Position numbers and translations under genes: made by a program. From a virus (lineage: Duplodnaviria > Caudoviricetes), in the IMG/VR virus record IMGVR_UViG_3300022173_000060, positions 1 to 41,827 of that record: DNA of 41,827 bases; one strand, 5' to 3'. The notes below the pieces were generated by a model, which saw only the letters and a list, made by a program, of their open reading frames with translations, ran no database searches and had not been told where the DNA came from. Below are positions 1 through 41,827 of the stretch, piece after piece (position 1 is the stretch's first letter; each line of letters begins with the position of its first letter).

Positions 1-636
1 CGAAGGTATTTGCTGGCTGAGCCATTTAGTCGCCTCTTCATAGCAAGCGAGCCAAGTCATCGATTCGTCCAGATTTCTGGAGCCGTTGAACTGCCTCGCG
101 GTTTGTGTGCTTCGGCTGCGGCGCGGCGGGCTTGATGATCCTCGGCGCGGCGGCAACCTTTTTGAGCGCAGCTGGCTTGTCGGACTGAAGTTTGTCGAAC
201 TGGATTGCCTTGTGGGCCAGCAAGAGAACTTGCCCCAATGTGCCGGGGTGCATTCCTGCTTTAGCGAGGGCGTGCGCTGCGGTTTTAAGGTCCGCGCGGC
301 TCCAGCCTATCGACTTCTGTACGTCTGAGAGTAGCTGTTCCGTCTTCGCACCATCGAAGTTCGGAATGTTCTTGCTCAGAATCTCATCGGATTGTCGAAA
401 GACTTGATCCACGAGCCCGGCAATCTGCTGCTCTTGCGCCTGCTGATGTTGGGCCTTCTGGTGCTCAAGTGCTTGCCAGGTCTGGTTTACCTGCTGCTGC
501 CGGGCCTGGAGCTGAACGAAACGGGCCGGGTCTTGAACGCTGAGAGATACCCAATCCACCCCGTTGAGTTCGGGGGCCGCCTGGCTTAGTACCAGTTCCT
601 GGAGCTGGTTGATTCTCTCAACCGCTTGGGATTGCT
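1..636. repeat. terminal direct repeat (circular overlap), copy 1
   Basis: 1-636 aligns ungapped to 41192-41827. By manual comparison 23 substitutions lie between 128 and 524; the first 127 and last 112 nt are identical. Confidence 0.95.
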
Positions 637-973
637 GTTCCTTCAAGGCTTTGGTGAACTGTACCTCAAGATTCTGCCGTTGTGTAGCGACTTCTTGAGT
701 TTTTCGCGTGTAATCGGCTTGGAGCATGTAGCCCTTCGCCAATTCCTCAACGCTAATCTCTTTCTCTACATCCTTGCCTTCTTCATCCTTGACGGTGATA
801 ACGTACTTGCCAAGGTCTTGTTCATCGGCCTTTGGCTCGTCTTTCGGCTCATCTTCAGGCTTTGCCTTAGCCTCTACTTCCGCGCCTTCTTCATCATTCG
901 CTTCTGGCTCATCGCCCAGCGCCTTGAGAAGATCGGTCTCGGGATCGACTGCCGTGTTTGCTTGGTCGCTCAT
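38..973 (-). CDS. capsid scaffolding protein
   Basis: Acidic N-terminus, ITVKDEEG...ISVEELAKGYMLQADYTRKTQ motif, coiled coil; directly upstream of the major capsid gene on the circular map. Confidence 0.85.
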   Translation of the reverse strand: MSDQANTAVDPETDLLKALGDEPEANDEEGAEVEAKAKPEDEPKDEPKADEQDLGKYVITVKDEEGKDVEKEISVEELAKGYMLQADYTRKTQEVATQRQNLEVQFTKALKEQQSQAVERINQLQELVLSQAAPELNGVDWVSLSVQDPARFVQLQARQQQVNQTWQALEHQKAQHQQAQEQQIAGLVDQVFRQSDEILSKNIPNFDGAKTEQLLSDVQKSIGWSRADLKTAAHALAKAGMHPGTLGQVLLLAHKAIQFDKLQSDKPAALKKVAAAPRIIKPAAPQPKHTNREAVQRLQKSGRIDDLARLL

Positions 974-983
974 GGTTTACCTT

Positions 984-1289
984 TCATGCAGCCCGGAACA
1001 GGGCGCGGAGTTTGGATTGATGCTTTTCATAGCGCGCCAGTTCGGACTGGGCATATTTTCCAGTCTCGATATACCCAAGCAGAAGGGCACGGAACTTCTG
1101 CGAGGTTTTGTAGAGCTGCCAAAGAGCTTCTTTGCCGTCTTTGTCCCTTGCCGGGGTATCGCCCCACATGGAAACCACGTCCTTTTCAATGGTGTCCAGC
1201 GCCTCAATCAATAGGTCGCTGTCCAGTAATAGGCGCGCCTTCTCGGCGCGGATGATGTCGGATTGCAGCTTGTTGTCGTCCATGTTCAC
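984..1289 (-). CDS. conserved small head-module protein (usually between portal and scaffold)
   Basis: 101 aa helical ORF (AEKARLLLDSDLL...W...REALW-like) in the typical position. Confidence 0.65.
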   Translation of the reverse strand: MNMDDNKLQSDIIRAEKARLLLDSDLLIEALDTIEKDVVSMWGDTPARDKDGKEALWQLYKTSQKFRALLLGYIETGKYAQSELARYEKHQSKLRALFRAA

Positions 1290-2563
1290 ATATTCAGCAG
1301 CATGAATGCTATTGCCGAATCCTCGTCAAGTTGGTCTGCAATTTGCTCCTGGATTCTAAGTTGTTCCAGAAGCGCGTTTTCATAGGCGAGCTTATACATG
1401 CTCACCCAGTCAATGCCTGAGATTGCCGGCAGTATCGGTTTCAGGGCCGAGCGGACATACCCGAAGCGCACATCCTTGGAAACTCTGGTTGCCGCGTGCT
1501 CTGTTGCCGCCGCTTTGACTATCTCTTCAACTTTGGCGCGCGCCTCAGCGGCAGATAGGGCCGACACTCGGCTTACTGGAGCGATTCTGCGGGCCGAGCT
1601 GCGCGGCTCATCCTCTACAATGTAGACAAGATTGCGTCTCTTTCTCGGGGCCTCGCCGCCAATTTCGAATCCGTGTCCGCCACCAGTCGGTGCCGGCTGA
1701 TCTGCCGTCGCATTTCCACCAAAGAATATTTCCGCCAGCCCGGCCAGTACGCCAGCCCCGATCAGCGTTCCAGACTGCCCGAACAGAAGCGTCGCCGTGC
1801 CAGTCATCGCCCCGGATGGCGTGTCGGCCGTTGCGCTGCCGCCAAAAACGATTGGCGCAGTCCCAGCCAAGGCCCCCGATCCGGCGAGCGCACCTGTCTG
1901 CCCGAACACTAACTGAGAAGTACCAGCCAGCGCACCAGAACCGCCAAGCACGCCCGTCTGGCCGAAAATCAATGGCGCAGTACCGGCAAGCGCCCCGGCG
2001 CCTGTAATCGTGCCCGTTTGTGCAAACGTGACCGGAGCCGAGCCGACTAGAGCGCCCGAGCCGGTCAATGCGCCGGTTTGGCCGAACACAAGTGCGGCCG
2101 TACCGACCATCGCACCGGAGCCGCCGCTCAGGTCTTGCAGGTCGCCGGTTTGTCCGAATGTGATCGTTATCGAGCCGGCTAGCGCTCCGCTGCCGACAAG
2201 CGTGCCTGTTTGCCCAAAGGTCAGCGCAGCAGTTCCGGCCATTGCCCCTGAGCCAACAATCGCACCAGTTTGCCCAAAGACGATGGGCGCCGATCCGATT
2301 AGCCTGCCAGCACCCGCAAGTGCGCCAGTCTGGCCGAATATGAGCGGAGTTGTTCCGGCTAGTGCGCCAGCGCCGCGAAGTGTTCCAGTCTGCCCAAAGA
2401 CAACGGCAGGCGTTGCCGCCATGGCACCAACGCCTGTAATTGCTCCAGTCTGCGCAAATGTGATCGCGGCAGTACCGGACATTGCGCCTGGCGAGCCGGA
2501 AACTGCCGCCTCTAGCTCATCGGCAAACCACTTCTCGACAATCAGGTACGTGTTATTACTCAT
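1286..2563 (-). CDS. repeat-rich putative structural/fibre protein (20-aa FGQTG repeats)
   Basis: About 13 tandem GTAxxxFGQTGxLxGxGALA repeats followed by a charged helical C-terminus. Confidence 0.7.
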   Translation of the reverse strand: MSNNTYLIVEKWFADELEAAVSGSPGAMSGTAAITFAQTGAITGVGAMAATPAVVFGQTGTLRGAGALAGTTPLIFGQTGALAGAGRLIGSAPIVFGQTGAIVGSGAMAGTAALTFGQTGTLVGSGALAGSITITFGQTGDLQDLSGGSGAMVGTAALVFGQTGALTGSGALVGSAPVTFAQTGTITGAGALAGTAPLIFGQTGVLGGSGALAGTSQLVFGQTGALAGSGALAGTAPIVFGGSATADTPSGAMTGTATLLFGQSGTLIGAGVLAGLAEIFFGGNATADQPAPTGGGHGFEIGGEAPRKRRNLVYIVEDEPRSSARRIAPVSRVSALSAAEARAKVEEIVKAAATEHAATRVSKDVRFGYVRSALKPILPAISGIDWVSMYKLAYENALLEQLRIQEQIADQLDEDSAIAFMLLNM

Positions 2564-2566
2564 GGC

Positions 2567-3379
2567 CTAGAACCATGCGCGCACATCGTATAACTCGGTG
2601 CGATTTGGCCGAGTCTCGGACATTTCCGCTATCAACTCCATAAGCTCGCGCTGATTGATTTTGTAAGATGGCAACCCTGGCGCCGCAGTGCCGCCCTTAT
2701 AGACCGCGATCACTGTTGCATGATCGTCTGCACTACCGCTGAGCGCAAACGTCCACGTCGCGGATTGAGTTCCGATGGCGGACAGAATCTTGTATCCCAA
2801 CGCGCCAACGCCTCCAGCCGTGTCCGTGGACGATGCGGTTATCGTGAACCCTGTCGCAGCCAGGGGCGCGAGGTTGGTGCCGCCACTGTACCCGTAGACG
2901 CTCACGGCTACCGCATCCGCCTGGGCCGTTGTCGCTGTCGATCCGGTGCTGATCGAGGTTTGCCCGACGCCTGGGTCAACAATCGTCGCGCCAGTCGATA
3001 CATCTAGCGCCGATGACGTCTCGGCCTGGCTGAACGCAATCGCGCCACACAGATAGTAGGAGTTCGCCGTCTGCGTGTTGAAGGACATCGTGAATGTCCC
3101 GCTCGCGGCAACGCCATCAAAACTCGACAAGCAGACGTATGAAGCAGTCGTCGGAAACGATGTGCCGGCCGCGTGGTCGCGCATCGCATCGTTGGCATAG
3201 GTTCCGTTGCCCTGGTTGTCGGTGACGACAAGCGTGGAACTCGCGCTCGGGTAGAACACCCCACCGGCCACCACCAAGTCACCAGCGCTGGGCTGCGTGG
3301 TGACGAAGCTCACCGTCTGCGCGCCAGTCACATTGTCGGCGCGAAGGGTGCCGGTATCGGAGCGGTAGGTGATTGCCAC
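2567..3379 (-). CDS. putative virion accessory protein (T/S/A/G-rich beta-sandwich-like)
   Basis: 270 aa; GDLVV...VTDNQGN..Y motif typical of phage fibre/decoration domains; translationally coupled. Confidence 0.6.
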   Translation of the reverse strand: MAITYRSDTGTLRADNVTGAQTVSFVTTQPSAGDLVVAGGVFYPSASSTLVVTDNQGNGTYANDAMRDHAAGTSFPTTASYVCLSSFDGVAASGTFTMSFNTQTANSYYLCGAIAFSQAETSSALDVSTGATIVDPGVGQTSISTGSTATTAQADAVAVSVYGYSGGTNLAPLAATGFTITASSTDTAGGVGALGYKILSAIGTQSATWTFALSGSADDHATVIAVYKGGTAAPGLPSYKINQRELMELIAEMSETRPNRTELYDVRAWF

Positions 3380-3380
3380 G

Positions 3381-3776
3381 CTACACCGTGCGCAGGCTGA
3401 GAGAGTTGATCGTGAAGGCGCGCACTACATCAAGAGTGATTCGCAGATCAGTTGCGCGAAGCACGCGGCGCCTGTTTTGGCCTGTGCCGTCATTCTCGCC
3501 GGGCCATTCGCCCTTGCAGGTCCATACCGTTGTTGGGTTTCCCTGCCTATCTGTAGCTGGGCTGCCGCCAACTCCAAATGTCATCCAGTGCTGGAAGGCG
3601 CCGCCAGCAATGGCGATTTCAAGCATCAGATCGAACATCTTCCCGGCAGGCAGCCACGATGCATCACGGCCGACGATCAGCTCGAAACCTACGCTATTTC
3701 CTGGCACGCCGTCGATCAGGAATACCCGAGTACCGACCGGGACCGCAGTTGCGCCAAGCGTGATGGTTTGAGCCAT
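3381..3776 (-). CDS. hypothetical structural-module protein
   Basis: 131 aa ORF tightly packed in the operon. Confidence 0.6.
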   Translation of the reverse strand: MAQTITLGATAVPVGTRVFLIDGVPGNSVGFELIVGRDASWLPAGKMFDLMLEIAIAGGAFQHWMTFGVGGSPATDRQGNPTTVWTCKGEWPGENDGTGQNRRRVLRATDLRITLDVVRAFTINSLSLRTV

Positions 3777-3782
3777 CGCGCC

Positions 3783-5141
3783 TTACCAAGTGTAGACGCG
3801 AACCTCTCCGCGTCCGCCAACACCACCGGCACCACCTGTGCCCGTGTTGGCTCCGACCCCACCGCCTCCACCACCGCCTCCGCAGGCTCCGCCAGCACCG
3901 CCAGCCGCACCGCTCGTGTTGGCTGTGATTGTCCCGCCGCCGCCCCCGCCTCCAGAACCAGACCTAAGCGAATCGCCATCAGCCCCGGCCGTCCCGGCAG
4001 TAGGCGCCGCACCGGATGTGCCGGCCGCTCCACCCCCGCCGCCAGCAGTTGCATAAGAGTTACTTGCCCCGCCAGCAGTTGCATTGACGGTTGCCGGGGC
4101 TACAGTTGCGCCACCGCCAACACCGCCACCGCCACCACCCTTCAGGCTCGTGCCACCAGGACTGTTCGCAGGGACGTTTGTGTGCCCACCACCACCGCCG
4201 CCGCCTCGCTCCGCTCCCGTTGGAGCCGTTGCCGTGATGCTTCCGGTATTGCCGGTGCTGCCAGAACAAGTTGTTGGTGTTCCAGGCCCGCCGCCAACCC
4301 CGGCCGCAGTCGTTCCTGACGTCCCCGCCAGCCCTGCGCTTCCACCACCGCCGCCGCCACCTGCGCTTGCGGCATTATCCCCAGCGGCCCCGCCACCACC
4401 ACCAAATGCCTGTGTGATCGTCCCGAAGCTGGATGCGCCGCCAATTCCGCCAGCAGTCCCGTCAGCTCCAGATGCCCCGCCTGATCCAGCAGTACCACCA
4501 GCACCAACCGTAACCGATACGGTCGCGCCCAGCTCGCTGGCCTTCATTGTTTCCTTGACGTAGGCGCCACCACCGCCGCCGCACCCGCCCGTGCGAACTA
4601 CCGCGCCGGTCTGGCTTGCACCACCGCCGCCGCCGCCACCACCACCGATGCAAACGACTTCAACGAAAGTAGGCGTAAATTCAGTCGGCTTTGTCCAGTT
4701 GCTCGTGCCACTGGTGAATGTTTGGATATTTACCGGCCCGGTGCTGGTCTTGATCACCCCATCGGTGGAGTAATGGAACCAGCGCGCGCCGTCATACAGG
4801 GCAGATTCGCCGGCCAGTAGAACCATCGTCGGGCCATCAGTCGTGTTCGTGCCATCGGTTCTGCGCGGCGTGATAGAGACAGAATTGCTCGCATCCTTGT
4901 TGCGGACATTGCATTCCATGATCCGTGTCTTGGTACTAGCTATTCCACTGACGATATCGGCTGTTGCGCCGGCTGCTGTGGTCAGACTTGCAAGAACGAA
5001 TGGATCGGTATTCGTGCCGTCAACAACAGGTGGCGATGCCGTGCTGACAACGCACTTAGACCCGGAAACCTCTAAGTCTACGGATGCCGCAGCCCCGTAG
5101 ACCAGTTGGAATTTATGGCTTGTGCTTGAGCCTAGCAGCAT
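3783..5141 (-). CDS. glycine-rich fibre-like protein
   Basis: TFTSGTSNWTKP..VEVVCIGGGGGGG...GGAGGVGGRGEVRVYTW, the hallmark phage glycine-rich domain. Confidence 0.75.
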   Translation of the reverse strand: MLLGSSTSHKFQLVYGAAASVDLEVSGSKCVVSTASPPVVDGTNTDPFVLASLTTAAGATADIVSGIASTKTRIMECNVRNKDASNSVSITPRRTDGTNTTDGPTMVLLAGESALYDGARWFHYSTDGVIKTSTGPVNIQTFTSGTSNWTKPTEFTPTFVEVVCIGGGGGGGGGASQTGAVVRTGGCGGGGGAYVKETMKASELGATVSVTVGAGGTAGSGGASGADGTAGGIGGASSFGTITQAFGGGGGAAGDNAASAGGGGGGGSAGLAGTSGTTAAGVGGGPGTPTTCSGSTGNTGSITATAPTGAERGGGGGGGHTNVPANSPGGTSLKGGGGGGVGGGATVAPATVNATAGGASNSYATAGGGGGAAGTSGAAPTAGTAGADGDSLRSGSGGGGGGGTITANTSGAAGGAGGACGGGGGGGGVGANTGTGGAGGVGGRGEVRVYTW

Positions 5142-5144
5142 GAT

Positions 5145-5594
5145 TTAGTCCAGCGTCACAGTCAGTTGTCCGATAGCAAAGCTCGGCGTGATGCCCGCAG
5201 ACACGGCCAGGTTCGCAGTCAGCGCACCGGATGCCAGAATTTCACCAGCGCCCGATGTGTCCCGCCCAACCGAGAAGTGCGTGATAGTGTTCGTGCCGGC
5301 CGTACACAGCCCGAACGTCACTGCCGCAGCATTTGCCGCCTGAGTCGGGGCCGTACCTGATACCGTCCAGCCGGCGCCAGATCGCGCCACAGCAACACGC
5401 GCATAGCCGGTATAGGTGGCCTCGCTGGTAGTCTGACTTCCCGCCTCGCCGGGGTCTGCGGTGTGTAGAGCCACGAATAGGCTACCCGCAGTCGTGGTGC
5501 CTCGCAGGCCGGTTGCGTCGCCCCAGTTTGCATAGGTCGTGTTGTTGAACAACAGGAGCATTAGCCCGTTTTCGAAACTGTTTGATGCGCTCAT
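5145..5594 (-). CDS. phage fibre-associated structural protein
   Basis: SNSFEN..LLLFNNT...VALHTADPGEAG..TSEATYTGYARVAV...F..G.LTVTLD, a widespread family usually annotated as tail-fibre protein. Confidence 0.7.
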   Translation of the reverse strand: MSASNSFENGLMLLLFNNTTYANWGDATGLRGTTTAGSLFVALHTADPGEAGSQTTSEATYTGYARVAVARSGAGWTVSGTAPTQAANAAAVTFGLCTAGTNTITHFSVGRDTSGAGEILASGALTANLAVSAGITPSFAIGQLTVTLD

Positions 5595-7762
5595 TGGTTC
5601 GTCTCCGTTTGCGTTTCTTCAATGCTTTCCATGATCCATGTCCCGTCGCCCTGCTTGACTGCGCGCGCCTGTTTTACCTTGGGCGCCGCGAGAGTCTGTA
5701 GCGCCTGCATCATTGCCTGGAGCATGAGGTTTTCAGGCTCTTTCTTCTCGGCTTCCACAGAGTCTGCTTCGTCTTCCTTGACCATTGCGCGTTCCATCTG
5801 CTTCATTCCAGCCTGGAACTGTAGGCGCATGTTTTCCATCGCCAATTCATGCTGGCGCTGCTTCTCGGCCTCGGCAGCCTTGAAGGCTGTTTCGGCCTGG
5901 AATTTCTGCGCGTCAGCCTGCTGGGTTGCCTGGAATTTGTGGCCGTCTTGCTGGAGCTTGGCGCCATCGATTGCCACCTTCGGATCGGGCGGCGGCGGCT
6001 GGGGCGGCGGCATCTGCTCGGGCGGCTGCGTTATGAACTCGCCTGGGTCTTTGAAGCCTGCAAGCTCGATCTTGCGCTTTTGCAGGTTGTAGATGTTCAT
6101 CGGAGTAATCAGCGTGCCCATGCCGCCGCCTTGGATGATTGCGGCCTGTGCAGCCTCGATCCCGCCAAGCATTTGCATTTGCTGGAGCTTGTCGCCCGAT
6201 CCGATACCGACATTGATGGTCATGTCATAGCCGTCGCGCCATTCCTGCGGGTCATAGCTCACGAATTTCCCGTTCATGCGGAAACTGAGCTTTTCCATGC
6301 AGTAGTCGGTCAGCGTCTTGAAGATGCCCCGAAACATCGGCGCCACAAGGGCTTCGGCCATGATGCGGGCCATCAGCTTCATGCGCTTCTGGCTGGCGTT
6401 CATGATCTGCTGAAGGCCGTGCGCCGTCTTGTTCAGGCTGTCAGCGTCCAGGCCCTGGCTATAGCGCGTGAATCCAGTACGGTTTTCCTTGGCCGCGTGC
6501 ATCATCTCAGCGAAACCACTCGTGTCCATACTTTTCGCTCTGTCGAAGTATGGCCGAACTGCATTAGCAACCCGCTCGCGTATCACCCCACCTGGTCGGC
6601 GGTTTAAGAGGTCGTCAATGTTTGCTAGCGGGTTTCCATTCGAGTCCGTAAGTACAACGGTCTCGTTGTTGTTTCCCAAGTCAATATTGTCCAGATTCTG
6701 CCTGACCAGTTCTGTTCCGATACGCTGGAAATCGCTGGTCAGATCGGCAACGCTTATCCCTTCAAAGCGGTGCGTCAGAATGTACGGTGTCCACGCCGCG
6801 ATCTGAACGTGACTGCATTCCTCGTTGGCGAGAATCTTCTGGCCCAGGCGCATGATTCGTCTGCGCTCTGCAATTCCGTCGCCATCGAAATCAACAAGTA
6901 CATATTCTTCGCGCAGCCAGCCTGATATTTGCGACTTGTCCAAGCTCTCATCATTGCTGCGGGTCAGGTAGTCATTGCGCAGAATCTCGCGCAACTCGCC
7001 GTCTTGCGTGGTTTCCTCGCTTTCGGCTGCCTTGATGTCCTCATCAGATACCCGATAGCCCATCTGCATGATGTCGCTCTTGGAGCGCTTGCAAACATGG
7101 GCAACATATGGGCACTCATCGAGCAGCACTGAATTGTGCTTGCGGCTTACTCGCAGCTCATCGGGCGGGAAGTTGCTTACGCAGACCTTGCCCTTTTTCT
7201 CGACAGTCTTCACCTTGATGTCGAATGCCATCGTGCCATCAGGCTGCGGCTTTTCGGTCTGCTCAAGGATTTCTGCGCTCGGGTTGCTCATAATGAACAT
7301 GGCGAGCTGCATTTCCGGCACGTCGCGGTATGTCGAGAAGCTGGGCGTGCGCTTTTCTTCCCAATACCACTTGACCCCGCCTGTCTTCAGCATCAACGCA
7401 TCTTTGCCGGCTGTGTAGAGGGTCAGGAAGCCGTTGTTCTGCTTGTAGAACACGTAGTTGCAGGCATCGGTCGCCTGCTTCGCCCCAGCTTCATCTTCGG
7501 GGCCAACAGGGTCGAACCGCACGGCTTCGTCGGTGCTAACGAATACCTCGATCAGATCAGGGAGCATGCCCTCAACGCTGTCGAAAACATCTGAGGCAAC
7601 TACGCTTGAGCGGCCCTCTTCTTCGTTGCCGTATGGCATGCGCATGTACTCGCGCATTGCCCTGACTCTCTCCTGAGCGGCCGGGCCACTCATATATTCA
7701 AATGCCGAATCTGCCTCGGCCTCTAGGAAGCTGAGCAGGTCTGATTCGGTCATTTTTGCCAT
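5591..7762 (-). CDS. portal protein
   Basis: 723 aa; YMRMPYGNEEEGRSSVV..DVFDSVEGMLPDL, KQATD.CNYVF and Pro-rich/coiled C-terminus of P22/SU10-like portals; follows TerL. Confidence 0.92.
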   Translation of the reverse strand: MAKMTESDLLSFLEAEADSAFEYMSGPAAQERVRAMREYMRMPYGNEEEGRSSVVASDVFDSVEGMLPDLIEVFVSTDEAVRFDPVGPEDEAGAKQATDACNYVFYKQNNGFLTLYTAGKDALMLKTGGVKWYWEEKRTPSFSTYRDVPEMQLAMFIMSNPSAEILEQTEKPQPDGTMAFDIKVKTVEKKGKVCVSNFPPDELRVSRKHNSVLLDECPYVAHVCKRSKSDIMQMGYRVSDEDIKAAESEETTQDGELREILRNDYLTRSNDESLDKSQISGWLREEYVLVDFDGDGIAERRRIMRLGQKILANEECSHVQIAAWTPYILTHRFEGISVADLTSDFQRIGTELVRQNLDNIDLGNNNETVVLTDSNGNPLANIDDLLNRRPGGVIRERVANAVRPYFDRAKSMDTSGFAEMMHAAKENRTGFTRYSQGLDADSLNKTAHGLQQIMNASQKRMKLMARIMAEALVAPMFRGIFKTLTDYCMEKLSFRMNGKFVSYDPQEWRDGYDMTINVGIGSGDKLQQMQMLGGIEAAQAAIIQGGGMGTLITPMNIYNLQKRKIELAGFKDPGEFITQPPEQMPPPQPPPPDPKVAIDGAKLQQDGHKFQATQQADAQKFQAETAFKAAEAEKQRQHELAMENMRLQFQAGMKQMERAMVKEDEADSVEAEKKEPENLMLQAMMQALQTLAAPKVKQARAVKQGDGTWIMESIEETQTETNQ

Positions 7763-7989
7763 TACTTGGCTTTCTTGCCTTTGATAACCGATGCAACGTG
7801 CGCCGGCAGGGTTTCCGGCGTTACCTCGACGTAGGTGGCTATCGGCGAGTCTTGCACAGTCATCGCCAAGCGCTCTTCAGGGGTCGCCAGAACTACCGCA
7901 AGAGCCTCGCAGAGGGCATCGGCTGCCGGGTGATTCAATCGACCCATCGCTACCATTTTCAGACCTAGGGCGATATCTTCTCGGTTCAT
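7762..7989 (-). CDS. hypothetical protein
   Basis: ATG at 7989 overlaps the TerL stop; fills the TerL-portal gap. Confidence 0.55.
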   Translation of the reverse strand: MNREDIALGLKMVAMGRLNHPAADALCEALAVVLATPEERLAMTVQDSPIATYVEVTPETLPAHVASVIKGKKAK

Positions 7990-9296
7990 GCAACCCTCCG
8001 GTTCTTGTAGACAAGCGGCTTCATTTCGCCAGGCGGAGCATATACAACGCACATGAGCCCGAATGCGTCTGCCCCGTGGCTGGCCCAATCATGCTCAGGG
8101 CCTAGCCCAATTCCTCTCACGTCATCACGCTTTTCGTGATACCAACCCAGCGCGGCCCGGCCTGACTCTGTAGTTTCCTCATTAAACCACATCGCACCAA
8201 ACAATCGGCGGGCTTCATCAATTCTAGCACCGGCCGCGCCTTTTCCTTGGTTTGGAACCACAGTCACAGAGTATCCCGCCTTGCCGATTGCGGACTCGAA
8301 TGAAACATCGTTCACCCGGTCGTTTGTGGCGCCATCGTGAGGTAGCCAGATACTGGTGTTCTCAGGCACGTAGCCCTTGCTTCGCAGCCATTGCATGTGC
8401 ACAGATAGCGGCTGGCCCTGGGCTTCGTAGTAGTTCAGAACGCGGATTTCACGGCCAATGAACTGGGCGACCCACATTGCAAAGGCGTCGGCTTTTGCGC
8501 CCGTACCTCCGATATCCACGAATGCGCGGTACGTCATCAGCGGGTCAGCAGGCACCCTACCTATCCTCCCCTCTGCCTTGGCTTGCGTCAGGTTCTTAGC
8601 GAAGTAGGCGCCATCAACGATAGAAACGTAGTCGCCCTCCCAAATGTGCTCATACTGGTCTGGCTTCATGCGCAAGCAATCAAGGCGCTCCTGCTTCAGT
8701 TCGTCAGTCAGCCAAGGGTTATCGCGCCAGTTTGACTTGACCACGATTGCCCCGGTCGGGCGCTCTGGTCCACGCAGCATCACATCGGTTGGGTCTGTCT
8801 TGCGCTTAGGGTTCCAGCTAAACCACAGCTCTGAGCCTGATTCACGAAGCGTTGGGGTCAGCAGGCCGAGCGATGCGCCGGTAGCTGTTTGGGCTTCTTC
8901 CCACCAGGCCCGCTTGAATCCCTCCAAGCTCTTGATGCTGTCGGCCGTGTAGTCGTTCATCCCCTTGAAAATGATCAGGCCATCACCCGGGGTTTCGATC
9001 AAGTCTCGGAATACCTTGAAACCGTCTGCCTCGCCAATCCCGTACTTGAGCAGCTTTGACTCAATCAGCAACTTTGACGACTGGGCCAAGTCCTTTTGCA
9101 CTTCCCGTATGCATACAGCCCGCATTCCAACCCCGAAGTCGCCGGGCTCTGCCATGCAATCTTCAATGAGCTTTTCAGCGAAGAAGTGAGATTTGCCACT
9201 ACCTCGGCCACCCCATGCGCCTTTGTATCTGTTCGGCGGCAACAGCGGCTTGAATACGCGCGCTGTCTTGAAATCTAGCTCACTCACTCGGGTCAA
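7986..9296 (-). CDS. terL: terminase large subunit (PBSX-like)
   Basis: Walker A GGRGSGKSHF, Walker B WWEEAQ, SWNP, nuclease motifs DIGG and HDWASHGADAF; likely start is GTG at 9287. Confidence 0.95.
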   Translation of the reverse strand: MTRVSELDFKTARVFKPLLPPNRYKGAWGGRGSGKSHFFAEKLIEDCMAEPGDFGVGMRAVCIREVQKDLAQSSKLLIESKLLKYGIGEADGFKVFRDLIETPGDGLIIFKGMNDYTADSIKSLEGFKRAWWEEAQTATGASLGLLTPTLRESGSELWFSWNPKRKTDPTDVMLRGPERPTGAIVVKSNWRDNPWLTDELKQERLDCLRMKPDQYEHIWEGDYVSIVDGAYFAKNLTQAKAEGRIGRVPADPLMTYRAFVDIGGTGAKADAFAMWVAQFIGREIRVLNYYEAQGQPLSVHMQWLRSKGYVPENTSIWLPHDGATNDRVNDVSFESAIGKAGYSVTVVPNQGKGAAGARIDEARRLFGAMWFNEETTESGRAALGWYHEKRDDVRGIGLGPEHDWASHGADAFGLMCVVYAPPGEMKPLVYKNRRVA

Positions 9297-9633
9297 CGAT
9301 GGTGCGCTTGATTTGCTGGAACCTCACCGGCCCTCCGCCTTCGCCAGTGTGCTCAGTCCGAGCCAACTTGGGAATGTGGTACTCGACCACGCTCTGGAAC
9401 ATCTCGAACGCCCGAGCAGGGTTCGGTGGAACTACGTACTTCTCGGGATTCTCGCCAGGCTCTAGGATGCCATTGGCGACTTCATCGAGCCAGCCTGTAA
9501 GGCGGTGTGCATTGCCATCTACGAAGGCAGCAATGGCCTTTCTGGCGTCCCCTGTGGCCTTGTTTGGAACCCCCGGCCCTCTGCCGCCTGTTTTTGGTCT
9601 AGTTCCGCCTACTTGAGACTTGTTAGCGTCCAC
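9280..9633 (-). CDS. terS: terminase small subunit
   Basis: KTGGR..GVPNKAT N-terminus and EHTGEGGGPV C-terminus; overlaps the TerL start. Confidence 0.8.
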   Translation of the reverse strand: MDANKSQVGGTRPKTGGRGPGVPNKATGDARKAIAAFVDGNAHRLTGWLDEVANGILEPGENPEKYVVPPNPARAFEMFQSVVEYHIPKLARTEHTGEGGGPVRFQQIKRTIVDPSE

Positions 9634-9663
9634 TGACTCCCTCTCGGGTTGGTCTACATGGCA

Positions 9664-9892
9664 CTATTCTGCCACAAACACGAAGTCATCCGGGTTGTCC
9701 ATGGCGATGTGATTGCGCAGCTCGCGCTCAAACATGGATGTTGCTTCGTGGATTGTTTTCTCGTAGTCCTTGCCTGTGTGACTAATCATCACCGGCCAGT
9801 GCCTGCGCTCATTTGTCCAAACTGGCTCACCATCATCGTTTCTTGACAGGTCGCCGACTCTGAATGTGATTTCAATGGTTTTTATGTGTCAT
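9664..9892 (-). pseudogene. frameshifted small ORF
   Basis: ATG overlapping the upstream stop is out of frame by 1 nt (A5 run) with a ~74-codon open frame ending at 9664. Confidence 0.4.
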
Positions 9893-10074
9893 TCGTCTTC
9901 GTCAGCCAGGACCTCAAGCACCATTACCCGCTTGTCGAGCTGCGCTATAAATGCCGATAGCGCCCGTATGTGCGACATTAGAACCTCGATGTTGTCGCAA
10001 CTGTTTGGGCTGTTTGCTGCCGGCGATTCGTATAGATCGCCAATATCTGCCGGAACCCCATCTTCGTATCTCAT
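9889..10074 (-). CDS. hypothetical protein
   Basis: 61 aa with an AAAGGA RBS. Confidence 0.55.
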   Translation of the reverse strand: MRYEDGVPADIGDLYESPAANSPNSCDNIEVLMSHIRALSAFIAQLDKRVMVLEVLADEDE

Positions 10075-10131
10075 TCTGTCCTTTCAAACAGCAACGCCCG
10101 GATAGCTAGTCCAGGCGTTGGTGCGGTCACA

Positions 10132-10368
10132 CTACAGCGGGCGCTCCACTTGGGGAGCGGCAGAGTCCGGGTTTGTGATCTTGCGCATGCCCGGAGTGTA
10201 GCAAATTTCACGCATTGCCGGATTTTCGCCATTCAAGCCAGTAGGCTTATCCCACATCCTGCGCCCCGGCAAATTCGGGCGAATGGCGCCACATCGATAA
10301 CACCACAACCACCCCCCACCGATTATCCAAATGCTCTGACGATGGTCGTGCTTCATCAAAACTCCCAC
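10132..10368 (-). CDS. hypothetical protein with CxxC
   Basis: WCYRCGA motif; operon packing. Confidence 0.5.
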   Translation of the reverse strand: MGVLMKHDHRQSIWIIGGGWLWCYRCGAIRPNLPGRRMWDKPTGLNGENPAMREICYTPGMRKITNPDSAAPQVERPL

Positions 10369-10637
10369 TCGCCCGACTGTTGAGCAATCAAAGCCGGCAA
10401 TTCGTGAGGAAGAAACTTAATTGAATGCAACACCCCTGCATCATCTGCGTAATCGCACCTGAGCATAGGCATAACCCCCAACATAGGGATAAGCTCTTGA
10501 TGCCCTGTCACAACACAAGTGCGGCCCAGGTAGTTGAATGTTTCCCCAATTTTCCTAAAGCCCTCAATCTTTTCGATAGCGGCATGCCGTAGGTCTTCTA
10601 TCGGCTCTTTTGACTCTTTTTTCTTGAACGGCCACAT
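10356..10637 (-). CDS. hypothetical protein
   Basis: MWPFKK start coupled to the upstream stop. Confidence 0.6.
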   Translation of the reverse strand: MWPFKKKESKEPIEDLRHAAIEKIEGFRKIGETFNYLGRTCVVTGHQELIPMLGVMPMLRCDYADDAGVLHSIKFLPHELPALIAQQSGEWEF

Positions 10638-11071
10638 CAGAATTCCATTTCGACCGAAAAATGCAGCACAGAATCCCTGCGCGTCCCCGGAATCCACCAC
10701 AGCCGCGCCGGCCCGAATTTGACGCTGGGGGCCAGCATCGGCGTCCATTTCTTGCTGGTCATGCCCTCGACCCACACCAGATCGCAGCCGTCGCCTGATT
10801 GCCGGACCTTGCACGCCTGATCCTTGGCGACCATCGGCGTGCGGGTGATGTGATAGCCGCTAACAGCTCCAACTGTGAGGCTAAATGGGGTACCCGGCGC
10901 CTCGAATTGATAGCCCAAGTACACGCTGTTGCGGCGCAAGGTGTTGCGGTATGCGCCGGCCGTCCATCCGTTGTAGATCGCGTACACACCCAAGTTGGTG
11001 TTGTTCTGGCCTTCGATTGCCGGGGCGTGGGCGCTCAGCAAATGCAGACCTAGGATGATTTCATTCATCAT
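10637..11071 (-). CDS. PagP-like outer-membrane beta-barrel protein
   Basis: GLHLLSAH..NNTNLGVY..GAYRNT..SVYLGY..GAVSGY..PMLAPS..LHFSVEMEF: alternating beta strands with a terminal Phe. Confidence 0.55.
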   Translation of the reverse strand: MMNEIILGLHLLSAHAPAIEGQNNTNLGVYAIYNGWTAGAYRNTLRRNSVYLGYQFEAPGTPFSLTVGAVSGYHITRTPMVAKDQACKVRQSGDGCDLVWVEGMTSKKWTPMLAPSVKFGPARLWWIPGTRRDSVLHFSVEMEF

Positions 11072-11291
11072 AGAGGCGCACCATAATCTGCACACAATTA
11101 CCTACAATCGGCCGGATGTCGATGAATTGGGAGTAAAGCACGCCATCCACCAAACATGTTTCCACGCCGCGCACTTCAATGCTTTTGCCGTCTTTCCCGG
11201 GCTTCACTTCAAACATGATTCGCCCATCGCTCGCCACAAAGCTGACGCGATCCTCTTTAATACCAATTTCGAGTTTCATTTCGGCTCCCAC
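11061..11291 (-). CDS. hypothetical protein
   Basis: Overlapping operon ORF. Confidence 0.55.
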   Translation of the reverse strand: MGAEMKLEIGIKEDRVSFVASDGRIMFEVKPGKDGKSIEVRGVETCLVDGVLYSQFIDIRPIVGNCVQIMVRLYDE

Positions 11292-11464
11292 GGCTTGAAG
11301 TGCTCTCGAATCGCCAGTTCAATCATGAAAGTACGGTTCCATTCAGGGTCAGGGTTGCTCATCCACTCAGCCAGCCAGCGCGGCAGCCGCAGGGGCACAT
11401 GCACGCGCTGTAGGTGGTGTGGAACTACTGGTCGCCCACGTGGCTTTTTGACTGGCGCATTCAT
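11276..11464 (-). CDS. small DNA-binding protein (AT-hook + ribbon-helix-helix-like)
   Basis: KKPRGRP followed by VPLRLPRWLAEWM...IELAIREHF. Confidence 0.6.
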   Translation of the reverse strand: MNAPVKKPRGRPVVPHHLQRVHVPLRLPRWLAEWMSNPDPEWNRTFMIELAIREHFKPWEPK

Positions 11465-11691
11465 CAGAACCCCAAAAAGCGCGACGCTGGATCGGCCTCG
11501 CTGCGATCAAGCCTCGGCGCGCGATGGCTGACATACATCAATCTGGCGTGCTCGGCCTCATCGCGCGATTGGCCGAAGAACTCGTGACCCTCGTCATCCT
11601 CGGCGCACCAGTCGCTGATGCCAGCGTCGATCTGCTGCTCAATGTTCATGTCGCTGAAAGAAGGGTTCCGAACTTCGTAGGCTGCACGCAT
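11464..11691 (-). CDS. hypothetical protein
   Basis: GGAG RBS; first gene after the promoter at 11716-11771. Confidence 0.6.
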   Translation of the reverse strand: MRAAYEVRNPSFSDMNIEQQIDAGISDWCAEDDEGHEFFGQSRDEAEHARLMYVSHRAPRLDRSEADPASRFLGF

Positions 11692-11715
11692 GTCGTTCTC
11701 CGGTTGCTATGCCAT

Positions 11716-11771
11716 TACTGTAGCACAACAAACGCAGCATGCAAGCCTTTTTTTCTAGGGACAAACCCTAG
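11716..11771 (-). promoter_or_regulatory. sigma70-like promoter with upstream palindromic site
   Basis: TTGCAT-N17-TACAGT on the minus strand; CTAGGGACAAACCCTAG palindrome at 11755-11771. Confidence 0.6.
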
Positions 11772-12234
11772 GTTTGCGCATCATTTGGCAGATCGACAGC
11801 AGGAGGCATTTCCGCAGCGCGCCTCATCGTGTCCGGCTTCACCGCAATCGACATTGATATCAATCTCAGACGATGTTTCCCGAGATGCAAGAGCGGCATT
11901 TGATATCGCCCCCGCCCAAGCGCCAGGACCGTGGATTTCATCGTAACGTTCCGCCACAGAATCGCCTCTGTGATCCCAGGCGCCAACTTCTTCAAGCGCG
12001 GACTGCGCTGGTGTTTTCATGTATTTCCCCAGTTTTAGATTTGTCGATCGTCTTGAATTTCTGCCGGCATTGTCTGCGCCCACTCCATCCCGGCCGGCAG
12101 CTCGGCGCCTGGGTGTGTCTTGTGCCAAGCTATCGCCCACAGCATGCGCAGGGCTTCTTTGTCGGCCTCTTTGCGTGGTTCGAATACCTCTGGTATGGGT
12201 ATGGCTGTTAGCGAGTGCTGGCGCATGGCAATGG

Positions 12235-12522
12235 TTAAGGCCAAATCTTGCGCAACTCGATCACGACATTTGCAACCGCCGCAATCACAAAAATTGCGCT
12301 CAGAACGGCAGCAAATGCGGTTGCCAAGCAAACCCAGCACGTACCTTCCGGCTCCTTGTGCCATTCGCTCAGGTCTCCAGGCGCGGTTTCGAGCGGTGGC
12401 TGATCTGGCGCCAGTGTCGGCTGGTATGCGCTCAGGGCGTGGCATGTGCAGCCTGCCGGGCTGTTTTTGCAGGTCTCGCCGGCAGCTTTGCAGCGGGCCA
12501 GGCACTCGGATTGCGTCATCAT
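12235..12522 (-). CDS. hypothetical membrane protein
   Basis: Cys-rich N-terminus, C-terminal TM segment. Confidence 0.5.
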   Translation of the reverse strand: MMTQSECLARCKAAGETCKNSPAGCTCHALSAYQPTLAPDQPPLETAPGDLSEWHKEPEGTCWVCLATAFAAVLSAIFVIAAVANVVIELRKIWP

Positions 12523-12525
12523 GGC

Positions 12526-12750
12526 TCACCCCCTCCAGGCCAGCATCACGCCGATTCCGGCCATTAGCACAATCGTGCCGGCCAGGTACAGCCTTGCCTT
12601 CGTCGCATCGCTCATGCGCCTGCGCTGGATTCTGCGCGGCTGGCTCGCCCAGGATTTCACGCGCTGGCGCTCGGCCGCCGCCTCTGCGAGGCATTGCAAG
12701 GCGCCTCGTACTGTGTCGGGGCTGCGCTCTCGATTTAGATGGCGCGGCAT
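12526..12750 (-). CDS. hypothetical membrane protein
   Basis: C-terminal TM ending GVMLAWRG; AAGGA RBS. Confidence 0.55.
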   Translation of the reverse strand: MPRHLNRERSPDTVRGALQCLAEAAAERQRVKSWASQPRRIQRRRMSDATKARLYLAGTIVLMAGIGVMLAWRG

Positions 12751-12752
12751 GG

Positions 12753-13142
12753 TTATTCCTTGATGCGGTACATGTGCGGCGGAAATTGGAAGTCAAGCGC
12801 GTATGCTCGCACCTGACAATCAAACCATCGATCGGTCACGCTAGGATCATAATTAAATTGCACCGTCTTCCCGGCCTTCAGAGCCTCTTTGAATGGAGCA
12901 TATGGGTCGGCCGGATCGGCGCCAGCAAAGGCAATCGCCTTCACGGTAATGAATGCGTCACCTTCGGCAGATGCCTTCTCTTTTGCTGGCCCCGCCTTCT
13001 TCGGGTGGCGCGCCAGAAGCCATTCAATGTAATGGTCTTGCTCAGGCCCAGTCGAAACCATCACGCGGGCCTTGAGCATGCGCTCGGCTTCGTGCCTGCG
13101 TGCTGCGGCCATGCGTTCCATCTTGAGTGCGAGTGCGTTCAC
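12753..13142 (-). CDS. hypothetical protein
   Basis: ALKAGKTVQF...W.D...F....YRIK motif common in phage early genes. Confidence 0.6.
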   Translation of the reverse strand: MNALALKMERMAAARRHEAERMLKARVMVSTGPEQDHYIEWLLARHPKKAGPAKEKASAEGDAFITVKAIAFAGADPADPYAPFKEALKAGKTVQFNYDPSVTDRWFDCQVRAYALDFQFPPHMYRIKE

Positions 13143-13348
13143 GGCTGTTCCTTTGCTTGTTCGGCTGCGACGATTGCGTTAATGGCAGCCCGTCGCCTGG
13201 AAATCATGAATTGCAGAACTTCGAATTTGTGTTGCTCAGAAACATCATTCCCATGGCAGCGCTCGTAATCAAGTTCAGCCTGCAAATGCGCGCACGCAGC
13301 CTTGCGCAGCTCGTGCCACAGTTTATCGGGTGCGGTGGAGCGGGTCAT
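13139..13348 (-). CDS. hypothetical protein
   Basis: ATGA-coupled ORF. Confidence 0.5.
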   Translation of the reverse strand: MTRSTAPDKLWHELRKAACAHLQAELDYERCHGNDVSEQHKFEVLQFMISRRRAAINAIVAAEQAKEQP

Positions 13349-13614
13349 TTCGTGGCCTTCAATTTGGCAATTGCAGCCTGCGCAGTTCGCGCAGCAGGAC
13401 CGGCCGGCTCATATTCTGAGAATTGCGCGATGGCGCGCAGCGCAGCTCCCAACTCCGCAATCAGCGCATCCGCTTCGCTCGCCAGTTCGGCGGCTGCGTG
13501 ACGGGCGTCGCGGTGTCCGACCTTGTACGCGAGCGCAGTGTCTCCGGCGTATAGAGAGGATGCCAATTCAGTCAGATTGACGCGAATGTTCATGATCTTG
13601 TCGTGCAGGTTCAT
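13345..13614 (-). CDS. hypothetical protein
   Basis: LHDKIMNI...AYKVGHRDARHAAAEL phage family motif; GGAG RBS. Confidence 0.6.
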   Translation of the reverse strand: MNLHDKIMNIRVNLTELASSLYAGDTALAYKVGHRDARHAAAELASEADALIAELGAALRAIAQFSEYEPAGPAARTAQAAIAKLKATK

Positions 13615-13711
13615 CGCATTTGCTCCGGTTGCTGATGCCTCTACTATCGGCCCTCACCAGCCATCCGCATATCGGGATTTACCCTTGCTTTTGCGGTATT
13701 CTGTGAAGAAT

Positions 13712-13825
13712 TTAGTCTTCGTTGGCCGCGTGACTTCCAACCCTAATAACCCATATCCAGAACGCAGACGCAGCGACAACGCCAATTAACGCGCTTGCGA
13801 TCATCCATAAAACAAAGTCGTGCAT
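13712..13825 (-). CDS. 37-aa single-TM peptide (MHDFVLWMIASALIGVVAASAFWIWVIRVGSHAANED)
   Basis: Manual translation; AGGGGGA RBS lies inside the attC-like site 1 loop. Confidence 0.55.
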   Translation of the reverse strand: MHDFVLWMIASALIGVVAASAFWIWVIRVGSHAANED

Positions 13826-13877
13826 AGCATTCCCCCTATTTGTCTTTTGTGGCTCAAGTCATGCGCGGTTGTTATGT
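13807..13877 (+). repeat. attC-like site 1 (degenerate)
   Basis: AAAAC-AAAGT-CGTGCAT ... ATGCGCG-GTT-GTTATGT inverted arms. Confidence 0.4.
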
Positions 13878-13988
13878 CAACTTCTCGTATACGTGTGTCG
13901 AGCATCCAGCAGAGCAAGCACTGGCGCTGGTTTTGACTGCATACGCTCCCACGGTATCTAGAGCGGTTGGTCCATATGAGAGTTAGGC
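13875..13988 (+). repeat. attC-like site 2 (degenerate)
   Basis: TGTCAACTTCTCGTAT ... ATATGAGAGTTAGGC; the R' box contains the TAA stop of the 13983-14318 gene. Confidence 0.5.
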
Positions 13989-14318
13989 CCCAAGAGCCAC
14001 CGACCATTTCGGGGCCGGCTCCAGCGCGGCAAGAGTCGCGTCAAGCGCTTCTCCTTGCAGCGGCTCCCACCACTGTCCTGTCCAATATTCGACGCGCAGC
14101 CTCGGGTGCGGGTTGCGTAGCTTTTCGAGCGCATGTCGCGCCTCTGCCAACTCCAAAGCCAGCGCTGCCGCAGTTCGCTCTAGCTCCAGTTGGGCGGCCG
14201 GCACTGTGGCGTACAGCGCCAAGGCTCTTTGCCCCTTTGAGGCCAGCGATGGGTCGGCTGTCACGTAGGCGTCTTGGCCGTCGTCGTTCGTAACCATCCA
14301 CGCAATTGGCTCATTCAT
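13983..14318 (-). CDS. hypothetical cassette protein
   Basis: EPIAWMV...LYA motif; stop codon falls in GCCTAAC. Confidence 0.6.
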   Translation of the reverse strand: MNEPIAWMVTNDDGQDAYVTADPSLASKGQRALALYATVPAAQLELERTAAALALELAEARHALEKLRNPHPRLRVEYWTGQWWEPLQGEALDATLAALEPAPKWSVALGA

Positions 14319-14321
14319 GGC

Positions 14322-14393
14322 TCACCCCTCAATCCACCAAATCAGCGCCGGCATCAGCACGAAGCCAAGCAGCGCAAGAAGGTCCGTTTCCAT
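14322..14393 (-). CDS. 23-aa hydrophobic peptide (METDLLALLGFVLMPALIWWIEG)
   Basis: Manual translation; AGGA upstream; abuts the next gene. Confidence 0.35.
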   Translation of the reverse strand: METDLLALLGFVLMPALIWWIEG

Positions 14394-14432
14394 GTGTCAA
14401 GTCCTGCTTGTTGGTTCGCTTCGGATACAGGG

Positions 14433-14533
14433 GCCTAACTGTCGGTTCAAGCGGAGAGCCAACGGCTATCCGCACCTGTGCGCTTCGTCGGCAGCGTCAC
14501 GGCCGTTGTCTCCCGCTTAACCTAGCGTTGGGC
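14433..14533 (+). repeat. attC site 3
   Basis: R'' GCCTAAC, 5-nt spacer, L'' GTTCAAGC (extra C), long stem, L' GCTTAAC, R' GTTGGGC: canonical attC architecture. Confidence 0.85.
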
Positions 14534-14748
14534 GGCTTGCTGTCATCGAAGCCGTGCTCCACAGGCCTCCAGTCGCCGCGATGCTTTTCCTTCATGTCCA
14601 GCGCGCGGAATTCGGCCGTGATCTGCCTGCGGAACTTGCGCGCCGCGTTCACGTCGGCAGTCACGGTCATGTTCACTTGACAGGCCATGTAGAGCCCGGT
14701 GGACTTCCCGTCCTTGGTGAAGTTCTCCACCAGCCACGAGTACGTCAT
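14497..14748 (-). CDS. hypothetical cassette protein
   Basis: C-terminus PPNARLSGRQRP is encoded by attC site 3. Confidence 0.65.
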   Translation of the reverse strand: MTYSWLVENFTKDGKSTGLYMACQVNMTVTADVNAARKFRRQITAEFRALDMKEKHRGDWRPVEHGFDDSKPPNARLSGRQRP

Positions 14749-15011
14749 GAGTAGTCCTCGTCAAAGTTGCACGGCACCGTCCACTGCTTGCCGCAGCGGC
14801 TGCACTCGATGATGTCGTGCTCGTCCACCACGCCGCAGCAGTCAACCGTGCGAGGTTCTGGGCAGCGTTGCAGGTGCTTCTGGCAAAGCTCGGGCTTCTC
14901 GGCATCGTGCAGGCTGCACCCGCCTTTGATCCGGCCACCTTCATAGCGCTTCGGCAAGTGCCGCCCAACTGGTTGGTCAACCGGACTTGCGCCGGCAAGG
15001 GTGTCGTTCAT
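14745..15011 (-). CDS. Cys-rich (Zn-ribbon) cassette protein
   Basis: CSRCGKQW..PCNFD; RBS and ATG lie in the loop of attC site 4. Confidence 0.65.
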   Translation of the reverse strand: MNDTLAGASPVDQPVGRHLPKRYEGGRIKGGCSLHDAEKPELCQKHLQRCPEPRTVDCCGVVDEHDIIECSRCGKQWTVPCNFDEDYS

Positions 15012-15056
15012 CGTTACTCCTTTGTGGGCGCAAGCCGGTTACCGCCGACGTTAGGC
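14963..15056 (+). repeat. attC site 4
   Basis: R'' GCCCAAC, L'' GGTCAACC, L' GGTTACC, R' GTTAGGC; the loop carries stop, AAAGGAG RBS and ATG on the minus strand. Confidence 0.85.
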
Positions 15057-15502
15057 TTCAATGCTCGACGCACACACTCGCTCAACGTGTCGTCGGTGCG
15101 CCCTGGGTGCAAGCCGAACTCCTTAAGCACGAACCACGTCCGCATCAATTCGTCTTCTTGCTTGAAGCTTAGCGCGGCAAAATGCTTAGCTTCAGTCCTC
15201 CAGTGGTTGTAGTGCCTGCCCCATGCCTCGTATCCGATCCACATACCAGCGGCAATGCCTACCCCAATCAGCGCAAGCAACGCCATCAGTTGGCCGTTGT
15301 CCATAACCGTCCTTTCGTTTTCTCCACCAAGCCTAACCAAGCCAATCGAGTCGGACTTTGGCGCCACGGGTTGAACGCGGCACGCGAATTCGGCCTCCGC
15401 ATTTGCATCGCGCTTCATCGCCCAGCGAATCCACAGCCATGTGCAAAGAGCGCTGCCCCAAAAGGTTCCGAAGAACAGTGCAATTTGTTGGTTCGTTGTC
15501 AT
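15014..15502 (-). CDS. two-TM cassette protein (apparent fusion of two small membrane ORFs)
   Basis: Starts MTTNQQ after GGTGGAG; internal duplicated attC arm; ends KPNVGGNRLAPTKE inside attC site 4. Confidence 0.55.
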   Translation of the reverse strand: MTTNQQIALFFGTFWGSALCTWLWIRWAMKRDANAEAEFACRVQPVAPKSDSIGLVRLGGENERTVMDNGQLMALLALIGVGIAAGMWIGYEAWGRHYNHWRTEAKHFAALSFKQEDELMRTWFVLKEFGLHPGRTDDTLSECVRRALKPNVGGNRLAPTKE

Positions 15503-15545
15503 CTCGTTTTCTCCACCAAGCCTAACCAAGCCAATCGAGTCGGAC
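15315..15545 (+). repeat. exact 42-bp direct repeat (15315-15356 and 15504-15545) containing the attC left arm and an RBS
   Basis: TCGTTTTCTCCACCAAGCCTAACCAAGCCAATCGAGTCGGAC occurs twice. Confidence 0.9.
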
Positions 15546-15591
15546 AGTCGCCGGGGTACCGTCGCCTGCCGCTCATTGGCAATCGTTAGCC
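15520..15591 (+). repeat. attC site 5
   Basis: R'' GCCTAAC; GCCAATcGAGtCGGaCAG pairs with CTGCCGCTCATTGGC leaving extrahelical bases; R' GTTAGCC. Confidence 0.75.
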
Positions 15592-15625
15592 GGCGCCAAT
15601 ACACTCAGCGCCGGCATTGGCTCAG

Positions 15626-15988
15626 TTACGCGGCCACCACGACAGGCGCGTGCGCCAGCGCATGTACCACGCCGCGGAAGATGAAGTCCTTCGCCTGCTG
15701 CTCCACCGGCAGCGCGTCAAACGGCACGATGCAGTGGTGCTGCTTCAGGTCGGGCCGCTTCTCGGGGCCGTAGGTCCAGCCATCGGCCACCTTCTGCGCC
15801 ATCCAGCTTTCGTGGCTGGCCGAGGCACTGGCGCCAGGGTTCTCGGTGTGCAGCTTCACGCCCAGCAGGGCCGAGTCACGCTGCCACTGCGGCGCGTCTT
15901 CCCACGCGGGCTGGCTGTTGTCGCCCAGCGCCTGGCAATAGGCGCGGTTCACTTCATGTGCCACGCGGGCAATTTGTTCAGGGTTCAT
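15626..15988 (-). CDS. RyR-domain protein
   Basis: HESWMAQKVADGWTYGPEK....KQHHCIVPFDALPVEQQAKD, the RyR domain signature. Confidence 0.85.
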   Translation of the reverse strand: MNPEQIARVAHEVNRAYCQALGDNSQPAWEDAPQWQRDSALLGVKLHTENPGASASASHESWMAQKVADGWTYGPEKRPDLKQHHCIVPFDALPVEQQAKDFIFRGVVHALAHAPVVVAA

Positions 15989-16022
15989 GCTTTCTCCTGT
16001 TTGCGGGCAGTGGTCGGGCGCC

Positions 16023-16079
16023 CGCTAACCCGTCTATGCACCGGACTGCCTTCGGCAGCCGGTGATATCTGCGTTGGGC
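16023..16079 (+). repeat. attC site 6
   Basis: R'' CGCTAAC, L'' TATGCACC, CTGCC-TTC-GGCAG hairpin, L' GGTGATA, R' GTTGGGC; 57 bp. Confidence 0.85.
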
Positions 16080-16273
16080 GGCTCGTCGAGTGCCGGGTCG
16101 CTTTCAATGTAGGCCGCCATTTCGCGCAGCGCCAACACCAAGCCCGCTCGCGTGAATGGGCGAGCGACACGAAATGCATAGTGCCTATCGTTGCTAAAGT
16201 CCGCGCGAATTTCCAACAAATCATGCCGCAGTCGTTGATCGTCAACCCATAGCTTCGTCAGTGTGTGCGCCAT
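16034..16273 (-). CDS. hypothetical cassette protein
   Basis: C-terminus PPNADITGCRRQSGA is encoded by attC site 6. Confidence 0.6.
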   Translation of the reverse strand: MAHTLTKLWVDDQRLRHDLLEIRADFSNDRHYAFRVARPFTRAGLVLALREMAAYIESDPALDEPPNADITGCRRQSGA

Positions 16274-16302
16274 CGCTAAATCCTTTCAATTTTCAAACAG
16301 CC

Positions 16303-16399
16303 GCCCAACCCCGCCGCCGAGCGGAGGGCCGCCGGCAGGCAGTGGTTCGATTTTCGTTGCGTCGGTCATGGCGTCTACCGCTCACGGCTATCGTTAGGC
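16303..16399 (+). repeat. attC site 7
   Basis: R'' GCCCAAC, CCGAGCGG ... CCGCTCACGG, R' GTTAGGC containing the TAA stop of the upstream minus-strand gene. Confidence 0.75.
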
Positions 16400-16651
16400 T
16401 TCAAATGTTGCAGCATCGTTGTGCCACCCTCGCGCAATTCGATATACCTCTGGAGCAGTCAACGCGCCTCTTTCAGCCAGCACCGCAATTAGCCTTCCGA
16501 TTGCTTCAGAGCACTGGTTTGCGACCATCTGCGCGTTGTCGGAAATGTCGCTATCAAGTCCACCGCCGCGCGAAAGAACTCCATCAACCCACGTTGACAC
16601 TTCGCCGCCACCGTCGTTTGGACGGCCTTTGTAGTTGGGTAGTATTTGCAT
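16394..16651 (-). CDS. hypothetical cassette protein
   Basis: GGAGAG RBS; stop codon falls in GCCTAAC. Confidence 0.6.
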   Translation of the reverse strand: MQILPNYKGRPNDGGGEVSTWVDGVLSRGGGLDSDISDNAQMVANQCSEAIGRLIAVLAERGALTAPEVYRIARGWHNDAATFEA

Positions 16652-16751
16652 TTTCGTTCTCTCCGTTCACCAGCCTAACCATCGGAGTCGGTTTGTTTTC
16701 CATGTCTCCATGATCTGTATTTTGCTTATGCTGGCCCATAGGTGTTTGTAC

Positions 16752-17108
16752 CTAGGCAACCCGCCTTATCGCTGACTTTGCCTTGCTCAGCATTGCGGCT
16801 ACCTCGGCCCGGCGCTCGGGCGTCGATTCTTCTGGCGTTTGGCTTGCCAAGTATTCCAGGGTCTTTTCAGCGGCGCTGCTGGCCCTGTAACTGATCTCTG
16901 CCGGCTTCGGTTCATAGAAGTCCAGCCAGTGCCCGTTTGTCGCTGCGTCGATCCAGGCGTTCGGGTCGTGGCCGGCGTCTTTGACCTTTTGCAGCAGGGC
17001 CAGCTTCTGGCGGACTATGCGAGGGGTCATTGGCTTTTTGATGCGACGGCGCATGGCTTCGTAGTCGGACCAGGCCTCGGGGTCTATGTAGACTGGGAGT
17101 GGTGTCAT
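16752..17108 (-). CDS. replication-initiator C-terminal-domain-like protein
   Basis: LPVYIDPEAWSDYEAMRRRIKKPMT...G.DP...ID....NGHW.D.Y resembles the C-terminal domain of phage O-like replication proteins. Confidence 0.6.
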   Translation of the reverse strand: MTPLPVYIDPEAWSDYEAMRRRIKKPMTPRIVRQKLALLQKVKDAGHDPNAWIDAATNGHWLDFYEPKPAEISYRASSAAEKTLEYLASQTPEESTPERRAEVAAMLSKAKSAIRRVA

Positions 17109-17335
17109 TCGTCACCGCCCGACATGGCGCAGTCAATCATCCTGCGAAAGCCGTCAACCTCATCCCGCTCTGTTGGTTCCTCTCGACCATGCTCGCTCGC
17201 CACTTCGGCAGCGTACTGGTAACGGTCAGCCTTTACGCCAACAAGTCCGTCTATCTCTTTCATCAGGAAAAGAAGCCTTGCCGTGTCGCTTGTCTGGAGG
17301 GCTTCTTTCTCTATGTCAATCATTGAATTCTCCAT
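17105..17335 (-). CDS. hypothetical protein
   Basis: ATGA-coupled to the downstream ORF. Confidence 0.5.
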   Translation of the reverse strand: MENSMIDIEKEALQTSDTARLLFLMKEIDGLVGVKADRYQYAAEVASEHGREEPTERDEVDGFRRMIDCAMSGGDE

Positions 17336-17363
17336 AGTTTCTGCAAGGGTGATACCGAGGGAT

Positions 17364-17900
17364 TCACGCCTCAGTTGACTTTTCTCGCCAGTCCGTCATA
17401 TCCCAATTGCCCTTGCCGTGGTTGCATTCATGGCAAAGCACTTGCAGGTTGTTTATGTCAAGAGCGAGCGCAGGGAACAACTTGCGCGGCTTCACATGAT
17501 CTACGTTCATAACGGACCCCGTCTTTGGGCTTGATCCGCAACACTGACACGTAGCGCCATGCCTAAGAAGCGCCTGCATCCGCACCTTGCGCCATTGGAA
17601 TGATGATAGGAATTCATCGGCCGTAACGTCTCCAGCGTAGAAGGTTGTTTTTGACTCTACTTTTTGCCTTGCCTTGTAGGATGCCTTTTTCTGCCCTTCG
17701 GAAATCGTTTGATGCCCAGGCGCTTCCAAGATTTTTTGCCTGACAAAGACTTTTGCTTCCAGCTTTGTCGTGGCACCCTCGTATCCAAGCGCGTTAGCAA
17801 GTCTGTGCCATCCGCCGCCGTTTGTTCCGCCAGAAACCTTAAAACCTTTGCGCTTAGCTTCTATCACTAACCTAGGGAGTTCCTTGAGTGCTTTGGACAT
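17364..17900 (-). CDS. HNH endonuclease
   Basis: F..S.QW..VR...CQCCG...NVDHVKPR...L.LD.NNLQVLCHECNHGK. Confidence 0.9.
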   Translation of the reverse strand: MSKALKELPRLVIEAKRKGFKVSGGTNGGGWHRLANALGYEGATTKLEAKVFVRQKILEAPGHQTISEGQKKASYKARQKVESKTTFYAGDVTADEFLSSFQWRKVRMQALLRHGATCQCCGSSPKTGSVMNVDHVKPRKLFPALALDINNLQVLCHECNHGKGNWDMTDWREKSTEA

Positions 17901-18176
17901 GATCTTTCCCTAGATTTCGATGCGATTCTGGGGCGAAACCCCCCCTACCCCCCATAAGAAGGCAAGGAAGGCATCACGTGTTTCCCTGAGTTCCAGACGA
18001 CGACACGAGACGACCTAGGACCGGCATTGCAGCCACCCTTTCGGGCTCTCATCTGCCTCCTAGGTAAACCCCAGCAGCGCCGCGCATGAGTTGCATGGTT
18101 CCCGGTTAGGGAGCGGCAAAATCTCACTACATCGCCCCCGTTCAGCCCATTCAGGCCCGGGGATGTGCTTTGAAGG

Positions 18177-18272
18177 TGGTGGACTGTGACTTATCTGACT
18201 CGCCAACCGCGCGGCTTGATCGTTTGCTAGCAACGAGTTACGCCACCCGCTCTACCTTTGAGCTAACAGTCT
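18177..18272 (-). ncRNA. tRNA-like (degenerate) RNA within a flanking stem
   Basis: Acceptor stem AGACTGT/ACAGTCC-ACCA and D arm TAGCTCAAAGGTAGAGC; expanded anticodon arm and non-canonical T arm; no amino-acid assignment possible. Confidence 0.45.
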
Positions 18273-18344
18273 GCCCGACTAGGCTGCATTCACCACCATC
18301 AAAACACACCCCCTCTGACGCGCGGAGTGCGGTCGCCAGAACGC

Positions 18345-18450
18345 AAAAAACCCTCAAGGTTATTGCACCCCACGGCTGGCCCCGTGCTGCCCGTCTTAGG
18401 GGCTGGATGCATAACCTTGAGGGTTCTGCTACCACCGGGGCCAGCCGGCA
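18345..18450 (-). ncRNA. C4/CI-like antisense RNA / attenuator, left arm
   Basis: ~18-bp stem AACCCTCAAGGTTAT(T)GCA followed by a U6 run; loop 12-mer (18373-18384) is perfectly complementary to the leader (18436-18447). Confidence 0.6.
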
Positions 18451-18458
18451 ACATGCAA

Positions 18459-18488
18459 AGAATAGCCCATGCATTGCACACAAGTCAA
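18459..18488 (-). promoter_or_regulatory. sigma70 promoter
   Basis: TTGACT-N18-TATTCT directly upstream of the RNA element. Confidence 0.6.
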
Positions 18489-18491
18489 GCC

Positions 18492-18683
18492 CTATTTCCA
18501 GCTCAGCGCGTAGGCGTTGCGGCCGATCTGGACAAGAGTGCCGAACGACATCTTGCGGCATTTGTTGCTCTCACAGAGAAGCCAAGTCGATTCGCGCGCG
18601 ATCAGACCGTTACCGAACCTCCACATCGCTCTCTTACCGCAGTGCTGGCACTCCCAGGCGATTGAGACTTTTTCTTGGGTCAT
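18492..18683 (-). CDS. small Zn-ribbon protein
   Basis: CQHCG...CESNKC. Confidence 0.5.
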   Translation of the reverse strand: MTQEKVSIAWECQHCGKRAMWRFGNGLIARESTWLLCESNKCRKMSFGTLVQIGRNAYALSWK

Positions 18684-18684
18684 T

Positions 18685-18921
18685 TCAGCCTTTCCATGGC
18701 GCAGCTAGCGTCCAGATAACTCGGCGCAGGCGCAGCATTTCGGCTCGGCTCATATCGGCCGGTATCACGAGCTGCGCTAGAAAGCGGTCCTCAAGCGGTA
18801 TGGGAATGGCTAGCGCCCGCCTTGGACGCTTCTCTACCGCCTGCGGAGCGGGAATGTGCAAAGCCGCAGCGTCGTTTCCGCCGTCCATGGCTGGTGCAGT
18901 AGATTGCGACTCTTGGTTCAT
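18685..18921 (-). CDS. hypothetical protein
   Basis: ATG overlaps the upstream stop; IPIPL...QLVIPADMS.AE motif. Confidence 0.55.
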   Translation of the reverse strand: MNQESQSTAPAMDGGNDAAALHIPAPQAVEKRPRRALAIPIPLEDRFLAQLVIPADMSRAEMLRLRRVIWTLAAPWKG

Positions 18922-19166
18922 TTGATGGCTCGATAGGCTTTCACGCGCTTGCCGCCCGGGAGCTTTACCCACTTGTCCACGATCAGCGGCGGGCGCGGAA
19001 ACTTGGTGCGATAAAGAGTGCTGGCCTGGTCCCAAAACGCCCGATCAGCCCGGAACTCGCCGCATCTTTGGCTCAGGCTGAAGCACCAGCAATGCTTGAG
19101 CGCATCAAGCGGGGTGACGTACTGGCGCAGCATCAGGTCTAGCAGGCGTTCGCGCATGGTTTTCAT
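18918..19166 (-). CDS. helix-turn-helix protein (HTH_39-like)
   Basis: VTPLDALKHCWCFSLSQRCGEFR...IVDKWV...KRVKAY pattern. Confidence 0.7.
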   Translation of the reverse strand: MKTMRERLLDLMLRQYVTPLDALKHCWCFSLSQRCGEFRADRAFWDQASTLYRTKFPRPPLIVDKWVKLPGGKRVKAYRAIK

Positions 19167-19438
19167 TTGAACCTCCGCATGTTGTTGATTGCCGCAGTCA
19201 ATTCCTGAACACTGGCGCGCGAGTTCTTCGCGATCTTCAGGGCCGCCTTCTGTGCCGTTATCCATTCGCGTGTCTTGTCGATTGAGCCATCACGGATCGC
19301 GGCCGGAACTGCATGGCACAGTGCGCCAAGCTCAAGGCAAAGTTGCGCCTTTTCTTCGGCGACCGATGGGCGGGTGCTGCGAATGTCCTTGAACGGTCGC
19401 GGCGGTGGCAGATCGCCAACCCAGTCGTTTTGCTTCAC
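19163..19438 (-). CDS. hypothetical protein
   Basis: Coupled ORF in the left early operon. Confidence 0.55.
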   Translation of the reverse strand: MKQNDWVGDLPPPRPFKDIRSTRPSVAEEKAQLCLELGALCHAVPAAIRDGSIDKTREWITAQKAALKIAKNSRASVQELTAAINNMRRFK

Positions 19439-19614
19439 TTCCCGTCCCCTACAAGTTGTTCAAGCTCCGCAGCAGCGGCTTTTCTGATGGCTGGCGGCGC
19501 AAAATCCATGCGCAACCTGCTGGCCAACCACAAGATGTAGTTCCTGCGGTACTCGGCCTCTTGGCGAATCGCCTCGTGCTGCTCGGGTGTGCTTGGGGTG
19601 TTGTCTTCAGTCAT
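19435..19614 (-). CDS. hypothetical protein (first gene of left operon, possibly leaderless)
   Basis: ATG lies 6 nt downstream of the -10 box. Confidence 0.5.
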   Translation of the reverse strand: MTEDNTPSTPEQHEAIRQEAEYRRNYILWLASRLRMDFAPPAIRKAAAAELEQLVGDGK

Positions 19615-19620
19615 GCGCAA

Positions 19621-19695
19621 ATCCTAGCCTGCAAAAAGTGCGCGTCAAGTAGGGAAAACCACTAGTGCAATCGTGTGCGGATTGAGTAGAGTTGA
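19621..19695. promoter_or_regulatory. divergent early promoter region with central palindromic site
   Basis: Minus strand TTGACG-N16-TAGGAT; TAGGGAAAACCACTA at 19650-19664; plus-strand -10-like TAGAGT; gene orientation switches here. Confidence 0.65.
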
Positions 19696-19723
19696 TGCAT
19701 CAACAAGCCAACACGGAGTGCAA

Positions 19724-19963
19724 ATGGTCTACTTCACTCTTTCCAACCGCCCGCCTTGCGCGCTCTATCGCAAGCTCACCACGGTCGAGCTTGGGTTTGT
19801 CAATGAGCCCTTCATTGTCGATACGCAAGAGGGCTTCATGACAATCAGCCCCTCGACCGTCGATGACTGGGAAGACGGCTACTACATCGCCTACCCGAGC
19901 GACGGCAGCAAGCCCTATTCAATCGCGCCGAAGTATGTGCGGGACAACTACGAGCTGGCATAA
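19724..19963 (+). CDS. PGDYG/'TLEG'-like small phage protein
   Basis: YRK...IVDTQEGFM...DGYYIA...PY.I......NYE resembles the I.TLEG.M...GDYII..YP...F..TYE family. Confidence 0.6.
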   Translation: MVYFTLSNRPPCALYRKLTTVELGFVNEPFIVDTQEGFMTISPSTVDDWEDGYYIAYPSDGSKPYSIAPKYVRDNYELA

Positions 19964-20209
19964 ATGGACATCCTCACACAAATCATGGCCTCGCCATACG
20001 TGTCCGCCGACTTGCAGCGCCAGTTCGGCAACCCGCGCGCAGCGCGCCAAACGGCCCACATCGAACGCTATCGCGCGATGATCGCCGCACTCCCGCCCAT
20101 GAGCGCAGAGCAGTCGGCCGAAATCAGACAGGACAGGGCCGACGCTTGGGCAGATGAATGCAGGCTGGAACAACTCCGCACTGAGCGAGAAGAAAGGGAT
20201 TCGAAATGA
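19964..20209 (+). CDS. hypothetical protein
   Basis: Abuts the upstream stop. Confidence 0.55.
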   Translation: MDILTQIMASPYVSADLQRQFGNPRAARQTAHIERYRAMIAALPPMSAEQSAEIRQDRADAWADECRLEQLRTEREERDSK

Positions 20210-20448
20210 ACAGCAAGATTGATGACGGTGGCCCGGCCTTCCCGAGTCACGGATCAATGGGCGAAGTCACGCACGAAGGCATGAGCATGCGTGACTACAT
20301 CGCGGCCAAGGTGATCGCATCAACCATAGCCGGCAACGTCGAAGGCTTTGCGGCACTGACACCAGACAGGCTGGACGCGGCGTTGAAAACAGCCGCTATG
20401 TTCGGCTACATGGCGGCAGATGCTGGACTGAAAGCGCGCGCGAAATGA
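20206..20448 (+). CDS. conserved phage protein (GGPAFP...GMSMRDY family)
   Basis: DDGGPAFP and GMSMRDYIAAK motifs. Confidence 0.7.
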   Translation: MNSKIDDGGPAFPSHGSMGEVTHEGMSMRDYIAAKVIASTIAGNVEGFAALTPDRLDAALKTAAMFGYMAADAGLKARAK

Positions 20449-20593
20449 ACGACACCACCCCCGACTTTGACTCGCAGTTGCCCGCCTGGTTCGCCGAGCT
20501 GCTGGAAGCTGCGGCACTGCCTGATACCGACGAATCTGTGCAGGCCAGCGCTATTGCTGAGCATGCATCGCCTAACGCCAATGGGAGCCGAGG

Positions 20594-21253
20594 ATGAGCG
20601 TTTACACGAAGTTGAACGATGCGCGGGAGAAGTTCCACGCGCTCAAGCTGGTCAAGACCGGGCACAACAAGTTCGCCGGGTACAACTACTTTGAGCTGGG
20701 TGACTTTCTCGTGCCGGCGCTGACTGTCTTCCGAGAAGTCGGCTTGTGCGCCATCGTGTCGTTTGACAAGGATGTGGCGACGATGACGATTCACGACATT
20801 GATCTGAAGTCAATGGGCCAAGGCCCGCAGACCATCACAATCACGTCCCCCATGGGCTCGGCTGCGCTCAAAGGCTGCCACGAGGTTCAGAACATCGGTG
20901 CCGTAGAAACGTACCAGCGCCGTTATCTGTGGGTCGCGGCGCTAGAAATTGTTGAGCATGACGCGCTTGACGCAACGACTGGCGCAGACAAGAAAATCAC
21001 AGGCCCGGCCGGCGTCAAAGGCGCGGTTCTGGATGGCCTGCCGCCGCTCGATGAAGGCGAAAAGGAATGGTACCGAGAACTCGCCGACCGGGTTGCAAAG
21101 ACTCTCGCCAACGCAGGCGCAGGGCCGGCGCTCGATCTGGTTGAGCTTGAGCAGCTCGACAACGAGCAGAAAATCCACCTGTCCACCTTCATGGATAGCA
21201 AGGCAAACAACGCACTCAAGGCCGAATCATTGGCACGCAGAAAGGCAACGTAA
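20594..21253 (+). CDS. ERF-family single-strand annealing protein
   Basis: KTGHNKFAGYNYFELGDFL...QNIGAVETYQRRYLWVAALEIVEHD. Confidence 0.85.
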   Translation: MSVYTKLNDAREKFHALKLVKTGHNKFAGYNYFELGDFLVPALTVFREVGLCAIVSFDKDVATMTIHDIDLKSMGQGPQTITITSPMGSAALKGCHEVQNIGAVETYQRRYLWVAALEIVEHDALDATTGADKKITGPAGVKGAVLDGLPPLDEGEKEWYRELADRVAKTLANAGAGPALDLVELEQLDNEQKIHLSTFMDSKANNALKAESLARRKAT

Positions 21254-21507
21254 TGGCATACGACAACGAACTACGCGGGGCGCTGTTCAAGAACGCCGAA
21301 AAGGTTGAAGGCGACAAGAGCGCCGACTACACAGGCAGCGCTCAGATTCAAGGCGTCGATTACTTCATGGATGCGTGGATCGAAGTTGCGCAGACCGGCC
21401 GCAAGTACATGAGCGTGCGCTTCAAGGCCAAGAAAAAGCAGGCTGACGCGCCATCAAAGCCGGAGCCGAAACAAACGCGCGGATCGGCGGATGATCCTCC
21501 GTGGTAA
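21253..21507 (+). CDS. putative single-stranded DNA-binding protein (DUF736-like)
   Basis: GALFKN..K...DYTG......Y...AW......KYMS with acidic DDPPW tail; follows the ERF gene. Confidence 0.7.
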   Translation: MAYDNELRGALFKNAEKVEGDKSADYTGSAQIQGVDYFMDAWIEVAQTGRKYMSVRFKAKKKQADAPSKPEPKQTRGSADDPPW

Positions 21508-21772
21508 GCAAGTCTTTGCAGATCGGATGAACATGAGCAACGAATACAGCGCCATCATTTATGAATGCCACCGAACCGGCACGCGATTTGTCTATTCTGA
21601 TTGGGCCATCGGCGGCATTAGCAAGCCAGAAGATGAGGACAAGCACATTGCTACGCTCACGGACTGTAGCGCCATTCTCGCCGCCCTCAAGGCCGCTCTA
21701 CCCGTCATCACCCAGCACGGCAGTACCGATCTGGTTTTGCAGTGCGGCAAAGCTATTGCGGATGCATCATGA
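21491..21772 (+). CDS. hypothetical protein
   Basis: ILAALKA...AIADA ending typical of phage early genes. Confidence 0.5.
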   Translation: MILRGKQVFADRMNMSNEYSAIIYECHRTGTRFVYSDWAIGGISKPEDEDKHIATLTDCSAILAALKAALPVITQHGSTDLVLQCGKAIADAS

Positions 21773-21984
21773 AAGGCACTGAACTTCAAAAGCAATGGGA
21801 TGCGTGGATCACGTCTCAAGAGGGCGTTTTCGCGTCCGACCCGACATCGCTTCGGCCAATTCCTGAGCATCGGCAATATCTTGAGAACAGATTGCGAAAA
21901 GTATTCTTGCTTGGTGCAGATGCCGGCGCAAAGATGATGAAAGAAGAGATCGCGCGCAAATTTGAGTCGCTGATACTCTCATGA
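21769..21984 (+). CDS. hypothetical protein
   Basis: ATGA-coupled; YLENRL..F..G motif. Confidence 0.55.
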   Translation: MKGTELQKQWDAWITSQEGVFASDPTSLRPIPEHRQYLENRLRKVFLLGADAGAKMMKEEIARKFESLILS

Positions 21985-22430
21985 AGCGAGTTTCATTCCT
22001 GCGCACGCACAAGATCATCGCATCTCAGCGCTCGCCGCTGGTTGCTTTGGTGCGCAGTGTCAACTCAGGCCCGAGCGAGCGTGATCATGTGATTGCGCCG
22101 AAGCACGACTATGTGCGCTCCCGCAAGTTACTGGATGCCTGCGGCCTGATTCCGTGCCAGCGATGCGGGGCGCCTGGTGCGGTTGGTGCGCACTCGAACT
22201 GGGCAATCCACGGTAAGGGGCGCAGCATCAAGGCGGACGACAACCGCATTGCGGCCCTGTGCTCATATTGCCACCATGACGTTGACCAAGGCAACGCGCT
22301 GAATGAACGCGGCAAGAAACTGGTTTGGTGGTCCGCCCACGAGCGCACTGTGCATGCGCTGCAAAAGATCGGCAAGTGGCCTGCTGGCGTACCTGTACCA
22401 GACCTAAGGTTTCCTGCGGAATGGCTATGA
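21981..22430 (+). CDS. DUF968-like zinc-binding HNH-type nuclease
   Basis: RS.KLL....PCQRCG....AHSN...GKG..IKADD...AALC..CH..VDQG. Confidence 0.7.
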   Translation: MKRVSFLRTHKIIASQRSPLVALVRSVNSGPSERDHVIAPKHDYVRSRKLLDACGLIPCQRCGAPGAVGAHSNWAIHGKGRSIKADDNRIAALCSYCHHDVDQGNALNERGKKLVWWSAHERTVHALQKIGKWPAGVPVPDLRFPAEWL

Positions 22431-22939
22431 AACGCACACTCACGTCGCGCGCCATTGAAGAACTCGGCAAGCTGCATACGATAGATGAGGCGGCGTGGGA
22501 GAAAATACCAGCTCGCCTCACCAGCAGCAAACAACAGGCATGGAACCTGCGCAAGCATTTGGTTGTCTCCGGGCTTGTCGTCATTCGCCGGCAAATCACG
22601 GCAAAGGGCCATCAACTACAGGACAAGAGCATGAAACGCTTTGAGAATGATTCGCGGATCATCGCAGCATTTGCCGGTGGAGAAACCGGCTGCGCAATGG
22701 ACCTTGCGCGCGATTTTGGCATTGATCGCGGCACCGTTCAGGCAGCTCTAAAGCGCCTGTGCCGATCTGGCGTGCTTGAGGTTGCCAGGGTTGAGAAGAA
22801 CGGCAACAACCGCAACCGTCATTTTTACAGGATGGCCCAAACCAAGGTCAAGGCGCCGGCCATTCCGTGTTCTGTTCGGCGCTCTACGGTGGAACTTGCG
22901 CTTGAGGCGCGGCCGGCGCTTCAGAGGGTGTTTCCGTGA
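22427..22939 (+). CDS. winged-helix DNA-binding protein
   Basis: AMDLARDFGIDRGTVQAALKRLCRSG HTH followed by a wing. Confidence 0.55.
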   Translation: MKRTLTSRAIEELGKLHTIDEAAWEKIPARLTSSKQQAWNLRKHLVVSGLVVIRRQITAKGHQLQDKSMKRFENDSRIIAAFAGGETGCAMDLARDFGIDRGTVQAALKRLCRSGVLEVARVEKNGNNRNRHFYRMAQTKVKAPAIPCSVRRSTVELALEARPALQRVFP

Positions 22940-23141
22940 CACTCTGCTACCCGTCGCATGTGCACGAATCATGCGCACGATGCATGCGGTACACGGCCGG
23001 TAATGCCCCCGAGCCAGAGGCAAACAGGATCGCCGCGAACGGCAACAGCTACCACAAACCGGCATGGGCTCGGCGTGGCATCGTGATCGACGGAACTGTT
23101 TTGCAATGGGCCGATGGGGAGTGCCCGATGAAAGTGGAAAA

Positions 23142-23396
23142 ATGAGCTTGGTACACATCAACTGGGCGCGCTACAGCAAGACTTGGTGCGCAGTGAATCA
23201 GTGCCCCACCTGTAAGCGCCCGCGCCGGATGCTCGGCCGCTCTCAGGAATGGTACGGGACAACCTGGACTTGCGCCGGCTGCGGTGATAAATGGCAGGAC
23301 GGGGAGCGCCTGGAGCGCCCCTTTTCGCCTGGCTGGCGCCGCAAAAGCATTGAGCGCGCACGCAAGATTCTGGAATCTATCGGGGTGCAGGCATGA
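23142..23396 (+). CDS. Zn-finger hypothetical protein
   Basis: CPTC...WYG..WTCAGCGD.W.DGE. Confidence 0.6.
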   Translation: MSLVHINWARYSKTWCAVNQCPTCKRPRRMLGRSQEWYGTTWTCAGCGDKWQDGERLERPFSPGWRRKSIERARKILESIGVQA

Positions 23397-23557
23397 CAGC
23401 CCCAGGAATGCTCCCCGGCAGCCTGCGCGACGCTCGCCCACTGAAGTCGTGCGACAAGTGCAAGCGCGACGAAGCGCCCATGGCCGGCGTGCAGGTAGGC
23501 CCTAAGTGGCTGTGCCGGCAGTGCTACAAATCAAGGCAGGCGAGGCTGAAGCTGTGA
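23393..23557 (+). CDS. small Zn-finger protein
   Basis: Manual translation, CDKC...WLCRQC; coupled on both sides. Confidence 0.5.
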   Translation: MTAPGMLPGSLRDARPLKSCDKCKRDEAPMAGVQVGPKWLCRQCYKSRQARLKL

Positions 23558-24009
23558 CCATCATCGAAGCATCAAGCGTAGGACTCAAGACGATGGCGGA
23601 CGGGACTCTGCGCCTGACCGTCGATATTGAGCCCCGCAACGCACAAGCCGCGTTCTCTCTGTTCGGCTCGCCTGGAACGCCTATGGCGCTTGCGGCCCTG
23701 AAGACGGCCAAGGCCACCCCCGATCCAGAAAAGGCGCCGGAACAGCCGGAAAAGCCCAAGGGCGGGGAGCTTTCGCGCTGGTCTGCAATGCGCTGCAAGG
23801 AAATGGACTTTGTGAACTTCCTGCGATCCTTTACGGAATTCAGCCACAAGGAAATCGGGCTTCATCCTGAAGACTGGGCAAAGGATGTGATCTACAACGT
23901 GTGCGGCGTCACATCGCGCGCCGAGCTGGACACAAACAAGCCGGCCGGGCAGGTGTTCAAGGACAAGATTCTCCACCCTTACGCTGAATGGTTGAAAACG
24001 CATAAGTGA
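23554..24009 (+). CDS. conserved phage protein
   Basis: KTMADGTLRLTVDIEP...KGGELS..A.RC...F...CGVTSRAELD. Confidence 0.65.
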   Translation: MTIIEASSVGLKTMADGTLRLTVDIEPRNAQAAFSLFGSPGTPMALAALKTAKATPDPEKAPEQPEKPKGGELSRWSAMRCKEMDFVNFLRSFTEFSHKEIGLHPEDWAKDVIYNVCGVTSRAELDTNKPAGQVFKDKILHPYAEWLKTHK

Positions 24010-24020
24010 TCTGCTATGAT
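23992..24020 (+). promoter_or_regulatory. sigma70 promoter (extended -10)
   Basis: TTGAAA-N17-TATGAT with TGn extension. Confidence 0.7.
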
Positions 24021-24027
24021 TTCGTCG

Positions 24028-24195
24028 TCATTGGTGGGAGTCAATGTCGAATGCGGGGCCTTAAGCCTTCGCTTTCCAGGGCCGCTACGGCGGACGTGTG
24101 CTGAAAAGCGCATCGGCTCCCACCCTGGAGAGCAAGGACTTAAGGCCCTTTTTCTTTGTGCGTCCGGTCGCGCAGTGACGGACGAGTCAATGCCC
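24028..24195 (+). ncRNA. C4/CI-like antisense RNA / attenuator, right arm
   Basis: Stem 24056-24081/24123-24148 followed by a T run; CATCGGCTCCCACC (24111-24124) complements leader GGTGGGAGTCAATG (24033-24046); GAGTCAATG recurs at ~24184. Confidence 0.6.
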
Positions 24196-24430
24196 ATGGA
24201 ATCGGGGCGCCGGGAGCTAGACCGGCTGCGTTACCAGCGTTCAGCCGCCCCGAACTAGATGCAGGTATCGGATCAAGCAGTAGCCGTTATATATGCCCAG
24301 GGAATTGGACGGCAGCGAACAGAATGCATCCCTCTTTGTAACTTGGCCTGTAGCGACAGATGAGCAACACAGGTGGAGCAGTGCCCTAACGACTAGGGCA
24401 CCCGGGTTAGGTATGGAATAAGGGAACATC

Positions 24431-24679
24431 ATGAAAGCATGGATCACAAGGTACGCGCTGACTGTAGGCATCGCAGAAGTCGATGGCGAAACTCTCGGCA
24501 CAGGAGCGAAAATGCTCAAGTGGTCGCATCCCGGGTCAGTTGGGAGCGCATATTCACACGGCAACGACTGGCACAAAACACGCGAGGCAGCCATCGCGCG
24601 CGCCGAGGAAATGCGAATTGCCAAGATCGACAGGCTGAAGAAAAGTATCGCCAAGCTGGAGAAGCTGAAGTTCGAGTGA
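24431..24679 (+). CDS. conserved phage hypothetical protein
   Basis: WITRYALT.GI...HG.DWH.T.E.A..RAEEMR..KI..L.K motif; AGGGA RBS. Confidence 0.65.
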   Translation: MKAWITRYALTVGIAEVDGETLGTGAKMLKWSHPGSVGSAYSHGNDWHKTREAAIARAEEMRIAKIDRLKKSIAKLEKLKFE

Positions 24680-24733
24680 CCGAGGGTAAACGCCAATAGC
24701 ACGCAAGCAAGCCATGCGCTAATCTGTTGGTAT

Positions 24734-24839
24734 GGGTGTTTTGATGGTGGCGAGAAATCCCCTAACCGTTTCAACGGCCTTGGGGCAGCGAGCGAAGCGG
24801 TTCATCCCCGTAAAAATGCTGCGCCACCTTCAAAGCATC
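24734..24839 (+). ncRNA. stem-flanked structured RNA element
   Basis: GTGTTTTGATGGTGG ... CCACCTTCAAAGCA arms identical to those flanking the tRNA-like element at 18164-18308. Confidence 0.5.
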
Positions 24840-24864
24840 TACAGAGCGCTTACTTGGAGCAGGA

Positions 24865-25092
24865 ATGAAACTCGAAGACGTGTTAAACGCAGCGTGGGAA
24901 CTGGCGCATGAGCATGCATTGCGCGGTGGCCTGCGCTCTCAAAAAGAGGGTTCCATGCGCGCAGCAATCGAAGCCTACGGCGCTGAGTGCGCCAGGGGTG
25001 AGCGGGAGCGGTGCGCTAAGTTGGCGGAAACGCTTCGCCCGTGCCAGCGAGGAGACTGTGACGACCTAGCGGCTGCGATTCGTAAAGTCTAA
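24865..25092 (+). CDS. hypothetical protein
   Basis: ERERCAKLAE...LAAAIR motif; stop codon lies in GTCTAAC. Confidence 0.6.
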   Translation: MKLEDVLNAAWELAHEHALRGGLRSQKEGSMRAAIEAYGAECARGERERCAKLAETLRPCQRGDCDDLAAAIRKV

Positions 25093-25176
25093 CTCTCATA
25101 TGAACCAATGATGTTGACCGCCACGTCGCAAGCATTCTTCAAATGCACGCTGATCGAATTCGAGGGGAGCAAAGTA

Positions 25177-25485
25177 ATGGGTGAAGCAGAACTGCCGCCG
25201 ATGCCTGAGCACTTTTGCCCCATCGGGTTGCTTGGCGCTCCTGGGTACTTCCAGCGCCAAGCGCGCGAGTACGCAGAAGAGTATGCGCGTTTCTATGCAA
25301 CACCGCTGCTTGCGGAGATAGAGCGGCTGCGGTCAGACTACGAAAACGCCTGCAAGACCATCGCGCAAATGCACTTCGCTGCGACGGGATCGCTTGATGG
25401 CCCAAGGCTCGGAGTTGTTGACGACGTTCGTGCTCTGCGGGCGGAATTGGACTCGCTCAGGGCACCAAAGGACACCACACCATGA
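25177..25485 (+). CDS. hypothetical protein
   Basis: ELPPMP...REYA...AEIERLR..ACKTIA.MH.AA motifs; GAGGGGAG RBS. Confidence 0.55.
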   Translation: MGEAELPPMPEHFCPIGLLGAPGYFQRQAREYAEEYARFYATPLLAEIERLRSDYENACKTIAQMHFAATGSLDGPRLGVVDDVRALRAELDSLRAPKDTTP

Positions 25486-25519
25486 GCACCGCGCAAGAGA
25501 GGGCCAAGTGAGCACCGCA

Positions 25520-26065
25520 ATGCAATCCCGCGCCATGATGCAAGCCAAATTCAGCGACTGCGGCCATTTCCGCTACCTGCTGTGGGACGTGTGGGACGAC
25601 ACCAAGCCTGTGCTGCCGTGGTGCCTGTTCAACCCGAGCGTGGCCGGCGCACAAGTCGATGGCTCTATCAAATCCGATCCGACGTGGCGCAAGGGCGTCG
25701 GCTTCTCAAAGCGGCTCGGATACGGCGGCATGGTGTTCTGCAATCTTTTTGCATTTGTGTCCACCGACCCGGCTGGGCTCAAGACGGCAGGCTATCCTGT
25801 CGGCGATGAAAACCACGAAGCCATTTTGGCCGCATGCCGCATGGGCGAAGGCAAGGTAGTGTGCGCCTGGGGTGCGTTGGCGCGCGGACTTGACCGCCCG
25901 GCTCAGGTTTTGTCGTTGATTCTGCGTCACGGCTTCCAGCCGATGGCCCTTGGCTTCACCGCTGACGGGCTGCCGCGTCACCCGCTGATGCTCAGCTACA
26001 AAACGCCGCTTGAGCCGTTCACGGCAACTTCGCGCAGCTCTGCGCAACTGCCTCCAGCCGGCTGA
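25520..26065 (+). CDS. DUF1643 family protein
   Basis: A.FS.CG.FRY.L...W......NPS.A....DPT.R......GYG.....NLFA..ST.P...VCAWG...G.PRHPL. Confidence 0.85.
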   Translation: MQSRAMMQAKFSDCGHFRYLLWDVWDDTKPVLPWCLFNPSVAGAQVDGSIKSDPTWRKGVGFSKRLGYGGMVFCNLFAFVSTDPAGLKTAGYPVGDENHEAILAACRMGEGKVVCAWGALARGLDRPAQVLSLILRHGFQPMALGFTADGLPRHPLMLSYKTPLEPFTATSRSSAQLPPAG

Positions 26066-26285
26066 TGTAGGGCTCGGCCTGGTCCTGGTAGTTCCGCAGC
26101 GCCAGTACCCGCGCCCCCCGGTCTGCCTTGGGCAACTCTTTGTCGAGCACGAGCGGCGGTCGGGTCGGCACTTGGTCGGGCCTGACGCATGCAACCGGGG
26201 TAGGCACAAGCACTTTTTCAGGCACCGTTGCGACGCAGCCGGCCAGCGGTAGAATGAGGATGTGAGCAGCGGCGCGCAAGCGCAC
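26019..26285 (-). CDS. Rz1-like outer-membrane spanin lipoprotein
   Basis: Lipobox LAGC after a hydrophobic stretch; Pro-rich with paired Cys; follows Rz. Confidence 0.75.
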   Translation of the reverse strand: MRLRAAAHILILPLAGCVATVPEKVLVPTPVACVRPDQVPTRPPLVLDKELPKADRGARVLALRNYQDQAEPYISRLEAVAQSCAKLP

Positions 26286-26367
26286 ACGGCGCAGTTGTGG
26301 CCCTTTGGAACTGCGGCCCCTGTTGATGGCGACGGCCGTAGGGGGATGGAGGTCGGGCGCTCTCACA

Positions 26368-26688
26368 TCATTCCTTGTCCAGCAGATCAAATGCCGCATC
26401 ACAGGATTTCGGCACAGGCAGGGCCTTGCGCTGGGCGACACGGGCCTCGGCTGACTTGGCCGCTTGGGTAGTAGCCAAAAGCGCGGCGTCGAGCTTCTTG
26501 CGGGTTTCTTCGCCTTTCGTGGCAAGTGCTTCAACGGCCTTGTTCTGGTCTTCCAGCGCATCGGCAACTACGCGGCGCTCGATCTTGCAGGTTTCAAGCT
26601 GGGCGCCCTTGTACTTCCATGCCAGCGTTCCACCGGCCGCGAAGGATGCTGCTGCGATGCCGAAGGCAATGTAGAGCTGTGCAGCCAT
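26368..26688 (-). CDS. Rz-like inner-membrane spanin
   Basis: N-terminal TM, coiled coil, C-terminal Cys. Confidence 0.7.
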   Translation of the reverse strand: MAAQLYIAFGIAAASFAAGGTLAWKYKGAQLETCKIERRVVADALEDQNKAVEALATKGEETRKKLDAALLATTQAAKSAEARVAQRKALPVPKSCDAAFDLLDKE

Positions 26689-26924
26689 CAGGGGTTGCGC
26701 ATCCTCTCAAGCGCGTTTGAATGGGCCATAGCCGTCATTGCGATGCAGTTCAGTTTTGACGCATCCCAAATGAAGTTGTAGCTATCGCCCTCAACATAGC
26801 AGGCCACAAGCTCGGTTAGCTCGCCCCGGTCTGCGGCGTCAGCCATGCGGCGCAGTTCATCCGAAAGCCCGGCCGGCGCACGAAGTCCGAACTTGCCTTC
26901 GATTACCTTAAGCGGCTCTTTCAT
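26688..26924 (-). CDS. hypothetical protein
   Basis: LRRMADAADRGE motif; coupled. Confidence 0.55.
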   Translation of the reverse strand: MKEPLKVIEGKFGLRAPAGLSDELRRMADAADRGELTELVACYVEGDSYNFIWDASKLNCIAMTAMAHSNALERMRNP

Positions 26925-27020
26925 TCGTACCAGCTATCGTGTGACCAATCCGTCAGCCATCCGAGCAAGAACCCGACCACAAAGCCAGCCAGCGCAGCGC
27001 CGGCAATGACGAACACGACA

Positions 27021-27173
27021 TCACACCTTCTCGCCGATCTGCTTGAGCTTCTGCGCCCAGGCTTCAAGCCCGGCAGGGTCTCGCTTGAGGTAGTAGCGAT
27101 AGCCCATCGCGCCGACGATCAGGCCACCGGCCAGGAACAGGAGGTTTGCGATGCTGGGGAGAAATGCAGTCAT
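27021..27173 (-). CDS. 50-aa membrane peptide in the lysis cluster
   Basis: Manual translation MTAFLPSIANLLFLAGGLIVGAMGYRYYLKRD...; AAAGG RBS. Confidence 0.55.
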   Translation of the reverse strand: MTAFLPSIANLLFLAGGLIVGAMGYRYYLKRDPAGLEAWAQKLKQIGEKV

Positions 27174-27207
27174 GGTTGCCTTTCAGATGTGACTTTGTGC
27201 ATGAAGT

Positions 27208-27813
27208 CTACTCCATTGCAACCAAGCAAGTGGCATAGTTCCGGCGCCGCTCATCGGCTCCGTTCATGCCGCCGTTGATTGCTCGCGTCACGCTGTCAAT
27301 TCCACCGGCCGCGAGCGCTTCTGAGCACCCGGACTTGTCCCAGAACCAGCCGGCAGTGAGCGCGGCAAGTTCTGGTTGTGCTACCTTGTCAGGATCAGCC
27401 ACCAGATCGACGCCAAGCGCATCGCTTGCCGCACGGTAGTTCGCTTTGCCGGTGAGCTGGAACACGCCGCGCCCACGATAGCGCCAGCCATCATTCGGTT
27501 CTGTGTTGCCCATGCGCAGGCCATAGACGCGGTTCGCAAGGGCTTGTGGGTTGCGAGCCAGCGGGGCCGTGACTCCGGCATTCGCAAAGCGCTTTGGCCA
27601 CACTGCCACGATGCGCGCCGGATCGCGGTAGTACAGGCTTTCCTCCATGTGCGTGAAGTTGATCGACTCGTGCATGGCCTGGGCGATGAATGCGGCCTGC
27701 TGTTCGCGGGTTGTGATGCCGAATCGTTGGCATGCTGTCGCAAGCGGCTCAGCGAATGTGCGCGCTTGGGTCGGCTGCACTCCGCAGGCAATCAGGGTCG
27801 TGATGTTGATCAT
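27208..27813 (-). CDS. endolysin, glycoside hydrolase family 19
   Basis: AAFIAQAMHES...EESL.Y...ANRVYG.RMGN....DGWRYRGRG.FQLTGK.NY...TRAINGG.NG. Confidence 0.92.
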   Translation of the reverse strand: MINITTLIACGVQPTQARTFAEPLATACQRFGITTREQQAAFIAQAMHESINFTHMEESLYYRDPARIVAVWPKRFANAGVTAPLARNPQALANRVYGLRMGNTEPNDGWRYRGRGVFQLTGKANYRAASDALGVDLVADPDKVAQPELAALTAGWFWDKSGCSEALAAGGIDSVTRAINGGMNGADERRRNYATCLVAME

Positions 27814-28061
27814 GCCTTGCTTCTCCGCTCAACAGTCGCCTTGTATCGCTCGGTTAGTCTTGCAGCTTCAGGGTGCCGCATCCAACGTAAAACCATTGCG
27901 TTCAGCGCCACGTCGCAGACCGTGCAGAGGGGCCGATGGTTGTTCCCGTCCGCGCAAATCTGCCACTGGAAAACCGCCTGCCTGTCGCACCTGATGCAGC
28001 CCAGGCGCCGAATTCCGGCATCGGTATAAGGCTCTTTGCGCTTTGTGCCCCACCTAGTCAT
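27810..28061 (-). CDS. Cys-rich hypothetical protein
   Basis: PYT..GIRRL.C.RC....QWQICAD....RPLC..CD. Confidence 0.6.
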   Translation of the reverse strand: MTRWGTKRKEPYTDAGIRRLGCIRCDRQAVFQWQICADGNNHRPLCTVCDVALNAMVLRWMRHPEAARLTERYKATVERRSKA

Positions 28062-28324
28062 GTGTTCAGCGCAGCTAGCGCCTCGTCTACAGATTTCACG
28101 GTGGCAACCGGCCAGCCTGCGGCGATGAAGTCGGCCTGCAACTTGGTGTGCTTGCGCTCGCTGGGTGGCTTCGATCCGTCCTTCAGTTCCATCAAGATCA
28201 GCCGGCCGGCGCGGTGTACCAGCAAGTCCACCGGGAGTTTCAAATCGTAGGTCTTGGCGCCGGCAGCGTGTAGGGCTTTCACGATCTGGCTTTTGTTTGC
28301 ATCGGTGCGGGCTGCGCGGCGCAT
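28058..28324 (-). CDS. VRR-NUC-like nuclease / Holliday-junction resolvase
   Basis: RAARTDAN...IV.AL...G......PVDLLV.....LMELKDG.K......T..Q PD-(D/E)xK motif. Confidence 0.8.
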   Translation of the reverse strand: MRRAARTDANKSQIVKALHAAGAKTYDLKLPVDLLVHRAGRLILMELKDGSKPPSERKHTKLQADFIAAGWPVATVKSVDEALAALNT

Positions 28325-28330
28325 GTTCGA

Positions 28331-28540
28331 TTATCCGGGCTGCGGTGCGTTCGGGTCAATCTCACAAACGCGCCTTCCATTTGCGTCGGTCTTGAATCTG
28401 TATCCACCGCGCACTTCCCATTCGGATTCCTCACGGCGCTTGCGCTTCTCGTCTGCCTCGGTGTCTTCCTTCGTGCGCTCGATGGCTGGGCCAAGATCGC
28501 CCGGGATCGTGTCGCCGTGGCCTTCTGGTGTGGATTTCAT
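28331..28540 (-). CDS. hypothetical protein
   Basis: ATG coupled to the upstream stop. Confidence 0.45.
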   Translation of the reverse strand: MKSTPEGHGDTIPGDLGPAIERTKEDTEADEKRKRREESEWEVRGGYRFKTDANGRRVCEIDPNAPQPG

Positions 28541-28863
28541 GGCTTGCCATTCAACCAGTGCATGGCGCCGACTATAGCCACTCCGATAGCTGTTGCGGCA
28601 GCAGCAAGACCACCAAGGCCGATGATCACGCGCCTGATCCACTTCTTTGCAATGCGCCCTTGGTTCAAGTCTTCCAGCATCGAATAGTGCGTGTCGAGCT
28701 TTGCGCCGATGACACGAGTCAGCGAAGTGTTTTCGGCCACAGCCCATTCAATCTGCTTCATGCTGCCCTCGATTTCCTGCATGCGGGTCTCCCCCTGCGC
28801 AAGCCGCGACCTAATCGCGTCGAGCTGCGCCGGCATTGAATCTTCGGATACCTGAATGCTCAT
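28537..28863 (-). CDS. coiled-coil plus C-terminal TM protein (lysis-associated)
   Basis: RL..GETRM..IE...ENT.LT coiled coil then a TM segment; next to the holin. Confidence 0.6.
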   Translation of the reverse strand: MSIQVSEDSMPAQLDAIRSRLAQGETRMQEIEGSMKQIEWAVAENTSLTRVIGAKLDTHYSMLEDLNQGRIAKKWIRRVIIGLGGLAAAATAIGVAIVGAMHWLNGKP

Positions 28864-29117
28864 GGCACTTTCTCAACCGATGGGCTTTGATCTATCAGGC
28901 GCCCGATAGCTCCAGTGATTGCGAGAAACGCAGTCGCAGACGCGATCAGGGTTGCCCATGTCGTTTCAGCCGGCATGAATGGGACTCGCGCAGCAAGAAC
29001 CTCGGCCGACAGAAATGCTGTTGCACCCTGGATAGTGGCGATGCTACTGAATGCCCAGGTTGAATAAAAGCGCGGCCACTGCCGCCAGTCGTCTATGAGT
29101 TTCATATTCCGCTCCAT
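28860..29117 (-). CDS. putative holin
   Basis: MKLIDDWRQW.RFYS.W..., two TM segments, GRLIDQ ending. Confidence 0.7.
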   Translation of the reverse strand: MERNMKLIDDWRQWPRFYSTWAFSSIATIQGATAFLSAEVLAARVPFMPAETTWATLIASATAFLAITGAIGRLIDQSPSVEKVP

Positions 29118-31000
29118 CAGGGTTCGTTACCCAACTTCGATACGCGCAACCCAACCATGCGCCCAACCGTTCCGACAAGGCAATCCATGCCCAGCCCGAA
29201 GTACGCGCTGGATGCAGGCACAATGAACATGCAGTGCAGGTATTTCCAGGAACTCGTGAGCAAGTTTGCCTGTGAAATCAATTGCTGACCAACCTGGATC
29301 GCCCCCGCAGTATTGGCGGTAAGAATATCTACCCCGGCAGTGCCGGCCGTGGTCATCCTGAACCAGCCCGAAATCAAGTAGGTTTCACCCGGGCGGCACT
29401 TGATGCCAGTAGCTTTGACCGTCGCAAGGCTCGTGGTGTCCATGCTGTTCACACGGGATCGCCCGGTGGTAACGGCAGGCGTGAGTTGGATCGAGTTGAA
29501 GTATCCCGAGCCGCTTGGAATGTCGGCGTTCAGTGCAATTGCGCCAACACCGGTAACGTCAGTTTTGTACCAGGTCGCAATGTCGTTGCCTCGCACGTCT
29601 GTGCCGCGCAGATCAAGCAGGTTGTCAAGAGATGTTGATGCTGCCGGGAATACGGGTGTTGTGCCGCCACCCATTGGAAGTGAAGTCACATTGTTGAAAA
29701 CAACTCGGTTGCTTCCATCCCACATATGAGCCTGTGAGCTTCCGGAGCTGAATATCAAGCTGAGTTGGTTTTCCAGTCGGCTATCAGAAATCCTCACGTC
29801 CCATCCGGTTGCTGTGCCCATCTCCACGAATGCAGTGTTCGCGCCGGATGCTGCGGAGGACTTATTAAGTACGAAATCGGAAACCGTCAAAACCCCTGAC
29901 GTCCCCGAAAGCGCAGCCCAAGAAGCCGAAGCATTCGACCAGAACCCGAACGGCACATCGTGGAATGACGTGCTCCCACCGGACCCGGAGAACAATTGGC
30001 AGGCCGCTTCGATAATGCCACTCACGTCCAGAATACCGCCCGTAGTAGTGCGGAACGCAACACCAAGGGAAGTCTCTGTTTTCAGCAGATCACCACTAAC
30101 CCGCAGCACGCCGAGCAGCACATCTGCGATAATCGAATTGGTGTAGCTGTAAACACCAGGGTTCACAATCTCCCACTCGTTGCGGCTTGCTGAAATTTCA
30201 CCGTTCATTTCCAGGAAACCGTTCGCCTGGTTCATGTAGACCACACATTCGACACCGCGCGAGCGGAAACCATAGATGTGGTTTTCAGACTGAGGGGCAT
30301 CTACGGCAACGGTTGGAGAAAGCTCTCCAAACAGAATGCCCCTTAAGGAATCGTCAATCGCAAGGCCGAAGAATTGGTTTGATTTTGCTGGGGCTCCGGC
30401 GGACGCCGAGTGCCAATAGATTGCCGAATCGTAATTGGCCTTCCAGTTACCAGAAAGGCCCATGCCGTAAACCTTGCAGAATGACGCCTGCCAATCAATG
30501 AGGCCCTTCTGTGCAGCTGTATCGACCGCGATTATCTGCGCTCCATTGAAAAAGTAAGAAAGGCCGACGCCGCTGAATGTCAGCTTCTTGACATAGTAGC
30601 GTCCTTGCGGAAAGAACAGGGACTTTCCGCTGTCGATGGCAGCCTGCACGTTGGTTGTGATATCTAGAACCGTGAGTGCTGTTACAGCCGCCTTTTCTGC
30701 TGCCGTAAGCCAGTCAAACACATTGCGATAACGCTCGTTGATTTCGTGCTGCGTCGTTGCCTGACTTCCTGATAGCGTACTTTTGGTGCCGACAAGAAAA
30801 TCACCAAGTGTTGTGCTTGCGGTGCTTGCAAGGTCTGAACGAATCAGTGCGTCGCCGGCCGAGATTGAATCGTAGTTCTGTCGAATGAACGCAGACAAAG
30901 CCCGCAAGTAGTCATCCCCAAGATTTGGGGAGTCCGCATCTGCCGGTGAATTGAGCGCGATTGTCGCGTTCAGGTCGGTAATTACTGCTGGAACTGGCAT
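29117..31000 (-). CDS. tailspike / receptor-binding protein
   Basis: N-terminal anchor, then D.T.NVQAAIDSGKSLFFPQGRY beta-helix start, and a C-terminal carbohydrate-binding-like jelly roll. Confidence 0.8.
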   Translation of the reverse strand: MPVPAVITDLNATIALNSPADADSPNLGDDYLRALSAFIRQNYDSISAGDALIRSDLASTASTTLGDFLVGTKSTLSGSQATTQHEINERYRNVFDWLTAAEKAAVTALTVLDITTNVQAAIDSGKSLFFPQGRYYVKKLTFSGVGLSYFFNGAQIIAVDTAAQKGLIDWQASFCKVYGMGLSGNWKANYDSAIYWHSASAGAPAKSNQFFGLAIDDSLRGILFGELSPTVAVDAPQSENHIYGFRSRGVECVVYMNQANGFLEMNGEISASRNEWEIVNPGVYSYTNSIIADVLLGVLRVSGDLLKTETSLGVAFRTTTGGILDVSGIIEAACQLFSGSGGSTSFHDVPFGFWSNASASWAALSGTSGVLTVSDFVLNKSSAASGANTAFVEMGTATGWDVRISDSRLENQLSLIFSSGSSQAHMWDGSNRVVFNNVTSLPMGGGTTPVFPAASTSLDNLLDLRGTDVRGNDIATWYKTDVTGVGAIALNADIPSGSGYFNSIQLTPAVTTGRSRVNSMDTTSLATVKATGIKCRPGETYLISGWFRMTTAGTAGVDILTANTAGAIQVGQQLISQANLLTSSWKYLHCMFIVPASSAYFGLGMDCLVGTVGRMVGLRVSKLGNEP

Positions 31001-31001
31001 G

Positions 31002-31550
31002 TTAGATTACCGTGTATTGACCTACGATTCTGCGCGCCTGCACTCCAGCAACAGATGCGTTCCAGATGAATGTTAGCCTGTCGTTTGCGGTGTCGGCGAA
31101 TACATATCCAGGGTCCTCCCCAGTAACTCCACCAATCCCGGTCGCATGGTCACCGCTTGAGAAATTCGAGGCAACCGGTAGAGAAATTCCGATTTGCGTT
31201 TGAGTTCCGCCAGTTGCAGAAGCTTGGGCCTCTAAGATGATTGCATACTGGACGATATTTCCGACCCTCATGTATGAGGCATATCTAGCAAGTAGGTTGA
31301 TTGCGTTCCCGACATTGGTTAGCGTTGGCGTCCAGGTTCCTGGCGTCAATGTCCCGGTTGGATTGCCCGCAAAAACTGGCGTCGTCAGCGTGCCCGTGCT
31401 AGACGTGCCGTTGAGTTTGTCACGCAATGAAGCAATGAACGAAGCATGTGCGCGAATCACGTCATCGCCGCCGTTCGGAGTGTCGCTGTCCTGCGGGTAA
31501 TTTGTGCCGGCAGTCGTGCTCAGGTCGTCAATGGTCGTTGGAATTGGCAT
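31002..31550 (-). CDS. short tail fibre/adaptor protein
   Basis: N-terminus paralogous to the tailspike; GTWTPTL...Y.RVGNIV...ISLPV fibre domain. Confidence 0.7.
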   Translation of the reverse strand: MPIPTTIDDLSTTAGTNYPQDSDTPNGGDDVIRAHASFIASLRDKLNGTSSTGTLTTPVFAGNPTGTLTPGTWTPTLTNVGNAINLLARYASYMRVGNIVQYAIILEAQASATGGTQTQIGISLPVASNFSSGDHATGIGGVTGEDPGYVFADTANDRLTFIWNASVAGVQARRIVGQYTVI

Positions 31551-33079
31551 TACTCAACTCCCAAGAGTGATTTTAGACCGGACGAGCCAACCGGAACACC
31601 AGTCGCCTTTAGCACGAGTTCACCAGTCGGGCCAATATCGAGCAATCCGTTTCTAAGATAGCTCTGAATCACCGGATGCCGATACGCGGCCCCGCCTATG
31701 GCATTTGCTGCCATCAATGGAACGCCAGTAATCGGATTGCCATACATCATCATTTGGTTAAGGTTCCCGCTGTTCGGATTGATCGCAGACTTGATGCCCT
31801 CTCCTATGCGAGCAACATCCGTTAGTGGCCCGGATGTTCCGCCAGTCCTGAATCCAGGCTGCGCCCTGAGTTGTTGCGCCACCCTGGCCGCGCTCACATC
31901 ACCACCTTCTGCAACCAACCCCTTTGTGATCGCCTTGAAGCTTCCCCATTGATCTCGCGCGACTTTCCATGCCGCTTGATCTGCCGGGGATAGACTTTTC
32001 TCAGCCGCCGCATCCAACGCAGCGCGCACACCCTTTGCGGCCTGCCCGAGAGTTGCATCCCCGCCCTTGAATGCCTTGGTGGCTTGGTTCGATAGCTCGG
32101 TGCGGATTTCCTTGTATGCCTTGCCGGATACGTTGCCCTGCGATGCCAAATCAAGGGCTTTCCCGAGAAGGCTATCAATAGCTGAGTCTCGAAATGGCCC
32201 GCGCGCCGCATTGTTCTGCTCGATAGTCACCAGCGCATTCACGAAGTCATTTCCAAGTCGCGGCGCCGTCACTGCCTGCAAGCGTTGAAATTCACTTCCA
32301 ATGGTGTCCTCTGCGGCCTTCAGAACTCCAGGCCCGAGGTTGTCTGCCTGCTGTCCAATTGACGATGCCGCAGCCTTGTTTAGCGCCCCTTGGTTCTTGC
32401 GCGTAATAGCTTGCATTGCTCCACTCGAACCGGGCGAGCGCGCAAGGTAGTTTTCAATGTTCAGAAGCGCCGGGTTTTGCGTGGCCTGACCGGCCAGCGC
32501 CTTGAAGCCGATCCGATCCGCTGCTAGCATGGCCTCTCTGTTTGGATTCACGCCGATTCCGGCTGGCTTCAGAGCTGTTCCAAGTAGGCCGGCTACACCG
32601 CGCCCAATTGCCCCCCCGGCAGCGCCAACGGCACCCTTTGACAGTCTCTCTCCGGTCGTTCCATAGGACAACAACTCAGGCGCCGCGCCCGCGATCATTG
32701 CCCCAAGGTACCCCGATCCTGCGCCCGGAACAGCCAATGCCGGCGCGGCCTCACCAAGCCCGGTAATGAATGGCCGCTCTTTCTTCAGTGGCGCATAGGT
32801 CGCAGCCGCTTCGGCCTCATTCTGCGCAAGACCTGACAATGCCTTTTCGTCACCTTTGGCCTTCAAGTAAAGCTGTGTGATTCCGCTCAGTATTTTGTCT
32901 GTCCCGCGCCCGGCCGCAACCGCCAGCGCCTCGCCTGGGCCGGTTTGCTTGGCGAGCATCTGTGCGCCACTTTCCTGCGGCTTGGGCATGTTCGCCTGAA
33001 TTGCGCTCGCAATCTGGTCGTCGCTCATCCCGTCAGGGAATTCGACAATACCCATTCCGGGAACTTCAACGCGCTTCAT
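31550..33079 (-). CDS. internal virion (DNA ejection) protein
   Basis: VEVPG.GIVEFPDGMSDDQI N-terminus; Ala/Gly-rich helical; position before fibres. Confidence 0.7.
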   Translation of the reverse strand: MKRVEVPGMGIVEFPDGMSDDQIASAIQANMPKPQESGAQMLAKQTGPGEALAVAAGRGTDKILSGITQLYLKAKGDEKALSGLAQNEAEAAATYAPLKKERPFITGLGEAAPALAVPGAGSGYLGAMIAGAAPELLSYGTTGERLSKGAVGAAGGAIGRGVAGLLGTALKPAGIGVNPNREAMLAADRIGFKALAGQATQNPALLNIENYLARSPGSSGAMQAITRKNQGALNKAAASSIGQQADNLGPGVLKAAEDTIGSEFQRLQAVTAPRLGNDFVNALVTIEQNNAARGPFRDSAIDSLLGKALDLASQGNVSGKAYKEIRTELSNQATKAFKGGDATLGQAAKGVRAALDAAAEKSLSPADQAAWKVARDQWGSFKAITKGLVAEGGDVSAARVAQQLRAQPGFRTGGTSGPLTDVARIGEGIKSAINPNSGNLNQMMMYGNPITGVPLMAANAIGGAAYRHPVIQSYLRNGLLDIGPTGELVLKATGVPVGSSGLKSLLGVE

Positions 33080-34275
33080 TCGATCTTGCCGGTTGCTGGG
33101 TTGTATCTGCGAACACGATCAGGTTGCGCCTCTTCGGGTGGTGAAATCAATCCGCCGAGCGAGCCCAAAGCAGGATTGCCCTCGACCGTTTTGGCTCGCC
33201 GCTTGTACGATTCGACGGCTGCCTTGTTATTGCGCTCAATTGCTTTCAATGCAACATCAAGTTCCTGTGGCGTAAGGTCTTGAATCTCGCCTGCCGCAGC
33301 GCGACGAATGATGCCACGCTCCGCTTCGGTGATTTGACCTTGACCTTTCATGAGCTGAGCCGCCGACAGTTCAATCTGCGCCAAGCCCTGCTGTACCTGT
33401 TTGGTCTTTTCGAGTTGCGCCGCCGCTGTTGGCGAGCCGGCGCCAATGACTTGACCGGCCCTCAGAAGGGTTTGCCTAGTTTGCGCGCCAGGCCCAAGGA
33501 TCACGGAACCGCTTTTCATTGCGTCGCGGATAGAGCCGATAGTTGCGTTGCTGGCCTGCGCCGCCGCAGCCTTGTCCTGTGCATCTTGAAGCGCGTCAGC
33601 GGCGTTCTTTCCGAATGCGCCAGCAAAGCCCTTGTCGGCGCTTAGGCTGATGTTTGATGCCCCGGCCTTGGCAACGGTCTTTTTTCCCTCCAGGTAGCCA
33701 GGAATCCACTCGGGGCCATTCGCTCCCATGCGCATGCCAGATGGCAGGCCCTTATTCGGGTCATCTTGGGACAGGTTGCTCGCCAGAACCGCAAACGTCT
33801 TCGGGTCGCGCAACTGCTCATCTTTGCTGAGTCTCAGCGGCGTAGGCTCCGCCTTTCTTGTCGCCGCCTGGAACTGCAAACCCTGCACAGGATCGAGCGC
33901 CATCAATGCTTGCCCAAACCCGGGCGCATCGAACCCTTGCGTCGGAATCTGCGGCTCTCCGACTTGCCCGATATCGCGAGCGTCCATCGTCTCCGGCATC
34001 TTCCCGGGGATAGAGAACTGCCGCGCAAGCCCTTGGATTTCCTGTTGCCGCTGGCCCTGAGCGATCTGCTGGTTCGTGAGCTGTTCCAGCAGCCCGCGCT
34101 GCTTCATCTGCGCCTGCCGGTCCTTGAACTGGTTTGCGCCTTGAATCCCGGCCATGCCACCGGCCCCAAGAGCGTTTGCAAGGCCGCCTTTGCTTTGGAG
34201 CATGGATAGGCCCATCTGCAACAGCCCTTGAGCCGTTGCAGGGTCTACGTTTTTAAGGCTATCGAGAAGTCCCAT
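33076..34275 (-). CDS. internal virion (DNA ejection) protein
   Basis: MGLLD..GLLQMG start; MKGQGQITEAER; RRYNPATGKIE end. Confidence 0.7.
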   Translation of the reverse strand: MGLLDSLKNVDPATAQGLLQMGLSMLQSKGGLANALGAGGMAGIQGANQFKDRQAQMKQRGLLEQLTNQQIAQGQRQQEIQGLARQFSIPGKMPETMDARDIGQVGEPQIPTQGFDAPGFGQALMALDPVQGLQFQAATRKAEPTPLRLSKDEQLRDPKTFAVLASNLSQDDPNKGLPSGMRMGANGPEWIPGYLEGKKTVAKAGASNISLSADKGFAGAFGKNAADALQDAQDKAAAAQASNATIGSIRDAMKSGSVILGPGAQTRQTLLRAGQVIGAGSPTAAAQLEKTKQVQQGLAQIELSAAQLMKGQGQITEAERGIIRRAAAGEIQDLTPQELDVALKAIERNNKAAVESYKRRAKTVEGNPALGSLGGLISPPEEAQPDRVRRYNPATGKIE

Positions 34276-34932
34276 TTACTTACCTCCACCGCCGCCTTCG
34301 CCACCTTCGCCACTGCTTGCACTAAGGCCGCTGCTGTCACCGCTGCCAAGGCCGATTGACCCCATGCCGACTGCCCCGACGTCTGTCGGGCCACCGGCAG
34401 CCGGCGAGTTTGAAGGACCGGCGCCTGGAGCAGCCATGCCAGATAGGCCACTCTGCGCATTGCTTCCCATCATCCCGCCAAGAAGGCCAAGCCCAGGGAT
34501 TCCCGTCGCCATTCCGATGCCGGTGCCGATTGCCGATCCCATACCCGGGCTGATGCTGCCAACTGATGCATTCGACGCACCGGGACCGGCAGACGCACCG
34601 CCCGGCGCTTCTCCGCCCGACATTCCGCCACCAGGCGCACCGCCGATACCTGATCGACCCTCAAACATTCGTGCCGGCCCGAGTTGCTGCGGCTGAAAGC
34701 TCTGCGGCGCATACGGTTGCGGGCGATACGGGTTGAATCCGCCGCCAAAGCGCTGCAAGCCGCTGTTTTGATAGCCGGCAGGGGATTGAGACCCGCTCAG
34801 CGCCTGCATGCGGTTCACGGGCTGAATGCCCATAGTCGGGCGCTGCCCGACACGCTGCTGCATAGTGCCCATCCGCCCGGCCTGGGCAGGCCTGAAATAG
34901 CCGTTGTTTTCGCCGTTTCCGCCGTCCATCAT
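34276..34932 (-). CDS. Gly-rich low-complexity putative ejection protein
   Basis: 218 aa; GSAIGTGIG...GLLGG motif; coupled. Confidence 0.5.
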   Translation of the reverse strand: MMDGGNGENNGYFRPAQAGRMGTMQQRVGQRPTMGIQPVNRMQALSGSQSPAGYQNSGLQRFGGGFNPYRPQPYAPQSFQPQQLGPARMFEGRSGIGGAPGGGMSGGEAPGGASAGPGASNASVGSISPGMGSAIGTGIGMATGIPGLGLLGGMMGSNAQSGLSGMAAPGAGPSNSPAAGGPTDVGAVGMGSIGLGSGDSSGLSASSGEGGEGGGGGK

Positions 34933-35738
34933 TTGCCGCCCGAGGCGCCTCCGGATTGATATGCGCCGTATGCCGCGAGTCCAGTGCCGAGCGCCTGGGC
35001 GTAAGGATTCGAGCCAGGCCCAGTGCTGGTGCTGCTGGTGCCGAAGTTCATTCCGACGCCTCGGCCAAGCGTTGCGAGCTGTTCTTTCGGGTAAGCCTGC
35101 GCCTCTTGGAACCGCCCATAGGCATCGGTCAGATTGCGCTGCTCTTGGCCTTGATAGAACCCGCCAGCGCGTTGCAACGCCTCTGCGTCGAGGTAATCCT
35201 GATTGGCAATCGCGGGGGCCTGGCCAATTGCACCGACCATCCGGCTGCGCTCGTTGCCGTAATCAGTTCCGCGAATGCTGGTGCTGATGTTGCCGAGCTG
35301 GCGGGTGAAGTCATTGTTCTGCGTCCCGATGGCCTGCTCAACACCCGAATTCCCGAAGCTCCCGGAACGCGCCCGCATGGCGTTCTGCTGGGGAACGATC
35401 GATTCGTTATAGCCGCGCGTCAAGTCGCCTTGTGCAGCCTGTACAGTGGCATCCAAGTATGGGTTGCTGTTCAGGTAGCCACCGCTCAGCGTCTTGGTGA
35501 GTTCGCCGGCCGCTGCGTTGCTTACCGGGCTGCCCTGCATCGCTCGCGCTGCCTGCGCGTCAATCCCTGCCGTCTGGTACGGGTTGAGCTGTGCCGTGGT
35601 CTGCCCGCCGTAGGGCTGATACGGCAGGTCTGCCACTTGCTGGCTGCGCTGCATGTAGTTCTCGGCATAGGGTCGGACAAATTCCGGCACCGAAGAGACA
35701 TTTGTCACCGAGTCGCTTCCGCCGCTCATAATGTGCAC
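34929..35738 (-). CDS. internal virion (pilot/ejection) protein
   Basis: MSGG..S...PE..RPY...PYQPYGGQ..A...NPYLD...SGSFG pattern. Confidence 0.7.
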   Translation of the reverse strand: MHIMSGGSDSVTNVSSVPEFVRPYAENYMQRSQQVADLPYQPYGGQTTAQLNPYQTAGIDAQAARAMQGSPVSNAAAGELTKTLSGGYLNSNPYLDATVQAAQGDLTRGYNESIVPQQNAMRARSGSFGNSGVEQAIGTQNNDFTRQLGNISTSIRGTDYGNERSRMVGAIGQAPAIANQDYLDAEALQRAGGFYQGQEQRNLTDAYGRFQEAQAYPKEQLATLGRGVGMNFGTSSTSTGPGSNPYAQALGTGLAAYGAYQSGGASGGK

Positions 35739-36211
35739 CCCGCATGCAGTTGACGTTTCGCCGAAACGTAGGCGTCATGCGCAAGTTCTGCGCTCTTAAA
35801 CGAGCCCAGCCCAACGCGCTGGTAGTTGACTTTGATCTGCGCCCTGAAGCCTGAACCGTGCATTGACACGCCCAATAGACCGATCTTGTTGCGGGCCATC
35901 GGTTTGCGCTGGTTCTGAGAATTGATCGCGTCGCTGGCGTTGCGCAGGTTATCAATACGGTTGTCCATCTTGTCTCCGTTCTTGTGGTCGATCTTGTTCG
36001 TCGGCCACTCGCCGTGCGCGTACAGCCAGGCCAAGCGATGTGCAAGATACTTCTTGCCCAATACACTCATGTACACATAGCCCGTTTGCTTATGGACGGA
36101 GCCTGGCAATGCCTTGTATCGACCCTTGCCGCGCTTCGCCCACTCAAACGCTCCCGAATCTTGGTGGTAAATGACTTCGGCTTGCAAAATCTCTTGGGTC
36201 AATTCAGTCAT
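35726..36211 (-). CDS. HNH homing endonuclease (HNH_3 + AP2-like)
   Basis: YLAHRLAW....GEWP...IDHKNGDK.DNRIDNLR.A....N.QN...GVS....FRAQI.....LG.F. Confidence 0.9.
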   Translation of the reverse strand: MTELTQEILQAEVIYHQDSGAFEWAKRGKGRYKALPGSVHKQTGYVYMSVLGKKYLAHRLAWLYAHGEWPTNKIDHKNGDKMDNRIDNLRNASDAINSQNQRKPMARNKIGLLGVSMHGSGFRAQIKVNYQRVGLGSFKSAELAHDAYVSAKRQLHAGCTL

Positions 36212-36615
36212 GTCACATCCAGCTCAATTGTCTGATAAAGAGGCTTAGCCCCGAATTTCGCCGCCAGCCGCGCCATTGACGCCCGCACCGCACCGCGAAT
36301 CGACGTGCAGCCATTTGCCACCGCGTATTGCTTGAGCAGATCGAATCCTTCCGCCGAACAAACGCCTTTGCCTGCCATTGCGTAGATGTAGAGGATTCTG
36401 ATGTTCGGCAGTTGCTGAACCTGCACCGCAGCCCATCCCTTAACGCCTGACTCGTCGCGCGAGCCAATGAGTGTTCTCTCGCCTCTCGATAACAGCATCT
36501 TCAATTGATCGGCCGTGATTTCCCGGCTCGCCCATTTCGTGGCGTCGGCGAGCACGTTTGCACCGTCGCGCCATGCGCGGTCAATTTCTGCTGGCTGACA
36601 CTGAAACAGTTCCAT
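36208..36615 (-). CDS. GNAT-fold-like virion morphogenesis protein
   Basis: LYIYAMAGKG...A..NGC..I.G..R.S.ARL pattern; typical position before ejection genes. Confidence 0.6.
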   Translation of the reverse strand: MELFQCQPAEIDRAWRDGANVLADATKWASREITADQLKMLLSRGERTLIGSRDESGVKGWAAVQVQQLPNIRILYIYAMAGKGVCSAEGFDLLKQYAVANGCTSIRGAVRASMARLAAKFGAKPLYQTIELDVT

Positions 36616-36616
36616 G

Positions 36617-37336
36617 CTAGTTCTCTTGAAACAATGCCGTAGGTATTGGAATTGACGCGCCAGAATATCGGTCGCCATCTGTTATCCGCATCTGATCAAC
36701 ATAAAAGTTATTCGTACCGCCTGAACCTCCGACATAGCCGATATACGGGCCTTGCGCAATCGCATCTACGGGGCGCGGGCATGAGCTTACAGACACATCA
36801 CCATCGGCAAAAGCATCTCCAACAGGCCCCGCCCACATTTCTATCGAGTCGTCCGAATGAACCTGAATACACACATAAGTCGAGACATTTTCAGCAATAA
36901 CAGGAACTGAAACAGGCGCGATTATGTCAGTAACCGAATTCACTCTTAAGCCCAACTTTCCTGTTGAAAACTGGATGAACCACAGAAGGCCGTTAAAACC
37001 AAATCCTTCGTTCCACAAAATTTGCGACCCACCAGCCAATGCGCCAGTGCTTATCTTTATGAACGCCTCAAAACATCGCGGCTTGTTGCCCATGTCCAGT
37101 TCTGAAGCGTAATCTGCATTGATGCCCTTCGCGTTATGAAAGCCATTTATCAGAACCCCATTACCACTCGGGAAGTCAGAGACTGTTTGATTCTGAGAGA
37201 CTGGCGATCCGGTTTCATCGACGAGAGTTCTTGCATAGCTTGAAGTGTCTACCAAAACGCCGCGCTGCATGAGAAGGACAACGCTTCCAAACAAAGCATC
37301 TCCGGTCGATAGCTTTTGCGGCACATAGATGATCAC
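36617..37336 (-). CDS. LamG/concanavalin-like tail-associated protein
   Basis: D..F.SVVLLM start; FEAFIK...YVDQMRIT.G.RY......PT.LF end. Confidence 0.7.
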   Translation of the reverse strand: MIIYVPQKLSTGDALFGSVVLLMQRGVLVDTSSYARTLVDETGSPVSQNQTVSDFPSGNGVLINGFHNAKGINADYASELDMGNKPRCFEAFIKISTGALAGGSQILWNEGFGFNGLLWFIQFSTGKLGLRVNSVTDIIAPVSVPVIAENVSTYVCIQVHSDDSIEMWAGPVGDAFADGDVSVSSCPRPVDAIAQGPYIGYVGGSGGTNNFYVDQMRITDGDRYSGASIPIPTALFQEN

Positions 37337-37809
37337 GCCAACATCCCTAGAAGCGTCACTTTTAGTCCCTTTGCCGTGCCGTCACCAACCTGGTCAATGT
37401 CTATCGAGATTTCCGCATCTTCTCTGATTTCAGATGATCCAACTGAAATAACTGGTTGACTTGCGGCGGTTACGCTTGTCTTCTCAGTGTTGTCAATGGT
37501 CAGATTGGTAGAAAGAATGGTTGTCCCGTTCACATTCACATCCACCGTAAATATTGACCCACTTGTTTGAGCAGTCGTTAAAGAGCCGCGCACCCCAGTC
37601 AGAGAAATTCCATACGGCGCACGGAATACTGTCTTTGCCGTTCCTGTGGTCAATGCCGTTGTTTCATCGCTGCACTGAAGAATTATCGCTATATCAGGAT
37701 GGTTTACCTTGTTGTTTAGCGGTCGAAAATAGTCATAGAGCCTGCGATTCAGTTGCTTGTCATAGTCCGATTCGGGGCTTATCGGGAGAAGTGGGGCGCC
37801 GAGTTTCAT
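37333..37809 (-). CDS. tail-associated protein
   Basis: CSDETTALTTGT....FRAPY...VRGSLTTA.TSG...VD.N.NG...IDID..GDG.AKGLKV.L family. Confidence 0.65.
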   Translation of the reverse strand: MKLGAPLLPISPESDYDKQLNRRLYDYFRPLNNKVNHPDIAIILQCSDETTALTTGTAKTVFRAPYGISLTGVRGSLTTAQTSGSIFTVDVNVNGTTILSTNLTIDNTEKTSVTAASQPVISVGSSEIREDAEISIDIDQVGDGTAKGLKVTLLGMLA

Positions 37810-39269
37810 CTGACCCCCGTAACCTTGAATGTCGGCGAAATACCGCGAAGTTCGTTGTCGCCTACCTGCGAGACAGAGTAGCGATGCCAGCGCGCATCCT
37901 GCCGAACATCAAATTTCCCGTCTGAAAAGGTCTCCGTGTCGTTCGCGGCAAAACTTCCGCCTGATGTTTCCTTCGTGAATCCCGTGCACGTCGCAGAAGT
38001 CGGCGCAGTGATGTAGTGCGGAATGAATCGCTCGGTGTAGCTCGATACGTCATCGGCTCCCATGTCCCCGGTTGTCCATGTGCTGGCGTCGCTAGTACCT
38101 GTGAGCGTCTTCAGTTCGTGGGACGTATTGAAAAACGCCAGCGCCCGGCCCGCTGCCTGCCATGCTTGCGAGCCCCAAGGCAGATTCGGCAAAGCACCCC
38201 AAGATGCGCCAACCGTCGAAAACGTTCCCCAGGTAAGCCCGGGCGTGATGAACTGGAATATCGCCTCTACGCTGCGATTCGCGCGGCCCCAGCGCTTTGG
38301 CTTTGAAATCAGGTTGTAAACAATCGCCCGATCAGGCTGGCCCGCACTAGACGCTGTACTCGGATAGAAAATCCAGATGCGCGAGTATTGCCGATCATAG
38401 TGAACTATGGTCCTGAACCTGAATGTTGCAGACAGGTCGTTATAGAACCATTGGCGAATCTCGTTCACTCCGATGGCCTGTGGTCTGGTTCCATCGTAGA
38501 GCCAGAAGTTATCCGGGCCGACAATGAAGTGCGCCCCGCCGATATCTGCAACCGCGTCTTGTCCTACGCACCCGAACTCGCCCGGAACCTGATCCCACTG
38601 CCACACCACCGGAGCGCCAACGTACTGCCCAAGATAGGCGCCGCGCTCTTTGTAGGCCACCACATAAGAGCCAAGCAGCGCAGCGGCTGTAATGGCACCA
38701 GGAACCCCTACAAGGCGCCCTGTAGTTGCCTGGGTCGTGAGGCTCGGCGTCCAGCTCGAATAGTCCTGAAACGCGCTGCACCACCAGCGATCAGGCTGAT
38801 CGCCGAATGTGCCTTCGTTCGTGGCAAACGCCATCACGAAATCTTTGGCTGCTACGATGATCTTCGCTTTGGGAGCAGTGGCCACATCGGCAAACGCCCC
38901 GCTTGCCGAGAACTGGATTACCTCGGTCACATTCGCAGCAAGAGCGATATTCCCGAACTGGGCGAACATGACTCTATTCTCGCTGCTGCCGGTGTAGTTG
39001 CCGACTCGGCTGCGATCAGTCCACGCAGCGCTAACCAATTCGTAAATCCTGGTCTGTGTGGCGGCGAAGTTTCTACGCGCACCAGTGGTGTCCACAAGCA
39101 CGGCCGCACCGCGACACTCCGCAGCAAGCGCCGCCAGCCCTGTGACTGCCGTTGCAGGAGTCGGCCCACCAGCCATGCCGCGCTCGGTAGGGATGAAATT
39201 GGAACAGTCAACCAGCACCCCCGGAACAGCCGGGTCCGTGTCTGGAGTGAAGCCGAGAATAGGGATCAC
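37806..39269 (-). CDS. tail nozzle / stabilisation protein (P22 gp10 / tubular B-like)
   Basis: 487 aa beta-propeller-like; WCSA..D..SW.PS..TQA; follows the adaptor. Confidence 0.75.
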   Translation of the reverse strand: MIPILGFTPDTDPAVPGVLVDCSNFIPTERGMAGGPTPATAVTGLAALAAECRGAAVLVDTTGARRNFAATQTRIYELVSAAWTDRSRVGNYTGSSENRVMFAQFGNIALAANVTEVIQFSASGAFADVATAPKAKIIVAAKDFVMAFATNEGTFGDQPDRWWCSAFQDYSSWTPSLTTQATTGRLVGVPGAITAAALLGSYVVAYKERGAYLGQYVGAPVVWQWDQVPGEFGCVGQDAVADIGGAHFIVGPDNFWLYDGTRPQAIGVNEIRQWFYNDLSATFRFRTIVHYDRQYSRIWIFYPSTASSAGQPDRAIVYNLISKPKRWGRANRSVEAIFQFITPGLTWGTFSTVGASWGALPNLPWGSQAWQAAGRALAFFNTSHELKTLTGTSDASTWTTGDMGADDVSSYTERFIPHYITAPTSATCTGFTKETSGGSFAANDTETFSDGKFDVRQDARWHRYSVSQVGDNELRGISPTFKVTGVR

Positions 39270-39895
39270 CGCGCCCTCGCCACCAAAGGCCCGCCACCAA
39301 GCTGATTTGCTACGTTTCGGCTGTTCATTTCTTCGATCAAACCGTTTGCCAAGGCGGCATACTTTTTCTCCGCGGCTTCGTCTTTCAGGTAGATAGCCGC
39401 TTGTTCGATCCCTGCGTACAGGTACAAATCTGGACTTTCAGAAAGCAACCAGTTAGATGGTGCTGAGTCGCTGAGCGGCACAAGTTTCGAGTAGTAGACA
39501 AGCGTTACCGTCGCGCCGGATGAATCGAACACGATCCGCTTTGCCCCGCCTAGCGGCGTAGCTTTGAATGCGTAGTAATGCGGCCTTCCGGCTGCGCTTG
39601 GGCGGCGGGCGATGAACTCAAGCGTTTTCTGTTCAAGCGAGCGTTGTTCTTCGCCTGTTGACCATATCGCTTTGATTTCCAGAAAGTTTGTCGGCGGCGT
39701 GATGATTTCCGGTTCATCAACGATGTCCGCGCCAATCGCTACGGTGTAGACGGCCTCCATATCCATGGTACGCAACCGTCTATTGAATTTCGCTTCAGAA
39801 AGCGTGACGAAATCAGCAAGATAAGCCGTCAAGCTTGTTTTGTTCTGCCATGCTGCGATGGCAGTTTTCAGCTCGGAGTAATTCGTGATGGCCAT
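39266..39895 (-). CDS. head-tail adaptor (tubular A-like)
   Basis: MAITNYSELKTAIA.W.....L....DFV.L.EA..NRRLR...SNWLL...PDLYLY. Confidence 0.8.
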   Translation of the reverse strand: MAITNYSELKTAIAAWQNKTSLTAYLADFVTLSEAKFNRRLRTMDMEAVYTVAIGADIVDEPEIITPPTNFLEIKAIWSTGEEQRSLEQKTLEFIARRPSAAGRPHYYAFKATPLGGAKRIVFDSSGATVTLVYYSKLVPLSDSAPSNWLLSESPDLYLYAGIEQAAIYLKDEAAEKKYAALANGLIEEMNSRNVANQLGGGPLVARAR

Positions 39896-40191
39896 TACTT
39901 GAACTTATCGAAGCAAATGAAAGCCGGGTTCTCTTTTAGCCAGGCTGCGCAGCGCTTTGCATCGAGTCGCCCATCTTGGCGCATGAACATGCCCATCACA
40001 GCCTCCGGGACCGTGCCGATTACCCGGCCTTCACCCCAATTCTTGCCCTCCGTGGCCTCTCGCAAGCCTTTTGCATACAGCAGATGCGGCGCTGCATCCC
40101 AGGTCTTTTGAATGACCGTTCGACCCTCGTCTTGGTGAACCGTGGTGTTGATTCGCAGTTGCTGGTCAGACTCTTGGTAAACCGTTTTCAT
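39895..40191 (-). CDS. conserved small protein after capsid
   Basis: WGEGR.IG.VP......WL..NP.F motif. Confidence 0.6.
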   Translation of the reverse strand: MKTVYQESDQQLRINTTVHQDEGRTVIQKTWDAAPHLLYAKGLREATEGKNWGEGRVIGTVPEAVMGMFMRQDGRLDAKRCAAWLKENPAFICFDKFK

Positions 40192-40207
40192 GGCGATCCA
40201 GTCATTC

Positions 40208-40230
40208 AAAAAACCCCCGCCGAAGCGGGG
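40208..40230 (-). terminator. rho-independent terminator after major capsid gene
   Basis: CCCCGC-TTCG-GCGGGG followed by GTTTTTT on the minus strand. Confidence 0.85.
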
Positions 40231-40244
40231 ATCAAGGAGTTAGC

Positions 40245-41216
40245 TCAAGGGGTTAAATTGTCGACTTTCCCGTTGCTGGCCTCGGCGTCAACCACCAAGC
40301 AGCCTTCAGCGAAGACCATTTCTTTGTCGGTGTGGCCCGTCTTTGCCAACGGAACCGACTGGAACGGCTGAAGCCAGGCCATCGCCAAGGTGTCTGGATT
40401 CAGAATCCACGCCACATCGTTTGCGCTGGTCGCCTGCACGTAGTTCGGAACCACGGTCAATTCACCGAAGTCCGACATATACACATCAGCGCCTCCGATG
40501 ATTCGGCCCTGCTCGCCATTCTTCACCTGATAACGGTTCACCGCGATACCCGCGAAGCCTGAGAACGTGCCCTTGTGGGCCGGCGTCAAGCTGATCAGCG
40601 CCGGGAACTCGCCGGAGTTGGTGTAGATCGACTGCAACACCGTTTTCGTCAGCGCCTCCGTGAATGCCCGGTTCGTGCCGGCCGTGTTCGCCGTGGTCGG
40701 TGCACCCGAGGTATGGGCCGCAGTCGCGCCGGCGCCGCCGTGCGACACGTTGGTATAGATCATCACGCCCAGACCACCGGATTTGCGTGCCGTGGTCGAG
40801 TTGCCGAGAACCGCCGCGTTCTTGCTGGTGATCATCGCTTCGCAGTCGCGCTTCAGTTCGGTGAACTTCTTCGCCACCTGATACTTCATCTCATCCGACC
40901 GGCCGGCCAAATCCGACTTCTTCTGCGTGCTCGAAACAACAGCCACCGCATCGAAAAGCTGCGTGGTATTGGCAACCCGCTGGGTAGCGGTCAGCGCCGT
41001 CCCAGTGCGGTCGTCGCCTTCGATAGCCGCGTTGTCCTTGTTCGGCGTCGCAAGTGAGTCACGCTGCCATTCGTGGAGCTTTTGCCCGGCCTTCAGGCGC
41101 TTGATTTGGGAAAGGATCGGCGTCTTTTCGGGGGACACCATGTAAATCTTGTCTTGCAGGTCCTCGCGCGTACCGATTGAATCGTACGCGTCGAAGGTAT
41201 TTGCTGGCTGAGCCAT
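40245..41216 (-). CDS. major capsid protein (DUF5309/SU10-like)
   Basis: G.REDL.D.IY.VSP.KTP...HEWQ.DSL...N.TQ.F...KY..KK..ELKRD.E...DVY.SDFG...LAKTG. Confidence 0.92.
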   Translation of the reverse strand: MAQPANTFDAYDSIGTREDLQDKIYMVSPEKTPILSQIKRLKAGQKLHEWQRDSLATPNKDNAAIEGDDRTGTALTATQRVANTTQLFDAVAVVSSTQKKSDLAGRSDEMKYQVAKKFTELKRDCEAMITSKNAAVLGNSTTARKSGGLGVMIYTNVSHGGAGATAAHTSGAPTTANTAGTNRAFTEALTKTVLQSIYTNSGEFPALISLTPAHKGTFSGFAGIAVNRYQVKNGEQGRIIGGADVYMSDFGELTVVPNYVQATSANDVAWILNPDTLAMAWLQPFQSVPLAKTGHTDKEMVFAEGCLVVDAEASNGKVDNLTP

Positions 41217-41827
41217 TTAGTCGCCTCTTCATAGCAAGCGAGCCAAGTCATCGATTCGTCCAGATTTCTGGAGCCGTTGAACTGCCTCGCGGTTTGTGTG
41301 CTTCGGCTGCGGCGCGGCAGGCTTGATGATCCTCGGCGCGGCGGCAACCTTTTTAAGCGCAGCGGGCTTGTCGGACTGAAGTTTGTCAAACTGGATCGCC
41401 TTGTGGGCCAGCAGGAGGACTTGCCCCAGTGTGCCGGGGTGCATTCCTGCTCTAGCGAGGGCGTGCGCAGCGGTTTTCAGGTCCGCGCGGCTCCAGCCTA
41501 TCGACTTCTGTACGTCTGAGAGCAGTTGTTCCGTCCTCGCACCATCGAAGTTCGGAATGTTCTTGCTCAGAATCTCATCGGATTGTCGAAAGACTTGATC
41601 CACGAGTCCGGCAATCTGCTGCTCTTGCGCCTGCTGATGTTGGGCCTTCTGGTGCTCAAGTGCTTGCCAGGTCTGGTTTACCTGCTGCTGCCGGGCCTGA
41701 AGTTGGACAAACTTCGCCGGGTCTTGAACGCTGAGAGATACCCAATCCACCCCGTTGAGTTCGGGGGCCGCCTGGCTTAGTACCAGTTCCTGGAGCTGGT
41801 TGATTCTCTCAACCGCTTGGGATTGCT
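41192..41827. repeat. terminal direct repeat (circular overlap), copy 2
   Basis: Matches 1-636; implies a unit genome of 41191 bp. Confidence 0.95.
41229..41827 (-). CDS. scaffolding protein, partial duplicate (variant allele)
   Basis: Same frame as the 3' part of 38-973, with three K/R substitutions. Confidence 0.8.
   Translation of the reverse strand, partial: QSQAVERINQLQELVLSQAAPELNGVDWVSLSVQDPAKFVQLQARQQQVNQTWQALEHQKAQHQQAQEQQIAGLVDQVFRQSDEILSKNIPNFDGARTEQLLSDVQKSIGWSRADLKTAAHALARAGMHPGTLGQVLLLAHKAIQFDKLQSDKPAALKKVAAAPRIIKPAAPQPKHTNREAVQRLQKSGRIDDLARLL

Follow-up and report, generated by a model that had tools for sequence, protein, structure and literature searches.

The window analysed here, the whole of a 41.8-kb stretch of phage DNA, carries an array of five intact attC sites (14433–16399) with an attI-like end at 13982. 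We think it probable that this is a reversed-polarity phage cassette array, in which an integron integrase exchanges cassettes at AA|C and genes take their tails from the neighbouring site. At the level of sequence, this reading is carried by the polarity of the array, its G|TT boundaries, a locked entry frame, variable protein tails, RBS–ATG signals in the site loops, and relatives with attI and IntI.

Sites and genes of the array

A covariance model (CM) trained on 47 attC sites from other phages gave five and only five window sites with E under 1e-6, each a minus-strand hit; setting aside opposite-strand echoes of these five, the best remaining match had E 0.4. Bottom-strand folding z-scores were -3.3, -3.1, -5.8, -3.4 and -1.4, i.e. 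at or below -3 in four of the five sites. A rule-based detector found three (B, C and E) and had no hits in six shuffles at the same threshold. AAC/GTT, the invariant part of the inverse core RYYYAAC and the core GTTRRRY, is present in all five, with the inverse core of site E deviating from the consensus, and L boxes with extra bases on the R'' arm were identified by the detector in B, C and E and by CM alignment and sequence in D and F. Stem covariation was pronounced (96% of cells paired and 10 of 15 pairs changed on both sides; 27–45% when slid), a result that leans positive as the 47 sites used for it were chosen by a pairing rule. An Rfam search gave no hit, and 13785–13876 and 13875–13988 were rejected as attC sites (z about 0, no CM hit).

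Extra bases mark the R'' arm of the attC top strand (PMC5027507) and, because they lie on the plus-strand R'' arm here, plus is taken by this rule to be the attC top strand. The minus-strand consensus resembles the aadA7 bottom strand in the supplement to PMC9892861. Every gene of the array lies on the minus strand, the attC bottom strand, and gene calling placed none on the top strand there, as the original prediction had it. Among viral sites gathered with one seed pattern (n = 207) the gene past the core was on the bottom strand in 172, on the top strand in 2 and uncalled in 33, so that 172 of 174 called sites share this polarity; for bacterial sites from the same seed (n = 180) the figures were 9, 61 and 110. 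The 172:2 count includes single low-score top-strand calls in L039 and L094, which were dropped from later statistics; the 9:61 count includes reversed cassettes in bacterial assemblies (L139, L145, L146, L153 and L208), which were left out of the bacterial site control, the 50-site comparison of loop signals. Gene starts came from a simple in-house caller.

A profile search of the phage genome with PF00589 had no match and no integrase or tyrosine recombinase was found in it. With five attC sites, where at least two are required, and no nearby intI, the array is a CALIN; a complete integron would have intI adjoining the array, and none does within this genome. The window genes, all bottom-strand, also differ from the classical cassette ORF, which is on the top strand and ends at or before its own attC, and this orientation does not match a Pc promoter driving top-strand cassette genes. 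Group IIC-attC introns, which are likewise antisense to attC, insert an intron RNA and a reverse transcriptase in the site; the array differs from them, with no Rfam hit and no reverse transcriptase among the 83 and 30 ORFs scanned. A promoter scan performed at chance level and a terminator scan was likewise unproductive.

The left end is an attI-like simple site (13970–13988, plus strand) with a degenerate L box, a 5-nt spacer and a GTTAGGC core, and a predicted crossover after G13982. Its core forms no hairpin (z +0.26 against shuffles), marking it as a simple site and not an attC. It is like the end sites of other arrays and differs from the exact motif beside phage intI (11 of 18 loci); similar simple sites close many other arrays and, in relatives, occupy the position immediately upstream of intI. 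Contig pieces begin at 13982 in all eight sequencing runs.

Cassette 1 comprises a gene of 111 amino acids to which no function was assigned (13983–14318, minus) and a hydrophobic ORF of 23 amino acids (14322–14393, minus), ending 3 nt before the next ATG, that was missed by the gene finder and whose ATG at 14393 was read from the translation; 13982–14455 has a 96%-identical copy in another phage contig (L032/L047). Site B (14433–14533, plus; 101 nt, CM 60.2 bits, z -3.26) encodes on its bottom strand the tail of the first cassette 2 gene (14497–14748, minus; 83 amino acids). Copies of site B, 94–99% identical, occur in seven further loci where the left neighbours differ, and in L046 with the same left gene. 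The second cassette 2 gene (14745–15011, minus; 88 amino acids) is predicted to start from an RBS and ATG within the site C loop, leaves that site in the Val frame, and overlaps the next ATG with its stop; the gene pair recurs with site C in L248, L251 and L258. Site C (14963–15056, plus; 94 nt, 63.6 bits, z -3.06) has an Asn-frame stop at 15016–15014 with an ATG 2 nt on, and unrelated upstream genes in L250, L251 and L258 terminate in a site C tail that is identical or almost so.

The cassette 3 gene (15014–15502, minus; 162 amino acids) is an in-frame fusion of a truncated gene with a 96-amino-acid gene (15014–15304) that enters site C as Pro-Asn. In L008 the first of these is a separate cassette with a different and longer C-terminus. 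An attC remnant of R'' and L'' arm only (15331–15356, plus), within a 48-nt repeat of the site D flank (direct repeat D11, 96%), is likely to be a deletion scar. A predicted mini-ORF of 25 codons inside site D (15499–15576, minus) leaves in the Leu-Gly frame, with ATGA overlaps at its start and, with gene 15502, at its end. The core of site D itself (15520–15591, plus; 72 nt, 38.5 bits, z -5.80) is crossed by a second predicted mini-ORF (15573–15617, minus; 14 codons) that uses the Asn frame and begins 9 nt past the stop of the cassette 4 gene (15626–15988, minus; 120 amino acids). The latter has its own predicted RBS and encodes an RyR domain (PF02026, E 4.9e-10; phrog_5154).

Site E (16023–16079, plus; 57 nt, 46.0 bits, z -3.42) encodes the tail of the cassette 5 gene (16034–16273, minus; 79 amino acids), which was missed by the gene finder and for which homologue searches returned distant relatives only. 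A predicted mini-ORF of 27 codons (16286–16369, minus) exits site F in the Val frame and ends 12 nt before gene 16273. Site F (16303–16399, plus; 97 nt, 47.1 bits, z -1.39) has a recombinogenic fold, when forced, of -18.7 kcal/mol versus -23.0 for the minimum-energy fold, and its core holds the TAA stop of the cassette 6 gene (16394–16651, minus; 85 amino acids), also missed by the gene finder. The array ends on the right with an R''-only remnant like the left arm of site D (16673–16692, plus; no CM hit, z -1.15), adjoining an O-like replication gene. The truncated D, F and G sites are degraded, which counts against the cassette-array reading.

Reading frames and translation signals

Genes that read through the crossover cross AA|C in the Asn frame without exception (58/58 genes, 48/48 families; log10 p -9.5 against a codon-usage null), and a count of well-scoring open frames across the crossover that made no use of a gene caller gave 49, 0 and 0. 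This was the frame-bias check proposed with the original prediction, and the locked entry frame came through it. Phage genes in general carry such motifs most often in the Asn frame (61–66%), but 48/48 families far exceeds this and codon usage alone was rejected as the source. In the window the expected TAA stops in the core at 13983 and 16394 are present, as are Pro-Asn read-throughs that end inside the site at 14497, 15014 and 16034. Several genes either stop in the core or read through it as claimed; the RyR gene, however, stops 35 nt short of the core, and stop-in-core and read-through genes occupy two different frames instead of one. Across 224 gene ends, 94 stop in the core, 72 before it and 58 read through. 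Overlapping starts just before the core were not clearly above background (22/33 versus 137/266), and their 33:2:1 frame count is unusable because geometry forces it; extended outer stem arms could be an alternative cause of their spacing.

On the exit side, 40 called starts lie inside sites, 23 in the Val frame, 17 in the Leu-Gly frame and none in the third. A conserved Val exit frame was thus not borne out, and the site D mini-ORF leaves as Leu-Gly; the exit frame is free to vary since the start side of a gene moves with its own attC. Long phage sites carry a loop Shine-Dalgarno (SD) sequence plus ATG on 41 of 94 bottom strands and on none of the 94 top strands, by comparison with 4 of 50 bacterial attC bottom strands. 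In 38/94 of them, versus 4/50 bacterial sites, the first stop in the Asn frame forms an RTGA overlap, and this stop falls within -7 to +11 nt of 30 of the 40 internal starts. These counts make it likely that the hairpin sites carry ribosome restart signals, as predicted from sequence. Most R''-side bottom-strand genes (134/175) start outside their own site, mostly 15–35 nt past it, and many called 'heads' may be leaders and not true N-termini.

Two of the three loop signals that had been proposed were located in sites: AAAGGAG-N5-ATG in the loop starts the gene at 15011 inside site C, and an ATG mini-ORF (16369–16286) begins in site F. The third, AGGGGGA-ATG, lies near 13830, outside 13983–16399 and in no attC, in a stretch that folds like its shuffles (z -0.02) and has no CM hit. 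The description of the sites as plug-and-play gene junctions holds in that the entry frame is locked and start signals in the loops of long sites are coupled to the Asn-frame stop; its universality was overstated, because of 224 genes 94 end in the core and 72 ahead of it, and 134/175 start outside the site.

In the proposed mechanism, IntI supplied in trans, from the host or a co-infecting phage, would fold and cut the attC bottom strand and insert cassettes at the attI-like end, which would be the promoter-distal end of the operon. Ribosomes would come into the site in the Asn frame, terminate in its loop and reinitiate at an ATG that is close by or overlaps the stop, with genes behind short sites depending on their own RBS; as the mRNA would carry the bottom-strand hairpin, selection is proposed to keep ribosomes moving through the site. 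If replication runs with transcription, the reversal would make the recombinogenic strand the template of lagging-strand synthesis, consistent with the lagging-strand rule for attC recombination (PMC5371416), and this placement would favour turnover of accessory genes such as DNA methyltransferases. GC skew tracks gene strand and was uninformative on replication direction.

Exchange of cassettes and tails between phages

The gene at 14497–14748 has 116 homologues; the Pro-Asn junction is kept in 94 of 106, with 87 distinct tails, and in 13 of 17 loci the DNA diverges directly after AAC. The gene at 15014–15304 has six homologues, with the junction in one. The expectation that the sites swap protein tails is well matched by the first of these families at sequence level, and the diversity of tails is likely to result from integrase-driven reshuffling.

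A gene with its own site was shared in 13 pairs and a site with its right neighbour in none, counted without the mixed-orientation loci L009, L036, L040, L050 and L052. Divergence set in at most 1–5 nt from G|TT in 11 of 12 pairs, where unrelated sites share about 7 nt. The unit that begins at G|TT and closes with its own attC's G moves whole, as a cassette does, and cassettes 1 and 2 occur in other contexts.

We also found one gene with different attC bodies in 22 pairs and one body with different genes on both sides in 175 pairs; these re-paired cases count against exchange at R' only, which leaves them unexplained. Among 16 same-gene/different-site pairs, the switch is exactly after the R'' AAC in five and within 6 nt of it in eight, while eight diverge deep in the site, at position 34 or later. 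In two runs loose contig ends at 14439 run into other attC bodies. The R''-side switches and these loose ends hint, tentatively, at an integron lineage belonging to the phages themselves, equipped with an IntI and attI of its own, that uses both attC cores as exchange points. R' exchange would then reorder genes and swap C-terminal tails, and R'' exchange would transfer a whole attC body to a different gene and bring along the RBS, start codon and N-terminal head. In phages, genes would then be actively gaining attC sites, and recombination would retune both expression level and protein ends. Such events should initially leave pairs of site and right neighbour, however, and there were none. 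The contigs of eight runs, which drop rare forms, listed no joint of the excised-circle type.

The same junctions bear on whether the sites might now be homology linkers at which the phage's own ERF-type annealing protein swaps modules by short homology without IntI, the hairpins being kept for translation. We regard this as unlikely: although the window encodes ERF (PF04404) and no integrase, 8/16 of the above pairs diverge deep in the site and cassette 3 is a deletion-type scar, the R'-side junctions lie within 1–5 nt of G|TT, where unrelated sites have only about 7 nt in common, the stems covary and retain extra bases, and relatives combine the same cassettes with attI and IntI. Slightly less probable again, and already weakened, is survivorship, whereby attC elements would insert at GTT motifs of accessory operons in phages and persist only at or near gene ends, the Asn frame arising from core consensus and GC-rich codons and the loop RBSs from bottom-strand purine skew. 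IntI does insert at many genomic attG sites (bioRxiv 10.1101/2022.09.11.507474), purine skew of the bottom strand is general in attC (PMC5027507) and the Asn frame is the commonest for the motif; but the uniformity of the 48 families goes far beyond that preference, SD plus ATG is found in just 4/50 bacterial bottom strands, whole gene-and-site units travel between phages, attI is conserved beside intI, and random landing would not produce a 172:2 polarity. Capture of a host integron block of ordinary bacterial cassettes, with antisense ORFs by chance or secondarily, is very improbable: phages do capture host integron segments (PMC9892861) and the seed pattern is common in bacterial arrays, but viral contigs and phage records contain conserved homologues of the array ORFs, same-seed bacterial arrays are top-strand, and no top-strand gene was called in this one.

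The reversed-polarity cassette array draws further support from its relatives. IntI was identified in L234, L239, L248 and L259 (TIGR02249 above cut-off), and related phages carry attI with their own IntI. L248 carries the window's cassette 2 in first position at attI. Counting against it, this genome has no tyrosine recombinase, IntI was present in only 2 of 50 array-bearing viral records searched (50 of the 59 chosen), most of which are fragments, only 58/224 genes read through, and the exit frame is not fixed (23:17); the full-length recombinase of L235 was judged by eye. Most such phages seem to have no integrase and would depend on a borrowed one. By blastn against isolated phages the RyR gene alone matched, and portal-gene relatives had no arrays within the stretches examined. 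No window cassettes with top-strand genes were seen in bacterial integrons.

Comparison with known integrons

Integrons are regarded as bacterial devices with cassettes facing one way, and chromosomal integron arrays are now known to hold anti-phage genes; phages appear to run integron chemistry as a mirror image, with accessory genes of their own as cargo. In the 'reverse' integron of Treponema denticola, intI is flipped and intI and cassette genes are transcribed one way. Transcription is likewise in one direction in the IntI-bearing phage relatives, but there intI diverges in the usual way from the top strand of attC, and it is the genes that are flipped.

The phage array shares with integron cassettes, as described in the text available of PMC5027507, the R''-L''...L'-R' anatomy, extra bases on the R'' arm, the G|TT boundary and, viewed on the top strand, linkage of a gene to the site on its right. 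It differs in that the genes are on the bottom strand; the site therefore precedes its gene and the crossover lies at the gene's 3' end. The same text states that promoter-facing cassettes were never observed, meaning inversion of the whole cassette; in the phage array it is the gene that is turned round inside its cassette. We found no published description of this layout in the literature searched, and we consider the array a reversed-polarity form of the integron cassette system and not a classical cassette.

Integrase-less attC clusters in phages have been reported, and five of six sites tested recombined with IntI1 (Qi et al., 2023, PMC9892861). Those CALINs are, per the text available, typical-structure arrays or captured host segments, and that text makes no mention of genes being systematically reversed, of a locked frame, of tails or of an IntI lineage in phages. 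Translational coupling is known in class 1 integrons, via ORF-11 in attI1 and short ORFs in attC, where attC hairpins block ribosomes and termination–reinitiation at short ORFs relieves the block (PMC8876359, including Jacquier 2009). That coupling, in the portion of the review available, is top-strand and case by case; the phage coupling is predicted, bottom-strand and statistical over many sites. As the phage crossover lies inside coding sequence, protein tails change, unlike in class 1 integrons. The fused blaGES-1/aacA4 cassettes with partial attC loss (PMC8876359) are like the cassette 3 fusion over an attC remnant, although in cassette 3 polarity is reversed and no cargo function was assigned.

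A crossover within coding sequence offers a testable case of natural recombination that is predicted to change tails while keeping genes translatable, and the way in which genes and attC bodies are repeatedly re-paired gives a handle on how cassettes acquire attC. Accessory cargo in the relatives includes methyltransferases and a restriction-alleviation protein (eight DNA methyltransferases and one Lar in a Pfam scan of the 100 longest of 176 cargo proteins). Many odd termini of annotated phage proteins are predicted to be attC translations.

Orientation of attC sites and cassette genes

A covariance model trained on 47 attC sites taken from other viral contigs recovered five sites in the window (38-64 bits): B (14433-14533), C (14963-15056), D (15520-15591), E (16023-16079) and F (16303-16399), every one on the minus strand. 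Folding was far better than in shuffled sequences for four of the five, and site F preferred a non-recombinogenic fold over the recombinogenic one. The core at 13982 lacks a hairpin and resembles simple sites terminating other arrays; attC remnants lie at 15331-15356 and 16673-16692. Because RYYYAAC...GTTRRRY appears on both attC strands, polarity was judged from the extra bases, which identify the top strand when on the R'' arm (PMC5027507). In the window sites they occupy the plus-strand R'' arm, which marks plus as the top strand; the coding-strand consensus also agrees with the aadA7 bottom strand in the PMC9892861 supplement.

Viral contigs and bacterial genomes were scanned with a single common seed pattern, attC sites were then detected by rule and genes were called by a self-trained codon model, which finds the majority of the genes in the window. 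The original observation that, unlike typical cassettes, these ORFs lie on the attC bottom strand was borne out: among 207 unique viral sites, 172 have a bottom-strand gene past R', 2 a top-strand gene and 33 an uncalled one, versus 61 top, 9 bottom and 110 uncalled at 180 bacterial sites found with the same seed (58, 7 and 115 under the viral codon model); the counts apply to arrays of the one attC family that the seed favours. One viral array (L009, L036, L040, L050, L052) has attC sites in both orientations, the called genes still being bottom-strand at each. Reversed cassettes within bacterial genome assemblies (L153, L145/L146, L139) are possibly prophage pieces and could indicate betaproteobacterial or gammaproteobacterial hosts. 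The many seed matches of another bacterial array (L107/L158/L159) are regularly spaced at 296 nt, which suggests tandem cassette amplification.

Reading frame, tails and starts at the sites

Gene ends were classified at 261 sites, with later loci pooled in: 94 genes stop at the TAA of the core, 72 before the core, 58 read through and 37 were uncalled. The proposed single read-through frame withstood comparison with random expectation, since all 58 genes (48 families) cross in the Asn (AAC) frame, for which codon usage predicts a share of 0.61-0.66 per gene (log10 p = -9.5); a caller-independent check gave 49, 0 and 0 open, well-scoring frames across the crossover. Bacterial top-strand genes running into their own R'' split 6:3:1 between frames, against 42:0 (Fisher p = 8e-4), which argues that the lock sits where the protein tail depends on the neighbour. 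In many loci the core GCC TAA imposes a C-terminal Ala on most stop-in-core proteins, and several attC-encoded tails have small residues at their end; that such ends affect protein turnover would be a guess.

Gene 14497-14748 of cassette 2 has 116 homologues, and 94 of the 106 with a recognisable C-terminal anchor keep the Pro-Asn junction, followed by 87 different tails (median 13 residues). At the DNA level, 13 of 17 loci with this gene diverge immediately past AAC, into 11 different sites, and the remaining four diverge earlier, without the junction; conversely, genes unrelated to one another end with a site C tail that is identical or nearly so. These comparisons favour the suggestion that the sites can swap protein tails.

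Start signals were counted in distinct attC sites of at least 80 nt (94 phage, 50 bacterial). A Shine-Dalgarno sequence with ATG occurs on the bottom strand of 41/94 phage versus 4/50 bacterial sites (p = 5e-6) and on the phage top strand in 0/94. An RTGA overlap forms the first stop in the Asn frame at 38/94 versus 4/50 sites (p = 4e-5), and 36 of 67 loop ATGA motifs have their TGA in that frame (p = 7e-4). Site C of the window has 2 nt between a stop and a putatively coupled ATG, and a two-step mini-ORF chain in site D would link the RyR gene (15626-15988) to the next gene. Loops may supply translation signals as anticipated, but not universally, as 134 of 175 R''-side bottom-strand genes start outside their own site, mostly 15-35 nt beyond and often after RBS-like sequence. 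A conserved Val exit frame was not found, internal starts being divided between Val (23) and Leu-Gly (17). In class 1 integrons the attC hairpin is relieved by short ORFs on the top strand (PMC8876359), whereas the phage loop signals and mini-ORFs are on the bottom strand.

Cassette exchange and integrases

Cross-contig comparison gave 13 pairs that share a gene and its own site next to a new right neighbour, and none that share a site and its right neighbour; divergence lies within 1-5 nt of the G|TT crossover in 11 of 12 pairs. Cassette 1 (gene 13983-14318) starts exactly at 13982 in another phage contig and in contig pieces from 8/8 runs compared, four of which have other attC arms joined ahead of it. 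Unexpectedly, genes also occur with a changed attC body (22 pairs), and the same body recurs with unrelated genes (175 pairs); among 16 body-switch pairs, 5 change directly after the R'' AAC and 8 diverge deep within the site. Cassette 3 (15014-15502), whose first gene is shorter than its counterpart in the compared sequence L008 and is fused in frame across an attC remnant, appears to be a scar of cassette/site instability.

An IntI above the TIGR02249 cut-off was found in 2 of 50 array-bearing records, which are mostly fragments. At two loci a simple site precedes IntI, and the window's cassette 2 gene is the first to adjoin this site; that IntI aligns along its length to VchIntIA (2A3V, E = 1e-74). 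As a query, this IntI retrieved 18 viral loci with identities of ≥43%, some redundant; 12 have attC sites upstream of intI, 11 share one common attI motif, and the genes at unique attC sites of intI loci are bottom-strand in 26/28 and uncalled in 2/28. Phages thus do have complete reversed integrons, with intI transcribed after the cassettes; the window phage, an integrase-less member, would need IntI in trans. Upstream of intI in L270 (993-1260), L271, L279, L280 and L285, attI encodes a conserved short Asn-frame tail whose end lies ~16-27 nt ahead of the intI match, a hint of translational linkage between intI and the final cassette.

Phage CALINs have been published (PMC9892861). Full-text searches that took in a minority of subscription journals, and neither the figures or annotation file of that paper nor bioRxiv supplements, brought up no paper describing systematic gene reversal, a locked frame or exchanged tails. 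The phage array is a genuinely new form of integron; comparison between loci shows its reversed-cassette anatomy and exchange pattern at the sequence level, and the recombination biochemistry of reversed arrays is putative.

Genome setting and cargo

The 41.8 kb record is rated 100% complete and includes portal, terminase, head, ejection and lysis genes. Its ends overlap in the scaffolding gene (1-300 and 41192-41491, 96% identity), which suggests a circularly permuted record whose ends differ slightly. Within a long minus-strand gene run, an O-like replication gene (16752-17108) lies immediately upstream of the array. An ERF-family annealing protein (20594-21253, plus) is encoded within a plus-strand block (~19.7-26 kb); no tyrosine recombinase was found in this block or in the window genome as a whole. 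Beyond the array there are two long inverted repeats (19781-19860 and 24056-24148), neither of which the attC covariance model hits.

Recombination is higher when the attC bottom strand is the lagging-strand template, a placement that chromosomal arrays mostly avoid (PMC5371416); if replication and phage genes have the same direction, the reversed layout would give phage-operon expression together with high turnover. Pfam matched 15 of 100 cargo proteins. Eight of these are DNA methyltransferases, and Lar and a GmrSD-like domain are also represented, which fits counter-defence roles. An anti-phage role is reported for chromosomal cassettes (10.1101/2024.07.02.601686). Elsewhere in the window, the minus-strand gene at 10637-11095, for which Pfam gave no match, has a weak match (E = 9e-8) to phrog_3600, a family for PagP-like acylation of lipid A.
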